DNA of 64,000 bases from an uncultured delta proteobacterium. GTDB taxonomy: Bacteria; Desulfobacterota; Desulfobacteria; Desulfobacterales; Desulfosalsimonadaceae. The position numbers and the translations under genes are program-made. The notes beneath the pieces were generated by a model. It searched no databases, was not told the DNA's origin, and saw nothing but the letters and a program-made list of their open reading frames with translations. Numbering within the stretch: position 1 is the first letter of the stretch; every line of letters begins with the position of its first letter. Location: positions 96,001 through 160,000 of the forward strand of contig CAWGYD010000008.1 of assembly GCA_963826785.1 (NCBI GenBank), in the 5' to 3' direction. This document shows, in pieces, positions 1-64,000 of the stretch.

Positions 1-95
1 AGCATGTTCTTTTGATGCACTCCGTCCCTTTCGGGGACAACCGTGAGCGGCCCTTCCTGGAAAACTGATGACTTTTTTTACTGTAATTACCGAAT

Positions 96-250
96 CTGGT
101 TATCCGGAATACTCCAGTTAGAATTCCGAATTCAAAGTCCCCCTTTGGAAAAGGGGGATTTAGGGGGATTTGGCGCCTCCCGGGAGAAATCCCCCCCCCC
201 CTTTTCAAAAGGGGGAGAAAAACGATTACTGGATTTTTCGGGATAAACAG
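96..250. mobile_element. MITE-like element, copy 1
   Basis: Termini CTGGTTATCCGGAA / TTCGGGATAAACAG are imperfect inverted repeats. Flanked by direct repeat ATTACCGAAT (86-95 and 251-260). Near-identical to 9777-9935. Confidence 0.8.
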
Positions 251-283
251 ATTACCGAATATCTAGTCTGAAATCGATAATGG

Positions 284-1093
284 CTATGGCAATGGGACGA
301 ATTTAAAATCGCTTAATAGCCGCTCAAAGCGTCCCATGGTTTTACTGAGATTGTTATAATGCCGGAACCTGGATATAAGCTTCGCCTGTTTAAACCGGGG
401 CTGCTCGCAATCGATTTCCCACGGATGCAGGTAAAACAGGAAAGGTCTTCTTTCTTTCTTGTTTATTCGTTTAAGGGCAAGTCGGGTGAGCCAGTAGGGA
501 AATAATCTGAAATACCCCCCCCCGGCGATTGGAATTTTTTGTCCGCAAAAGAGTGCCGTGCTGATCGGAAATTCCACCATACCCTTCTGGGGCAGGTTAT
601 AGCGAAAACGCGGGGATTCAGGAATTCCGCATACATCATGCAAGATCGGAAAGATGCTCGAATCAGTGGTGAACCCCAGTTCTTCAAGAATATCCAGCGC
701 CCACAGCGACTTTTTGGTAATCGAATAGCTCGGGGCCCGATAGGATGTGATTTTTTTGCAGCAAATGCTTTCCAAAATGGTTTTTGCCTTAAGCGTATCT
801 TCCCGGAACTCTTCCGGTGTAAGGTCATATATTTTTCGGTGCCAGAAGCTGTGGCATCCGATTTCATGCTTGTCGGCCATAATGGATCGAACGATCCGCG
901 GATGCTTTTCAGCAATCCATCCCACGACAAAAAACGTCGCCTTTACCCGGTGTTTTTTCAGCAATCCCAGGATGAGGGTTGTGTTTGCATGAATCCGCTG
1001 ATCCATGGCATCCCAGTCGGCAGGAGAGATGATATCCCCGAACGCTGAAACCTGAAAATAATCCTCAACATCTATGGTCAGGTAATTATTCAC
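284..1093 (-). CDS. Polysaccharide deacetylase, PEP-CTERM/XrtA-locus type
   Basis: LTIDVEDYFQV, ATFFVVGW, HEIGCH, YRAPSYSI, GGGYFRL and YLHPWEID motifs. Confidence 0.92.
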   Translation of the reverse strand: MNNYLTIDVEDYFQVSAFGDIISPADWDAMDQRIHANTTLILGLLKKHRVKATFFVVGWIAEKHPRIVRSIMADKHEIGCHSFWHRKIYDLTPEEFREDTLKAKTILESICCKKITSYRAPSYSITKKSLWALDILEELGFTTDSSIFPILHDVCGIPESPRFRYNLPQKGMVEFPISTALFCGQKIPIAGGGYFRLFPYWLTRLALKRINKKERRPFLFYLHPWEIDCEQPRFKQAKLISRFRHYNNLSKTMGRFERLLSDFKFVPLP

Positions 1094-1113
1094 TTAGCAG
1101 TGCAATAAAACAT

Positions 1114-1668
1114 CTAATGGACGGGTTCGACGCAGTGTTCATCAATTTCAACCGATAGGGCCTGCATGATGCTGCTGATTGAAATTACCAGCCTGCAATG
1201 CCTGTCTTTTCGAACGATCATACCTTCGATATCTTTCATCGGCCCTGTTTTGATGCGGACCCGCTGCCCTTCCTGCGTAAAATCCCAGGGAAGCACCGGA
1301 GCGCCTCCTGACAGAGTTTGCTGGACCTGGCCCAACTCTCCGATGAGTTGTTTTTGATCTTTAACTTCAATCATCCGGGCTATGTGATTGGATTTAAATG
1401 CCTTGTGACGGTCCGCATCGTCTGCCTTGAGAAAAAGGTATCCACTGAAAAGCGGCACCTGGCTGAAACGGATACGGTTTTGACTGATCTGGCGCTTTTG
1501 AAACATTGGCAAATAGTAGCCGATGTTTGCTTGCTCCAGGTAATTGGCCAGCGCTTTTTCACGCCGGCTTTTGGTATGGACCACCCGCCATGGATTATCA
1601 TCTTTGCTGCAGATCAAGATGTCATTCGGGAAGAGCGGCTTCGGATTTTGTCCAGTACTTAGCGTCAT
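1114..1668 (-). CDS. NusG-family antitermination factor (RfaH/UpxY-like paralog)
   Basis: NGN domain (WRVVHTKSRREK, PLFSGYLF) and KOW domain (GQRVRIKTGPMKDIEG). Lies in a polysaccharide locus. Confidence 0.88.
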   Translation of the reverse strand: MTLSTGQNPKPLFPNDILICSKDDNPWRVVHTKSRREKALANYLEQANIGYYLPMFQKRQISQNRIRFSQVPLFSGYLFLKADDADRHKAFKSNHIARMIEVKDQKQLIGELGQVQQTLSGGAPVLPWDFTQEGQRVRIKTGPMKDIEGMIVRKDRHCRLVISISSIMQALSVEIDEHCVEPVH

Positions 1669-1747
1669 GTCACAACTTTTCTAATTGTTTTTCAAAAATA
1701 CCATTTTGCCGTTATCCGATACAAAGCGGCATCCGCTTGCACACATG

Positions 1748-1759
1748 CAAACTACCGCC
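1748..1759 (-). promoter_or_regulatory. ops-like element GGCGGTAGTTTG
   Basis: Exact match to the ops consensus GGCGGTAGnnTG, about 80 nt upstream of the NusG paralog. Overlaps the last codons and stop of the PEP-CTERM gene. Confidence 0.55.
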
Positions 1760-2147
1760 TGGAAGGCAATCTTCTGCGAATAACCCCGCCGAAAACAATA
1801 AGGCCAGCCCCTACCAGCATCATGGTCGAAGGCTCTGGAACGGGTTGTGGATCGCTGGAATTTACAAAATTCATTCTTTTTAGGCCTGCCCGGCCTGCAG
1901 CCCGCGGCGGGATCACCAACTTCTCATTTGCTGAGTGCATCCAATGATATGAAAAACCCGGAAATCGATTCAGGACTGTATGAACATTTAATTCTGAAAA
2001 AATTTCGCTTTCAGTATGATATAGATCAAAATCTTTTGAATACGGGTGATGCCCTGGTTTTTGAAAAGGGGCGGGAACTGCAGCTGCAGAACCTGCAAAA
2101 ATGAAAAAACACACTATTGCTGTCACTATTTTTAAAAGCCGCCTCAT
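1752..2147 (-). CDS. PEP-CTERM sorting-domain protein
   Basis: GGAGG RBS before MRRLLKIV, signal peptide, and C-terminal VPEPSTMMLVGAGLIVFGGVIRRR. Confidence 0.9.
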   Translation of the reverse strand: MRRLLKIVTAIVCFFIFAGSAAAVPAPFQKPGHHPYSKDFDLYHTESEIFSELNVHTVLNRFPGFSYHWMHSANEKLVIPPRAAGRAGLKRMNFVNSSDPQPVPEPSTMMLVGAGLIVFGGVIRRRLPSRR

Positions 2148-2186
2148 GGCCGTATCCTCCTTTTTTTCGTAATAATATACACATAG

Positions 2187-2202
2187 AGCAATTCCCATGC
2201 CA
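2187..2202 (-). promoter_or_regulatory. sigma-54 -24/-12 promoter
   Basis: TGGCATGGGAATTGCT on the minus strand with canonical GG/GC spacing, 40 nt upstream of the PEP-CTERM start. Confidence 0.8.
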
Positions 2203-2326
2203 TGGCGTCGGGCAGAGATCCTATCTGTAAAAATGGCGACATCTCCCTGAATTCATGAACTTAATTTTTGTGAAAAAAAGAATTTTTGGTAACTAAAATG
2301 AAGGGGGGGAAATCCTTTAATGCGGT

Positions 2327-2514
2327 TTTTTCCGAAAATTCGGAAAAATTTTCAGGTGAATCGAATCATTGCTTGATAAATTTATATCAATAGGGTCAAA
2401 GGTCAGTATCCCATTGTCTTACTTCGTTTTTCGATGGTATTTTCGGAAATCTACATAGATTTGATTTTTGAGAATTTCCGGAAATCAGGAATTTTTTCCG
2501 ATTTTCCGGAAAAA
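2327..2514. promoter_or_regulatory. Cluster of TCCG-N6-CGGA palindromes (candidate enhancer sites)
   Basis: TTTTTCCGAAAATTCGGAAAAA (2327-2348), TTCCGGAAATCAGGAA (2476-2491) and TTTTTCCGATTTTCCGGAAAAA (2493-2514). Confidence 0.55.
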
Positions 2515-2615
2515 CCCGTGTGAGAGGGCTCTATGTTTGCCGGAAAGAATACAATATTGGCGCGTTAAATCGGAGGGAATCAATCGTATCAGAGAAAAAT
2601 GAATGGCGACGCTTC

Positions 2616-3167
2616 TCAAATCTCACATTCAATGGGCATAAGATAGGGCGGTCTCGCTCTCATCTCTTTGAAGATGAGCCCTGTTTCGAAACATTCCATA
2701 ATATTTTCAATAACTCTGTGCCAGCAAATCTGTGCAAATCCCTGGAGTTGGGGAATCGTAAAATGATGATCAAAATTATAAATCAGCCACGCACCGGCCG
2801 GAATCTGTTTTCTTGAAAGAATGCGCATGCCGCTTGCGCTGTAATCAATTGTAATTGCCATTTCAGCAAAATCGTTCGTCAGATTGCCATCTGAATTGCA
2901 GGAACGGATCAGGACTTTTTGCTGAATCAAATTTCTTTTAAACTGCCGCCTGCTTCCGTTAATGTCTTTTACCGAAAGCGTTTTCTCTTTTTTCAGTTCC
3001 CGAGACTTTTCATAAAACCGGCATTTTGAATATATGGGAGAAAGGCAATGCGTGAGGAGGTTTTCTTTTGAAGGCAGGTAAAATCCATCAGTGCACAGAC
3101 TGCATGTTTGCATGTCCTGTAAAAAATATGGACATCTCCCTACAATACTGTTTTCCGATTCCTGCAT
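2616..3167 (-). CDS. PilZ-domain protein with Cys-rich N-terminus
   Basis: RRQFKR (RxxxR) and DYSASG (DxSxxG) motifs. N-terminal CPYF..CSLC..HC..KC. Confidence 0.75.
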   Translation of the reverse strand: MQESENSIVGRCPYFLQDMQTCSLCTDGFYLPSKENLLTHCLSPIYSKCRFYEKSRELKKEKTLSVKDINGSRRQFKRNLIQQKVLIRSCNSDGNLTNDFAEMAITIDYSASGMRILSRKQIPAGAWLIYNFDHHFTIPQLQGFAQICWHRVIENIMECFETGLIFKEMRARPPYLMPIECEI

Positions 3168-3243
3168 GATGTATCAGCCACCTTGCGCCGCTGGCAATGA
3201 TAAGGGAAAATCACAGGCATCAATTTCTGCCCCCCATCTGCAA

Positions 3244-3259
3244 TGCAAAGCGAATGCCA
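3244..3259 (-). promoter_or_regulatory. sigma-54 -24/-12 promoter
   Basis: TGGCATTCGCTTTGCA on the minus strand, upstream of the PilZ gene. Confidence 0.7.
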
Positions 3260-4846
3260 TCAATTGCAAATTTGCTTGAATTTCTTTGGATTTATTCCGT
3301 AACGTTTCATTTTTTCGTAAAAAGTCGTTTTTGACAGGCATAATTGATTTGCCGCATCATCTATCTTCCAGTTGCAGTTTCTGAGCGCCCCGGAAATCAT
3401 TTCTGCCTCAAAAATAGAAACACTCTCCTTGAGAGACAGATCATTCAGTTTTTCAAATAGTTGCTCAGGAACTAATTGAGACTTCAGGGGTTGAGCTTCA
3501 AGTTTAAGACCCAGATCATTTGGTGCAATCATTCCATTTTTGGACAGCAGCACAGCGCGCTTAATGACATTATCCAACTCCCGGATGTTGCCAGGCCAGT
3601 TATATTCCAATAACAGTTCCATCACACTCGTAGGCAGAAAAGTGATTTCCTTATTGTAGCGCTCCCTGTATTTGACAAGAAAATTCGTTGATAACAGGAC
3701 AATATCTTCCTTGCGTTCGCGAAGCGGCACCTGGTGCAGGTTGATCACATTTAGACGATAATACAGATCTTCACGGAATGTGCCGGCTTTTACGGCAGCG
3801 CTTAAGTCCTTGTTCGTGGCGGCAATTATCCTGACATCCACTGAGATCGGTTTGTTCGAACCCAAACGGAAAAGCTGCCCATCCTGGAGCACACGCAGCA
3901 GGGAAGCTTGCATCTTGGGGCTGATATCTCCGATTTCATCAAGAAAGATGGTCCCCCCGTCTGCCTCCTCGAATTTACCCTTGCGGCCTGTTGCCGCCCC
4001 GGTGAAAGCGCCTTTTTCAAAGCCAAAGAGATCACTTTCGAGTAAGCTTTCCGCAACAGCAGAGCAGTTAAACCGAATATAGCGCTTATCCGCCCGGCTG
4101 CTCTGCTGCTGAACCAGATCCGCCACCAGCTCCTTGCCCGTTCCTGATTCTCCGGTTATCAGAATAGTGGCATCAGAATCCGCCACTTGATAGATCAACT
4201 CCCGGATTGCACGGATCGGCTTGCTTTCGCCAATCATTTTCTCCCTGCCGATCAGCCCTTCGGTTTCTTTCTTTAAAAAATTGATTTCAGAATACAGCTG
4301 CTGTCTTTCCATCTCATTTTCTTTCAGAGCGGCGATTCTTTCCCTTAAAACGGCTTCGATATTCTTGCTGTATTTTTCCAGCTCGAGTTCATGCAATTTT
4401 TTCTGCGTTACGTCTCTTAGAATCAATAAGTTGAGATTGTCCTTGCGGTATCCGATGAAAGGGACATAGCCATATTCCACGTAGAAAGGACCGGTAAGCG
4501 TTCTTTCAAACATCTGGCCATACCGCTGCTCGGAATTCTGGCACCTGAAAGGGCATAAATCCGTTTCGCAGGGACTTTCGAGTCCGGCGATCACCTGGTA
4601 ACATCTATTGCCTTGCTGATTGCCAAATCGGGATTTTGCCGCCGTATTCATGCGCTCGATCAGAAAATTATCTCTTATGATCAGAAGCATATCCGGCAAT
4701 AAATCGAAAAGCACTTTTGTGTTTTGCGCCAGACGATCGATTTCCTTGTCAATGCTTATGACTCTTTCCCGCATGGAGGCCATCTCGACTAACCCGGTTT
4801 TTTTCATCATCGGCGAATGCAGTAAGGAATCGTTAAATTGCACCAT
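3260..4846 (-). CDS. PAS-containing sigma-54-dependent transcriptional activator (Fis HTH)
   Basis: GESGTGKE, GAFTGA, FLDEIG and WPGNIREL motifs, C-terminal HTH, N-terminal PAS-like region. Confidence 0.92.
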   Translation of the reverse strand: MVQFNDSLLHSPMMKKTGLVEMASMRERVISIDKEIDRLAQNTKVLFDLLPDMLLIIRDNFLIERMNTAAKSRFGNQQGNRCYQVIAGLESPCETDLCPFRCQNSEQRYGQMFERTLTGPFYVEYGYVPFIGYRKDNLNLLILRDVTQKKLHELELEKYSKNIEAVLRERIAALKENEMERQQLYSEINFLKKETEGLIGREKMIGESKPIRAIRELIYQVADSDATILITGESGTGKELVADLVQQQSSRADKRYIRFNCSAVAESLLESDLFGFEKGAFTGAATGRKGKFEEADGGTIFLDEIGDISPKMQASLLRVLQDGQLFRLGSNKPISVDVRIIAATNKDLSAAVKAGTFREDLYYRLNVINLHQVPLRERKEDIVLLSTNFLVKYRERYNKEITFLPTSVMELLLEYNWPGNIRELDNVIKRAVLLSKNGMIAPNDLGLKLEAQPLKSQLVPEQLFEKLNDLSLKESVSIFEAEMISGALRNCNWKIDDAANQLCLSKTTFYEKMKRYGINPKKFKQICN

Positions 4847-4848
4847 CT

Positions 4849-6228
4849 CTACCGAGCGCCTTTCTGATACAGAACCACTTTAATTGTCTGAAAAATTGTC
4901 AAAAAATCTATGCCGGTGGAAAGGTTTTTGATGTAATACAAATCATATTCAAGCTTGCGCAATGCATCTTGAACAGAGGACCCATAAGGGTAGTAAATCT
5001 GAGCCAAACCGGTAATCCCCGGCTTGATCACATGCCGATTATTATAATACGGTATGTCTTTTGCCAGCGCTTCGACAAATACAGGCCGCTCCGGCCGGGG
5101 TCCGACAAAACTCATGTCTCCCTTGAGCACATTGATCAATTGCGGCAGTTCGTCGATCCGAAATTTCCGGATAAATCTGCCGACTTTCGTTATCCGGCTA
5201 TCGTCCTTGGCGGCCCATATCGGTCCGTTTAATTCTGCGCTCTCGACCATTGAACGAAATTTTATGATCTGAAAAGTTTTCCCATTTTCACCAACGCGCT
5301 CCTGGCGGTAAAATATTCGTCCATTGGTTTCAAGTTTGATCATTAGCGCACATACCAGGAAAACCGGCAGCGTAATGATAAACAATGTCGCAGCGGCCAG
5401 TACATCCAGGATGCGCTTTATCATCCTTCTAAACCGGCTGATGTGGAATCCCTCTGAAAAAACGATCCATGAAGGGTTCACCCATTCCACTGGAACTTTC
5501 CCGACCAATTCTTCATAAAACCTTGCAGCTTGTATGATTTCAACTCCAAGAAATTTAAATTGAATAAGTGTATGCAATGGCATTCCGCGCTTTTCATCCA
5601 GCGCCACCACGATCTTCCCTATGGCGTGACGCTGGCAAAGTTCCCGCAAGTCTTCCACCTCGCCAAAAACAGGCAATTCCCTTGGCAAACCAGTACCAAC
5701 CCGGTCTCCGACAAGGGCAATGATCTTATAACCGGAATCCTTTTTCTTTTCGATTTCTTCTATGATTTCTCGCGCATAAACGCCTGTGCCGATTATCGCG
5801 ATCGGTTTGACAAACATCCGGTTTTCAAGAATTTTGAAATAAAAAAAACGCCAGAAAAAAACCGCAAGGCCGATAGCGGATATCCCGTACCAGAAAATCC
5901 GATCGGAAATATTTACAATTGGAAACAAATGATAAATCAACGCCAGTATGATGCAGCCCAGACCAAATGTCTGGGCCACCTTCAACATGTGGTCAGAGAT
6001 TGTGGGAAGTATTTTAAGATCGTACAAATCAAAATAGTAAAAGCACAAATGAAATACCAGGGTGACAATAAATGCCCGCAAGAGATAAAGAGAGATTAAC
6101 GCCTCAAATTCTGATGTCCCCGCCCAGGCAATAAATACGATGTTTATGATGAGAAAAATTAAAATTCCCTCACCAAATATGAACAGCAGATTTCTCCACG
6201 GATAATATCTTTTAAGAATATGCGGCAT
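4849..6228 (-). CDS. Undecaprenyl-phosphate priming glycosyltransferase (PEP-CTERM system sugar transferase)
   Basis: N-terminal TM helices; KRILD, KFRSM, RIDELPQL, VGPRPERP and KPGITGLAQ motifs. Confidence 0.93.
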   Translation of the reverse strand: MPHILKRYYPWRNLLFIFGEGILIFLIINIVFIAWAGTSEFEALISLYLLRAFIVTLVFHLCFYYFDLYDLKILPTISDHMLKVAQTFGLGCIILALIYHLFPIVNISDRIFWYGISAIGLAVFFWRFFYFKILENRMFVKPIAIIGTGVYAREIIEEIEKKKDSGYKIIALVGDRVGTGLPRELPVFGEVEDLRELCQRHAIGKIVVALDEKRGMPLHTLIQFKFLGVEIIQAARFYEELVGKVPVEWVNPSWIVFSEGFHISRFRRMIKRILDVLAAATLFIITLPVFLVCALMIKLETNGRIFYRQERVGENGKTFQIIKFRSMVESAELNGPIWAAKDDSRITKVGRFIRKFRIDELPQLINVLKGDMSFVGPRPERPVFVEALAKDIPYYNNRHVIKPGITGLAQIYYPYGSSVQDALRKLEYDLYYIKNLSTGIDFLTIFQTIKVVLYQKGAR

Positions 6229-6253
6229 GATTAAAAGCCCTAAAGGATTAACT

Positions 6254-7094
6254 TCAATAGTGGTAATATCCGTTTCCTTTTTTTCTGGACAGGAAGCTCT
6301 CTATTTTGTTTTCAGGGCATGCATTAAATACCAGTCCCACGATTTTTTCAGGCCCTATCGTATCTGCAAACTTTTTAATCTGTTCTCTGCTTGAAACACC
6401 GTGGCGAACCACAAGAATAACGCCGTCAATATGTTTGGCCAGCACACTCGTTTCAGAAGCCACGCCGACAGGCGGGCTGTCAAAGAGGAAAATACTTTCC
6501 GGATACCGGTCCGCGAGTTCGTGAATAAATGAGATCATTTTGCCCGAACTCAGCAGTTCGGATGGATTTGACGGCGATTTGCCGCTCGGAATCAGCGAAA
6601 GTTTCGGCTGTCCCGTTTTTCTGACGAACAGCGAAACATCGGCATCATCCTGCAAATAATCGACCAGACCGGCTTCATTGGTAATTCCAAATAACGGGGC
6701 GATGGCGGGGCGTCTAAAATCACAGTCCAGGATCATGGCGCGATACCCCAGGTCTTGAGAAATCGCGATGCCTAAATTCGCGCACACAAATCCCTTGCCC
6801 TCATGCGGCATTATACTGGTAACGAGCAGTGTTTTGCACTTGCGCTCCAGGGATGAATCCAGAACTGCGAACCCTAAGACGGCGTAAATTCTCAAAAAAA
6901 GGAGAATTCTGTTTTATGGCAAGCTGCAAACGGGCGTCCCAGTGGTCACACCGGAAAAATTCGAGATCTGAAGCATCTTCCATAAAGGCGGCAGATCTTT
7001 CCCCAAATTGAGAATTGATTTCACTTGATGGGACAAAATTCATCGCACGTTTTTTTCGAGATGTTTTTTCAAATGCCTTCGACAGCTTGCCCAT
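6254..7094 (-). pseudogene. BY-kinase (CpsD/CapB-type tyrosine autokinase), frameshifted near 6872
   Basis: N-terminal ORF (MGKLSKAFEK..FENLRRLR) and C-terminal ORF (LLVTS..EGKG, DCDFRRP, FDSPP, terminal YYHY) are in different frames and join on removal of 1 nt. Confidence 0.75.
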
Positions 7095-7183
7095 GTTTAA
7101 TCCTCATTGTGAATTGAACGTGCAAATCCATCTCTTTTTCTAAAAACCGGCCGTACGCGACACCAAAGTCATATTTCCGGTTT

Positions 7184-8767
7184 CTATGCAAAAATAAGTG
7201 CCCCGGTACTCCAGAAATACAGGGTTGCCGTAATCAATGCCAGTACCCAGATGGCAAAAAAGAGATACCACAAAATATTTTTGATTTTCTGGCGTTTAAG
7301 TTCAAAATCGGTAAAAATCAGTGGCAAGGTACAGGTCACGGGTATTTGCAAATAATCTTCCATTTCTTTCTGGTTTTTAAAAGAAGGATCTAAGAAATCA
7401 ATACCCAGAACGAGTACTGCGCCCACCGCAAGCCCGATCGCCATTGACGAGATCAAGATCTTCAAAAAAGATCCTTTAACAGGTGTCTCCGGTAAATATG
7501 CGGGATCCACGATCTTGAATTGACTTCCTTTCTGCCGTATTTCCAAACTTTCGGCGGCTTCGGCCGCCAGGCTCTGCGCCACGAGGGCGTCATGATATCT
7601 TTTGAGTTCATCATAGTCTCTCGTCAAATCCGACCATTCGGCTTCACGGATCGGCGATGCATCTATCCATTTCTGATAGGTTTTAATCTGGCTCAGAATG
7701 TTTTCGCTCTCTTTTCGCAGGTTTTTCAGATCCAGATCAATCTCCTTTAACTGGATCGAAAGTTCCTGGATGCGCGGATCAACCGCCTCCATAACGGACA
7801 CGGCTTCTTTGCTGTCCGGGTCTTTGAAATTTGAAATTTCGGATTCAAGATTTTCGATCCGCTTTTCTATTCGCCTGACACTCGGATGCTGTTTCGTATA
7901 CCTTGCCAGCAATTCATTTCGGCTATTGCGCGCATTGGCAAGTTCAGTCTGGAGTAAGCCTGCCTTGGTTTCAGGCACAGCGACATCAGCATTAAAAGCC
8001 GCTTTTTGAAGGTTTTTACGGACTTCAAGCTGCTCCGAGGCAAGCAGACGGGTTTGTTCAAGCCCCTGAATATTTGTCTGTATCGCCTGAAACTGCGACT
8101 GCAACGTATTTAACCGGGTGACATTCGAGGCGCGCTGATCGCGCATTTCATTGTAATATTTCAGTTTATAATCCCGCATTTGGGATTCTTTTTCATGAAG
8201 GGTGACTTTGGACATTCGAAGTTCCTCCTGGATATAAGAGGCCCTTTCCCTTGCCCGCTCCTCCCTTACGCGAATATTTTCCTCAATGAATTTCGCCGCC
8301 AGTGCGTTGGTGACCTGCCTGACGGTATTCGGATTCTTGCCTCTGAAAGAAATGGTGAAGACATTACCCGTCTTTCGGCCAAGATCGATATCAATCGCGT
8401 TCTTGCGCAGTCGTTCAATGATATCTTCTTTGGCCGCGTTTTCTCGCATTTCAGCGTAGAGATTGAATTCCTCGATTATTTTCTCGAGATTTGTCCGGCT
8501 CAACACCTGCTGGGCGATCGTATTGACCATTTCACCGATTTGCACTTTTTCATCCGGAGACAATCGGGACGGATTTATTCTTTGCTCCTGATAAATAATG
8601 GAAGCACTGGACTGATAGATCTGCGGCGTTCTCAGATAATACGCATACCCGGCAGTGACAGCCAATAAAAGCATCACGATAATCAACTTGTGCCGGCTGA
8701 GTAACAGATTCAAATATTTATATATGATCTGAATCTGGGGTTCCTGTGCATTCATTTGATATCCCAT
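7184..8767 (-). CDS. Polysaccharide chain-length determinant (Wzc/GumC membrane component)
   Basis: N-terminal TM, long coiled coil, FKIVDPAYLPETP motif, C-terminal TMs. Confidence 0.88.
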   Translation of the reverse strand: MGYQMNAQEPQIQIIYKYLNLLLSRHKLIIVMLLLAVTAGYAYYLRTPQIYQSSASIIYQEQRINPSRLSPDEKVQIGEMVNTIAQQVLSRTNLEKIIEEFNLYAEMRENAAKEDIIERLRKNAIDIDLGRKTGNVFTISFRGKNPNTVRQVTNALAAKFIEENIRVREERARERASYIQEELRMSKVTLHEKESQMRDYKLKYYNEMRDQRASNVTRLNTLQSQFQAIQTNIQGLEQTRLLASEQLEVRKNLQKAAFNADVAVPETKAGLLQTELANARNSRNELLARYTKQHPSVRRIEKRIENLESEISNFKDPDSKEAVSVMEAVDPRIQELSIQLKEIDLDLKNLRKESENILSQIKTYQKWIDASPIREAEWSDLTRDYDELKRYHDALVAQSLAAEAAESLEIRQKGSQFKIVDPAYLPETPVKGSFLKILISSMAIGLAVGAVLVLGIDFLDPSFKNQKEMEDYLQIPVTCTLPLIFTDFELKRQKIKNILWYLFFAIWVLALITATLYFWSTGALIFA

Positions 8768-8813
8768 ATTGAAAAGCCCGGTGTTTTAATGAATAGAGAT
8801 TTCCTCGATGCGG

Positions 8814-9425
8814 TCAGGGGACGACAATCGTATCCCCCGGTCGGATCAGAACCACTTGCCCCAGGCTGTCTCCGCCCAGAAAGTCATCATAATCAAAATA
8901 TAAAATTTTTTCCGATGTCCCCGGTCCGTTTACAATCATGATCCGGGATTTTTTAGCCCATTCAAGGAAACCGCCCGCACGGGCGATTGCCTGAAGAACC
9001 GTTATGGGCTGGGTGATGATGAATTCTCCGGGCTGGCCGACTTGACCGAGAACATAATAGACCTTTTCCCTGCTCGCACTGAGAATGACCGTAACATCTG
9101 CCACCTCGATAAATTTCGTGAGCTTGGCAGATATTTTCTCAGCAAGGGCCGGCGGTGTAAACCCTTCTGCGACTAAATCCCCGGTGAGGGGCAGAGAAAT
9201 TCTGCCATCGCTTCGGATGGTAACGTTTCGAGATATTTCAGGCTCCCCGTGCACGACAATATCCAAAACATCGCCGACGCCCAGTTTATAAATACCTGGA
9301 TCGCTGTCTACGGTTTGCTGCTGCTGGGCCGCAACCGAAGGGCTGCAAATCATGAAAACGGATGCGGCCCAGAAACACATCATCAAATTCAACATTCTGA
9401 GCAACTGATTCGATCTGCAATCCAT
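8814..9425 (-). CDS. Polysaccharide export protein (Wza/Poly_export + SLBB)
   Basis: YKLGVGDVLDIVV, IRSDGRISLPL, YVLGQVGQPG and PGDTIVVP motifs. Start uncertain. Confidence 0.88.
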   Translation of the reverse strand: MDCRSNQLLRMLNLMMCFWAASVFMICSPSVAAQQQQTVDSDPGIYKLGVGDVLDIVVHGEPEISRNVTIRSDGRISLPLTGDLVAEGFTPPALAEKISAKLTKFIEVADVTVILSASREKVYYVLGQVGQPGEFIITQPITVLQAIARAGGFLEWAKKSRIMIVNGPGTSEKILYFDYDDFLGGDSLGQVVLIRPGDTIVVP

Positions 9426-9776
9426 TTTTTGATTTCTTTTAAGCGCGCCGCCTGCGGCAGAAATTAAGAAAAGCATATTTCACCTGCTCATTACTTGGTT
9501 AGTGTAAATCGTTAAGAACTTTATTTCCTTAATTCTGATATCTCCAGACCATCCTGTCAAATGGATCAAAAAAATGAGGTGATCATCAAGATTTCAGTAG
9601 CATCGCCGGTTTTTGCAACTGACAGGGCCGGATGAACTGCATCGCAGCCCATCTCAACAGGTAATATTTTCGAGGGCCGTTTCGATGAAAAAAAATTATG
9701 ACGCCTGCATATCCGGCGACAGGGATTCCGCTGCTTTGACAAAGCGCTTCATCAGGCACAATAAATTTATCCAAAT

Positions 9777-9935
9777 CTGGTTATCCGGAATACTCCAGTT
9801 AGAATTCCGGATTCAAAGTCCCCCTTTGGAAAAGGGGGATTTAGGGGGATTTGGCGCCTCCCGGGAGAAATCCCCCCCGCCCCCCTTTTCAAAAGGGGGG
9901 AGAAAAACGATTACTGGTTTTTTCGGGATAACCAG
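9777..9935. mobile_element. MITE-like element, copy 2
   Basis: Same element as 96-250. TIR CTGGTTATCCGGAA / TTCGGGATAACCAG. Flanks TTATCCAAAT / ATATCCAAAT. Confidence 0.8.
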
Positions 9936-10082
9936 ATATCCAAATTCAAAATGGATGATGAATCGAAATCACTTTGTACCGGTAGTGGAAAAGCAAAGTT
10001 TTTAATTCGCGTCAGGTATTACCCGTCTGCAGCACTGTACGTCCTGTTGTCTCAACAGATTGACGAACCATGAGGATTATTT

Positions 10083-12362
10083 ATGAATATGGGCAGAAAA
10101 ACAGCTTTTTTAATGTTTGTAATCCTGTGTCTCATTTCGACAGCTTGCGCGGATTTTGAAGAAAAAAAAACGCATTATTTTGAAAAGGGTATGGAATATC
10201 AAAAGGCGGGGAACTATGAAGCGGCAATAATTGAATTTCGAAATTGCGTGAAGATTGATCCTAAATTCGCAGACGCCCGCTACAATCTCGGTCTTGCATA
10301 CCTTAAAACCCGGCAGATAAGCGAAGCACTGGGAGAATTCGAACGGGCGGCAACCCTTGACCCCCAAAATACGGATGCCCTTTTAAAAACTGCTGAAATA
10401 TATTTTCTGGCGGATAAGTTCGATGAAAGCCGGGACAATATTAATAAAATTTTTGAAGTGGACGAAAATTTTCCGGATGCCTTTGCGTTGCTCGCCCGGA
10501 TAGAACTCAGCCAGCAAAATTTGGGTTCGGCCGAGAAGGCAATCGGAAAAGCCCTGAAGTTAAGCCCCCAAAACAGCCGTTACCATATCATTCACTCGCA
10601 TATACTGGGTTCTGAAAACCGATATGGCGAAGCCGAAACCGCATTGAAAAAGGCCATAGAGATTGACCCGCGGCCTGAAAATTTAAAAGAACTTGCCCTC
10701 TTCTTTATTGAACAGAATAACGATCACGAAGCCGAACAGATTCTCAAAGAACTTCTTTCCAGGGACCCGGATCGGCCGGAACCTTATCTTGATCTGGCAA
10801 GATTTTGTATGATGAAGGGTCGGCAATCAGAGGCTGAACAAAATATTCTTGCGGCAATCCGCAAAGATCCGAAATCATGCGAAGCATATATCCTGTTGGC
10901 CGCTTTTTACCAGGAGACCGGGGCCTTCGAAAAATCAGAGAAAGCGTATAAAAATGCCATCGTCAATTCGGATACGCCTGCCGATATTAAAATGATGCTG
11001 GCCGATCTTTATTATGAAAATGAAGAATATGCGCTTGCATCCCGGGAAGTTGAAGGCGTATTAGCGGAGGATGCTCAACATCCCCAGGCAAATTTAATCG
11101 CCGCCAAGTTGAATATCAGGAATAATAAAAATTCAGAGGCGCTGTCAATTCTCGATAATCTTATCCGAAATGAACCCGGCTGCGGGGAGGCCTATTATCT
11201 CAAAGGGATTGCCCTCCTCAACAGAGGTGAAATCGAGCTTTCATTAAATGCGGCAAACCAGGCGCTCAAATTCGACCCGAAGAATGCGGACGCGCTGACG
11301 TTGCGGGCCCATCATCTTTTCCTGAAAGGCGATTTTGAAGCGGCCCGGAATAGCGCCGCAAAAGCCCTGCAGGAGAAACCGGGCAATCTTCGCGCCGGGA
11401 TCATTCTCGCCAAGACCCTCCTATCCCTTGGTGAAATTGAAAGCGCAGCGGCCCTGTTCGAAAAAATGGAAACGGTTGCCCCCGGGAATATTGAAATCAT
11501 GTACAACAAATCTCTGGCTTACCTGGCCCGGGACGATGTTGCAAAGGCCAGGGATTCACTTGAAAAAATTCTGGTTTTAAATCCGGATTTCAATCCCGCG
11601 CTGATCAGTTTATGTCAGATAGCGATTCAGCAGCAAGATCCCGATCAGGCAATTGCCGTAGCCCGAAAACAGTTGCAGAATTCCCCGAACAATCCACATC
11701 ACATGATCTTACTGGCAGAGCTTCTGGACAGATATGCGCAATCTCCGGATGAAGCACTGGCTTTGCTGAAACGGGCCCGTGAAACCGCACCGGAGGTCCC
11801 CGGCATCTATTCCCTGACCGCCAATATTTTGATGAATGAAGGAAAAACTGCAGAAGCGATCAATCAGTATAAAACGCTGATCGAGAAGCAGCCCGATATG
11901 GCCGAAAACCACCTGATTCTGGGAATTTTGCTTGACAGGAGCGGCGATTCCGAAGGCGCGAAGAGCGAATATCTCCGGGTACTGGAACTTCGCCCTGAAT
12001 TTCCGGTTGCGGCAAATAACCTGGCATGGTTGACAGCCAACACGAAGGAACCGGATCTTGGAGAAGCGTTGCGCCTTGCGCTCATTGCAAAAGAAGGTTC
12101 TCCTGACGATCCGTTGATTGCGGACACGCTCGGGTGGATTTATTACAAGCGGGGGGCATACGACCTAGCTCTGACCCAGTTCACGATCGCCACTCAAAAG
12201 CGTTCGGACGCACCCACCCTGCGCTATCACATGGCCCTGGCGCTTTTTGCTAAAGGGGAGATAGACGAAGCGAAAACACAATTACAAACGTGTCTGTCAT
12301 CAAAAGAACAGTTTCCGGAATACACCGAAGCCGCCCTTTTGATGAACAAGATCATCAATTGA
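10083..12362 (+). CDS. prsT: TPR-repeat lipoprotein of PEP-CTERM system (PrsT-like)
   Basis: Lipoprotein-like signal (ISTAC), many TPRs, NNLAW and DTLGWIYY motifs. Adjacent to prsK. Confidence 0.8.
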   Translation: MNMGRKTAFLMFVILCLISTACADFEEKKTHYFEKGMEYQKAGNYEAAIIEFRNCVKIDPKFADARYNLGLAYLKTRQISEALGEFERAATLDPQNTDALLKTAEIYFLADKFDESRDNINKIFEVDENFPDAFALLARIELSQQNLGSAEKAIGKALKLSPQNSRYHIIHSHILGSENRYGEAETALKKAIEIDPRPENLKELALFFIEQNNDHEAEQILKELLSRDPDRPEPYLDLARFCMMKGRQSEAEQNILAAIRKDPKSCEAYILLAAFYQETGAFEKSEKAYKNAIVNSDTPADIKMMLADLYYENEEYALASREVEGVLAEDAQHPQANLIAAKLNIRNNKNSEALSILDNLIRNEPGCGEAYYLKGIALLNRGEIELSLNAANQALKFDPKNADALTLRAHHLFLKGDFEAARNSAAKALQEKPGNLRAGIILAKTLLSLGEIESAAALFEKMETVAPGNIEIMYNKSLAYLARDDVAKARDSLEKILVLNPDFNPALISLCQIAIQQQDPDQAIAVARKQLQNSPNNPHHMILLAELLDRYAQSPDEALALLKRARETAPEVPGIYSLTANILMNEGKTAEAINQYKTLIEKQPDMAENHLILGILLDRSGDSEGAKSEYLRVLELRPEFPVAANNLAWLTANTKEPDLGEALRLALIAKEGSPDDPLIADTLGWIYYKRGAYDLALTQFTIATQKRSDAPTLRYHMALALFAKGEIDEAKTQLQTCLSSKEQFPEYTEAALLMNKIIN

Positions 12363-12420
12363 CCGGGTCTGCTTTTCGAACTCGAAGCGCCTGATGAGAA
12401 GTTCCGTGAAACTTTAATGT

Positions 12421-14520
12421 ATGAATGCTGTCATATATTCCTTAAATTACGGGCTGTTGTTTTCCTGCCTTTTTGAAACGGCTTGTCCGCAAATCGAAAA
12501 GCGCTTCTCCCTTGGCCTTATTCGTCTCTTGATATTTTTACCCCTTCTGGCACTCGAATACCTGTATTTCAGTGCATACCTAAGAAATGACCTGGTGGCG
12601 CCGCTTTTCTTTTCAGAAAATGTATTTGCGTTAACCTGTATTCTGCTGGCCTGCAATCTGCCGCCGGTTATCCTCCCTTTATCCGGAAAATCAATCCCAT
12701 TGCGCCTGACGTTCTTTGTCGCCATTTTCGGCCTGGCGTTTGCCGGTGCTCACAAGATGTTCAGGGCGCCGCAATTCAGCATTTATCAGGGCAACCTGTT
12801 TTTCCCTGTTCATGGGCATCTGTATTTTGCCTCGCTATTTTTACTGATCGCCGTTCTGGTAATCGCATGGCGGCTCGAAGCCTTCTGGCGGGCGCTGCGC
12901 CCCAGGCACCGCTGGTCCTATAAATACATGGTGATCGGAATTTTTCTGATCAGTGGAACGATAGGGTGGTCGACCGCTTTGCGGCTGGCGTATTTACATC
13001 TGAACATCAATCATCTGCTTTTGTCGGCGGTTCTTCTGGTTTTTGCCTGGCTTTTGACGGCATATGCGGTCATCGGCAACAGGTTGGTCAATCGCAGCAT
13101 ATTCGTATCCCGAAAAGTGGTATATGCCACGATCGCGCCGGCTGCGTTTGCAGGCTATTTTTTCGCCATCGGCATCATTTCTCTGCTGATGAAAAGCTTC
13201 GGCTGGTCGCTGCACTTTGTTCTGCAATGGGCTCTGGTGATCGGGGGTCTGCTGGTGATTTCCATCATCGCATTTTCAACCAAAGTTCGCGCCAATGTCA
13301 AATATTTCATCAGCACCCACTTCTATGTAAATAAATATGAATATCGCGATGAATGGCTGGCATTTTCCGATTTACTGCACCAGAAATTAACCGAAAACGG
13401 AATATGCGATGCATTGCAGCACATTCTGCAGGACAGCCTGTATACGGATACGATTATAATCTGGGTTGGCGACACAACATCGGGGTTTCGCCTGACCGGT
13501 AAACAGGACGGCATCTCTGATGCGGCTGTCCTGAAAATCTCAGTTCATGACCCACTGATTCAATATTTAAAAAATGCCCCCTACCTGGATTTGAAAGCAT
13601 CCGATTCGAAAGCGCAGTGCCTGTCGAAAAAAGGTGATCATTTCTCATCCATGGGACTGGCGCTGCTCGTGCCGCTGACCATTGGGGAGCATTTTCTGGG
13701 GATCATCGGTCTGGGTTCTGAATACACCGGCGGCAGATACGGCAAGGATGATTTCGACCTGCTTGCAGCCCTCTGCTCCCAGGCGTCCTCCGCGCTGCTT
13801 GCGGTTCGAATGGCAGAAGAACTTGCCCGGGCACGTGAACAATTTGCCTGGGACACGCTTTCCGCATTTGTGCTTCATGATATCAAAAATGCCGTCACCA
13901 TGTTGTCTCTGGTCAAAGAAAATGCCCCCCGGCATATTCAGAATCCCGAGTTTCAGCATGACATGCTCGATGTGGTTGATGATGCCCTGAAAAGAATGCT
14001 GAAGGTGCAGTCGCGCTTAAACAATTTGAATAAAGAAATCACGCCGGTATTGACATCCATAAAAGCGGGGGAATGGGTAAATGACTGCTGTGAAATCATC
14101 GGTAAAAAGCTGTCAAGTGTCAGATTTGATATCGAATGCCGGGATGATTTTTTCATGCATACGGATCAGGACTTTCTGGGCATCATTCTGGAAAATATGG
14201 TTTTAAATGCCATAGAGGCCTGCGCTGGAAATAGGGTGCGGGTATGGATTAAAATTGAATCATCAACAGATGGATTTTTCCTGATGGAATGCACGGACAA
14301 CGGCCCCGGCATTCCACTGGAAATGCTGCCCGATCGTCTTTTTGCCCCGTTTATCACCTCCAAACCGGAGGGCAGCGGAATCGGTATGTGGCAGGCCAAA
14401 AAACTCGTTGAAAGTCTTGGCGGGGAAATCCGGGCACAGAATTCTAAAAGCCGTGGCGCCCGATTTACAATCCGACTGCCTGTAAATCATGAAGCCGTAT
14501 ACGGCCCGGCAATAAATTGA
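12421..14520 (+). CDS. prsK: PEP-CTERM system membrane histidine kinase
   Basis: Multi-TM N-terminus, KYEYRDEWL, GAF region, HDIKN H-box, DNGPG and GSGIG ATP lid. Confidence 0.9.
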   Translation: MNAVIYSLNYGLLFSCLFETACPQIEKRFSLGLIRLLIFLPLLALEYLYFSAYLRNDLVAPLFFSENVFALTCILLACNLPPVILPLSGKSIPLRLTFFVAIFGLAFAGAHKMFRAPQFSIYQGNLFFPVHGHLYFASLFLLIAVLVIAWRLEAFWRALRPRHRWSYKYMVIGIFLISGTIGWSTALRLAYLHLNINHLLLSAVLLVFAWLLTAYAVIGNRLVNRSIFVSRKVVYATIAPAAFAGYFFAIGIISLLMKSFGWSLHFVLQWALVIGGLLVISIIAFSTKVRANVKYFISTHFYVNKYEYRDEWLAFSDLLHQKLTENGICDALQHILQDSLYTDTIIIWVGDTTSGFRLTGKQDGISDAAVLKISVHDPLIQYLKNAPYLDLKASDSKAQCLSKKGDHFSSMGLALLVPLTIGEHFLGIIGLGSEYTGGRYGKDDFDLLAALCSQASSALLAVRMAEELARAREQFAWDTLSAFVLHDIKNAVTMLSLVKENAPRHIQNPEFQHDMLDVVDDALKRMLKVQSRLNNLNKEITPVLTSIKAGEWVNDCCEIIGKKLSSVRFDIECRDDFFMHTDQDFLGIILENMVLNAIEACAGNRVRVWIKIESSTDGFFLMECTDNGPGIPLEMLPDRLFAPFITSKPEGSGIGMWQAKKLVESLGGEIRAQNSKSRGARFTIRLPVNHEAVYGPAIN

Positions 14521-14540
14521 AAGATGCGGGAATGAACATC

Positions 14541-15048
14541 GATGACGCCGTAAAAAGTCGGATTTTACGCTTTCGTCATTCTAAGTTGGTTATAGACTCC
14601 GGTTTTCACCGGAGTGACGAACTTTGGACTTTTTACGGGTTCATCAACATTGATGAAGCCCTGAAAAGCTCCCAGCCCCGCTGCGCGGTGTTTTACAGAA
14701 AGAAACTTTCGAATCGCAACGGCCACCGCCGGCCACACCCCCCTTTTATTCCCCCCTCAAGGGGGGATTAGACCTTGAAATTATGATCAAATTCATCCAT
14801 CGGGGGGGGACACCTCCCTTTAATTCCCCCCTCGAGGGGGGTCAGGGGGGTGTTGGATCTGCGAAAACCAAAGAATGCTATTTATTTTAACCCCTTGTCG
14901 GAATTAAGCTCATTCCGTGGAAGCCTGATTCCCCTCGCCTAACGCTCCAAAAAACCAAAAAAACCGCGAAGGTAAAATATTCGAAAAATCATTTTACCTT
15001 CGCGGCCTGGGCGCCTTGGCGATAAAAAACACTTTTTGCGATTTCATC
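14541..15048. repeat. Composite array of REP/MITE-like units
   Basis: Unit 1 is GATGACGCCGTAAAAAGTC...GACTTTTTACGGGTTCATC (14541-14645). Unit 2 is GATGAAGCCCTGAAAAG...ACTTTTTGCGATTTCATC (14652-15048) and carries CCCCCCTCAAGGGGGG hairpins. Confidence 0.65.
14964..15005 (-). terminator. Stem-loop, probable terminator between convergent genes
   Basis: 15-bp stem CCGCGAAGGTAAAAT / ATTTTACCTTCGCGG followed by a U-run on the minus strand. Confidence 0.55.
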
Positions 15049-15090
15049 AAATATTTTAATTTTTTAAACCGCTGTAAAAAATTCCGACAT

Positions 15091-15585
15091 TCAACTCATC
15101 AGCCGTTTTCGTCTGGATGCGACGAGTCCACCCGCTATACCGAATCCCAGTAAAAGAAGGGTGGCGGGTTCGGGCACGGGGGATGTCGTATTATCACCGG
15201 GAGGATGCTTTTTCCAATCGGTTTTCTTCCATCCTTTTTTCATCCCCCTCATCCACAAGTCATAAGCACCACCGGATTTCCAATTTTTTGCATTTTTTAC
15301 AAAATTGAGATAAAATCCAAGTGCTTTACCCGTCTTGACCGCAGAAAAGCTGGTTGGCCCAAAGGGCGTCGTTTTCACTTCCCATTTTCCCGTGATTTTA
15401 TCCTGAGTGATGATCCAATTACCATGTTTCAAAAATAAGGGTTCTATGACAAAAGATGGATCTTTTGCGAATGAAGATGAATTACGCAAAAAATCAACCG
15501 TATTGAATATGGACCCTGCCGATGCCATGCCAATCCAGCAAAAAACAAATAAAATCGACAATGAAAAAATCATTCGTGTTCTCAT
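15091..15585 (-). CDS. PEP-CTERM sorting-domain protein
   Basis: AGAAAGGA RBS, signal peptide (..GMASA), C-terminal VPEPATLLLLGFGIAGGLVASRRKR. Confidence 0.9.
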   Translation of the reverse strand: MRTRMIFSLSILFVFCWIGMASAGSIFNTVDFLRNSSSFAKDPSFVIEPLFLKHGNWIITQDKITGKWEVKTTPFGPTSFSAVKTGKALGFYLNFVKNAKNWKSGGAYDLWMRGMKKGWKKTDWKKHPPGDNTTSPVPEPATLLLLGFGIAGGLVASRRKRLMS

Positions 15586-15687
15586 ACATGTTTCCTTTCT
15601 CACCCATTTAAGCGTTTCCCGGATTTGAGTCGATATATGCCCGTTCTTTATGCCTGCGAGTTCTTCAACCATTTGGCCTCATAATAC

Positions 15688-15703
15688 TGCAAGACACATA
15701 CCA
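15688..15703 (-). promoter_or_regulatory. sigma-54 -24/-12 promoter
   Basis: TGGTATGTGTCTTGCA on the minus strand with canonical spacing, upstream of the second PEP-CTERM gene. Confidence 0.65.
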
Positions 15704-15766
15704 TGCATTTGAATGCACTGAACTTACTGGATTTAATCTTATCGAAGATTTTGCAGCACCAGGAAA

Positions 15767-15783
15767 TGTAAAAAAAACCGACA
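15767..15783. promoter_or_regulatory. Candidate PrsR enhancer box TGTAAA-N5-CCGACA
   Basis: The same motif recurs at 15073-15089 and, with a 4-nt spacer, at 2226-2241. Lies about 65 nt upstream of the sigma-54 site. Confidence 0.55.
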
Positions 15784-15856
15784 CGCACGCGGTACAGCCG
15801 TTTTGGCCTTGCAAACAGCAGGAGCGGTGCTTGAAAGGAGAATGGGGTTTGACCCA

Positions 15857-17215
15857 TCAGATGCCATGCTTTTTTAGAAGGTCATGGAGCGTGGGGCGGC
15901 TGATTTGCAGAAGTTTGGCCGCCTGGCTGATATTATCGCCGGTCATAAGCAGGGCCTGCCGAATGCATTGATGTTCAGCCTGACCCCGGGCTTCCTGCAG
16001 CGTCTGAACGGTTTCATCCACGTTTCGAAAATTTTTCTCCTCCAAACCCAGGTCAATAGAAGTGATGGTCTGATTGCTATAAACCGAAAGCGCTCTTCGG
16101 ATGCGATTCTGGAGTTCGCGGATATTGCCCGGCCAGTCATGAGCTAAAAGAGCGGATATGGCGCAGGGTGAAAAACAGACCCGGCCCGAGTTAAGCGATT
16201 GTGCTTCCCGGCGGAGAAAGTGCTGAGCCAGCATCATGATATCCTCACGGCGCGCGTTGAGCGGCGGCAGATGGATCGGTATCACATTTAAACGAAAGTA
16301 GAGGTCCTCCCTGAAAATTCCTTCGCTTGTGGACAGTTCCAGATCGTTATGGGTTGCCGCAATGACCCTGGCGTTTACCGAAAGGGTTTGATTTCCCCCC
16401 ACGCGTTCGATAGTCCCCTCCTGCAGAAACCGAAGGATTTTCACCTGCATGGCCAGCGGCATTTCACCGATTTCATCCAGAAATACCGTTCCGGAGTCCG
16501 CTTGCTCCAGTTTGCCGATTTTACGGGCAACCGCGCCGGTAAAGGCGCCTTTTTCATGTCCGAACAATTCCCCCTCCAGCAGATTTTCAGGAATGGCGGC
16601 GCAGTTGATAATCACAAAGGCCTTTTTCGAGCGGGGACTCAACTGATGAATGGCATGAGCCACCATTTCCTTACCGGTACCCGATGCACCCGTAATCAGA
16701 ACCGGGTACGCTGTTCTGCTGACCTTCCGGATCGATGAAAAAAGCTTTTGCATTGCCGGGGATACGCCGAGCATGCCGCACAGGGAAACCACCTGGTCAT
16801 TTTGCTCGCTGAGCTGACGATTGATTTCCTCCAGTTTCCAGATCCTGAAAGTTCTTTTCAGGATAATCGTTAATGTATTCAGGTCTATGGGCTTTTCACA
16901 AAAATCCACCGCACCTGCCGCAACGGCTTTGATTGCATTTTCTTGTTCGGAATTGCCGGTAATGACGATTATCTTTGTCTGAGGTGCGAGGTTTCGCGAT
17001 TCTTTTAAAAGTTTAAAGCCTTCCAATGGCGTATCCGGCGAAGGCGGAAGGCCAAGGTCGAGCGTGGCCACGGGAAAAGCCTGGCTTGACAATAAATGAC
17101 GCGCTTTTTTGCCATCAGCGGCAATTGTAATGTCATAGAGATCCCCCAGTGACCACCGGAGTTGCCTGGCCACTGAAGCCTCGTCCTCGATGATTAACAA
17201 TTTTTCTTTTGCCAC
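15857..17215 (-). CDS. prsR: PEP-CTERM-box response regulator (REC + sigma-54 AAA+ + Fis HTH)
   Basis: KLLIIEDE, LDLGLPP, GASGTGKE, GAFTGA and ISRPTLHDLLKKHG motifs. Confidence 0.92.
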   Translation of the reverse strand: MAKEKLLIIEDEASVARQLRWSLGDLYDITIAADGKKARHLLSSQAFPVATLDLGLPPSPDTPLEGFKLLKESRNLAPQTKIIVITGNSEQENAIKAVAAGAVDFCEKPIDLNTLTIILKRTFRIWKLEEINRQLSEQNDQVVSLCGMLGVSPAMQKLFSSIRKVSRTAYPVLITGASGTGKEMVAHAIHQLSPRSKKAFVIINCAAIPENLLEGELFGHEKGAFTGAVARKIGKLEQADSGTVFLDEIGEMPLAMQVKILRFLQEGTIERVGGNQTLSVNARVIAATHNDLELSTSEGIFREDLYFRLNVIPIHLPPLNARREDIMMLAQHFLRREAQSLNSGRVCFSPCAISALLAHDWPGNIRELQNRIRRALSVYSNQTITSIDLGLEEKNFRNVDETVQTLQEARGQAEHQCIRQALLMTGDNISQAAKLLQISRPTLHDLLKKHGI

Positions 17216-17299
17216 CCATGCCTCCTGCTTCAGCAGCCCTCACCCGGGAAGGTTGATAATTAATATACCGCAAAAACACCCGCAGATCGCTTATCGGGT

Positions 17300-18181
17300 T
17301 TAATGCGTTGACTGGCTGGGCGTAAAATATATTCTATCTGCTGCGATTGGATGATTGGGCAAGATGACGTGATCCGATGGGGAAATATCGAGTTCTTTTG
17401 CGCATTCCTTGATAATTTTCTTTTTAATTGATTTTGCGGAATTGATGTATCCTGTCAATAAAGCCCGGTCCGCTATGATATTGATCAGGCGGGGATATCC
17501 TTTGGAAAAAAGATGAATCCCGTTGATGGCACTGGACTTGAAAATTTTACGACCCGCTCCGGCAACCCCCAGGCGGTATTCAATATATTTTTCGGTTTCC
17601 TTCAAGGAAAGCCTCGGAATATTATAGTTAACCGTAATTCTCTGCCGGATGGCTCTGTTCTCCGGCTGATTCAGAATGTCGTTGAATTCAAGCTGGCCCA
17701 CAAAAAACACGTTGATCAGCTTGATCCCTTTGTTTTCCAAGTTCGAAAAAAGTCTGATTTCTGAAAGGAGTGAATTGCTGAGCAGCTGGCATTCATCAAT
17801 AATCAGCAGCACGCGTTTCCCCTGATAATGCAGCTTGAGCAAAAAATCATTAAAGGCGCTGAGAAATGATCCTTTTGTTTTAAATTTCCCGCCAAAACCG
17901 AAAAGCCTTGATACATAATTGAAGAAATCAAGAGAATCGAGCAAAGGATTACTGACCACAGCCGTCCGGGCATTCCCATGCAGCCATTGCAGAAATGCAT
18001 TTACAATGGTTGTTTTTCCGACACCGACATCACCGGTTAAAAGCAAAAAACCCTTGTTCTCAAGTACGCCGTACTTAAGCGCCGCTAAAGCTTCTTTCTG
18101 CTTATCACCAAACCAGATAAATTCCGGGTCGGTATCAATTTGAAAAGGCTTTTTGCAGAGATGATAATAATCGAGATACAT
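17300..18181 (-). CDS. ExeA/GspA-like AAA ATPase (PEP-CTERM-associated)
   Basis: MYLDYYHL..PF, GDVGVGKTT, LIIDECQ, GQLEF and GYPRLINI motifs. Confidence 0.88.
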   Translation of the reverse strand: MYLDYYHLCKKPFQIDTDPEFIWFGDKQKEALAALKYGVLENKGFLLLTGDVGVGKTTIVNAFLQWLHGNARTAVVSNPLLDSLDFFNYVSRLFGFGGKFKTKGSFLSAFNDFLLKLHYQGKRVLLIIDECQLLSNSLLSEIRLFSNLENKGIKLINVFFVGQLEFNDILNQPENRAIRQRITVNYNIPRLSLKETEKYIEYRLGVAGAGRKIFKSSAINGIHLFSKGYPRLINIIADRALLTGYINSAKSIKKKIIKECAKELDISPSDHVILPNHPIAADRIYFTPSQSTH

Positions 18182-18572
18182 ATTTCTACGCTCATGTTCA
18201 GTTTCTGATATCTTGAGATCAGCCTTTTTGCAGACTCAATACAATTGCCTCTTGTTGACAAACTTAAATCTTAATTTGCGCCTTTCAAATGGCTTTATGC
18301 CATTAAGTCATATTATCAAATGATTATAATCTATTTAGAGACATTCTTTACTGCCCTCCATCTATAATTGGTCCGGACACACGACCAGCCGACAGCCCAC
18401 TTGCCCCCACCCCGGCTTCAAATATTTTCGCCATACCGCTATGGACGCAATTGAATCTTTACGGGTAATGAAGGTGAATCATCAACCATGATTTGATGTA
18501 GTTATTTGAATTATATCTTAATATTCATATTCAATTTGCTTCCTGCTCAAAACCCGCTTATCTTAAAAATCA

Positions 18573-19874
18573 ATGAAAACTTATCTTCGTCATATCCTTG
18601 TTCTTGCCATCGGAATCGCGTCAACTATCTGTTTCATGCAGGGCGGTGCCGGCGCCGCGGTGACGATGTCTCCGGGCATATCCGTTCAAAATACCTATTC
18701 CGACAATATCAACCTGGCTTCGGAAAATGAGAGGCACGATTTCATCACTTCGCTCGGCCCCAGCATCAACTTGGGCATGACCGGGCGGTCTACTGCTTTC
18801 AACCTTTCCTATCAACCGGTTTACGCAAGTTATTTGCGGTTCCCCCGATATAACACCATGCGGCATCGAGCAGTGATGGACGGTTCCCGTCAGATTTCCA
18901 GAACGACACGATTCGAATTCAACGACAATTATCAGTATACTGAAGAACCGCTTTATATCAGTGAAGATGCGCCTTTAGAAGTGGATACCGACATCCTGAG
19001 AGGCAGAAATCCCTATCATATGAATACATCCCGAATCGGTGTTATCAACCAGTTCGGTCCGGAAAATGTTATCGACCTTCAATATGAATATTATTTTCTT
19101 AAGAATGAAAACGATACGATTGAGGACCGCGAATATTATCAACCCGATGTAACGATTACTTTCTGGCCATCTCCCAACCGCATCGGGACTGAATCGGAAA
19201 TCAGTTTTACGCGCAGAAATTTCGATGATTCCGGGGACTATGATGATGTTTATGGGAGACTGAGATTGATACGGCGTTTGGGTCCTCATTTTGACTTCTA
19301 TGCACAATATACGCACGAATTGACCGACTATGTCGATGTGGGCAATGATTATCAGGTCGCCAGCCCTTTGCTGGGATTTATCTGGAATGAATACATGAAT
19401 GCGACTTTTGAGGTGAGTTTCGGTTATTTCAATCAGGAAAAAGAAAAAAATGGAGATGAAAGCGGACCGGTAGGAACGATTGAGACCCGCTATACGTTTC
19501 AAAAAGGGACTGCTGTTTCGATAGCGGGCAGTACCGGATATGATCAGGACACTTCCGGTGCTGAAGTTCTCGGGTTTAACAAGTATTACACGTTCATCGG
19601 AACGCTAAAGCATCCATTGAGCCGGCGATTGATCAGCAATTTTACCGCCGGGTATCGTCAATCCCTCTATACGGAACTGGATCCGGAAAGACAGGATTCC
19701 ATTTGGGAATCTACTGCCGGATTGACATATCAGCCGTTGCCATGGATGACCCTGGAAGTGAAGTATTCTTTCCGCAAAGTCAATTCGGATATCAATGCAG
19801 ATGATTACACGGAGAACCGGGCCGCAATTGCCGTGTTTCTGAATCCGCGCAAGCCGGTGATGTTAATCCGTTAG
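18573..19874 (+). CDS. Outer-membrane beta-barrel protein of the EPS locus
   Basis: Signal peptide, YSDNI, alternating aromatic beta strands, terminal DYTENR strand. Confidence 0.75.
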   Translation: MKTYLRHILVLAIGIASTICFMQGGAGAAVTMSPGISVQNTYSDNINLASENERHDFITSLGPSINLGMTGRSTAFNLSYQPVYASYLRFPRYNTMRHRAVMDGSRQISRTTRFEFNDNYQYTEEPLYISEDAPLEVDTDILRGRNPYHMNTSRIGVINQFGPENVIDLQYEYYFLKNENDTIEDREYYQPDVTITFWPSPNRIGTESEISFTRRNFDDSGDYDDVYGRLRLIRRLGPHFDFYAQYTHELTDYVDVGNDYQVASPLLGFIWNEYMNATFEVSFGYFNQEKEKNGDESGPVGTIETRYTFQKGTAVSIAGSTGYDQDTSGAEVLGFNKYYTFIGTLKHPLSRRLISNFTAGYRQSLYTELDPERQDSIWESTAGLTYQPLPWMTLEVKYSFRKVNSDINADDYTENRAAIAVFLNPRKPVMLIR

Positions 19875-19897
19875 CCGAAGGATAAATTGGAGGGTGT

Positions 19898-22873
19898 ATG
19901 CGAAAAAAACTAAAACTTTTCATCGGGATGGTTCTCATCCTGATGGGATTGAACCGGTTTCATTTTCAGGAAGCACATGCCCTGGATTTCAATGGTGTAA
20001 TCGATGCCGACAGCCGTTGGACTACCGCGGACAGCCCCGTCCATATAACGGGCGACGTGCATGTCGAGCCGAACACCTCGTTGACGATTGAACCCGGTGT
20101 TGACGTAATTTTCAAATCACCCGCTGATATCGGGAAAGGATATTCCATCCGTGTCGATGGAACGCTGATCGCCCGGGGGAAAACACATCAACCCATTATA
20201 TTTACCGCAGAAGACAGATCCATACCCTGGGGGGCAATCCTCTTTGGCGACGAAAGCAGGGATTGGAATCAAACCACAACAAGCGGATGTATTTTAGAAT
20301 ATTGTGTCTTTGAATATGGCGGAAATGAACCCTCCGGCAAAGGCATGATCGTCGCCATTGATGCCGCGCCCTTTATCACCCGCAATGCAATCCGATTCGG
20401 TGCGGCTGCAGGTATTTCAGCATTGGTTTCAGATGATCCGGCAGCGGTATCCACCCTGAGCGGAAATATCCGGATCGTTTCCAACCAGATATATAACAAC
20501 CCAACCGGAATCCGGTTGCTGGCAGAGGGAGGAATCATCGAGGACAATTATTTCCTCAACAACGGTCAGGCAATCGATCTTCAGGTCCGCACCAATGATG
20601 TGACGATTTCCGATAATACCGTGGTGAGTTCGTCTTCCAACCGATCCGGGAGCGATATCCGGCTTCTATTAAATGAAGCGCACAGCGGGATAGCCGCTTA
20701 CCAGTGGCGGCAAACCGGAGGGACGCCCGTTGAACTGATCCATCCGCAAAACGCCCGGGCATCCTTTTTATCGCCCGATCCCGGCAATGGCGTGGAAAAT
20801 TTAACATTTGATCTGACCGTGACCAATAAAAACGGACTCCAGGCGCATGAAACAGTAAAGATCGACATTGTCGGCGAAAATCCGCCACCTGTTGCCAAAA
20901 CCGGTGCCGATCTCAATGTTCAGCTTCCCGAAGAAGAAGGTGAAGAATTGGTCATAATGCTCAGCGGGGAAAATTCCGTCGATCCTTACCTGGGAATAGT
21001 TAAATACGCATGGAAACAGACGGAAGGGATAACGGTAGATCTGCAGGGAGCCGATACCGTCGAACCGACGTTTACCGTTCCCGCATCCGTATCCGCCGGC
21101 GATCGAATGACCTTTCAATTGACAGTGACAGACCAGGCCGGACTGACCTCGACGGATTCAGTCGATATCATATTTTACGATGACAATATCTTCCCGGTTG
21201 CAGCAGCAGGCAATGATCAAAGGGTTTCTCAGGGAAATGCCGTTTTTCTCGATGGTTCCGCATCAAGAGATCCAGACGGCAGCATATCGGCATATGAGTG
21301 GGTACAGACAAACGGATTGCCGGTAAATCTGATCAATCCGAACACCGCAAAACCGCGCTTTGAACCACCCGAAGGAAGCAATGTTCCAGAAGTGCTGACT
21401 TTCAGATTGAAGGTTACGGATAATGGCGGACTGCAGGATTTCGATGATATCGCCGTCACCGTAAATGGCACCTTGACAGCCGGCGCCGAAATCAGCTTTT
21501 CTGACGATGGTATGATCATTCTGGATGGAAGTGCGTCTTTGGACCGGAACGCCGCCGCGACTGTCGATATTGTATCCAACAATTTTTTGGCAAAAGAGGC
21601 CGGCACGGGACTGCTGGCCATCACGGCCAATGAAAACGCCTCCTATGCTTTGAACGTTACCTGGAACAATCTCAACACCGACGAGAAGAAGGGTTATCTC
21701 GTCTATCTCCATGACTGGCCGATCGAATCATCAGCGCCCCTTGACATGCCGGGCAACTGGTGGGGCGTCAGTGACGCATTGACGATTGAATCCTTCATAT
21801 ATGATCAGGATGAAAATTATAGTTTACCGGCAGTGGAATTCCGCCCGTTTGCAGGGGGAAAAATACCCGGGATCGGATCATCACTTCCCTATCCCCCGCT
21901 TGCGGATGCCGGTCCCGATATGGAAGCGGTTACCGACACTTTAGTCACCCTGGATGGGAGCCGCTCCTATGATCCCGAGAACATCGCGCAATATCGATGG
22001 AAACAAACCGGGGGGCCGATGGTGGATCTCAAAAACGCGAACCAGGCGAAGGCTTCATTCATTGCCCCGCCCGGCGGCCCTGATGGGGCCGATCTTCAAT
22101 TCGAACTGAGTGTTTCAACCGACGGCGCTTTTACCCACAGCGATACGGCAAACGCCGCCATCAGGCCTGAAAGCGATCTTCCCACCGTAGACGTGGGCGG
22201 ATGTTTTATTCAAACGGCCGCATCCCAGCATCTGAATCATGCGCTTTTTCTCATTTTTCCAATTTTGATTCTGATAATTTTTTTAAACTTGCTGGCCCGG
22301 TTTTTATCACTGCGTTTCAAATTGCCGGCAGTATGTATTTTCCTGACGATGATGTTCATCATCGGGGCTCCCGCCCGGGCCGGATATCTTTCTGTGGGGG
22401 GCGGAGCCGGAGGAGATGCCGACGATTACAACGTAACACTTGAAACCGGCGCCAAAGATATCCGGGCCGGCAACCTTGATCTGTTGTTTGGTGTCGGAAT
22501 CTTTTTGATTCCCCATTCGGATGATGATTTCCCGGATGACACGATTTCCTTCCCATGCCCGAATGTGGATTGCATCCGATTCGACACCGCAAGAAAAGGA
22601 AATGAGGTCGGTTTCTTGGGAAAACTTGGGATTGAAATCGGGTCCAGCGATTTTTATGTGTCGGGCATCGGCGGATTTACGGCTTACACGGAAAGCGAAA
22701 TTTCCTTTTCACCTGCGACGGGCCGCTATTATGAAGAATCTTCGGACAGCACGGTCGAAGCGCTATATGGCGGCGGAATCAGCTATTTCATCGATCAAAA
22801 ATGGAAAATCGTTCTTGAAGTGGACTACGACAACATCCGGGGGGTAACCGGTTTGGCCGGTTTGCACTGGTAA
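19898..22873 (+). CDS. Large surface protein: beta-helix + PKD/REJ-like repeats + CFI-box-like motif/TM + small beta-barrel-like domain
   Basis: Signal peptide; repeats of YxWxQTxGxxVxL and LDGSxSxDP; GNWWG; GGCFIQTAA followed by two hydrophobic segments; Gly/aromatic strands ending in W. Confidence 0.7.
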   Translation: MRKKLKLFIGMVLILMGLNRFHFQEAHALDFNGVIDADSRWTTADSPVHITGDVHVEPNTSLTIEPGVDVIFKSPADIGKGYSIRVDGTLIARGKTHQPIIFTAEDRSIPWGAILFGDESRDWNQTTTSGCILEYCVFEYGGNEPSGKGMIVAIDAAPFITRNAIRFGAAAGISALVSDDPAAVSTLSGNIRIVSNQIYNNPTGIRLLAEGGIIEDNYFLNNGQAIDLQVRTNDVTISDNTVVSSSSNRSGSDIRLLLNEAHSGIAAYQWRQTGGTPVELIHPQNARASFLSPDPGNGVENLTFDLTVTNKNGLQAHETVKIDIVGENPPPVAKTGADLNVQLPEEEGEELVIMLSGENSVDPYLGIVKYAWKQTEGITVDLQGADTVEPTFTVPASVSAGDRMTFQLTVTDQAGLTSTDSVDIIFYDDNIFPVAAAGNDQRVSQGNAVFLDGSASRDPDGSISAYEWVQTNGLPVNLINPNTAKPRFEPPEGSNVPEVLTFRLKVTDNGGLQDFDDIAVTVNGTLTAGAEISFSDDGMIILDGSASLDRNAAATVDIVSNNFLAKEAGTGLLAITANENASYALNVTWNNLNTDEKKGYLVYLHDWPIESSAPLDMPGNWWGVSDALTIESFIYDQDENYSLPAVEFRPFAGGKIPGIGSSLPYPPLADAGPDMEAVTDTLVTLDGSRSYDPENIAQYRWKQTGGPMVDLKNANQAKASFIAPPGGPDGADLQFELSVSTDGAFTHSDTANAAIRPESDLPTVDVGGCFIQTAASQHLNHALFLIFPILILIIFLNLLARFLSLRFKLPAVCIFLTMMFIIGAPARAGYLSVGGGAGGDADDYNVTLETGAKDIRAGNLDLLFGVGIFLIPHSDDDFPDDTISFPCPNVDCIRFDTARKGNEVGFLGKLGIEIGSSDFYVSGIGGFTAYTESEISFSPATGRYYEESSDSTVEALYGGGISYFIDQKWKIVLEVDYDNIRGVTGLAGLHW

Positions 22874-22874
22874 T

Positions 22875-23525
22875 TCAATCAGGCGATGCGGATGCGATTT
22901 TTTCGATGGTGACGTTATATCCGGAAAGGGTGTCCGTGAGCGGCCGTCCGAATAAAAACAAGAGGATGTCGGCCGGCAGGTTCCCCTTCCCTGTGGCCAG
23001 TTTTCTATACTGCAGGTCCAGGTTGACCCATTCGGTCAGCCTGGAAGCGGCCTCCGGATTTCCGTTCTCCCGCTGCTCTACCCATTTTCTGATCTCTTCA
23101 TATGAACAGACCGACTCATGCGAGGAAACCAACTCCTTGAGCCATTGAATATGGCCGATTACGGCCAAACGGTCCACCCGGCCGCGGTCATACCCCTCCA
23201 TGATGCGGGCCGAATCCCAGCAGGCCTGCAGCCGGCATTCCAGTGGCCGGCCTTTATAAATGCGGCAGCCGTTTTCCTCCTCGATAAAATGGATGCACGT
23301 TTTTCCTTTCGGAATTGACCTGATTTTAACAATTTCATGCGCCATATCGATCCGGTGCCCGGCTACATTGTCATAGGCCCGCTCCCCTTTCCGGATGGTC
23401 ATCAGCATATCCAGTTCGATGGCCCCGCTTCGGATAAGGGGCAGGTCTTCTTCATGCAGCGCGGGCCCCCCTTTTCGGCAGCAGGTGCCGCAGCGGGTAC
23501 AGGCGGTAATCTGGTTTTCTTTCAT
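22875..23525 (-). CDS. YkgJ-family Cys-cluster (CxxCxxCC) protein
   Basis: CTRCGTCC, CIHF and CRIYKGRPLECR motifs. Confidence 0.85.
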   Translation of the reverse strand: MKENQITACTRCGTCCRKGGPALHEEDLPLIRSGAIELDMLMTIRKGERAYDNVAGHRIDMAHEIVKIRSIPKGKTCIHFIEEENGCRIYKGRPLECRLQACWDSARIMEGYDRGRVDRLAVIGHIQWLKELVSSHESVCSYEEIRKWVEQRENGNPEAASRLTEWVNLDLQYRKLATGKGNLPADILLFLFGRPLTDTLSGYNVTIEKIASASPD

Positions 23526-23550
23526 TTGACCTCGACACGTTCAAAAAAGC

Positions 23551-23578
23551 GGAGGCCGTTTGTGCACAAACGGCCTCC
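23551..23578 (-). terminator. Perfect 28-bp palindrome, probable terminator of por
   Basis: GGAGGCCGTTTGTGCACAAACGGCCTCC followed by GCTTTTTT on the minus strand. Confidence 0.6.
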
Positions 23579-23633
23579 TGTTTCATATTCAATTTATTCG
23601 AGATAATAAGGCATTGCTTCTCAAGCTTTAACA

Positions 23634-23735
23634 CCCCCCTGCCCCCCTCAAGGGGGGATTCCCCCCCGTGTCCCCCCTGCCCCCCTCAAGGGGGGATTTC
23701 CCCCCGTGTCCCCCCTGCCCCCCCTCAAGGGGGGA
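23634..23735. repeat. Tandem 38-bp GC-hairpin repeat (~2.7 units)
   Basis: Unit CCCCCCTGCCCCCCTCAAGGGGGGATTYCCCCCCGTGT starting at 23634, 23672 and 23710. Confidence 0.85.
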
Positions 23736-23804
23736 ATATCGGGAAGGAAGGAGACAGGGGGATGTTTGCGGCTCTTTTAAAAAGGCTTCAAGTTTTAAGC
23801 GATA

Positions 23805-27377
<3,573 letters not shown>

Positions 27378-27642
27378 TTACTCCGTTTCTGAAATTAACA
27401 TCATATATAAATCTTTTTGGATTGGTGAAAACATAATCCGAAAACTTAAAATTGTAAAATTTATCTTAAAACTGGCCGCATGTAAATGAAAAATTGAACG
27501 TTTGGCATCGGGAGTCAGCGCCCGAACCTGAATGGAGGCTGCAGGTGGTAAATCAAAGCCAGGCGCAAGCCCTGCGGGTCGCCCGTCTGGGCCGAAAAGC
27601 GTCTGAAAATGCAGAATTGGCGCAGAAGCGGTCTATCCCGTG

Positions 27643-29154
27643 CTACTCCACCCGGTAGAGCAGATCGATATAGCGCTCCATGATCTGTCCCACCAGCCCC
27701 CGCACCGGGATGGTGGCCGCCATCCCGTACACCGGTGCCATGGGGCCGGATTCGTCGGGATGCTTCCGGACATGCGCTTCGGCCTCCGCCAGATCCGCGA
27801 TGAACCGCTCGGCCACGCCCGGCTGCGTGTGCCTCAGGGTCACGCAGATATGCACGCAGGGCGGTTTGTGCAGACCGTTCAAGCTCCAGCCCTTCTCCCC
27901 CATCCGATCCATGATCTGATAAATATTGGCATCTTTTGCATCAAAGGCGATCACCCACAAGGGGTCGCCCAGGATGTTCAGACCGGGGATATTCTGGATT
28001 CCCGCCTTGATCTTGTCGGCACTCGACAGGATCTTTTCCGTGGCGGACAGATATCCGGATTCCCCCATGGACACCAGGGCCGCCCAGCAGGCGGCGCTCA
28101 GCGCACCCGGCCGGCTGCCGGCAAAAGTGGGGGAAAAATACAGGCCGCCGGGCCAGTCGGTAATGGTGAAATACTGGTAATGCCGCAGGTCCGTGCCCCT
28201 ATACAGCACCACCGATGTCCCTTTGGCGGCATACCCGTATTTGTGGGTATCCGCGGACATGGAGGTCACCCCGGGAAGACTGAAATCAAAAGGGGGCACC
28301 GCATAGCCGAGTTTTTCTGCAAAGGGGAGCACAAACCCGCCCAGGCAGGCGTCCGTGTGAAATCCGATCCCCTTTTTCAATGCGATCTCCGAGAGTTCGG
28401 AAATGGGGTCAACCGCGCCATGGGGGAACGAGGGGGCCGACCCCACCATCACGATGGTGTTTTTGGTGACTGCCTTTTCAGCGGCGGCCGCATCGGCACG
28501 AAAATTCGCATCCACCGGGATATGGATGATCTTGATGTTGAAGTATTGGGCAGCCTTGTCAAAGGCCGCATGGGCGGTAACCGGTACGATCATCTCGGGG
28601 GAGCGGATGTTTTTCTCTTTGCGGGCCTTGTCCCGGTAGGTCTTCATGGCCAGCAGGATGCTTTCGGTTCCGCCCGAGGAAACCGTCCCGCAGATCTCGC
28701 CATCCGTCTTGTCCGCCCCCAGCATCCGGGCGGTCATGGAGACGATTTCCGCTTCGTACTTGGCCCCGCTGGGCCAGACGTCGGAATGAAGCGGGTTGCT
28801 CTGGGAATTTAAGCTGTAAACCCGATTTAAAAAATCGATGTGCGCCTCGTCTCCATGATAGACCGCCCCCGAGACAAACCCGTCTTTCCATTTGCCCACC
28901 TCTTTTTGATGGATATCTTCCATCAGGGCAATAATCCGGTCCCGCTCCACCCCGGTCTCCGGCAGGCTGGCAAACTGCGCCACGCTGCCGCGGTAAGGTT
29001 TGACCGTGGTTTCGATCTGGGCCATCATTTCGTTGACCTGATTTTCGATTGCCCTTGCCACAAAGGGAATCCGTCTGATGGAATTAAACGCCCGGGCCGC
29101 CATTTTGGGGGGAAGCCGGTAAAGTGATTTTTCCAGAAACCGCTGAAGCCCCAA
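27643..29154 (-). CDS. Sphingosine-1-phosphate-lyase-like PLP enzyme (group II decarboxylase fold)
   Basis: [43 protein letters not shown] (PLP Lys), WPGGLY.SPT.AGSRPG and MAPVYG motifs. Confidence 0.85.
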
Positions 29155-29293
29155 TCCGCACCTCCGCTTTGATGATAAAACCCAGAAAATAACGTAAATA
29201 TCGCCCCCCCTTGCAGGCAGGAATCATCCCACCGCAAGAGAGGATCTAAGAAGTGTCATGGTCTTTGTGCCCTTCGTGGTGAATACCTGTTTT

Positions 29294-30877
29294 TCAGACG
29301 CGATTCAGTGTTCTGTAGATTTTTTTGTTTTTGCGATAGATCTGCTTGAACTGCGCAAACAGCCGGTCGTAAATGTCCCGGTTGGCCGGGTCGGGATCAT
29401 AGGTGTTTGCCACCTCCACCGTTGCCGGAATATCCTTGTAGTCCATGTATCCCAGGGCGACTGCCGCCAGGAGGGCTGCGCCCCGAACGTTTGCCAGAAG
29501 CGGCTGTTTGACCTGGCGGATGCTCCGGTTAAAAACATCCGCATGGATTCTGCACCAGATGTCCGATGCGCCCCCCCCGCCGATCATGCGGATGGGATCG
29601 AGGCGCTTCTTGGTAAACCGTTCAACAGCCGACAGGAGCCACCGGCCATTGAAGGCCACCCCTTCCAGCACGGCCCGGATCATGTGGGCCCGGGTGGTTT
29701 CGAGGGACTGGTTGAAAAAACCGCCCCGGACGAAAGGGTCATCCAAGGGGGTGCGTTCGCCGTACAGCCAGGGGGTAAAGATGACGTTTCCGCTGCCCGG
29801 GGGAACGGTGGCCGCCACCTGGTCGAACCGCTTGTAGACATCGGACGGACAGGGTCCTGTGCACAGGGCGTCATTGTGAAAGAAGAGGTTGTCCCGTAAA
29901 AAAGTAAGGCAGGCCCCGGCGGTTTCCTGCTCGTTGGCCACGAAATACCGGCCCGGAATGGCCGAGGGCAGCGAAGCGATTCCGGAGGCGAGATCGGTTT
30001 TCTTGTAGGGCACATGGCAGGTCAGCCAGGATGAGGTCCCGATATAAAAATGTGCCTCAAAATCATTGACCCCTCCGGACCCCACGGCCGCGGCCTGAAC
30101 GTCCGGGGTCCCCATGACCACTTTCACATCAGCGCCCAGTCCCAGTTCGGCAGCCAGTTCTTTCTGGAGGGGGCCCAGAATCGCGTTGGCGCCCTTAAGC
30201 TCGGGGAGTTTATCCCCGTCGATGGTGGACATGGACACCAGCTTATCATCATAACAGATGTGGTTGATATCCCGGTTGTCCGTCACCCAGTGCAGGGTGA
30301 TGGAATCCACGGAGGCGGCAAACCGGCCGGTGAGCCGAAAATTGATATAATCCTTGGGCTCCAGAAACTTGAAGGTCCGCCGATAGATGTCCGGGTGGCG
30401 GTTTTTGATGTAGAGTATATGGGCGATGGGGTCCTTGCCCGAATGGCTGGGCGCCCCGCCGGTAAGCCGCAGCCAGCGCTGCAGTTTACCGATGCCGTAG
30501 CCCTCGATCTTTACCAGTCCGCCGGTGATCTTTCTGATGTACGGGCTCCCCCGGGAATCCAGCCAGATCAGGGCGTTCATCAGGGGGGTGCCGTCGCGGT
30601 CGACGGCCACGGTGCCGGACCACTGGGTGGAGCAGCTGACCGCCACGATATCTTCCGGCGGCACCCGTTTTTTTGAAAGCAGCACCTTGAAGGTTTCAAG
30701 AATCGAATTCCACCACTGGGCCGGTTCCTGTTCAGCCCCGCCGTCGGGGAGCAGGTGTACGCGGTTCTCGACGAACGTGTGGTCGATGATTTCACCCCGG
30801 GTGGATACCAGTGCGGATTTCGGACCGGATGTCCCCAGATCCACGGCCAGAATATACTTTTTCTTTTCCTGAGCCAT
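29294..30877 (-). CDS. FGGY-family carbohydrate kinase (xylulokinase-like)
   Basis: LAVDLGTSGPK, WLDSR, IGTSSW, GERTP, RAVLEGVA and GGGGAS motifs. Confidence 0.9.
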   Translation of the reverse strand: MAQEKKKYILAVDLGTSGPKSALVSTRGEIIDHTFVENRVHLLPDGGAEQEPAQWWNSILETFKVLLSKKRVPPEDIVAVSCSTQWSGTVAVDRDGTPLMNALIWLDSRGSPYIRKITGGLVKIEGYGIGKLQRWLRLTGGAPSHSGKDPIAHILYIKNRHPDIYRRTFKFLEPKDYINFRLTGRFAASVDSITLHWVTDNRDINHICYDDKLVSMSTIDGDKLPELKGANAILGPLQKELAAELGLGADVKVVMGTPDVQAAAVGSGGVNDFEAHFYIGTSSWLTCHVPYKKTDLASGIASLPSAIPGRYFVANEQETAGACLTFLRDNLFFHNDALCTGPCPSDVYKRFDQVAATVPPGSGNVIFTPWLYGERTPLDDPFVRGGFFNQSLETTRAHMIRAVLEGVAFNGRWLLSAVERFTKKRLDPIRMIGGGGASDIWCRIHADVFNRSIRQVKQPLLANVRGAALLAAVALGYMDYKDIPATVEVANTYDPDPANRDIYDRLFAQFKQIYRKNKKIYRTLNRV

Positions 30878-30938
30878 GCCCCCCCTAAGCTATTTGAATA
30901 GTTGGCTGCTGATATTTCCGGTAATTTGATTCAATAGA

Positions 30939-31190
30939 AAGCTACCGACCCCGGTGTGCGGTGTTTTTATAGAAAGGAGCTATCGAATCGTAACGGCCGC
31001 CGCCGGCACACCCCCCTTTAATTCCCCCCTCAAGGGGGGACTCCTTTTTTATTCCCCCCTGCGAGGGGGGACCAAGGGGGGTGTTGGGCCTGTGGATTAC
31101 AAAAATTGAAGTCACTTCATCTGTTTGCCAAGTTGAGTCGCTTGGAAGCTCCCCGCCCCGCTGTGCGGTATTATTGCAGTGAGGAACTTG
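30939..31190. repeat. Dispersed repeat homologous to 14666-14860
   Basis: Shares the ..CCCCGSTGYGCGGTGTTTT..TCGAATCGYAACGGCC..CACACCCCCCTTT..TTCCCCCCTCAAGGGGGGA.. sequence. A third partial leader starts at 31146. Confidence 0.75.
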
Positions 31191-31201
31191 CGGTCTCCCT
31201 T

Positions 31202-31795
31202 TCAGGGAATGTTGTTGTCATACAGGAAGGAAAATGTTTCAGAATGTTCGATGCCGATCAGCTTGATGGTCAAATCAACGGGGCCATCGACACCTGCAAG
31301 CACTTCATCCAGATCGACCACGCCTTCGGCATTGGTGGGCGCCCTCCTGTCGAGTCCGGCCTCTGCATTCTGGATGATCAGCACTTCCTCGTCTGCCGGC
31401 TGCGGGGTCCCGCATGCAACGGTTTCCCCCGTATCATAGGTGCCCAGCTTTTCCACCCGGCGGCTTTGTTCAACGATGGCATAGGAGCGGAGCATGTCAA
31501 AGAGGCCCAGCCCGAAAAACGGCATTTCCAGAATCGCCAGATACAACCCCCGCCGCTGTTTTGCCGTCACCCGCAGCTTTTCTATTTTTTCATTGCACAT
31601 GGGCGTTTTCTCAACGACGATCCGGTTTCCCATGGCGTGGTAATCGTAATCGAATTTGCTGAAATCGCCTGCAATGGTTTCGCCGTTTTTGAGTTCCGAT
31701 TTTGCAGGCCCCACATAGGTAAGGAAACTGGAGCATCCGGAAACGCAGAAGGAAAATATCAGAAAAATAAAAACCTGCAGTGCGTTTCGTCCCAT
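31202..31795 (-). CDS. Hypothetical lipoprotein
   Basis: MGRNALQ..FCVSGC lipobox and an internal hydrophobic segment. Confidence 0.65.
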   Translation of the reverse strand: MGRNALQVFIFLIFSFCVSGCSSFLTYVGPAKSELKNGETIAGDFSKFDYDYHAMGNRIVVEKTPMCNEKIEKLRVTAKQRRGLYLAILEMPFFGLGLFDMLRSYAIVEQSRRVEKLGTYDTGETVACGTPQPADEEVLIIQNAEAGLDRRAPTNAEGVVDLDEVLAGVDGPVDLTIKLIGIEHSETFSFLYDNNIP

Positions 31796-31927
31796 TTCTT
31801 CCCCCTTTTTTTGAATCCGGCCAACATGCCTGAAATTTGACAGCGGTGTAAAAAATCTGTACAAATATCAATAGCTCATATCACAATCATACGAATGTCA
31901 CAACCCCCAAATCAAAAGGGAGTTCTT

Positions 31928-32365
31928 ATGAAAAGGAAACATCTGATCTGCGTCTGCCTGTTTTTTCTCCTTGGCGCCGGCTGTCTGACCGAACCGCCGG
32001 GGCAGACCCTCACCGACGATCCCGGCCCATTCCCCCAGGATTACCAGAAGATCATCCTCTGTTACCTGAATTACTACCTGGATGATCCCGGGAGCCTCAA
32101 AGATTTCGAAATTACCAAGCCGCCGGAAATCGTCACCGTCGACACGTTTTACCCCTTCATCCCGTTAAGCGAGGGACAAAAGGTGTGGGAAGCCTTTATC
32201 GTATTCAACGCCCGGAATGAAAGCGGAGAATACACCGGCCGGGATCTTCATGTCGTCTGGATCCGGCATCATAAAATCGTCGCCTTTGACTACAAGGACA
32301 TCGATTACGGATACAGCGTCAAACAGCGGCTGGGGGATCCGTGCGCGTCCGGTGAGCGGGGCTGA
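31928..32365 (+). CDS. Hypothetical lipoprotein
   Basis: GGGAG RBS, MKRK..LLGAGC lipobox, LDDPGS and NARNESGEYTG motifs. Confidence 0.7.
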   Translation: MKRKHLICVCLFFLLGAGCLTEPPGQTLTDDPGPFPQDYQKIILCYLNYYLDDPGSLKDFEITKPPEIVTVDTFYPFIPLSEGQKVWEAFIVFNARNESGEYTGRDLHVVWIRHHKIVAFDYKDIDYGYSVKQRLGDPCASGERG

Positions 32366-32474
32366 GAATCCGAAAATTTCCTCCCGGCCGCCGGCGTATC
32401 GTCAAAAAAACGCTTTCATCACTCGATTTTAAATAAGATAAGCGAAATGAACAGGATTGGCAAAAAGATGCGGG

Positions 32475-33323
32475 CTATTTCAGGAGATCGCCGTAGGCAT
32501 GCTCCAGTGATACGAATTCCGAAACATCCAGTGTTTCCGCCCGCCGGGAGGGATCGATGCCGGCGGCCAGCAGCACCGCTTCCACCATCTGCTCGGACAT
32601 GGGCAGTTCTCCGCTTTTCAAGGCATTTTTCAGCGTCTTTCGCCGCTTGCCGAATGCCGCCTTGACGATCTGGGAAAAAACAGCCTCGTCATAGACCGGA
32701 TCGTCGATGGTTTCTTTAAACCGGATTTCGATCACCTCGGAAGCCACCTTGGGCCGGGGGTAGAAAAGATGGGGGGCGACGGTGGCGATGCTTTTCAGAT
32801 CCGCGCAGTATTGAAGCATCACCGACAGCCGGCCGTATTCCTTGGTCCCGGGGACAGCCTTCAGGCGCTGAACCACCTCCTTCTGAAACATCAACACCGC
32901 CCGGTCTATCAGCCGGCGAAGATGGATCAGCCTGATCAACACCTGGGAAGAAATGTTGTAGGGAAGATTTCCAAGAACCACCAGTTTCTCCCCTTCCCCT
33001 ACAGCCAATGCGGAAATGTCCACATCAAAAATGTCTTGATTGATCAGCACCACGTTTTCCCGGTGCAAATTTTCAAGCTCATTTCTCAGCACGGCGGCCA
33101 TCCGGTCATCTTTTTCCACGGCGTACACCCGTGAAACGATTTCGGAGGCCGGCAGGGTCAGGGCGCCGAGCCCGGCCCCGATCTCCAGGACGACATCATC
33201 GGAATAAAGTCCGGAGCGCCGCAGCAGCATCAGTGCGGTGGACGGATCTGCCAGGAAATTCTGGCCCAGCTGTTTTCGGGGCCTCAATTGAAATGATTGC
33301 AGCAGGGTTTTGGGTGAAGTCAT
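32475..33323 (-). CDS. rsmA: 16S rRNA m6(2)A1518/1519 dimethyltransferase
   Basis: KQLGQNFL, LEIGAGLGALT, GNLPYNISS, QKEV and RRAETL motifs. Start may be 33338. Confidence 0.95.
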   Translation of the reverse strand: MTSPKTLLQSFQLRPRKQLGQNFLADPSTALMLLRRSGLYSDDVVLEIGAGLGALTLPASEIVSRVYAVEKDDRMAAVLRNELENLHRENVVLINQDIFDVDISALAVGEGEKLVVLGNLPYNISSQVLIRLIHLRRLIDRAVLMFQKEVVQRLKAVPGTKEYGRLSVMLQYCADLKSIATVAPHLFYPRPKVASEVIEIRFKETIDDPVYDEAVFSQIVKAAFGKRRKTLKNALKSGELPMSEQMVEAVLLAAGIDPSRRAETLDVSEFVSLEHAYGDLLK

Positions 33324-33720
33324 TTGCCATCCCGTCATAGAAGTTCCCTTTTCATTTTACCGGCAGCCTATACCATGTTGAGACTACAAGCCATCTCAAA
33401 AAAACATCTAACCTCCATTAGCTGCGTTATGGACCTTTTCAAAATACTCACATATATGAGATATGCTCCGTTTTTTCATCGGCCCATGCCTTTGCTCTTG
33501 GGGGCGATCTGCTTTTTTGAGATGGCTTGTAAAGCGCATATTCTTTTTTAATTTTCAATAGTCATTGCCAAGTCCGCCGATAATAAAATTAGCCATTCCG
33601 CGATTTATCTGGTATGGGTCCCCAGGATCGTTCGCGCCATTTGCGATTTTATTCCGCATCCTTACCTTATTGGAGAGTTTAATTTCACATAGAAAGGACC
33701 CGCATACGGTTATGGAAAAG

Positions 33721-36696
33721 ATGACTGACCAAAACAATCCCGGCCTTGCCCCCAAAAGCCGCATCTCCGACTACCAGGTTCACAAACGGATCGAACTTTC
33801 CGAAATCAACGCCATTTATTACGAACTCGAGCATCTGCCCACCGGTGCCCGGCACATCCACATCAGCAACGCAGATTCGGAAAACAGTTTCGGGGTGATC
33901 TTCAAGACCGTGCCCACCGATTCCACCGGAGTCGCCCATATCCTCGAGCACACGGTACTCTGCGGATCGAAACGCTATCCGGTGCGGGATCCGTTTTTTT
34001 CCATGATGAAGCGCAGCCTGAGCACCTTCATGAATGCGCTGACCGCTTCGGACTGGACCATGTACCCCTTTTCCACCCAGAATCGGAAGGACTTCTACAA
34101 CCTGATGTCGGTCTACCTGGATGCGGCCTTCTATCCCCGGCTGGACCGGCTCAGCTTCAAGCAGGAAGGGCACCGCCTGGAATTTGAATCCGGGGAAGAC
34201 GACAAAACCGCCCAACTGGTCTACAAGGGGGTGGTATACAATGAAATGAAAGGGGCCATGTCCTCTCCGGATCAGCTGATGGCCCGCTCCCTCTTGAACG
34301 CGCTTTATCCGGACACCACCTACAGCAACAATTCCGGCGGCGACCCGGCACAGATCCCTCTGCTGACCCACCAGCAGCTCATCGACTTTCACCGGCACCA
34401 CTACCATCCCAGCAACGCCTATTTTTATACCTACGGGAACCTGCCCCTGGCCGATCACCTGGCCTTCATCGAGGACAAGGTGTTAAATCATTTCACCCGG
34501 ATCGACCCGAACACCGATGTTCCCTCCCAGCCCCGCTGGGACCGGCCCCGGCAGGCCGAGTACGTCTACCCGGTCGATGCCGGCGAGGACCTGTCCAAAA
34601 AATGCCAGGTGAGCGTGGCCTGGCTGACCGCGGATATCCGGCAACCCTTGGAAATGCTGGCGCTCACCATTCTGGAGCAGGTGCTCATCGGAAATTCCGG
34701 CTCGCCGCTCCGGAAGGCGCTGATCGATTCGGAACTCGGCAGCACCCTTGCCGACGGCACCGGATTCGACAGTGAAAACAAAGACACCATGTTCGCCTGC
34801 GGCCTCAAGGATGTGGCAGAGGAATCCGCCGACCAGGTCGAGGCCATCATGTTTGACACCTTATCGGACCTGCACCGCAATGGAATCGATAAGGCCCTGG
34901 TGGATTCGGCCATTCACCAGATCGAGTTTCATCAAAAGGAGATCACCAATTCCCCTTATCCCTATGGACTCAAACTGCTGCTCCGGTTTTGCGGGGACTG
35001 GCTCCACCACGGGGACCCGGCCCTGATACTCAAATTCGACCAGCTGATGGACCAGCTGCGCCGGGAAATGGCCGCAGGCCCCTTTCTGGAGGAAAAGATC
35101 AAGACCTGGTTTCTGGACAATCCCCACCGGGTCCGCCTGCTCCTGCGGCCCGATATCCAGAAGGCGGCGCAGGACCAGCGCATGGAAGCAGAACAGCTCG
35201 CAACCGTTCGCAAGAAACTTACCGAATCAGATATCCAGGCCATCACCGAGGACACCCAAAGGCTTTTAGCGCTGCAGGATGAGGAAGAAGACCTGTCGAG
35301 CCTGCCCACCCTGGAAAAAGACGATATCCCGCCCGAGGTGGAGCGGGTTGCGGTGTCTGCCGGATATGACGAAGCCATCGCCGATTTTTATGAACAGCCC
35401 ACTTCCGGCATCTTCTATTTTACCGCCGCCCTGGGTTTAAACGGATTATCCGATGTGCATATTCCCATGCTGCCGCTGTTCTGCCATGCCATATCCCGAT
35501 GCGGAACCGCCCGGCACAGCGACTCGGAAATGGCACAGATCAAGGATCTGGTCACCGGCGGCATCGGATGGCGCATCAATGCCGCCACCAGTTTTAAAAG
35601 GCCTGACAACGATGTCTGCCTGCCCCTGGTAACGATCAATGCCAAATGCCTGTCCAAAAATGTGGAAAAAATGTTTGACCTGATGGGCGAAATCATGGGG
35701 GAGATGGATTTTAGGGACTTGAACCTGCTCAAGCACCTGGTTTTGGAATACCGCTCCGATCTGGATTCCGCCATCGTCTCCGGCGGCCACCGGTATGCCG
35801 TTTCCCTGGCTTCACGCAATTTTACCCCGGCCGCCCGGCTAAACGAGCGGTGGCATGGCATCCACCAGCTCCGTCACCTGAAAGACATCAGCGGCGAGTT
35901 GGATGATGAAAAACTCAAGGCCATCTCCGACGATCTCATCCATATCGCCTCGGTGATTTTCAACCGCAAAAACATGAAAGCGGGACTTATCGGAGAAGCC
36001 TCCGACCTGAAGCAGGCCGAAACCTGTTTCCGCCGGCTGCGGGATCAACTGGATGGCACGGCCGCCTCGGGGTTGGCGGCACCGGCGGATAATTTTCAAG
36101 CGGAGCGGGTTCGTGAAGGCTGGAGCACCGCTACGGCCGTTTCCTTTGTGGCCAGTGTCATGGAAACCAGGCGGCTGCAGCATGAGGACGCACCGGCCCT
36201 GGCGGTGATCAGCAAAATTCTGCGATCCATGTTCCTGCACCGGGAAATCCGGGAGAAAGGCGGGGCCTACGGCGGATTTGCCGGATACCAGACGGAAAGC
36301 GGCCTGTTTTACTTCGCCTCCTACCGCGATCCCCATATCGTCAATACCTTGAAGGTTTTTCAGGAAGCGGCCCGGTTCATCACCACGGAAGCGTTGACTG
36401 AAGAAAATATCAAGGAGGCCATCCTGCAGGTCTGCGCGGATATCGATCGCCCGGACACCCCGGCCGCCATGGCCATCAAGGCATTTTACCGTAAACTGGT
36501 GTCGCTTGACGATGAGATGCGCCAGACGTTTAAAAAACGGCTTCTTCAGCTGGATGGAAAACGGGTGCGGGAAGTGGCGCTGACCTGGTTCGACAAACCC
36601 GAACTCCCCACTGCAGTAGCGGTGATCTCCAATGAACAGGCCTTAAAGGATGCCAACAGTCGGCTTGAGCCCAAGCTTCGGTTGAACCGGATTTAA
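33721..36696 (+). CDS. M16C insulinase-family metallopeptidase (presequence protease-like)
   Basis: HILEH (HxxEH), YPVRDPFF, GVVYNEMKG and IREKGGAYG motifs. Start chosen at a downstream ATG. Confidence 0.92.
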   Translation: MTDQNNPGLAPKSRISDYQVHKRIELSEINAIYYELEHLPTGARHIHISNADSENSFGVIFKTVPTDSTGVAHILEHTVLCGSKRYPVRDPFFSMMKRSLSTFMNALTASDWTMYPFSTQNRKDFYNLMSVYLDAAFYPRLDRLSFKQEGHRLEFESGEDDKTAQLVYKGVVYNEMKGAMSSPDQLMARSLLNALYPDTTYSNNSGGDPAQIPLLTHQQLIDFHRHHYHPSNAYFYTYGNLPLADHLAFIEDKVLNHFTRIDPNTDVPSQPRWDRPRQAEYVYPVDAGEDLSKKCQVSVAWLTADIRQPLEMLALTILEQVLIGNSGSPLRKALIDSELGSTLADGTGFDSENKDTMFACGLKDVAEESADQVEAIMFDTLSDLHRNGIDKALVDSAIHQIEFHQKEITNSPYPYGLKLLLRFCGDWLHHGDPALILKFDQLMDQLRREMAAGPFLEEKIKTWFLDNPHRVRLLLRPDIQKAAQDQRMEAEQLATVRKKLTESDIQAITEDTQRLLALQDEEEDLSSLPTLEKDDIPPEVERVAVSAGYDEAIADFYEQPTSGIFYFTAALGLNGLSDVHIPMLPLFCHAISRCGTARHSDSEMAQIKDLVTGGIGWRINAATSFKRPDNDVCLPLVTINAKCLSKNVEKMFDLMGEIMGEMDFRDLNLLKHLVLEYRSDLDSAIVSGGHRYAVSLASRNFTPAARLNERWHGIHQLRHLKDISGELDDEKLKAISDDLIHIASVIFNRKNMKAGLIGEASDLKQAETCFRRLRDQLDGTAASGLAAPADNFQAERVREGWSTATAVSFVASVMETRRLQHEDAPALAVISKILRSMFLHREIREKGGAYGGFAGYQTESGLFYFASYRDPHIVNTLKVFQEAARFITTEALTEENIKEAILQVCADIDRPDTPAAMAIKAFYRKLVSLDDEMRQTFKKRLLQLDGKRVREVALTWFDKPELPTAVAVISNEQALKDANSRLEPKLRLNRI

Positions 36697-36700
36697 AACT

Positions 36701-37567
36701 TTAAGCCAGAATCTTTCTTAATTTCTCCGCCTCGTTCCGGGAAAGGGCCCCTTTGGCCAGGGCGATATCGATGGTGGCGGCCCCCAGTACTTTGTACAGG
36801 GCCGCTTCCGCCGGCAGTTCAGACATGGCCCGCAGATGGTCCTCCACGGTGGCCGCATCCCCCCGGGCAATTGGCCCGGTGAGGGCATCGGGGATTCCCA
36901 CGGAGTCGATATTATTCAAGGTCCCCCGGATCAGGGGCTGCAGGATGGAAAACAGCTGATCCTTGGAAACACCGGCTGCGGACAGCAGTTTGAAAGAAAA
37001 ATCCAGCAGCGTCACCAGGTAGTTGGAGGCCACCACCGCCGAGGCATGATACAGGGTTTTTCCTTCTGTGCGGATCATAAAGGGGGTCGCGCCCAGATCG
37101 GCGGCGATCGCTTCAGCCGCCCTCACCGCCTGATCATCCCCTTCGAGCGCCATCATGATCCCATGAAAGGGATTGATGTTCAGATTGGCAGCGATGCTTT
37201 GCAGCGGATGGAGTGATCCGATAAAAGCGCCGCCCGATTTTGCCGGAGAAAGGATGGTGGAAGGAAGCGAGCCGCTGCAGTGAAAAACGCTGCTGCCGCC
37301 CTTAAATCCCCGGGCGTCTGCAATCTGACGGCAGACATCGGCGATGGCCTGATCGGGCGTGGTGATAAATACCAGATCCGCATTGCGCGCCGCTCGGGTG
37401 ATGTCAGCCACCGTCTTTTTCGCACCACCGGCCGCTTCCGCGGTCTTTTGAGCCGACGACAGGTGCCTGCTGGCAAACCCGGCAGGGAGGTAACCGGCGT
37501 TGAACAGTTCCCGCGCCAGCGCGGTACCCACCTTCCCGCACCCGATAATGGCAAATGTTGGCTTCAT
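36701..37567 (-). CDS. Rossmann-like + DUF2520 oxidoreductase (PanG-like)
   Basis: GCGKVG, HCSG, HPLQS, YHASAVVASN and LTGPIARGD motifs. Confidence 0.85.
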   Translation of the reverse strand: MKPTFAIIGCGKVGTALARELFNAGYLPAGFASRHLSSAQKTAEAAGGAKKTVADITRAARNADLVFITTPDQAIADVCRQIADARGFKGGSSVFHCSGSLPSTILSPAKSGGAFIGSLHPLQSIAANLNINPFHGIMMALEGDDQAVRAAEAIAADLGATPFMIRTEGKTLYHASAVVASNYLVTLLDFSFKLLSAAGVSKDQLFSILQPLIRGTLNNIDSVGIPDALTGPIARGDAATVEDHLRAMSELPAEAALYKVLGAATIDIALAKGALSRNEAEKLRKILA

Positions 37568-37765
37568 CCGGCAGTCCCTCCGCTTCTATGATTCATTCGG
37601 CCCATGATGTTCATTAAAAAAAACTTCTTAACATTCCGGCAAGACGATCTTTTACATCTAATAGCAAATATATCAAATTCCTTCAATCGCGATACCGCAC
37701 AAAAAACGAGCAATCGTTCGATATTTGAATTGACAGGGAAGAAAATGATATGCCATATTCATGGC

Positions 37766-38743
37766 ATGGAGCGTCATATTCTCATCATTGCCGAGCATGC
37801 CGGCAGCGCCTTGTCTCCGCTTACCGCTGAACTGATCACCTGCGCGCGCCGTCTATCGGGCTTTTTGTCACCAGCCAGGGAAATCAAGCTGATCCTGTCA
37901 ACTGATGACCACCAGGAGGCAGCGGCGGCCGCCCGCGATTTCAGTGTGGATGTCATTGACCTTCAAAGCGGTGGGCACACCCAAAGACCGCAGATGGTCT
38001 ACAAGCACCTTCCCCGAGACCTTTTGCTGGAATTCGATCCCGAAATCATCCTGCTGGCCCATACCGCCTCCGGCCTGGAAGCCGCGCCCGCAATTGCCGC
38101 CCGGCTGAACGCCGCCTGCATGACCGGTGTCGAAAACATCACCGTCCATGAGAACCGCCTTCATTTCGACCGGTTGATCGCGGGCGGTAAAATCATGACC
38201 CGGCTGACCTCAAATGCCCCGGTCACCGTGTGTACCATTCAGCCCGGCCTTTATGAAGCCGACGGGATGACAGGCCCGGCTTCACCCGGACGCATCATTG
38301 AAAAAATCCTCCCTGAAACGGAACCTTTCTATGTCTCCAAAGGGATGAATCGAGGCTGCGCCGATGTGTCAAACCTCAAGGGAGCCGACGTGATTGTCGC
38401 TGCCGGGAACGGAGTACGGGAAAAAGAACAGCTCGGATTGATCCGTAAGCTTTCGGAATTGTTCCCCAAGTCGGCACTGGCCGGGTCCCGCCCGATATGC
38501 GACCGGAAATGGCTGGAATACCACCAGCAGGTGGGGATCACCGGCGCCGTGGTCAAGCCGAAGCTCTACCTGGCCTGCGGCATATCCGGCGCCAGCCAGC
38601 ATATCGCCGGCATGAAGCAGTCCCAGTTTATCGTATCGATCAATACGGATCCCCGGGCAGCCATCTGCAATTTCTCCGATATCTGCGTGGTTGAGGATCT
38701 GGCCACGTTTATCCCCGCTTTCATAGATATCATCCAATCATAA
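37766..38743 (+). CDS. etfA: Electron transfer flavoprotein alpha subunit
   Basis: ADVIVAAGNG, GSRP, QVGITG, LYLACGISGASQHIAGM and INTDPRAAI motifs. Confidence 0.9.
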   Translation: MERHILIIAEHAGSALSPLTAELITCARRLSGFLSPAREIKLILSTDDHQEAAAAARDFSVDVIDLQSGGHTQRPQMVYKHLPRDLLLEFDPEIILLAHTASGLEAAPAIAARLNAACMTGVENITVHENRLHFDRLIAGGKIMTRLTSNAPVTVCTIQPGLYEADGMTGPASPGRIIEKILPETEPFYVSKGMNRGCADVSNLKGADVIVAAGNGVREKEQLGLIRKLSELFPKSALAGSRPICDRKWLEYHQQVGITGAVVKPKLYLACGISGASQHIAGMKQSQFIVSINTDPRAAICNFSDICVVEDLATFIPAFIDIIQS

Positions 38744-38848
38744 ATACAGCCGGCCCCATGATCGGTATTGTCCCCCCCTTTAAAATGTGATATCCAGTTC
38801 TTTCCGTGATATACCGATATTCGCCTCAATGGATCAGAGGATTCCCCC

Positions 38849-40859
38849 ATGACTCAAGACGCATCCGCACATGATCTGAAAAAGCGCTTCGCCGCACTGG
38901 AAGCCGAACTCGCCGCATGCCGGGACCGGGTTGCGGAACTGGAAACCAGCGAGCGCCAGTACCGCATGCTCATCGAAAACATCCCCGAAATGATCTGGAT
39001 CATGACGGCGGACAAGTTCAAGCTGACTTATCTGAATCCGTACGCCGAAAAAATGCTCGGCTATACGGTGGACGAGATTCTCAACAAATCGTTCCAGGAG
39101 ATCCTGACGCCGGCATCATTTAATTTCGCCGCTCGCTATTTCGTACAGGAACGGCAGAAATACATCGATGACATTCACCGGAAACCCCGGCCGCATATTT
39201 TCGAAATCGAATATATCCGCAAGGACGGATCCACCTTCTGGGTTGAAGTCAACGGGTGCCCCATTTTTGATGAACATCACCGGCTGATACGAATCATCGG
39301 GGTTTCACGGGATATTTCAGATCGGGTGGAAGCGCGGAAGGCGTTGAAAAAAAGCGAGGAAAAGTACCGGACCCTCTTTGAAGATTCAAGAGACACCATT
39401 TATATCACCACCCGGGACGGTCTTTTTGTCGACATCAATCCGGCGGGCCTCGATCTCTTCGGCTACACCCGGAAGGAGATCATCGGCACGGATGTCCGAA
39501 ACATCTACCTGGACGCCGCAGAGCGGAATACCTTCACGGCGGCCATCGAAGAAGCCGGTTTCGTGCGCGATTATGAAATCCAGTTCAAGAAAAAGGACGG
39601 GGTCCCCATCGATTGTCTGCTCACGTCCACACTCTGGCTCGGAGATGACGGCGCCATCCTGGGATATCAAGGGGTGATGCGGGATATCACCTCCCAGAAG
39701 CGGATCATCCGTCAGCTTCAGCAGATCCAGAAAATGGAGGCCATCGGCACCCTTGCCGGCGGCATTGCTCACAACTTCAACAATATCTTGATGACCATCC
39801 AGGGAAATACCTCCCTGATGTTGATGAAAACCGATCCCGATCACCCCCATTACCCGAAACTCAAAATTATCGAGCAGCATATCCAGTTCGGTGCGGATTT
39901 GAGCCGGCAGCTGCTCGGTTTCGCCCGGGGAGAGCAGTCGGAATCCAAGAAGATCCGGCTGAACCTGCTGATCCAGATCAGCGCCAAGATGTTTGCCAGC
40001 ACCAAAAAAGGAAATATCGGTCCACACCCGCTTCGAAAAAGAACTCTGGCCGGTAATTGCCGATCCGGGCCAGATGGAACAGGTATTTCTCAACCTGCTG
40101 GTCAATGCCTGGCAGGCCATGCCGGACGGGGGCGAGGTCCATATCGAGACAGAAAACCTGACCTTAAACCCGCACCAGATTTCCATGTACCGGCTGCCGC
40201 CGGGGCGCTATGTCAAAATCGCGTTCACCGATACCGGAATCGGGATGGATGAACGGACCCGGGAAAAAATTTTCGAACCCTTTTTCACCACCAAGGAACA
40301 GGGCCACGGCACCGGTCTCGGGCTGACCACCGTATACGGGATCATTCAGAGCCATGGGGGCTATATCGCCGTCTACAGCGAACCGGCCAAGGGAAGCACA
40401 TTCTCTATTTACCTGCCGGCTGCCGAAGATTTGGTGAAAGTGGAAAAGCCCGCACCTCCCATTCTCATCAAAGGAAATGAATCCGTTTTGATAATCGATG
40501 ATGAAACCATGATCATCGATACCGCACAGACCATGCTGGCCGAGTTGGGATACACCGTTTACACCGCGGACAGCGGGAAAAAAGGCATAGAGGCCTTTCT
40601 CAATCTTGCGGAGCAGGTCGACCTGGTGATCTTAGATATGATCATGCCCCACATGAGCGGCAATGAGACCTTTGAACGCTTGAAAACCATCGACCCGGAA
40701 GTGAAGGTGCTGCTGTCCAGCGGATATGGTTTGAACGGGCAGGCATCGGTCCTGATGGAAAAAGGATGCCGGGGGTTTATTCAAAAGCCCTTTACGATCC
40801 GGGAACTCTCCAGAAAAGTAAGAGAGGTGCTGGAGAGCGCCCCGGTGGAAATGTCATAA
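38849..40859 (+). pseudogene. PAS-PAS hybrid sensor histidine kinase/receiver, frameshifted at A6 run 40004-40009
   Basis: The HisKA (AHNFNN) is in one frame. The HATPase (NAWQA, DTGIG, GTGLGL) and REC are in the +1 frame. Removing one A gives FASTKKEISV. Confidence 0.8.
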
Positions 40860-40863
40860 AGGT

Positions 40864-42087
40864 TCAATCCCTGCTTTTTCGGTAGGCATTGTAGGCAGCG
40901 TCGGCCTGGCGCAGGATGAACTCGGGACTGCGCAGACTGTCCATCTCGTGCTGGCAGCCGCACCCCAGGCATTCCTTGCGGGCGCGGACCGGAAAATGCT
41001 TGCAGGGCAAAAGCCGGGCCTCGTCGTCCCGCCGCCGGCCGAACACCTCTTCGTTGGGCAGCAGGGAGGCATTCGATCCGCCGAAATAATACCAGTTGGT
41101 CAGGGTGCACCCGCCCCCGTTTTCGGGCGTGGGGCAGGAACAGATGGTATAAGGCGTGTCAAACAGCTTCATGGACGAAAACAGGGTCCCCCGGGCCAGA
41201 TAGAAGATGGTGGCCAGTTCGAACACCAGTTCCTTGTGGATCAGGTGGGCCTTGCGGTTGCGGTGCAGGGACCGGACCCAGGCGGGTGTGTATTTTTCGT
41301 GCACCGGCAGGATCTCCCAGTGGGGATAGGTCCGTTCAAAAAGGGTTTCCAGCTGGTAGCCGGCATCATCCGACGCTTTCAGCCGCAGCAGATCCTCGCA
41401 GAGATCCGTAAACACGGCATCCGTATCCGGCAGGGTCCCGAACTTTTCCTTGAGTTCTTTGTAGCGGCCGACAAACCGGTCCAGCAGCTGCCTGCCCGTT
41501 TCTTCCGATACCCGGTTGTAAATTTTTCCATCCTGGCGCAGGTCGTCCACGATGCCTGCGCTTCGGCACGCACAGTGCCCCAGGTAGACCGGATCCGCGC
41601 TCAGGATGTCTGACCAGACCGTCTGCAGCGGCACCACCCGGCCGTTTAAGACATAATTGAGCCCGATGTCCCGGATGCGGGGAACCACGTCCCCGGGCAG
41701 ATGGCTGATCCACCAGGGAAGCAGCACCACCAGCTCATGGATCACCGGCACCGAGGTTTCCCGACGCCACAGGAGGTATTCCCCCATTTTATTTGCCATT
41801 CGCCGGGCCACGGAGCGCTTCAGTTCCGGCTGTTCATCGGTCAGTATCGCTTTTAAGATGGATTCGGAAAGCCGCTTTTTCTCGACATCTACCAGCTTTT
41901 GGTGAAGAAGCTCCGGATTGCCCCGGCTGATATCGCGGACTCGCCGGGCCAGGGCGGCCAGTTCCCGCAGGGCGATGGGCCAGCGCCGGTCCAGTTCCTT
42001 CTGCTCGTCACTGCAAAACACATCTTCTGCGCTATCGCCGTTACCGCTGTCATCGACCCGCTTGTTCATCGCCATTTTTCCATGCAT
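40864..42087 (-). CDS. Hypothetical Cys-motif protein
   Basis: 407-aa ORF with host-like codon usage and HCACR, ICSCP..C and CLGCGC motifs. Confidence 0.6.
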   Translation of the reverse strand: MHGKMAMNKRVDDSGNGDSAEDVFCSDEQKELDRRWPIALRELAALARRVRDISRGNPELLHQKLVDVEKKRLSESILKAILTDEQPELKRSVARRMANKMGEYLLWRRETSVPVIHELVVLLPWWISHLPGDVVPRIRDIGLNYVLNGRVVPLQTVWSDILSADPVYLGHCACRSAGIVDDLRQDGKIYNRVSEETGRQLLDRFVGRYKELKEKFGTLPDTDAVFTDLCEDLLRLKASDDAGYQLETLFERTYPHWEILPVHEKYTPAWVRSLHRNRKAHLIHKELVFELATIFYLARGTLFSSMKLFDTPYTICSCPTPENGGGCTLTNWYYFGGSNASLLPNEEVFGRRRDDEARLLPCKHFPVRARKECLGCGCQHEMDSLRSPEFILRQADAAYNAYRKSRD

Positions 42088-42179
42088 TTGGTGGGTTTCT
42101 TCAGAGCCTGCTTATAACCGGAAGCGTACACTTTATCAAGCAGGAATGGTTGGCGGGGAAGAACCATGAAAAATCAAGA

Positions 42180-42579
42180 ATACCTCAAATTCTGTAGCTA
42201 TCGCAGCTGATTGAGCACGCTTTGTTGATGCATCACAGATCAGGTAATTTCCCTGATCGGATTTATGTGACCCTGCTTACCCCCAAATATTTTAAAGACA
42301 AACAGGGGCTGTTTGCTGAACGGAATTACTGGGGGAAATTTGAAAAGTATTTCTGATTTGGCAGAACTCAAAGCTGATTTAGAACTCTATCCCCTTCCCT
42401 TTCTTAACCACAGCATAGAAACCCTCTTGGGACGAGTAAATTCGCTAATTTTGCGATGGGTAACTTTTGAAGAACTGCTCAGTCTGCCTAACCGGGTAAG
42501 CCACAACGTCCCTGGAAAATACATTCGAAATTGGTACCAGATCTTTAATGAAATAGGTATGGGATTTTATTATGAATGA
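42180..42579 (+). pseudogene. Degraded gene remnant at the left island edge
   Basis: Protein-like frame 42198-42356 (SQLIEHALL..IYVTLLTPKYF..) is preceded by TAG and continues after a frameshift (SDLAELK..LRWVTFEELL). No intact 5' part. Confidence 0.4.
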
Positions 42580-42682
42580 ATATTAAGTTAATGATTTTAT
42601 AAATTTTAGCTAAATTGCTTTACTTCAAATAAACGCTGATTTTTTTGTCGGTAATTTATCTTCTGATCAAAATGGATAGAAA

Positions 42683-43597
42683 TCAAAAATTGCTGAAAGA
42701 GGATTTATTCACGATTTCCCAAGCCGGCTGTTCAATTCTAACGCTAATTTTTTTTAAATCAAAAACAGGGACGGCAAAAATCTTTGCAAATTTTGGATGA
42801 TAATAAACATAGGATGCAAGATAGCTATGCATTCGTGAATCCAAATCATCCTTCATGTTATGGTTGCTTAACATTAATTTGAATGCTCCTTTGTGCTTAT
42901 CTGGAATATTCACATCTACAAACCAATAGTATAACTCACGATCCAACAATTCTCGTTGCCCCATTGCTATTACTATATATTTCTTACCCTTTTTCACTAT
43001 AAAAGAGAAATTACCATCAGCATCAGACTTGGCGGTTTGTTCTGATAGGGAAAGGATGCCCGAAATAATGGAGGACATTATTGAATCATGGTACTTTTCA
43101 AGTGAATCGATTTTAGCCAAGCAAGCCTCATATCTTGGTTTCAGCTCAATTCCTTTTTCGACAAGTATAGATTCAACAATTTGAAAATCTTCAAGTGCAC
43201 ATTTAAACTCTGCATCACCATGCGATGTTTTATAAATTTTCTTTAAGTTTTCATCAATAGTGGCATACTTTTCTAAAACTTGTTTCTTGTCTTTTAAAAC
43301 ATGTTCTGCAGCCAAGTAATCCGGCCAAAACTCATAATACGATTTATTCAGGTCATCAAATTCCTTTAATGTTTTTTCGCATTCCTTTTGATAAGTAATC
43401 GAATCTTTACATAGCTTCGTATCAAAATATGAATTTAATTTTTCTACCGATATAAGATGAACAGGTACAAGACCGAGTTTTATGTTTTGCCCCCCACCGG
43501 TCACGATAAACACGTTGCCTTTCAAAGTAATTTCATTATTACCGCATCCAATTAGAAAGACAACCACTGCCCAAATAGTTATAAAACGAAAAAACAT
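42683..43597 (-). CDS. Hypothetical lipoprotein (beta-sandwich split by helical insert)
   Basis: Lipobox FLIGC; LKGNVFIVT..; AKSDADGNFSF; central helical region. Confidence 0.7.
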   Translation of the reverse strand: MFFRFITIWAVVVFLIGCGNNEITLKGNVFIVTGGGQNIKLGLVPVHLISVEKLNSYFDTKLCKDSITYQKECEKTLKEFDDLNKSYYEFWPDYLAAEHVLKDKKQVLEKYATIDENLKKIYKTSHGDAEFKCALEDFQIVESILVEKGIELKPRYEACLAKIDSLEKYHDSIMSSIISGILSLSEQTAKSDADGNFSFIVKKGKKYIVIAMGQRELLDRELYYWFVDVNIPDKHKGAFKLMLSNHNMKDDLDSRMHSYLASYVYYHPKFAKIFAVPVFDLKKISVRIEQPAWEIVNKSSFSNF

Positions 43598-43699
43598 ATT
43601 GCATTCCTCACAATCCGGTTGTTATTTTCGATTCATAATAAAAAATCTAATGATTATTCGCAATAGGATATTATTTATAACAATGCCCGGCGATATCAA

Positions 43700-44746
43700 A
43701 TGAATAAAATTATTAAATTAACGGCCATCATATTAATGGTTCTTGCAAGTAGCTCTTATGCTTTTCAAATAGAAACACGAGAACAAATCGTGGAAGATGC
43801 TGTTAAATTTTGTCCTCCGGACTTAAGAACTTTCTTAATGCCGAATATTTCAATTTTGAAAGGCAAAATGTCTTTTGCATCGCATATGCAGCGGCCTATT
43901 GATTCACTTTTACTAAAAGAAATATCGACATCATTAATAGAGGAAATAAAAAGCGGGACTGATTATAACTATAATACGATAAGCAAATTTGGATTGGTTG
44001 CCTTGTTCATTACCGAAGCCATAAATCCATATTTTTCGGCAAATAGCATATCTCTTTCAAATAATAGAGCCAGACAGGTTTCGTATAAGGGTATCATCGT
44101 TATCTATGACGGTTACCAACCTGTCCCAGACCCTGAATTTAAATTCAAATCCCTTACAGATAAATACCAGGACAGTTTGGGTTATATAAAACCTTCTTTA
44201 TTAGATTCAGCTTACAATGATGCAGTTAATGAAGTTTCAGATTTCTTCATTTCTATATGGCAAATGGCCGGGAAGCCTGTAAATGATTTAGTCTCAACCG
44301 GCTTCACGATTGATCACCGCTCGGGACGATTATTACAGGCCAATATTTCAAATCAAAAGAGAACTGAACCTACAGACGTTCAAGTCGATAAGGACGTATC
44401 TAATCCCAAGGGTACTTACTGGCAAGTATACCAAAATGCAGTTGATGCTTCAAGTAACCATGATTGGAATGGATGGGAAGCTCAAATGAGAATGATTAAT
44501 AGAGAAACTGATTTCGCGTTGCCAGAGGATTTCTGGCAAAATTATCATAGAGCAATAAAATCAATAAATAAAGGAGATTGGCTTTCTTTCAAAGAATACA
44601 TGGAAAAGATGGATCAGGAAATCGGACTGGATTCATCCAGTGCATTTTACAACGCATACGATAAAAGTCTCAAAGCTTTATCAAATCGGGATTGGCGGGA
44701 GTACGAATCACAATTCAGCCAAATGGAAGGGCTATTGGGGAATTAA
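43700..44746 (+). CDS. Secreted helical protein with three C-terminal ~38-aa repeats
   Basis: Signal peptide (SSSYA) and repeats of the form (Y/F)(W/Y)xxYxx(A/S)xxxxxxxDW. Confidence 0.7.
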   Translation: MNKIIKLTAIILMVLASSSYAFQIETREQIVEDAVKFCPPDLRTFLMPNISILKGKMSFASHMQRPIDSLLLKEISTSLIEEIKSGTDYNYNTISKFGLVALFITEAINPYFSANSISLSNNRARQVSYKGIIVIYDGYQPVPDPEFKFKSLTDKYQDSLGYIKPSLLDSAYNDAVNEVSDFFISIWQMAGKPVNDLVSTGFTIDHRSGRLLQANISNQKRTEPTDVQVDKDVSNPKGTYWQVYQNAVDASSNHDWNGWEAQMRMINRETDFALPEDFWQNYHRAIKSINKGDWLSFKEYMEKMDQEIGLDSSSAFYNAYDKSLKALSNRDWREYESQFSQMEGLLGN

Positions 44747-44751
44747 TTTAG

Positions 44752-45411
44752 ATGATGTATCACTTTAAACCACCAATTACTTGGAATCCCGTTAGAATTG
44801 CCTTTTTATTTGGTTTATTTTTTATATTTACAGAATCCATCGTATCGGCGATTAATAGTGATGAGATTTTGATTAAAGGATTTATAAATAGATATGGGAA
44901 ATACCCTATTATACAAGTTATTTTAGCATATAATGATAATGATATCACCCTCGATGTCAGGGGTAAACGGATAATTTACAGTGGGAATCCTGATGAAAGT
45001 TATGTCAATGTCCATACGATACTTTGTGATTTGAAAACGATTCATCTTACACCTAAGAAGCTAGAAAAATTAATTAATGACCGAATTAAACCCAATACTT
45101 TGGTTTTATTTAAACAGATGTCTCGTAATCTAAAAAGTGAAGCATTAGAGAGCCGAAAAGATAGAGAAAAAGGGCTTATCGATTCCTTTAAAAGAGAAGA
45201 CAATATAAGTATGATGATAGAAGAGGAGAAGAAACGACTGCTAAATAAAAAAGAGAAGCTGGAAGAAGAAATTAAAAAGGAGGCATTACTCATTAAACAG
45301 GAAGATCAACTCCGAAAAGAAAAAATCAGGCTCATAGAAAGGAAGCAGGTCATCGAAGAAGAAATCAAAACTGAAGCAGCAAGAATAAGAAGAGAAAATT
45401 CATTTAATTGA
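44752..45411 (+). CDS. Membrane-anchored or secreted protein with Lys/Glu coiled coil
   Basis: N-terminal hydrophobic segment and C-terminal EEEIKKEA/EEEIKTEA repeats. Starts 5 nt after the previous ORF. Confidence 0.6.
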   Translation: MMYHFKPPITWNPVRIAFLFGLFFIFTESIVSAINSDEILIKGFINRYGKYPIIQVILAYNDNDITLDVRGKRIIYSGNPDESYVNVHTILCDLKTIHLTPKKLEKLINDRIKPNTLVLFKQMSRNLKSEALESRKDREKGLIDSFKREDNISMMIEEEKKRLLNKKEKLEEEIKKEALLIKQEDQLRKEKIRLIERKQVIEEEIKTEAARIRRENSFN

Positions 45412-45603
45412 TGTGATGCCCTTCGCAGGGCCGTATTGCGCTGATAAAATTCCGTCCTAATCTTCCTGAATATTTCTATCTTCTCAGAAAAGCCGAAATT
45501 CCCCTCATTAAATTTTCTTGATGAACTTTTTTTATTACCATATGTTAATGCATTATCATTATTTGATTTTTGAAATTTTTTCACGCGAACAGGGGTCAAA
45601 GAT

Positions 45604-47502
45604 ATGGCTGAAAAATTCTGGCAATTAATTCCTGTGAATAGTGAACTTCAACCATTCATAATTAATTCATCTCCCGCTATATTAGGAAGATCTGCTTCCA
45701 AATGTGATATTTTAATCGATGATGCGTCAATCGCAGATTCACACATTCAATTTGTTCTGAATAAAACTGGTTTACAAATATATGATTTAAATAGCGAAAA
45801 CGGAATAGCCATTCAAGGGGAAAAGGTAAAAAATAGAATCGAAATCAAAGCCAGAAGTGCAAAGCAAGGATTATCGCTTGTCGCCGGAAAAATAGAATTT
45901 ATTTTAAAATATGGTGAAATATCCACTGATACTTACACTTCTCCCCTGAAAAGGGAAGATGAATGGTTTTATAATCATAAAGGGAAAAAGTACGGACCAT
46001 TGAAAAAGGAGGAATTGTTCAAAGCCGCTCAAAATCATCTGTTATTTCCGACTGATGATGTATGGAATTCGAGCTTTGATTATCAATTAAAAGCTTTCGA
46101 AATTAAAGGGCTATTAGAAAAGGGTTATTCTCCAATTATAGATGATGACAAGGAAATTATATGTCCATATTGCTGGAATTCATTTAACCTTGAAGATATT
46201 CGTTTTGTATCTTGCCATCCAGAGTTGTCTGGAGATTCTGTCTTAGGTGAAAGTGAATTCCAAAGATTTATCCCTTTTCATTTCAGACCGAAAGGAAAGG
46301 CATTAGATTCTAAGGGAATGCTTTGCCATGAAAAAGCATGCCCGATTTGCCACATTGCCATCCCGTCTGATCTGCTTATTAAAACCCCTCCCATTTTTAT
46401 TTCATTGGTTGGAGTCCCGGCAAGCGGAAAATCATATTGTTTGGCCGCTACCACATGGAATCTGAGAACCATCTTTAACCAGCATTTCAATATGGATTTC
46501 GTTGATGTCGATCCCCTAATAAATCATTGGATTACTGAATATGAATCATTGCTTTTCAAAAATGAAAAAATTTTGAAAACACCATTGGAGGCATCTCATG
46601 TCTATCGGCAGGCAAAAATAAATGGCGTAACGGCGATCCTTCCGCAACCATGCATGTTCTTTCTTAAATCTTATGAAGATATCCAGGCCGCCAATAATGT
46701 TAACCGGGTGCTTGTATTGTACGATAATGCAGGTGAGCATTTTCAGCCGGGATACGATTCTGCAATTACTCCCGTCACCAGGCATTTAAGCCGTGCCGGC
46801 GGGATCATTTTTCTTTTCGATCCATCAGCCGATCCGCGAATCGCAAAGTTTATACCGGAAAACGCAGATATCCCAAAAGGAACTGACATTCAAAAACAAA
46901 CAGTGCTGTTAAATGAGATGATCGTTCGGCTTAAAAATCATTTGGGCCTTACTGCAGAGGAACGCTACCAAAAACCGATTGTTTTCGCGATTTCAAAATC
47001 GGATTTACTTCATCAATTCAGCGAACTCCATGATAATGATGAGCCATTAACCATTAAATCCAATACGAATATCAATGCCCTGAATCTATCTAAGATTGCG
47101 AGGATTTCATACTGTACAAGAGACTTTTTGAAAAAATATGTCCCTGAAATCGTCAACCTGATTGAATCGTTTGCCGAAATGATAATTTATCTACCCATAA
47201 GTGCTCTTGGTCATGAGCCAAAAGATTTGGGACATGAGAATAAAAATATAAAGCCCTCTTTCATTGAAATCCCCATTTTATATATTTTATCCAAGCTCGG
47301 ATTCATTCCTTCTGCAAAAACATTAGATGAAATCCTTCCAGTTAATCAATTTGAGGTCAACAACCGGTATTTTGAATTGAAAGACCCGGTTTCAGGTAAA
47401 ATTCTGCAAGTACCGCTTATATATGCCGGACATACCCTCTATTATCCTGGAACCAGAACCAAAATTCGGATACCCGAACTTCCGCATGTCAAATGTTTAT
47501 AG
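45604..47502 (+). CDS. FHA + GYF_2-like + Zn-ribbon + TRAFAC-class GTPase
   Basis: FHA (LGRS..SH..DLNSENG); WFY..GKKYGP..DDVW; CPYC and CPIC; G1 GVPASGKS, G3 DNAG, G4 SKSD, G5 SALG. Confidence 0.8.
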   Translation: MAEKFWQLIPVNSELQPFIINSSPAILGRSASKCDILIDDASIADSHIQFVLNKTGLQIYDLNSENGIAIQGEKVKNRIEIKARSAKQGLSLVAGKIEFILKYGEISTDTYTSPLKREDEWFYNHKGKKYGPLKKEELFKAAQNHLLFPTDDVWNSSFDYQLKAFEIKGLLEKGYSPIIDDDKEIICPYCWNSFNLEDIRFVSCHPELSGDSVLGESEFQRFIPFHFRPKGKALDSKGMLCHEKACPICHIAIPSDLLIKTPPIFISLVGVPASGKSYCLAATTWNLRTIFNQHFNMDFVDVDPLINHWITEYESLLFKNEKILKTPLEASHVYRQAKINGVTAILPQPCMFFLKSYEDIQAANNVNRVLVLYDNAGEHFQPGYDSAITPVTRHLSRAGGIIFLFDPSADPRIAKFIPENADIPKGTDIQKQTVLLNEMIVRLKNHLGLTAEERYQKPIVFAISKSDLLHQFSELHDNDEPLTIKSNTNINALNLSKIARISYCTRDFLKKYVPEIVNLIESFAEMIIYLPISALGHEPKDLGHENKNIKPSFIEIPILYILSKLGFIPSAKTLDEILPVNQFEVNNRYFELKDPVSGKILQVPLIYAGHTLYYPGTRTKIRIPELPHVKCL

Positions 47503-47554
47503 ATAATATTTTAACTTTAGAAATTGCGCTGCTCTAAAATGGCAAGGGGAAGAA

Positions 47555-49573
47555 ATGATTTTTGAGTTAATTTATACTTCCGTCCCGAAAGGCTTAAAAC
47601 CTGGTTCAAGCGGATACACGACAGTCGCCTGTACCGAGGGAATGCCGGCAAAGTATGTCAGCCTTTGTGAATCCCTTAGCGGGTATATTCATTTATATGC
47701 AGACCTGAACGATCCGAATTACCGATTAAATCCTGTCGCATACAGCCATTATAAATTTTCGGTAAACAATGAAAAAATATCCGTCCTCTCCCGGGTTTCT
47801 TCTTCAGGGGCTGATTATAGCGGCAGGGCCAATAAAATTGCCCATCATATTGTTGTCCTTCAGGACGAACAACATTTGATTGGACCCGCCGCACTCATGA
47901 ATCAGCCCGGATTATTTGTAGATGAATGGAATCGAGAACCTCAGATATTGCCCAAAGGCCGCATTGCTTTTCCAGAAAACGAAATAAAATCCTATTTTGC
48001 AGAGGAATGGGAAAATGTTTTGGGGGATGCGGGTGCTGCCGGAGTGCTTGCACAGAAAATCTTAGATAATGATAAAACCCCGGCATTCATTCTGTTCGAA
48101 CCTGGAACGAACCTGCTGCAACTGATCATCGAAGCAATGGATCTTCTTCCTCTGGAGCAACAATGGGCGACGACCTTCAACACGTATTTTGATCCCACCA
48201 TAAAACCTATTGATTCTGAATGTATCGTGCGATGCTGTGTCCGGAATTCAAAGCACTTGAATTCATTTCCAGATGCATTGGTAATGGATTTACCGCAAAA
48301 AAAGATGATAGGGAAAATACCGAAAGATGCAGAAATTTACGAGTGTGCGCGAACTGGAAATCCGCCCTCCTGGCTGCGGCCCAAGAAAGACACCGATACA
48401 GAGACGTTTATCGAAGGACTGTGGGAGTCTGATCAAAGGTCACCATCTCCTCGCAGGGCTTCGCCAATAAGTCAGAAACATCCAACTTCAATTATAGAAC
48501 CCCCCACAAAGAAGAAATCTGACTTTGAATTTTATTTGTGGTCAGCTGTAATCATTCTTTTATTTTTGATTTTTATCTACTTTCCAATCAAAAATTGGTT
48601 AGCTCCGGAATCGAACAAGAATCAACCTAACGAAAACGGGCAAATTGATTCTACGCAAAATGAAGAGAAACCAGTTAATAGTGGTGAAAATGAGACATTA
48701 ATGCAGTATGCTCCTCCCCCAATGAACACCGGACAAGTAAATACGGCTCCTCAAAGGAATGAAATGAAAGTTACCATTCTTTACGCAGAAAAAAAAAATG
48801 ATAATGACGAAAATATAAAGAGTAATGAAGTCATAATTGATAGACGAATTGAATTCACACAGGTAAAACAAGTTTTTCTTTATGATAATGAAAGGATTAT
48901 TGCAGCGAATATAGAGGAAAGGCCATCCGGCGGAGGAAACCAACACCTCATATCTACAGGGGAGTCTAAAAGCAGTAAGAGCAGAATTTGGGTAATAAAT
49001 GGGAAAACACATATCTCATTAATGGACCCCTTTTTCGCAATTTTTATCAAAATATCAGATGATGGTCCTTTTCTAATATGGATTAAGCCTATTAAAATTA
49101 AGTTTGAAAATTCAACTATCGAAGAAATTACGACTGTGAAAAAATTTATCAAAGTTTTGCATGATCATAAGATTCTTAAAGCTGAAGCTTATAACGAAAA
49201 TTCAGAATTGGAAAAGCAAGATTTAGGCAATCAAACATGGGATCAATTATATGAAAACTTGAAAAAAATATATGATTCGGTAACCTGTGAAATAATACAA
49301 GAGTTAAATCAAGAGATAAATGGTTATTGTAGGAATCGGGAACCTGAGAATAAGGAATTATGCCAATACGTAAACGGTATAGAGGAAATTAAATCTGAAG
49401 ATAAGAATAAAGATTTATCCAAGACTATTCAAAAGATAAAGTACTTAAAGATTGATAATGATGATATCAAAAGTTTGATAAATAAATTTGAAAATAGGAG
49501 AATTTATTGCGAACTATTTCCAAGACATGAACAAAGAGAGATATCTATGCAATTAACTGAGATTATAAAATGA
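47555..49573 (+). CDS. GAP1-N2-like (GTPase-associated protein 1) single-pass membrane protein
   Basis: ELIYTSVPKGLKPGSSGYTTVA, DYSGRANKIAHH and LLP..QWATTFNTY motifs; Pro-rich linker; TM at about aa 325-345. Confidence 0.7.
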   Translation: MIFELIYTSVPKGLKPGSSGYTTVACTEGMPAKYVSLCESLSGYIHLYADLNDPNYRLNPVAYSHYKFSVNNEKISVLSRVSSSGADYSGRANKIAHHIVVLQDEQHLIGPAALMNQPGLFVDEWNREPQILPKGRIAFPENEIKSYFAEEWENVLGDAGAAGVLAQKILDNDKTPAFILFEPGTNLLQLIIEAMDLLPLEQQWATTFNTYFDPTIKPIDSECIVRCCVRNSKHLNSFPDALVMDLPQKKMIGKIPKDAEIYECARTGNPPSWLRPKKDTDTETFIEGLWESDQRSPSPRRASPISQKHPTSIIEPPTKKKSDFEFYLWSAVIILLFLIFIYFPIKNWLAPESNKNQPNENGQIDSTQNEEKPVNSGENETLMQYAPPPMNTGQVNTAPQRNEMKVTILYAEKKNDNDENIKSNEVIIDRRIEFTQVKQVFLYDNERIIAANIEERPSGGGNQHLISTGESKSSKSRIWVINGKTHISLMDPFFAIFIKISDDGPFLIWIKPIKIKFENSTIEEITTVKKFIKVLHDHKILKAEAYNENSELEKQDLGNQTWDQLYENLKKIYDSVTCEIIQELNQEINGYCRNREPENKELCQYVNGIEEIKSEDKNKDLSKTIQKIKYLKIDNDDIKSLINKFENRRIYCELFPRHEQREISMQLTEIIK

Positions 49574-49584
49574 ACAGGTGAAAA

Positions 49585-52479
49585 ATGTTCCCCCCTCCTG
49601 ACCTGATAAGGCAAATTCAAAAAATTTTGGATTCGGAAGACCTCTCTATCCCTGAATACAAGGAGGTCGCCCGGCAATTTCAGGAACAATATAATCTTGC
49701 CAAAGCGAGGATACTGAAATGTAAGTCTCTTATTTCAGAACGAAGGCGTGAAGATGCAGTAGCGGAAGCACTGAAGGACCCTGATTTAAGAGAGATAAGC
49801 AGCAACTTGCATTTCAAAGAACTATTAAAATGGAAAAATATTTGCCAGGAACAGAACTGGCCCATACCGGAATTGTATGAATCTCAATTTAATGCGGCCT
49901 TACAGGATGTTTTTTCTTCAGACAATAAAATTTTTCCGTTGCTCACGAAATATAGGCGGGCTGCCCTTAAAAATGACTTCAGACGCTCTGTTCAGATTTT
50001 AAGACAAATAAAAAAGACAGACTGGTCCAACAAAAAATGGGATGAGGATCTCAAAGAATTTGAAAAAAGCCGAATGGCGGAGATTCGCAATCATTTCGTT
50101 TCGGCAGTTCGCAATCGTGATCATGACTATATCGCCTATTTGCTAATGGAATTAGAAGAAGAATGGTCAATTCCACGGGACGATCTTTTGTATAAAGAAA
50201 TAAAGGAGCATGTTTTAAATCACAAGAAAAAGGAGGTGATGCGGAACGGAAAAGAAATCTGCGCCAGAATGGTAAAAGCCTATAGGGCCAAGGATTTCTC
50301 TGCTGTCGAAAAAACAATCGAAGAGTATGAAAGTTTAAGAAAAGATCCGCTTTTTGATAATCAAGAAATGGATCGAGCATATATCAAAATTTCTTTTTGG
50401 ATTGAAACGGTAAAGAAAGAAAATGAATTAAAGGAGGCGGCTGCAAGGGAAAATGAAAGCTGGAGCGAGGCGATTTTTATACTTGAGCAAAATTTGAAAA
50501 TGAAAAATGTCAAAAATGTAATGAATTGCCTGAAAGAATTAGAGCAGTACTCTGGTAAAATAATACCGCCGGAGCTTGGAGCCGAAGCTGATGCACTGAT
50601 TAAGAAATGGAAATTTAAACGGAAGGTCACCTTCAGTCTGGTTATTTTAGTGTTCATTTTGTGTGCCGGCTTAGCGTTGGCGGTGACGAGATATCATCAA
50701 ATTCAGGACTCAACCCTGGCTGATTTGGAATCGGCATACAAAGCGGAAGACCTTCCACATTTTTTAGAAATATTAAAGAATTCGGAGAATACGCATCGAT
50801 TTACCTACAATTCAAATGAAATACAAAAATGGGCTTCCAAGATACCGGATCTCACGGCCATAGTTGCAAAAAAGCGAGCTATTTTTGAAGAGACGATTAC
50901 ACGAGTTAAGCAAATGCAAGATAATGATTTTTATGGCGATGAAGAAAAGGTTGAGCAGTTGCTTCATGCCGCAGAAATAAATGCTGTGGATAATGCGGAT
51001 AAAGGAATAATAGCGTCTATAAAAGAAGCGTGGGAAATTCACAAAGATCTGATTATCAATCAAAATGACAGGAATCTCAATAAGATTCTAAATGCAGTTT
51101 CTATCGAAATCGAGAAAGCAGAGACCTCCCTGGACCATATTCATTATATTGAGGCAAACGGGTACCTTTTTGAAACTGAGAAATTATTGATCCAAGCAGC
51201 TGAGATTGAGAATGTTTCGCCAAAGCTTACAGATGACATGAAAAAAATTCGGAACAAATATGAAAATCTAAGGTCTGACCTGCATCCGAAAATCAAGCAG
51301 CTTGAAATTATTTCAGGGGCACCAACTTTATCTGAATATTTAACTGAACTTAAAGCATATGTAACCGCCCTACCCGACGATCCGCTAAGCAGGTTAATGA
51401 ATTCGATAATTTCAGATGAAAAAAATTATTATGACCTTATTTCCATGCAATCTTATAATCCTGCAAACCCTTTCTGGTATCCAGTTGCTGAAATTTTCTC
51501 CGAGATCAAAGATAATATTTCTACGGTCAAAAAGGATATCACGAATCTTCAAGCCGATAAATGGTATACGGATTTATGGGAATACCCTTTGATTCCCGCC
51601 TTTAATAAAGGCAATAAGAAGGTATTCTCCGAGGGCAACCTTGTTAAAAAAAACAACGATGATGGCGTTGGGTGTTTTACAGGGTTTATGTATGTTTCGT
51701 CTTCCAGTGATTCGGAACCGGAATTCGTTCAAGGAGAACTCATCACAGCATATTTTGATACAACTAAGAAGGTTGAAAAATTAAGTCATTGCAAAATTTT
51801 ATATAATGATTTCGAAAAAATTTTGGAAGCCCCTCCAGATCTGTTTGCCGAAACAATGTTAACCCAAATGCAAAACCTCCTTAATGAAGATCTGCATCCT
51901 CTCTTAAAAGTTTCGGTCATGAAAAACTTGGTTCGCTCATTTACGGATTTAATGGAAGATAATGCGATGGAGGATTGGGAAGATGTATTGTCAGATTTAA
52001 ATGGTTTCGAATCTCCTGTCCATTGGCTCTGTTTTCTAAATCCAGCTCTTGAAAGTGGTAATAAGCGCGCCAAACGCATTCTGGATAAACATTTTGAGAA
52101 AACAAACATTATCTCGACACAAAAAGCTAAACTTGAGCTGATCCGAAAATGCTTGAAACGCTCGATTAAATGGGTTGGCAGCGCCTCATTTGAAGGGAAT
52201 CAAGAAATTTTATGGAAACAATCCAATATCCCCAGCGAAACATGGGTAGTTCGGGCATCCAGTAAGCCCAGTATTTATCTTGCACAGGAAATTAAAAATG
52301 AAAAATTAGTCTTTGATTATGTGAGTTATCTTCCTGGTGAACCGGTTTTTGCCCCGGATGATATGAAGACTTCCCGTGAAATTCTGAAAGAGGTTTTTTC
52401 GAAAAATGAATTATCTTTCGAAAATCATCTATCCGTTCCATCAATATGGCCTATTAATCTAAAGGCCAATGATTTGTAA
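49585..52479 (+). CDS. Large alpha-helical single-pass membrane protein
   Basis: 964 aa, helical/coiled-coil character, one TM at about aa 347-367 preceded by KKWKFKRK. Confidence 0.7.
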   Translation: MFPPPDLIRQIQKILDSEDLSIPEYKEVARQFQEQYNLAKARILKCKSLISERRREDAVAEALKDPDLREISSNLHFKELLKWKNICQEQNWPIPELYESQFNAALQDVFSSDNKIFPLLTKYRRAALKNDFRRSVQILRQIKKTDWSNKKWDEDLKEFEKSRMAEIRNHFVSAVRNRDHDYIAYLLMELEEEWSIPRDDLLYKEIKEHVLNHKKKEVMRNGKEICARMVKAYRAKDFSAVEKTIEEYESLRKDPLFDNQEMDRAYIKISFWIETVKKENELKEAAARENESWSEAIFILEQNLKMKNVKNVMNCLKELEQYSGKIIPPELGAEADALIKKWKFKRKVTFSLVILVFILCAGLALAVTRYHQIQDSTLADLESAYKAEDLPHFLEILKNSENTHRFTYNSNEIQKWASKIPDLTAIVAKKRAIFEETITRVKQMQDNDFYGDEEKVEQLLHAAEINAVDNADKGIIASIKEAWEIHKDLIINQNDRNLNKILNAVSIEIEKAETSLDHIHYIEANGYLFETEKLLIQAAEIENVSPKLTDDMKKIRNKYENLRSDLHPKIKQLEIISGAPTLSEYLTELKAYVTALPDDPLSRLMNSIISDEKNYYDLISMQSYNPANPFWYPVAEIFSEIKDNISTVKKDITNLQADKWYTDLWEYPLIPAFNKGNKKVFSEGNLVKKNNDDGVGCFTGFMYVSSSSDSEPEFVQGELITAYFDTTKKVEKLSHCKILYNDFEKILEAPPDLFAETMLTQMQNLLNEDLHPLLKVSVMKNLVRSFTDLMEDNAMEDWEDVLSDLNGFESPVHWLCFLNPALESGNKRAKRILDKHFEKTNIISTQKAKLELIRKCLKRSIKWVGSASFEGNQEILWKQSNIPSETWVVRASSKPSIYLAQEIKNEKLVFDYVSYLPGEPVFAPDDMKTSREILKEVFSKNELSFENHLSVPSIWPINLKANDL

Positions 52480-52517
52480 TTACTTTAAGATCACCCATAA
52501 TTACAAAAGAGAAAAAA

Positions 52518-53378
52518 ATGACTGATATCCATAGAAAGCAATTGGTGAAAATTCTCGAATGGCAGAGAATGGACATCGAAGGCCGTTTGAAGTTTAAAGG
52601 TGGAAAATACACAGACGTTAATTTTTCTTTATCACTTCTATTCGGGCTGATCTTGTTTTCTATTTTCTATGGGACGGTGATGGCGACTAAATATCCTCCC
52701 ATATATGATTTTTTCTTAAACAGAAGTATAACACAGCCATTCACAATGTTCTTTTCCTGTTGGGCGATATCAATTCTCTTTTTTAAATGGCAAAAGCTCC
52801 TTTTCCAAGAAAAAGCACTGGGCTTGATGATTGTTCCCCACTCACATGATTTCGAGCTTAATGCAGCATCGGCAAAGGATATTCTTGAAAGAATGCATGG
52901 AATTGTTGACAAAGTCGAACACTTTACCCTTTTAAATCGGATTGAAAGGGCATTATCCAATTTGCACAATATCGGCATGATCACCGATGTGTCAGAAGTA
53001 TTGAGATCTCAGGCCGAAAATGATGAAGACCATATGGAATCCAGTTATGCCTTGGTGAGGGGTTTTATATGGGCCATCCCTGTACTTGGGTTTGTCGGCA
53101 CAGTTTTGGGATTGTCAAAAGCTATCGGCAATTTTGGTGAAGTTCTTGGCTCTGCAGGAAATTTTGAAAACTTGAAAATCTCACTCCAAAGTGTCACTTC
53201 AGGATTGTCAGTTGCATTTGATACGACATTATTTGCACTGCTTGCAGCTTTAACAATTCAATTGATTTTAATCACCTTGAAAAAAAGGGAAGAGGATTTT
53301 TTGGATGCATGCAAAGAATATTGCCATGCAAATATTATAAGTAAATTGAGGCTTTCTAATTCCTCTGTCATAAACTAA
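52518..53378 (+). CDS. MotA/TolQ/ExbB proton-channel family protein
   Basis: Two N-terminal TMs, then the AIPVLGFVGTVLGL and GLSVAFDTTLFAL TM pair. Confidence 0.88.
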   Translation: MTDIHRKQLVKILEWQRMDIEGRLKFKGGKYTDVNFSLSLLFGLILFSIFYGTVMATKYPPIYDFFLNRSITQPFTMFFSCWAISILFFKWQKLLFQEKALGLMIVPHSHDFELNAASAKDILERMHGIVDKVEHFTLLNRIERALSNLHNIGMITDVSEVLRSQAENDEDHMESSYALVRGFIWAIPVLGFVGTVLGLSKAIGNFGEVLGSAGNFENLKISLQSVTSGLSVAFDTTLFALLAALTIQLILITLKKREEDFLDACKEYCHANIISKLRLSNSSVIN

Positions 53379-53388
53379 TGCCAGATAA

Positions 53389-54072
53389 ATGAGAAAGAGA
53401 CGAGCGCATAAAAAAGATTTACCAATAAGTTTTTTTTCATTTCAGGATATTATAACTTGCCTTGTGGGCATTTTAATAATTCTGACGTTGATCATGGGAA
53501 TTGAAATCCCCAATTCAGTATCGCTTTCGTGCGAAAGCATGCAAACTGATATTTCTCAAACCTCGGATAAGGAACAGGATAACAATGCGAATATATTCAA
53601 TGAGGCCAGAAAAAAGATCAGAATTGATAATTTGAAATCAAAATTAAATCAGATTGAATTGGATTACACCCGCGAAAAAGTTGTTTGGGAATTGTTAAAT
53701 AAGGAATTATTTGAACTGAAGGATAAATATCAAGATATATTGACCGACAGAAGAATTTTCCTCATCCCAGGTGAGACTAACGATAAAATACCTCTGATCG
53801 TGGTATGCTCGTTATCCAGCATAGCCGTAAGTCATTTAAACAATGCAACTGCATTAGCTACTTTCACAACCGATCGAGAAGGAATCAATAACTTTTTCGC
53901 ATATGTATTAAATAGGGAAAAGGATAATGAATTCTTTGTAATTATGATTAAACCTTCAGGAACCGATTACGCCATGGATCTCGTTTATTTTATACAAAAT
54001 GCGGGTTTTGAGGTTGGTTATGATGCTCTTGAAGAGGACTATTCCCTGGCTCTAAAGAATGACCATGAGTAA
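53389..54072 (+). CDS. ExbD/TolR-like partner subunit 1
   Basis: Basic N-terminus, TM FSFQDIITCLVGILIIL with Asp, coiled coil, alpha/beta C-terminal domain (IMIKPSG..GFEVGY). Confidence 0.6.
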   Translation: MRKRRAHKKDLPISFFSFQDIITCLVGILIILTLIMGIEIPNSVSLSCESMQTDISQTSDKEQDNNANIFNEARKKIRIDNLKSKLNQIELDYTREKVVWELLNKELFELKDKYQDILTDRRIFLIPGETNDKIPLIVVCSLSSIAVSHLNNATALATFTTDREGINNFFAYVLNREKDNEFFVIMIKPSGTDYAMDLVYFIQNAGFEVGYDALEEDYSLALKNDHE

Positions 54073-54796
54073 AAGAGGTGAAGAGCATCCCAACAGTTTT
54101 GATCTGCTTCTTGATACGATTTGCAATGCCTTTGGAGGAATCATCCTCGTCTCCCTATTGATGTCCATCTTAATTTGCGCAGGAAGTAAGGAGGCGGATG
54201 AGAAGGCAACCGAATTGAGTCCTTCCCTACACTCAACCCCAAATAATGATCCGAAAAAGTTATCGTGCGAAATTGAAGATTTTAAAAAGAAAAGCGATGA
54301 TATTCTTTTATCAATCAATGCTCTCAAAAATCAAATCACGACACTAAATGAAGAAATCGCAATAAAAAAAGCGTCCAGATTAAGGCGCCTCCGCCTACCT
54401 CGCCTGCGGGAAGTGACAGGCAAAAGAACCATCGTCACAGCGATTTATAATGGTAAGTTTTATATATTCCACGATTTACAAGATAAAATTCACGAACATG
54501 ACAACTCTGATGCCCGTGTAATCGAAGATAAGGATAAGATAACAATTCGGCCGTTTAAAAACAGAGGGCAACCAATAATGGAAAATGCCGAAAATTCAGG
54601 AAAATTGAATGCGGCCCTCAAAAATCTTAATCCGTCCCATGAGTATATACTTTTTTGTGTTTATAAAGATTCATTTGCCGAATTCAACCATGTAAAAAAA
54701 CTTTTTGTAGATAAAGGATTTGATTACAATTGGATAATTTGCTCTGCCGATGAAGATATTAAACTCATGAAGGCGCAGCATGTGAATGTACAATAA
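54065..54796 (+). CDS. ExbD/TolR-like partner subunit 2
   Basis: TM FDLLLDTICNAFGGIILVSLL with Asp, coiled coil, C-terminal VYKDSF..GFDYNW. Overlaps the previous stop (ATGAGTAA). Confidence 0.6.
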   Translation: MSKRGEEHPNSFDLLLDTICNAFGGIILVSLLMSILICAGSKEADEKATELSPSLHSTPNNDPKKLSCEIEDFKKKSDDILLSINALKNQITTLNEEIAIKKASRLRRLRLPRLREVTGKRTIVTAIYNGKFYIFHDLQDKIHEHDNSDARVIEDKDKITIRPFKNRGQPIMENAENSGKLNAALKNLNPSHEYILFCVYKDSFAEFNHVKKLFVDKGFDYNWIICSADEDIKLMKAQHVNVQ

Positions 54797-55060
54797 AATT
54801 TGGCATTATCTAAAACCTGAAGACGCGGTTAATCAAAGTGAAGGCCAACCCCCGATTTTTAAAAATGGATTTAGGCAAGGCAATGACGTCTTGCCTCATC
54901 ATCATCGATGCAACGTCAGCCGATAAAAAGCAATTCATAGGAGCTCTTATCAGATAAGGACCATTCATCGACACCCCCACTTTTTACTGGCAACTCAACT
55001 GGCCCCATATGCCAAACGCGTCTTATGGCAATTCCTTGCATCGAGAGAAATGATGAAGTG

Positions 55061-55651
55061 TCATTTTAACGTTTCGTCTATCTTCCAACACACCGGAACA
55101 GGATTTGCCGCAATGGAAAATATGTGCTTGTCATGAAAGAAATGACGCACGATCCATTCCCGATGGTCATAGGAGACCCCCAGGCGCGATTCATCGATGA
55201 TCCGGTGCACCCGGCAGGCGGATAGCCCCGTCAACCCGATCCCGCAGGCTTTGAGGACCGCTTCCTTGGCCGTAAAATAGCGGTAGAAAGCCAGATCCGT
55301 AACCGAATCCCACAATGCCCATTCGGATTCATCCGCGATTTTTTTAAACATCCCGGCGCGCACCGGCAGCAAGGCTTCCAGATCGATGCCCACCCGATGG
55401 GAGGATACCACGCCGGCCACATATTGCGGCTTGTGGCTCACAGACCAGAAGTATCCGTTTTCAGGAAGGGGCGCCCCTGAAGCATCAGCTTCGAGGCGAT
55501 CCAGGGTGATGCCGGTCCGGGCCGCGGAGGCCTTCACCGCCTGTCGGGCCAGTCGGCTCAAGTTCGCGGCATTTTGGCGGCCGGTGAAACCCGCACACGA
55601 TTCCGGCACCCTGTGGATTACCGGATAAATCGGATCATCATGCCCTGGCAT
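55061..55651 (-). CDS. 4'-phosphopantetheinyl transferase (Sfp-like)
   Basis: GAP, WSVSH, VGIDLE and FTAKEAVLKACGIGL motifs. Confidence 0.85.
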   Translation of the reverse strand: MPGHDDPIYPVIHRVPESCAGFTGRQNAANLSRLARQAVKASAARTGITLDRLEADASGAPLPENGYFWSVSHKPQYVAGVVSSHRVGIDLEALLPVRAGMFKKIADESEWALWDSVTDLAFYRYFTAKEAVLKACGIGLTGLSACRVHRIIDESRLGVSYDHREWIVRHFFHDKHIFSIAANPVPVCWKIDETLK

Positions 55652-55682
55652 GGCCTTTGCCCCGGATCCATCTTCATTTGAT

Positions 55683-57800
55683 TCACGGATGCTCAAACGT
55701 AATGATGATGTCGGCCACTGTGGCGCCTTTCCCTTCCTCATGGACAAACAGGGGGTTGATGTCGAGTTCCTTGATATTGGGATGTTCGGTCACCAGATGG
55801 GACAGCCCCACCAGCAGCTGCTCCAGTTTTTCGATATCCGCATGGGGTTTTCCCCGGTAGCCGGTGAGCATCTCGTATCCCTTGATGCTCCGGATCATAC
55901 GCCGGGCGTTGTTTCTGCCGATGGGCGCCAGTTTGAAGGTCACGTTTTTAAACAGTTCCACGTAGATGCCGCCGAAACCGAACATGATCAAATGGCCGAA
56001 GTTTTCGTACTTGGTCACCCCCAGGATCACCTCCAGGCCCGGGGGGGCCATCTTCTGGATCAAAACGCCATCGATGCGCGCATCCGGTTTGAAGGCGTGT
56101 GCATTTTTAATGATGGCATCAAAACTCTCTTTGACTTCATCCGCGGTTTTCAGGTTGACCCGCACACACCCGGCATCCGATTTATGCAGAATATCGGGCG
56201 AGGCGATCTTGAGCGCCACCGGCGAGCCGATTTCACCGGCGATGCGCCCGGCTTCATCGGCGGTTTGGGCCACCTTCATGGGCAGCATGTCAAAGCCGTA
56301 GCACTGCAGCAATTCCTGGCCGTCATATTCGCCTAAAACGGTTTTGCCTTCCGCAAGCGTCTTATCCACGATCTGCCGGGCCCGGGCGCTGTCGATTTTA
56401 ATATCGAATTCCGGCAGGATCTTCCGGTGAAGCCAGCGGTTGGCTTCATGAAGTTTTCCCATGGACCGGGCTGCGTTTTCCGGAAACTGGAACACCGGGA
56501 CATGATGGGCCTGCAGGTATTCGACCCCGGCCGAGACGTCCACCACCCCCATGAAACTGCAGATAATCGGCTTATTGCTTTTTTCATAAATTTTGACGAT
56601 GGCCTCGGCCGTGCCGATGGCGTCGGTCATGGACTGGGGGGTGAGAATCATCAGGACCCCGTCTACGCCTTCATCGCTGATCACTGCTTCCAGGGCATGT
56701 TCATAGCGGTCGCTGGGCGCATCCCCGATGACATCCACCGGATTGTGAAAATTGGCGGTGGGGGGCAGATACTGGCGCAGCAGCGCATCGGTTTGTTCGC
56801 TGAACCGGGCCAGCCGAAGACCTGAAATCTCGGTCATGTCCGTGGCGATGATACCGGGGCCGCCCGCATTGGTGATAATGGCCACCCGATTGCCGGCCGG
56901 AATCTTTTCGGCGGAAAACGCTTCGGCAAAATCAAACAGGTCATCCACCGTATCGACCCGTATGATCCCGGCCTGGTCGAAAATGGCATTATAAACCGCT
57001 TCCGTGCCCGCCAGCGAGCCGGTATGGGAGGCGGCGGCGGCGGCACCGGCCGTGGTTTTCCCGGACTTGATCACCAGGATGGGGGTGGGCCGGTCACCGG
57101 AGGTGATGTGTTTGACCTCCTGGATGAAGGTGGGGCGGTACCGGAGTTCCTCCATGTAGATCATGATGACTTTGGTTTTCGGGTCCTTGTGATAATAGCG
57201 CAGCAAATCCAGTTCATCCACGTCGGCCTTGTTGCCGATGGAGACGAATTTGGAAAACCCGAATCCCCGATCCGCGGCAAAATCGAGCACCGCCGTGCAC
57301 AAGGCCCCGCTCTGGGAAATAAAAGAGATGTTTCCCACCCGGGGCATGCGGGTGGAGAAACTGGCATTGAGCCGGACATCGGCATGGGGATTGATCACCC
57401 CCAGGCAGTTGGGGCCCACCAGGCGGATGCCGGCTGCACGGCATTTTTCGGCGATCGCCTCCTCGATGGCGGCCCCCTCGCCGCCGACTTCCCTGAAGCC
57501 CGCCGATACGATGACAATCCCCTTGACCGGTTTTTCAATACACTGGTCAACGGCTTTTAACGCCAGTTTCGGCGGCAGGATGATCATGGCCAGATCCACC
57601 GGGTCCGGAATGTCCAGGATGGTGGGATAACACCGGACGCTCAGGATGGAGCGGGCGGTGGGATTGACCGGGTAGAGGGTCCCCTGGTATCCGCCCTTGA
57701 GCACATTGGCGAAAATATCATGGCCGACCTTGCCGGGGGTGGAGGATGCCCCGATGACGGCAACCGATTCGGGTGAAAAAATGGCGTCCAGCTTATCCAT
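55683..57800 (-). CDS. Acetate/acyl-CoA ligase (ADP-forming), fused alpha-beta
   Basis: VAVIGAS, GPNCLG, SQSGA, SHTGSLAG, NPVDVIGDA, HKSDAG and ELDINPL motifs. Confidence 0.92.
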   Translation of the reverse strand: MDKLDAIFSPESVAVIGASSTPGKVGHDIFANVLKGGYQGTLYPVNPTARSILSVRCYPTILDIPDPVDLAMIILPPKLALKAVDQCIEKPVKGIVIVSAGFREVGGEGAAIEEAIAEKCRAAGIRLVGPNCLGVINPHADVRLNASFSTRMPRVGNISFISQSGALCTAVLDFAADRGFGFSKFVSIGNKADVDELDLLRYYHKDPKTKVIMIYMEELRYRPTFIQEVKHITSGDRPTPILVIKSGKTTAGAAAAASHTGSLAGTEAVYNAIFDQAGIIRVDTVDDLFDFAEAFSAEKIPAGNRVAIITNAGGPGIIATDMTEISGLRLARFSEQTDALLRQYLPPTANFHNPVDVIGDAPSDRYEHALEAVISDEGVDGVLMILTPQSMTDAIGTAEAIVKIYEKSNKPIICSFMGVVDVSAGVEYLQAHHVPVFQFPENAARSMGKLHEANRWLHRKILPEFDIKIDSARARQIVDKTLAEGKTVLGEYDGQELLQCYGFDMLPMKVAQTADEAGRIAGEIGSPVALKIASPDILHKSDAGCVRVNLKTADEVKESFDAIIKNAHAFKPDARIDGVLIQKMAPPGLEVILGVTKYENFGHLIMFGFGGIYVELFKNVTFKLAPIGRNNARRMIRSIKGYEMLTGYRGKPHADIEKLEQLLVGLSHLVTEHPNIKELDINPLFVHEEGKGATVADIIITFEHP

Positions 57801-57884
57801 GCAGGTTCTCCTTTTGACGTGATTGATTCGCCCCCGGAAAAAGGGATCGGTCGTTTTTATTCGGCAATAAAGATAATCGGATAG

Positions 57885-58778
57885 TTACGTATTCGTCAAG
57901 TCCGACTTGACCTGAAGGATCATTTCATAGATCCGGTTTTTACCCATCCCGGTTTCCCTGGAAAGCTTCCGGGCCAGAGCGGATGCGCTTTCGGAGGACT
58001 TCAGCACAGCTTCCCGGACCCTTTCGGCCAGATCATCCGGCTCCGCCTCAACGGATTTCCGGGGGCATCCGGCCACCAGCAGGGTGATTTCCCCTTTAAT
58101 GGTGTCGCGCTCGGAAAGGCTGTCAAAAATTTCTGAAATCGGGCCGCGGATGAATTCCTCGAAGGTCTTGGTCATCTCCCGGGCAAGCACTGCCGGACGG
58201 TCTCCCAGGATGTCGGCCATCGCTTTGAGCACGGACATGATGCGCCGGGGGGATTCATAAAAGATCAGGGTGGCGCTCTCATCGGCCAGGGCCTGCAGTC
58301 GAAGGGTCCGTTTGGCGGATCTGGGGGGAAGAAATCCGACGAATACGAAAGCGTCCGTGGGCAGGCCCGATGCGCTCAGCGCGGTGACGGCGGCGCTTAC
58401 CCCGGGGATGGGGACGACCCGGATGCCCGCCGCAATGGCCGTCTGCAGGATGCGGTACCCCGGATCCGACATGGTGGGGGTTCCGGCATTGGATACCAGG
58501 GCCACCGATGCCCCGTCCTTAAGTCTCTGGATGATTGCCGGCGCCTGTTCGGCCTCGTTGTGCTCGTGGCAGGCGATCAGCCTGGCCTGGATGTCGAAAT
58601 GGGTGAGCAGTTTGCGGGTGTGGCGGGTGTCTTCGGCAGCGATGAGATCGACGGACTTCAACGTATCCAGGGCACGCAAGGTGATATCCCCCAGGTTTCC
58701 GATGGGGGTCGCCACCATATAGAGGATCCCCGGCGTGGCACCCGGCTGTTTTATTTCAGCTGACAAATTCAAAGGCAT
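57885..58778 (-). CDS. rsmI: 16S rRNA C1402 2'-O-methyltransferase
   Basis: LYMVATPIGNLGDIT, AEDTR, SDPG, YESPRR and REMTK motifs. Confidence 0.95.
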   Translation of the reverse strand: MPLNLSAEIKQPGATPGILYMVATPIGNLGDITLRALDTLKSVDLIAAEDTRHTRKLLTHFDIQARLIACHEHNEAEQAPAIIQRLKDGASVALVSNAGTPTMSDPGYRILQTAIAAGIRVVPIPGVSAAVTALSASGLPTDAFVFVGFLPPRSAKRTLRLQALADESATLIFYESPRRIMSVLKAMADILGDRPAVLAREMTKTFEEFIRGPISEIFDSLSERDTIKGEITLLVAGCPRKSVEAEPDDLAERVREAVLKSSESASALARKLSRETGMGKNRIYEMILQVKSDLTNT

Positions 58779-59124
58779 TTTTGATGATCTCGACGCGGGT
58801 ATTTTCACTGTCGGCATTGATGGCAACCACGTCGAAGCGGGCCCGGACATTCATCTGACGGGTTGATTTCAGGTAAAAAAGCGCATTTTTTGCAATTTTG
58901 CGCTGCTTGGCCGGCGTGACGGCCGCCTTGGCACTGCCGTAGACAGACGATTTCCGGGTTTTGACTTCCACGAACACCAGGGTGTCTCCATCTTTGGCGA
59001 TAATATCGATTTCTCCCACGGGTGTGCGGTAGTTGGTATGCAAGACCCTGTACCCCTGAGCCTTTAGCGCCTTGCCCGCAAGCGCTTCTCCAAATTGTCC
59101 AAACCGCAGCCGCTGGAGCGTCAT
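58756..59124 (-). CDS. yraN: YraN family endonuclease-fold protein
   Basis: GEIDIIA, LVFVEVKTR and RFDVV motifs. Confidence 0.92.
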   Translation of the reverse strand: MTLQRLRFGQFGEALAGKALKAQGYRVLHTNYRTPVGEIDIIAKDGDTLVFVEVKTRKSSVYGSAKAAVTPAKQRKIAKNALFYLKSTRQMNVRARFDVVAINADSENTRVEIIKNAFEFVS

Positions 59125-59723
59125 GACTCAAAAACGCCTTTAAACGTTTTCCGATGGATAAAACAACATCCGAATTTCCGGATGGCCTCCCGGTGCAGGC
59201 GGGTGGCATACCCTTTATGGCGGCAGAATTCAAACTCCGGGTAATCGAGATGGTATCCTTCCATGAGCCGGTCACGGGTGACTTTGGCCACGATGGAGGC
59301 CGCAGATATGGAAATGCTCAGTTGATCGCCGTTGATTACCGGCTGCTGGGGAAAATCGATTTTGAGGCTGTAGGGCCCGTCGATCAGAAGAAAGTCGGGG
59401 ACAGGCCTTAGATTCCGGACCGCAATGGCCATGGAAACCAGTGAAGCCTGCAGAATATTGATCCGGTCAATCTCGTGGGCGTCCACGATCCCGATGCCCA
59501 CGGCAATGGCAAGATCGTAGATGGAGTCATAGAGCGCATCGCGCTTTTCGGGGGAGAGCAGTTTCGAATCGGTGATACCGTTTTGGGGAACAACGGTAGG
59601 CAGGATGACCGCAGCGGAGACAACCGGGCCGGCCAGCGGCCCGCGGCCGGCCTCGTCGATCCCGGCCACATGAACATGGCCGTTTCGCCGGGCCGCTTTC
59701 TCAAACGCCCAGATATCATCCAT
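59121..59723 (-). CDS. rnhB: Ribonuclease HII
   Basis: GIDEAGRGPLAGPV, DSK, AASIVAKVTRD and HKGY motifs. Confidence 0.96.
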   Translation of the reverse strand: MDDIWAFEKAARRNGHVHVAGIDEAGRGPLAGPVVSAAVILPTVVPQNGITDSKLLSPEKRDALYDSIYDLAIAVGIGIVDAHEIDRINILQASLVSMAIAVRNLRPVPDFLLIDGPYSLKIDFPQQPVINGDQLSISISAASIVAKVTRDRLMEGYHLDYPEFEFCRHKGYATRLHREAIRKFGCCFIHRKTFKGVFES

Positions 59724-59915
59724 GCGGTTGCGTCAATCACCCTAAACGATGGACGTGAACATACACGCCATGTCGGCATGTTTTCCAGACTGCCCAGATA
59801 TAAGCCCGCCCCCGGAATAGAAATGCAGGGACGCATTTTCGCCCCTGCGAACCCGAAACAGACGATTTTGCATCATCTTAAACGCAAAATGGAATTAGAA
59901 GAATTCCGTTTCCGA

Positions 59916-60263
59916 TTAGCTCGGCCGGCGTTCTTTAAGCCGTGCCGCCTTGCCGCGCAGCTTGCGCAAGTAGTAAATCTTGGCACGGCGGACCCGGCCC
60001 AGGGTGACGACCTCGATCTTGTCGATGGAGGGCGAATTCAGGGGAAAAACACGCTCCACCCCTACCCCGTAGGACACCTTGCGAACGGTAAACGCAGCAC
60101 CGGACAATCCGTTCCGTCTGCTGATCACCACACCCTGGAAAACCTGGATCCGCTCCTTTTCCCCCTCGCGGATGCGCACATGAACCTTGACGGTATCGCC
60201 GGGCGCGAAAGCCGGATAATCCAGCCTTAACTGCTCTCTTTCAATCTGCCTGATCTTTTCCAT
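59916..60263 (-). CDS. rplS: 50S ribosomal protein L19
   Basis: [23 protein letters not shown] and [10 protein letters not shown] motifs. Confidence 0.98.
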
Positions 60264-60307
60264 GTTTCTGCCTCTGTATTCTATGAATTAGCGTTAAAGA
60301 ATATCTA

Positions 60308-60895
60308 TCATATCGATGGTCTGCAGCCCAGCACCCGGTCCAGGACGATAGCGGCTGCGGACCGGACCGACAGGTGATTGTAATCGGCGCGGCCCCGGAT
60401 GGGTTCCAGCACAAAATCGACGCTGTCCATGAATTCGTCCGTCAGTCCCCACGCGGTTCCCAGAACGATCAAAAACGTATCTTCTGAGGTGTTGACCAGA
60501 CCCCGCAGGGTTTCAAAACCAAGCGTCCGGTCTTTTCCGGCCGCGCAGGTGGCCACAATTTTTATGTTTTCCGGGCCATCGGCCCGGATGTCCTCGATCA
60601 CCTGATCCAGATCTTGTGCCAGCCGGATGCCGTTAAGGGCCTGTTTGCGTTTCGGGTTATATATGCCCCCCGACCCGTTTGTCCAGTGAGAAATTATTTT
60701 TTTCACCAGCGACTGCTGATCGGTCAGGGGCGTGACCACATAAAACGCGCGGATCCCGTATGTGGCGGCCGCCCTTGCGATATCGTGCAAGTCCAGATTC
60801 GTTACCGCCGAAACAATCGTTTCCCCGTTTTTGTTTTTGACGGGATGATGCAGCAGCGCCAGATACACTTTGGGAAGCAAATTGCAATCAGGCAT
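60308..60895 (-). CDS. SPOUT-type RNA methyltransferase (trmD-associated)
   Basis: LLHHPV, VTNLDLHDIAR, GTAWGL and YNHLSVRSA motifs. Confidence 0.88.
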   Translation of the reverse strand: MPDCNLLPKVYLALLHHPVKNKNGETIVSAVTNLDLHDIARAAATYGIRAFYVVTPLTDQQSLVKKIISHWTNGSGGIYNPKRKQALNGIRLAQDLDQVIEDIRADGPENIKIVATCAAGKDRTLGFETLRGLVNTSEDTFLIVLGTAWGLTDEFMDSVDFVLEPIRGRADYNHLSVRSAAAIVLDRVLGCRPSI

Positions 60896-61634
60896 CGACA
60901 AGTCGTTCAACCTGGTCACACCATTTTTTCAGAATCTGCTTCTCCCGGTCATCGAGTTTCCTGTCTTTTAGCAGATCCGGGCGTTTCAGCAGCGTCCGGA
61001 CCAGAGACGATTCCATCCGCCAATCCGCGATGGCGGCATGGTTGCCGGAGGTCAGGACTTCCGGAACGTATTGATTCTCGAATACCGGGGGCCGGGTGTA
61101 ATGGGCATGTTCCAGCAGGTTGTCCGCAAACGAATCTTTTTCGGCCGATTCACCGCACCCCAGAACGCCCGGTATCAAACGGGTCAGCGCATCCACCAGA
61201 ACCATGGCGGCGACTTCTCCGCCGGTGAGGATATAGTCGCCGATGGAAATTTCCGCATCCACATGGTCATATACCCGCTCGTCCATCCCTTCATACCGAC
61301 CGCAGACCAGTATCAGCCCTTCTTCTCTGGAAAGCGTTCCGGCCAGCGGCTGATCGAACGGTCTGCCCTGGGGCCCCAGCAGGATGGTTTTCGCGTAAGG
61401 CGCCCGCGATTTGGCGTCCGTAATCGCTTTGACCAAGGGTTCCGGCTTCATGACCATGCCGGCGCCGCCCCCATAGGGCCGGTCATCCGTGACCCGGTGC
61501 CGCCCCTGGGCGTGCTCCCGGATATCCATCGGGGTCGCCGTGATAATTCCCTTTTCAATGGCCAGGCGGATCATTCCGCAGGCGAAAAAAGAATCGAAGA
61601 TCTCCGGAAATATGGTTAAAATAAAAAAATCCAT
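60888..61634 (-). CDS. trmD: tRNA (guanine37-N1)-methyltransferase
   Basis: LTIFPE, DDRPYGGGAGM, CGRYEG and SIGDYILTGGE motifs. Confidence 0.97.
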   Translation of the reverse strand: MDFFILTIFPEIFDSFFACGMIRLAIEKGIITATPMDIREHAQGRHRVTDDRPYGGGAGMVMKPEPLVKAITDAKSRAPYAKTILLGPQGRPFDQPLAGTLSREEGLILVCGRYEGMDERVYDHVDAEISIGDYILTGGEVAAMVLVDALTRLIPGVLGCGESAEKDSFADNLLEHAHYTRPPVFENQYVPEVLTSGNHAAIADWRMESSLVRTLLKRPDLLKDRKLDDREKQILKKWCDQVERLVDA

Positions 61635-61647
61635 CGCAGCGAAATCT

Positions 61648-62178
61648 TCAAAGTCCCTCGGGCAGATCAACCGTGATCTGTCCGCTTTTCGGATCAATGC
61701 ACCGCACGATGGATGCCGCGGCCGGAATAAGCGTTTCTTCGTCGTCCCGCTTGACCACGAACACATCATTTCCCCCCGCGGAGAAAATATGTTCGAGCCG
61801 GCCGATATACGCATTTTTGATATCGTAGACTTCAAGTCCGATCAGATCGGACCAGTACCAGCTGTCCGGCTCCTCGATTTCAGGAAGCTGATGGCGGTTT
61901 ACGAAGATTTCAGCGCCCTGCAGCCCTTCCGCAGCCGTTCGGTCGGCCACGCCTGACAGTGCAATACGCAGGATGTTCCTGTAGGGCTTGCAGTCTCTGA
62001 TCGTATAGGGTTCCCGCCTGCCGCCGGGATGCATCAATTCAATCTGATTTTGGGGATCATACAGGGCGTTTGTTTCTGTATAGGAACAAACATTGACATA
62101 CCCCTTGATCCCGTGCGCCCCCATAATCTTTCCGATTTTCAGGGGACTGTTTTCGCCCGTCCGGGCCGTTTTGCTCAA
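61648..62178 (-). CDS. rimM: Ribosome maturation factor RimM
   Basis: [19 protein letters not shown] and NDV..LIP motifs; operon position. Confidence 0.93.
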
Positions 62179-62408
62179 TCTTCTACGATTTCCAGCACTG
62201 TCCGTTTTTTTACCTTGGCCGACGCCGCGCCCAACAGGGTCCGCATTGCCCTTGCCGTCCTTCCCTGCTTGCCGATCACCTTGCCGAGGTCTTCTTTCGC
62301 GACCTTCAGTTCCAGCACCGACGTCTGGTCTCCCTCGATCTCGGTAACCTTTACCTCTTCAGGATTGTCAACGAGCGCTTTTGCAATGTAAGTGATCAGA
62401 TCTTTCAT
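62175..62408 (-). CDS. khpA: KH-domain RNA-binding protein
   Basis: LVDNPEEV and [13 protein letters not shown] motifs. Confidence 0.93.
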
Positions 62409-62477
62409 GGTCCGTCTCCTTTACTGCTGCGGGGGAATAAGGAATAAGAGGTAAAAAAAACTTAAGCAGGCATTTCC

Positions 62478-62717
62478 CTAAAGTCCATTTTTTTCCAGAA
62501 GACTGTTCACCGTATCCGTCGGTTTGGCGCCTTGTGAGAGCCAGTACTGAACCCGCTCCGCTTTCAGGTTGACTTCTTTGGGCTCCACCATGGGGTTGTA
62601 GGTCCCGACTGTCTCGATAAATCTCCCATCCCGCGGGTATCGGCCATCGGCCACGACAATCCGGTAGAATGGTCTTTTCTTTGCACCAAATCTGGCTAAT
62701 CTGATTTTTACTGCCAT
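62478..62717 (-). CDS. rpsP: 30S ribosomal protein S16
   Basis: [22 protein letters not shown] and RDGRFIE motifs. Confidence 0.98.
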
Positions 62718-62733
62718 ATCCGTCCTAACTCCT

Positions 62734-64000
62734 TCAAAAAGGCATCATTGTGCGGCCAATTCCGCGCATTAAACCGCCCTTGTTCAATTTCTTGATCATT
62801 TTCAAAACTTGGGCATAATTTTTCAGTAACTTATTGACTTCCTGTACACTGGTTCCGCTGCCGTTTGCAATCCTTTTCCGGCGGCTTCCGTTGATCATCT
62901 GGTATTTACGGCGTTCCTGGGGCGTCATGGAATTGATGATCGCCTCGATGCGGATCAGTTCCCGGTCATCGATGTCCATCTGGTCGATCTTCTTGATCTT
63001 GCTGACTCCGGGGATCATCTTGATCAGGTCGGTCAACGACCCCATTTTCCGCACCTGGGCCATCTGGTCCCGGAAATCTTCCAGCGAAAACTCGTTCTTC
63101 CGCAGTTTCTTTTCTAAATCCGCTGCTTTTTTCTCATCGACGACGCTCTGGGCTTTTTCGATGAAGGAAAGCATGTCCCCCATGCCCAGAATCCGCGAGG
63201 ACATGCGGTCCGGATGAAACGGCTCCAACTCGTTTAACTTTTCACCCACCCCGATGAACTTGATCGGTTTTCCGGTGATCGCCTTTATGGACAGGGCGGC
63301 GCCGCCCCGGGCATCTCCATCCATTTTGGTCAGCACCACGCCGCCGATATCGAGCTCCTGCTCAAACGACTGGGCGATGTTCACCGCATCCTGACCGGTC
63401 ATGGCATCGGCCACCAGAAGGATCTCCGACGGCTGCAGGGTGGCCTTGATATTTACGAGTTCGGCCATCAATGCTTCATCGATATGCAGTCGGCCTGCGG
63501 TATCGATGATCAGGGTATCGCACCCTTCGGCTGCCGCCGCCGCTTTGGCCCTTCGGCAGATTTCCACCGGGTCCATATCCGTGGTGGAGGCAAACGCCGG
63601 CAGGGACAGCTGAGTCGCCAGCTTCTGGAGCTGATCGATGGCCGCCGGCCGGTACACGTCCGCAGGCACCAGGTACGGCTTTTTCCCCTGCTTGCGCAGA
63701 TGAATCGCCAGTTTGCCCGCAGTCGTGGTCTTACCGGAGCCCTGGAGCCCCACCAGCATAATGGCGGCCGGCGCCGGTCCTGAAAGGTTCAGACCTTCGT
63801 TCTTGCTGCCCATCAAGGCGGTCAGCTCGTCATTGACGATCTTGATCACCTGCTGGGCGGGCGTCAGGCTGGAGAGGACTTCCTGCCCGACGGCGCGGGT
63901 CTTGATATCGGCGATCAACTGCTTGACCACCTTGTAATGGGCATCGGCTTCCAGAAGGGCCATCCGGACTTCCCGCAAGCCCTCCTCGATGTTCTTCTCG
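62734..64000 (-). CDS. ffh: Signal recognition particle protein (5'-truncated by window edge)
   Basis: [14 protein letters not shown] and [10 protein letters not shown] motifs plus the M domain. Confidence 0.97.

Follow-up and report, generated by a model that had tools for sequence, protein, structure and literature searches.

A DO-GTPase/GAP1 operon joined to a MotA/TolR-type motor in an uncultured Desulfosalsimonadaceae bacterium: a candidate envelope-spanning system

Six co-oriented genes in a low-GC island

We analysed a window of 64,000 nucleotides (contig CAWGYD010000008.1, positions 96,001 to 160,000 of the forward strand) from an uncultured Desulfosalsimonadaceae bacterium whose genome is 88% complete. 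Positions below are those of the window.

42100..55000, strand not applicable: low-GC island, GC about 0.35-0.40 where the contigs have 0.52-0.57; boundaries approximate
45604-47502, + strand: gene 1, DO-GTPase, 632 aa (ORF list, Pfam, alignment, motifs)
47555-49573, + strand: gene 2, GAP1-N2/GAP1-M membrane protein, 672 aa (Pfam, hydrophobic segments)
49585-52479, + strand: gene 3, third core component, 964 aa (hydrophobic segment, structure model, linkage)
52518-53378, + strand: gene 4, MotA/TolQ/ExbB-type A subunit, 286 aa (Pfam, alignment)
53389-54072, + strand: gene 5, TolR/ExbD-like B subunit 1, 227 aa (conserved Asp, model, fold match)
54059-54796, + strand: gene 6, B subunit 2 and paralog of gene 5, 245 aa (hhalign, conserved Asp)

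The six ORFs were confirmed as real and intact, on one strand and with the intergenic gaps of 52, 11, 38 and 10 nt given in the original prediction. The overlap of 8 nt reported there for genes 5 and 6 holds from ATG 54065, the probable start of gene 6, and becomes 14 nt from the first gene 6 ATG. Records from Desulfamplus, Verrucomicrobiota, Lentisphaeria, Kiritimatiellia and Planctomycetota show the same gene order, so the arrangement is not due to chance.

The island additionally carries three unrelated ORFs upstream of the six genes, which were rejected as parts of the system because they matched no Pfam family and 160 related loci (best 80 matches per collection) contained no homolog of them. 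No tRNA, integrase or terminal repeat was found for the island, and scans for promoters (49 versus 42.6 ± 5.8) and terminators (13 versus 9.7 ± 3.2) were at chance level. A look-up of sequencing runs returned none for the operon. A single-sequence search of genome contigs for the locus gave no match. Related loci were collected by alignment search as the best 80 matches per collection with 10 kb flanks, a sample biased to close relatives.

GTPase, GAP1 protein and gene 3

The gene 1 product is predicted to be a soluble cytoplasmic switch. Pfam identified FHA (E 1.2e-9, residues 26-82), GYF_2 (8.3e-5, residues 121-167; under the cut-off in the protein search and over it in a second search) and DO-GTPase2 (PF19993, 1e-6, over cut-off), bearing out, together with the gene 2 and gene 4 matches below, the domains originally called. 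The zinc ribbon comprises CxxC pairs at 187-190 and 246-249, with C187/C190 nearly invariant and C246/C249 invariant in the alignment. The GTPase motifs are G1 GVPASGKS, G3 YDNAGE and G4 SKSD, and the Walker B Glu of YDNAGE, E378, was invariant in 55/55 sequences. G1 GK[ST] was present in 160 of the 167 labelled GTPase ORFs, as was YD[NS]AGE, the latter count not being independent since the loci were fetched by the pattern YD[NS]AGEHF. The GYF part of the GTPase alignment matched the GltJ/AgmX GYF structure 7z3c (E 3.9e-4). The FHA domain carries Ala where most homologs have Ser; phosphopeptide sensing by gene 1 is therefore doubtful, and the peptide-sensing module once proposed is to that extent in doubt.

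Gene 2 begins with GAP1-N2 (PF20013, E 1.1e-22, residues 1-133) and GAP1-M (PF20014, E 7.1e-5, residues 151-235), the second at 23.4 bits against a cut-off of 24; both were over cut-off in most gene 2 homologs. A linker, one membrane helix (327-345, without His) and an extracytoplasmic part follow. Column conservation was 0.46-0.65 across residues 1-240 and 0.23-0.30 past 289, the extracytoplasmic part being hypervariable. The C-terminal part of long homologs contained a Pfam family in 0/55 cases, and an Atlas search with the outer part returned no usable match. GAP1-C, a diverged copy of which could escape Pfam, was not matched in gene 2 or in 55 homologs.

Genes 2, 3, 5 and 6 each encode one hydrophobic segment, and the original prediction had the motor act through two single-pass proteins. 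Genes 2 and 3 are not equivalent in this respect: gene 3 is conserved throughout its length, unlike the hypervariable outer part of gene 2, and was modelled on the GTPase. It comprises an all-helical cytoplasmic domain (1-343), a single membrane helix (348-366) and a long extracytoplasmic part modelled as mostly helical with two small beta domains, 664-720 and 861-924 (mean pLDDT 88.1, pTM 0.55). No Pfam family was found for gene 3, nor for any of four gene 3 proteins scanned singly. Foldseek and VIA searches, queried with the whole chain, gave generic helical-bundle matches only, and an Atlas search with the N-terminus gave only unnamed PVC clusters at 0.82-0.83, which we take as a lead only.

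In a three-chain complex model, the gene 3 cytoplasmic domain was placed on the zinc-ribbon region of the GTPase with a score of 0.69, against 0.02 for the best of three controls. Contacts agreed by at least 92% between runs, with partner pLDDT of at least 82. The score mark was reached by 116/157 solved complexes and 2/215 mismatched pairs, counts that are only a rough guide for a three-chain job. The modelled interface was no more conserved than background on either the GTPase side (p 0.38) or the gene 3 side (p 0.057). The model listed no contact between gene 3 and GAP1, which is not evidence against such contact.

The motor and its nearest known counterparts

Gene 4 matched MotA_ExbB (PF01618) over cut-off (E 3.1e-11). 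Across 59 homologs it has four membrane segments, starting at 38, 71, 179 and 236, rather than three, and a conserved N-terminal WxxxDIExR motif. T195, T236 and T237, in the last two membrane helices, were invariant in 59/59. Gene 4 is the most conserved gene of the operon (for example 59-64% to its counterparts in loci L015, L018 and L024, against 39-43% for the GTPase there). The protein has no long tail, stopping about 30 residues past the last membrane helix, and its alignment gave only a weak TolQ match among solved structures (E 0.06). A sister clade carries a long, ZorA-like helical tail; in a quick tree with long branches, used only for this grouping and for the placement of fusions below, 7/8 tailed proteins grouped with L190-L192 (support 93).

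Genes 5 and 6 had no meaningful Pfam family but are paralogous (hhalign of gene 6 to the gene 5 family, 99.2%, E 1.5e-19). Gene 5 carries D20 in FSFQD of its membrane helix, invariant in 143/143, and gene 6 an Asp in LLLDT(I/M)CN, invariant in 14/14. The motor residues are thus intact, as had been claimed, and an inactive decoy is rejected because these catalytic residues are invariant. In the gene 5 model, a helical stalk of about 70 residues (48-119) leads to a TolR-like C-terminal domain. This fold matched TolR 5by4 (Z 8.0, rmsd 3.0, 84 aligned), with which pelota/RNase H-like folds tie, and Foldseek gave TolR at E 2.4e-3; the gene 5 alignment matched only coiled coils among solved structures.

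The trio shares with ExbB-ExbD-TonB and TolQ-TolR-TolA a MotA_ExbB domain with conserved Thr and B subunits with a membrane Asp and a TolR-like C-terminal fold. It differs in the four membrane segments of its A subunit and its two unlike, stalked B subunits, and it lacks TonB/TolA and a partner helix with the conserved His, which the gene 3 alignment does not contain either. Gene 4 scored 20.8 bits against the TolQ profile (cut-off 221), and TonB_C, TolA, TolB and Pal were matched neither by the locus nor by any of 55 GAP1 homologs. Ton or Tol membership was rejected since the locus has no TonB/TolA, TolB/Pal or His-bearing helix. A related possibility is that the trio acts Tol/Ton-like on host outer-membrane proteins as an envelope-maintenance or uptake energiser, the GTPase module merely positioning or regulating it. 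The TolR-like fold of gene 5 would fit, as would a host with five TonB-dependent receptor matches and only one other MotA/ExbB gene, and PVC motors with heterologous TolR pairs have been described (accessible part of PMC12204202). That other host motor, however, is a complete ExbB-ExbD-TonB set, so the absence of TonB and its receptors first noted is true of the locus and not of the genome. With no Ton or Tol partner domain beside the genes, and a distribution too patchy for housekeeping, we regard this role as quite improbable.

With Zorya (ZorAB plus ZorCD or ZorE) the locus has in common a MotA-type motor in a mobile island, and weak ZorA/ZorB profile matches span the membrane parts (gene 4 versus ZorA, score 18.7, cut-off 100). 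It lacks the ZorA tail, an OmpA-type domain on the B subunits and ZorC/D/E; neither OmpA nor ZorC/D/E matched in the nine island proteins, and Zorya membership was rejected on these grounds. Membership of the flagellar stator family, MotAB, was likewise rejected for want of an OmpA-type domain, and the host genome, 88% complete, yielded no flagellin.

The locus also resembles the Agl-Glt machinery of Myxococcus (AglR/Q/S, GltG, GltJ, MglA/MglB), which, in the accessible part of PMC11761067, combines a GTPase, ZnR/GYF/FHA domains and the heterodimeric motor AglR5-AglQ-AglS. In both systems the A subunit is of the pentamer type and is joined by two dissimilar TolR-like B subunits, the partners in the inner membrane are single-pass, control falls to a GTPase, and the FHA, GYF and zinc-ribbon domains are cytoplasmic; the paralogous genes 5 and 6 match its heterodimeric TolR-like pair and are predicted to form a heterodimer. 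They differ in that the GTPase here is a DO-GTPase and not MglA, FHA/GYF/ZnR lie on the GTPase and not on transducers, the B subunits have long helical stalks, and the locus lacks a TonB-C-like domain, GltG/GltJ transducers, Glt outer-membrane/adhesin genes and MglA/MglB. By analogy, the best reading is of a system built like Agl-Glt that is not a member of it. Hence the view that the cluster matches none of Ton, Tol, flagellar, Agl and Zorya systems in full was upheld.

PVC bacteria also possess motors of unstated function with, as here, a tolQ-like gene accompanied by a heterologous tolR-like pair; those described in the accessible part of PMC12204202 differ in that they carry a TPR gene together with a vWA transducer bearing SHLS, and GTPase has no occurrence in the main text of that paper.

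The switch half has been predicted before. GAP1-N2-type DO-GTPase systems are computationally predicted conflict systems (Kaur, Burroughs, Iyer, Aravind, eLife 2020; PMC7159879), and a planctomycete DO-GTPase subtype with GYF-pair proteins (trypsin or TM regions) is already in print there. Both have a TRAFAC GTPase bearing the Walker B Glu and a zinc ribbon, and after it GAP1-N2/GAP1-M with a fused membrane helix; the relatives found here also share with the planctomycete members coupled GYF proteins with trypsin or TM regions. The present system differs in its single GTPase with its own FHA and GYF, in gene 3 as a conserved helical membrane protein and third component, and in what lies downstream, a MotA/TolR-type motor or a PilM-type trio; the FNIII-repeat protein of the published systems was not found by Pfam in the nine island proteins, queried at whole-protein level. 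MotA, ExbB and TolQ have no occurrence in the main text of PMC7159879, a count that covers neither Figure 6 nor the source data, and, with those same items aside, no motor linked to DO-GTPase/GAP1 was found in the literature. The claim of an undescribed system thus holds in part: the switch half was known already, and the switch-motor link seems undescribed.

Linkage, distribution and the proposed machine

In the loci drawn as the best 80 matches per collection, GAP1 came after the GTPase in 114/120 de-duplicated informative cases and gene 3 after GAP1 in 77/77. The GTPase-GAP1 core first proposed was accordingly linked as stated but is too narrow: the constant unit is GTPase, GAP1 and a near-constant gene 3, and the motor is an exchangeable module downstream of it, in whose place a PilM-type trio, a PilB-type ATPase or nothing may stand. 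In the same sample, the motor accompanied 25 of the 36 loci with a membrane-anchored long GAP1 and long gene 3, which agrees with the linkage originally proposed (its refuting outcome, no such linkage in other genomes, did not occur), and was absent nearby in 11/36. Where a short soluble GAP1 preceded a long gene 3, PilM-type genes were present in 16/16 loci and the motor in none. A PilB/GspE-type ATPase lay downstream in L071, L084 and L151. PilM-linked genomes carry further PilM copies (3-5 matches each), so the PilM module at the locus need not be a working pilus. Among evenly drawn planctomycete genomes, the motor was found in 5/13 loci, with 2/13 incomplete and the motor absent nearby in 6/11 informative loci. 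By gene order the motor is conserved yet optional; since 11/36 long-GAP1 loci (best 80 per collection) and 6/11 informative planctomycete loci lack it nearby, the switch may work without the motor or use one in trans.

These loci bear on whether two independent cassettes, one of GTPase, GAP1 and gene 3 and the other a three-gene motor of PVC type, merely travel together uncoupled in function. Many cores lack an adjoining motor, the tailed sister motors L190-L192 have no GTPase nearby, and some Desulfamplus genomes have the operon split up. Yet several phyla share a fixed order in which the gaps are tens of bases long, the motor and PilM module are mutually exclusive, and close gene 4 orthologs were linked in 27/34 genomes (19 on the GTPase contig, 8 beside gene 3). 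GYF genes also sit between genes 3 and 4. In-frame MotA-gene 3 fusions, in the reverse of operon order, occur in two Desulfamplus genomes (L188, 1134 aa; L189, 1036 aa; 33% identical), that is, in 2/64 gene 4-like ORFs of the fetched loci; no others were found there or among eight longer homologs. Both are long branches nested among Desulfamplus gene 4 copies in the quick tree and have lost some ring threonines from the motor domain, and they probably represent one event. Taken with the fusion, these points make uncoupled cassettes very unlikely.

No close GTPase or gene 4 ortholog was found in 100 relatives, nor gene 3 in 400 other genomes of the phylum. The GTPase was present in 17/301 planctomycete genomes and the system in 59/151 Lentisphaeria-class genomes. 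The distribution, patchy and horizontally acquired, fits conflict systems at least as well as the machine favoured below. The same architecture could serve against phages or predators, the motor and the variable GAP1 outer domain sensing an envelope breach, Zorya-like, and passing the signal in to the GTPase; where they occur, GYF-fused peptidases would be the effectors. Besides the low-GC island, this rarity among relatives and planctomycetes and the ZorA-like tail of the gene 4 sister clade, variable inserts between genes 3 and 4 of relatives (GYF-trypsin, GYF-PrsW, GYF-RDD, GYF-DUF4190) speak for such a role, as does the placing, in PMC7159879, of every DO-GTPase/GAP1 system among predicted conflict systems. 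The locus, however, has no nuclease, toxin or pore-forming effector, and its motor gene is the most conserved part, neither variable nor an inactivated decoy. PADLOC, suggested earlier as a check, gave only weak MotA-type matches (best E 1.8e-4); around motor-type loci it reached E<=1e-10 for 3/80 flanking ORFs, two through protease- or kinase-like models, a figure with no background control in which some ORFs may be shadows. The Lentisphaeria frequency and retention after operon break-up also count against it: in Desulfamplus/Desulfobacterales, genes 3, 4, 5 and 6 and the GTPase were kept in 5/5 genomes checked, even with the operon split. We consider an anti-invader function rather unlikely, and the case for defence as going no further than the 2020 prediction (PMC7159879).

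We favour, at a probability of about 0.5, a GTP-switched, envelope-spanning machine with gene 3 as proposed switch-to-machine transducer and surface contact as output. Its parts, intact catalytic motifs, conserved linkage and the fusion are read directly from the sequences. An inner-membrane-anchored GAP1 with a variable outer domain would set the GTPase state upon an outside stimulus, and the DO-GTPase would dock, as modelled, through its zinc-ribbon region on the gene 3 cytoplasmic domain. Gene 4 and the gene 5/6 pair would form a 5:1:1 motor, its stoichiometry and ion flux both presumed. Gene 3 would cross the membrane beside the motor, as the fusion, gene order and analogy suggest, and transmit force, or else a conformational signal, to its long part outside, in the manner of TonB, TolA or GltG; the direction of control and the gene 3-motor contact are what we infer here. 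In sister loci the three-gene switch is coupled not to the motor but to PilM-type or PilB-type pilus machinery, and on that ground the likeliest output would be surface contact, be it adhesion, interaction between cells or the building of a surface structure. The locus encodes no outer-membrane partner, which counts against the machine reading, and the lack of a TonB/TolA-type His in the gene 3 helix counts against gene 3-motor contact.

A wider proposal, which we put forward tentatively, is that DO-GTPase, GAP1 and gene 3 together make up a control unit that spans the membrane, has no relation to MglA/MglB and is portable, plugging into an AglRQS-like ion motor in one lineage and into a PilM/N/O/P-like platform or a PilB-type ATPase in others. 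Gene 3 would then be a new transducer class gated directly by a GTPase, distinct from TonB, TolA, GltG or vWA, and PVC DO-GTPase systems would be motility or contact machines and not immune ones. Few outputs are known for ion-driven 5:2 motors, and it is mainly in Myxococcus gliding that a GTPase is known to control one directly. In the present loci a different GTPase family is tied to a motor of this kind in several phyla, and the candidate transducer belongs to no known family. The searchable literature yielded no DO-GTPase system with a tested function; the six-gene version here is compact, its catalytic residues are named and an interface has been modelled, so that the conflict hypothesis can be tested directly. 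Cultured carriers of relatives include Desulfamplus magnetovallimortis (motor type) and Oligosphaera ethanolica (PilM type), and one related motor trio, L161, contains a GYF-vWA gene.

The GTPase/GAP1 switch and gene 3

The six ORFs of the original prediction were present at window 45604-54796 (+), with gaps of 52, 11, 38 and 10 nt; the 8-nt overlap claimed for the last pair holds for one gene 6 start and becomes 14 nt for an alternative start. They encode a DO-GTPase (gene 1), a GAP1 protein (gene 2), a helical membrane protein (gene 3), a MotA/TolQ-type A subunit (gene 4) and two TolR-like B subunits (genes 5 and 6). By sequence comparison, the six-gene set is a real, conserved system.

Gene 1 showed Pfam matches to FHA, GYF_2 and DO-GTPase2, two CxxC pairs, and intact G1, G3 and G4 motifs. 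The consensus Ser of FHA domains binds phosphothreonine; since Ala44 replaces it here, it is doubtful that this FHA senses phosphorylation. The operon itself has no kinase gene. Gene 2 comprises GAP1-N2, GAP1-M, a single membrane helix and an outer part of low conservation, for which none of 55 long homologs gave a family match. Genes 1-2 fit the GAP1-N2 GTPase-centric system as set out in the main text of Kaur et al. 2020 (PMC7159879). That text links planctomycete members to GYF-pair proteins with a trypsin or TM fusion, and proteins of this kind sit between genes 3 and 4 in many relatives.

The linkage sample consisted of the 160 best-matching loci around GTPase homologs (best 80 per collection), forming 136 clusters at 90% identity. 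Among informative de-duplicated loci, GAP1 directly followed the GTPase in 114/120; of the six misses, L029, L035 and L112 do have GAP1 matches and are artefacts of ORF picking. Gene 3 directly followed GAP1 in all 77 informative loci and is thus an overlooked core part, the constant partner of GTPase/GAP1. Its predicted structure (pLDDT 88.1, pTM 0.55, 61 sequences) is helical over residues 1-343; basic residues precede the membrane helix, and the long outer part is again helical apart from two small beta domains. Structure searches with the whole model returned no specific fold match.

A three-chain model (GTPase 183-572, GAP1 1-268, gene 3 1-330) scored 0.69 versus 0.02 for the best control, with contact agreement and partner pLDDT reaching at least 92% and 82, respectively; the score mark, reached by 116/157 solved complexes and 2/215 mismatched pairs, is only roughly valid for three chains. 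GTPase residues 195-233, between both CxxC pairs, were placed on gene 3 residues 120-162, which include the nearly invariant R124 and W152. Against such a contact, conservation of the modelled interface as a whole was not above background (p 0.38 and 0.057). The model supports putative binding of the GTPase to gene 3.

The motor and its exchange

Gene 4 has four membrane segments, and its T195, T236 and T237 were invariant in 59/59 homologs. Genes 5 and 6 are paralogs, each with a helical stalk and an invariant membrane Asp (143/143 and 14/14, respectively). These Thr/Asp residues presumably mark an active ion-driven 5:2 motor, as in MotAB, ExbBD and TolQR, and genes 4-6 would assemble as 5:1:1. 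The gene 5 C-terminal domain resembled TolR 5by4 (Z 8.0, rmsd 3.0, 84 aligned), a score tied by unrelated RNase H-like folds; Foldseek gave an E of 2.4e-3 against TolR. Ton/Tol-like service is nonetheless unlikely, as the host carries its own ExbB-ExbD-TonB. No flagellin was found in the host genome (88% complete). The gene 5 family is large, as 985 clusters match its profile at E<=1e-30, a count that probably takes in sister motors.

Eight longer gene 4 homologs (P0241-P0248) and loci L190-L192 form a sister clade with a long C-terminal helical tail, several with an N-terminal zinc ribbon; in L190-L192, gene 5/6-like genes come next and no GTPase was seen nearby. In two relatives from the host order (L194:2170-13068 and L195), a distant MotA-type gene clusters with PEGA-FGE-sulfatase, FHA, TPR and vWA-type genes, additionally with a Ser/Thr kinase in L194; we read these as another uncharacterised motor.

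The predicted linkage of GTPase/GAP1 to the motor recurs in other genomes. Module classes were scored in 56 informative de-duplicated loci (best 80 per collection), counting gene 4 inside the fetched flank. Long GAP1 with long gene 3 occurred in 36/56, with gene 4 in 25 and not seen in 11. Short GAP1 with long gene 3 occurred in 16/56; each of these loci carries a PilM-domain membrane protein, and the motor was seen in none. In the loci inspected, two single-pass proteins followed; PilN/O/P labels for these reflect position and topology only, with no pilus-family match. Short gene 3 occurred in 4/56. A PilB/GspE-type ATPase lies downstream in L071, L084 and L151, and an AAA ATPase comes next in PilM-type loci L038 and L122.

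L053:16009-19448, L038, L055, L122, L107, L033 and others: PilM-type sister operons of Lentisphaeria (GTPase, short soluble GAP1, gene 3, PilM-domain membrane protein, two single-pass proteins)
L084:12578-15886, L151:5733-8841 and L123: short gene 3 variants (~377 aa; cytoplasmic domain and membrane helix), GYF proteins next

Gene 4 matches were found in 41/76 genomes, 34 of them close (E<1e-60). Nineteen close matches lay on the GTPase contig; 14 of the remaining 15 were examined, of which eight more lay beside gene 3, three apart from it and three on short contigs. A less biased planctomycete sample (13 of 17 matches among 301 evenly drawn genomes, leaving out two already seen and two with little flank) held the three-gene core in 13/13 and the trio of genes 4-6 in 5/13, with 2/13 loci incomplete. 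The trio was present in 7/7 Lentisphaeria loci chosen for lower score and long contigs, one without a GAP1 match; the GTPase occurs in 59/151 Lentisphaeria-class genomes. GTPase and genes 3-6 were kept in 5/5 Desulfamplus/Desulfobacterales genomes checked, despite an interrupted or split operon. The closest named GTPase relative among the matches listed (L013:1085-2959; 59%) shows no GAP1 in the 6 kb downstream of it, its gene 3 and motor trio lying on a separate contig (L173), a split operon.

A gene 4-gene 3 fusion and the proposed mechanism

Two Desulfamplus genomes, which also carry the ordinary genes, encode an in-frame fusion as a stand-alone second ORF:

L188:6033-9437 (-): gene 4-gene 3 fusion
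L189:8860-11970 (+): gene 4-gene 3 fusion

In both, a gene 4 domain covering residues about 5-294 continues into the C-terminal two-thirds of gene 3, which starts shortly ahead of its membrane helix and is complete to the end. Read-through was ruled out because the order is the reverse of that in the operon. The fusions are 33% identical, group among Desulfamplus gene 4 copies (quick tree, long branches) and probably arose as one event. They lack the gene 3 segment that the model places on the GTPase, and the motor domain is partly degenerate, with ring threonines partly lost. The join makes topological sense: the C-terminus of a four-helix A subunit lies inside, as do the gene 3 pre-membrane helices. 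Even so, the fusion is the best evidence that gene 3 may work beside the motor. That core and motor merely co-travel seems improbable.

We favor, at a probability of about 0.5, a GTP-switched machine with gene 3 as transducer and a surface-contact output. GAP1 would read an outside cue and set the nucleotide state of the GTPase, which would dock on gene 3 in the cytoplasm; gene 3 would link this state to the motor and pass work outward.

Acquisition, defence and novelty

GC content was 0.35-0.40 over ~13 kb holding the operon versus 0.52-0.57 in contigs, and the host has one copy only of each of the six genes. In 100 related genomes no close ortholog of the GTPase or gene 4 was detected; matches there were FHA-level only, apart from a single distant GTPase locus and four MotA-type genes, likewise distant. 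Among 400 other genomes drawn from the phylum, 0 gave gene 3. The locus was therefore most likely acquired horizontally. Searches at the island turned up no tRNA, integrase or terminal repeat. Upstream of the operon lie:

Window 42683-45411: three low-GC ORFs without a family match, absent from the best-matching 160 related loci (one of 304 aa whose signal resembles that of lipoproteins; two of 348 and 219 aa, each hydrophobic near the N-terminus)

Mobility, patchy distribution and variable peptidase inserts would suit the same machine serving defence. We consider this possible but less probable than surface contact, as an effector is absent at this locus, the motor is conserved and intact, pilus-type modules serve as alternatives to it, and PADLOC matched only 3/80 flanking ORFs (no background control).

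In Myxococcus gliding, MglA, ZnR/GYF/FHA domains and the AglR5-AglQ-AglS motor cooperate in Agl-Glt, according to the accessible text of PMC11761067; the working mode may be analogous, but the operon is without the defining Agl-Glt parts. PMC12204202 describes further motors of PVC bacteria, which combine heterologous TolR pairs with vWA transducers. In the full-text literature (mostly without subscription journals), no DO-GTPase or GAP1 joined to a MotA-type motor was found. MotA, ExbB and TolQ have no occurrence in the main text or two supplements of PMC7159879, whose Figure 6 and Figure 1 source data may show such genes, nor in the available text of two preprints that mention DO-GTPases. 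Three points are new here: gene 3 constantly accompanies GTPase/GAP1 and has a modelled interface with the GTPase, it occurs fused to gene 4, and loci carry either the motor or the PilM module.

Elsewhere in the window were:

Window 284-22873: PEP-CTERM/exopolysaccharide-type region (sugar transferase, Wzz, polysaccharide export, TPR protein, sigma-54 two-component pair, PEP-CTERM protein, beta-barrel porin, PKD/beta-helix protein)
Window 23805-27371: pyruvate:ferredoxin oxidoreductase in two ORFs (POR_N 26568-27371; rest 23805-26546), a split gene or sequence error
Window 38849-40859: PAS hybrid histidine kinase divided between two frames that overlap (38849-40252 and 39993-40859), a frameshift or sequence error
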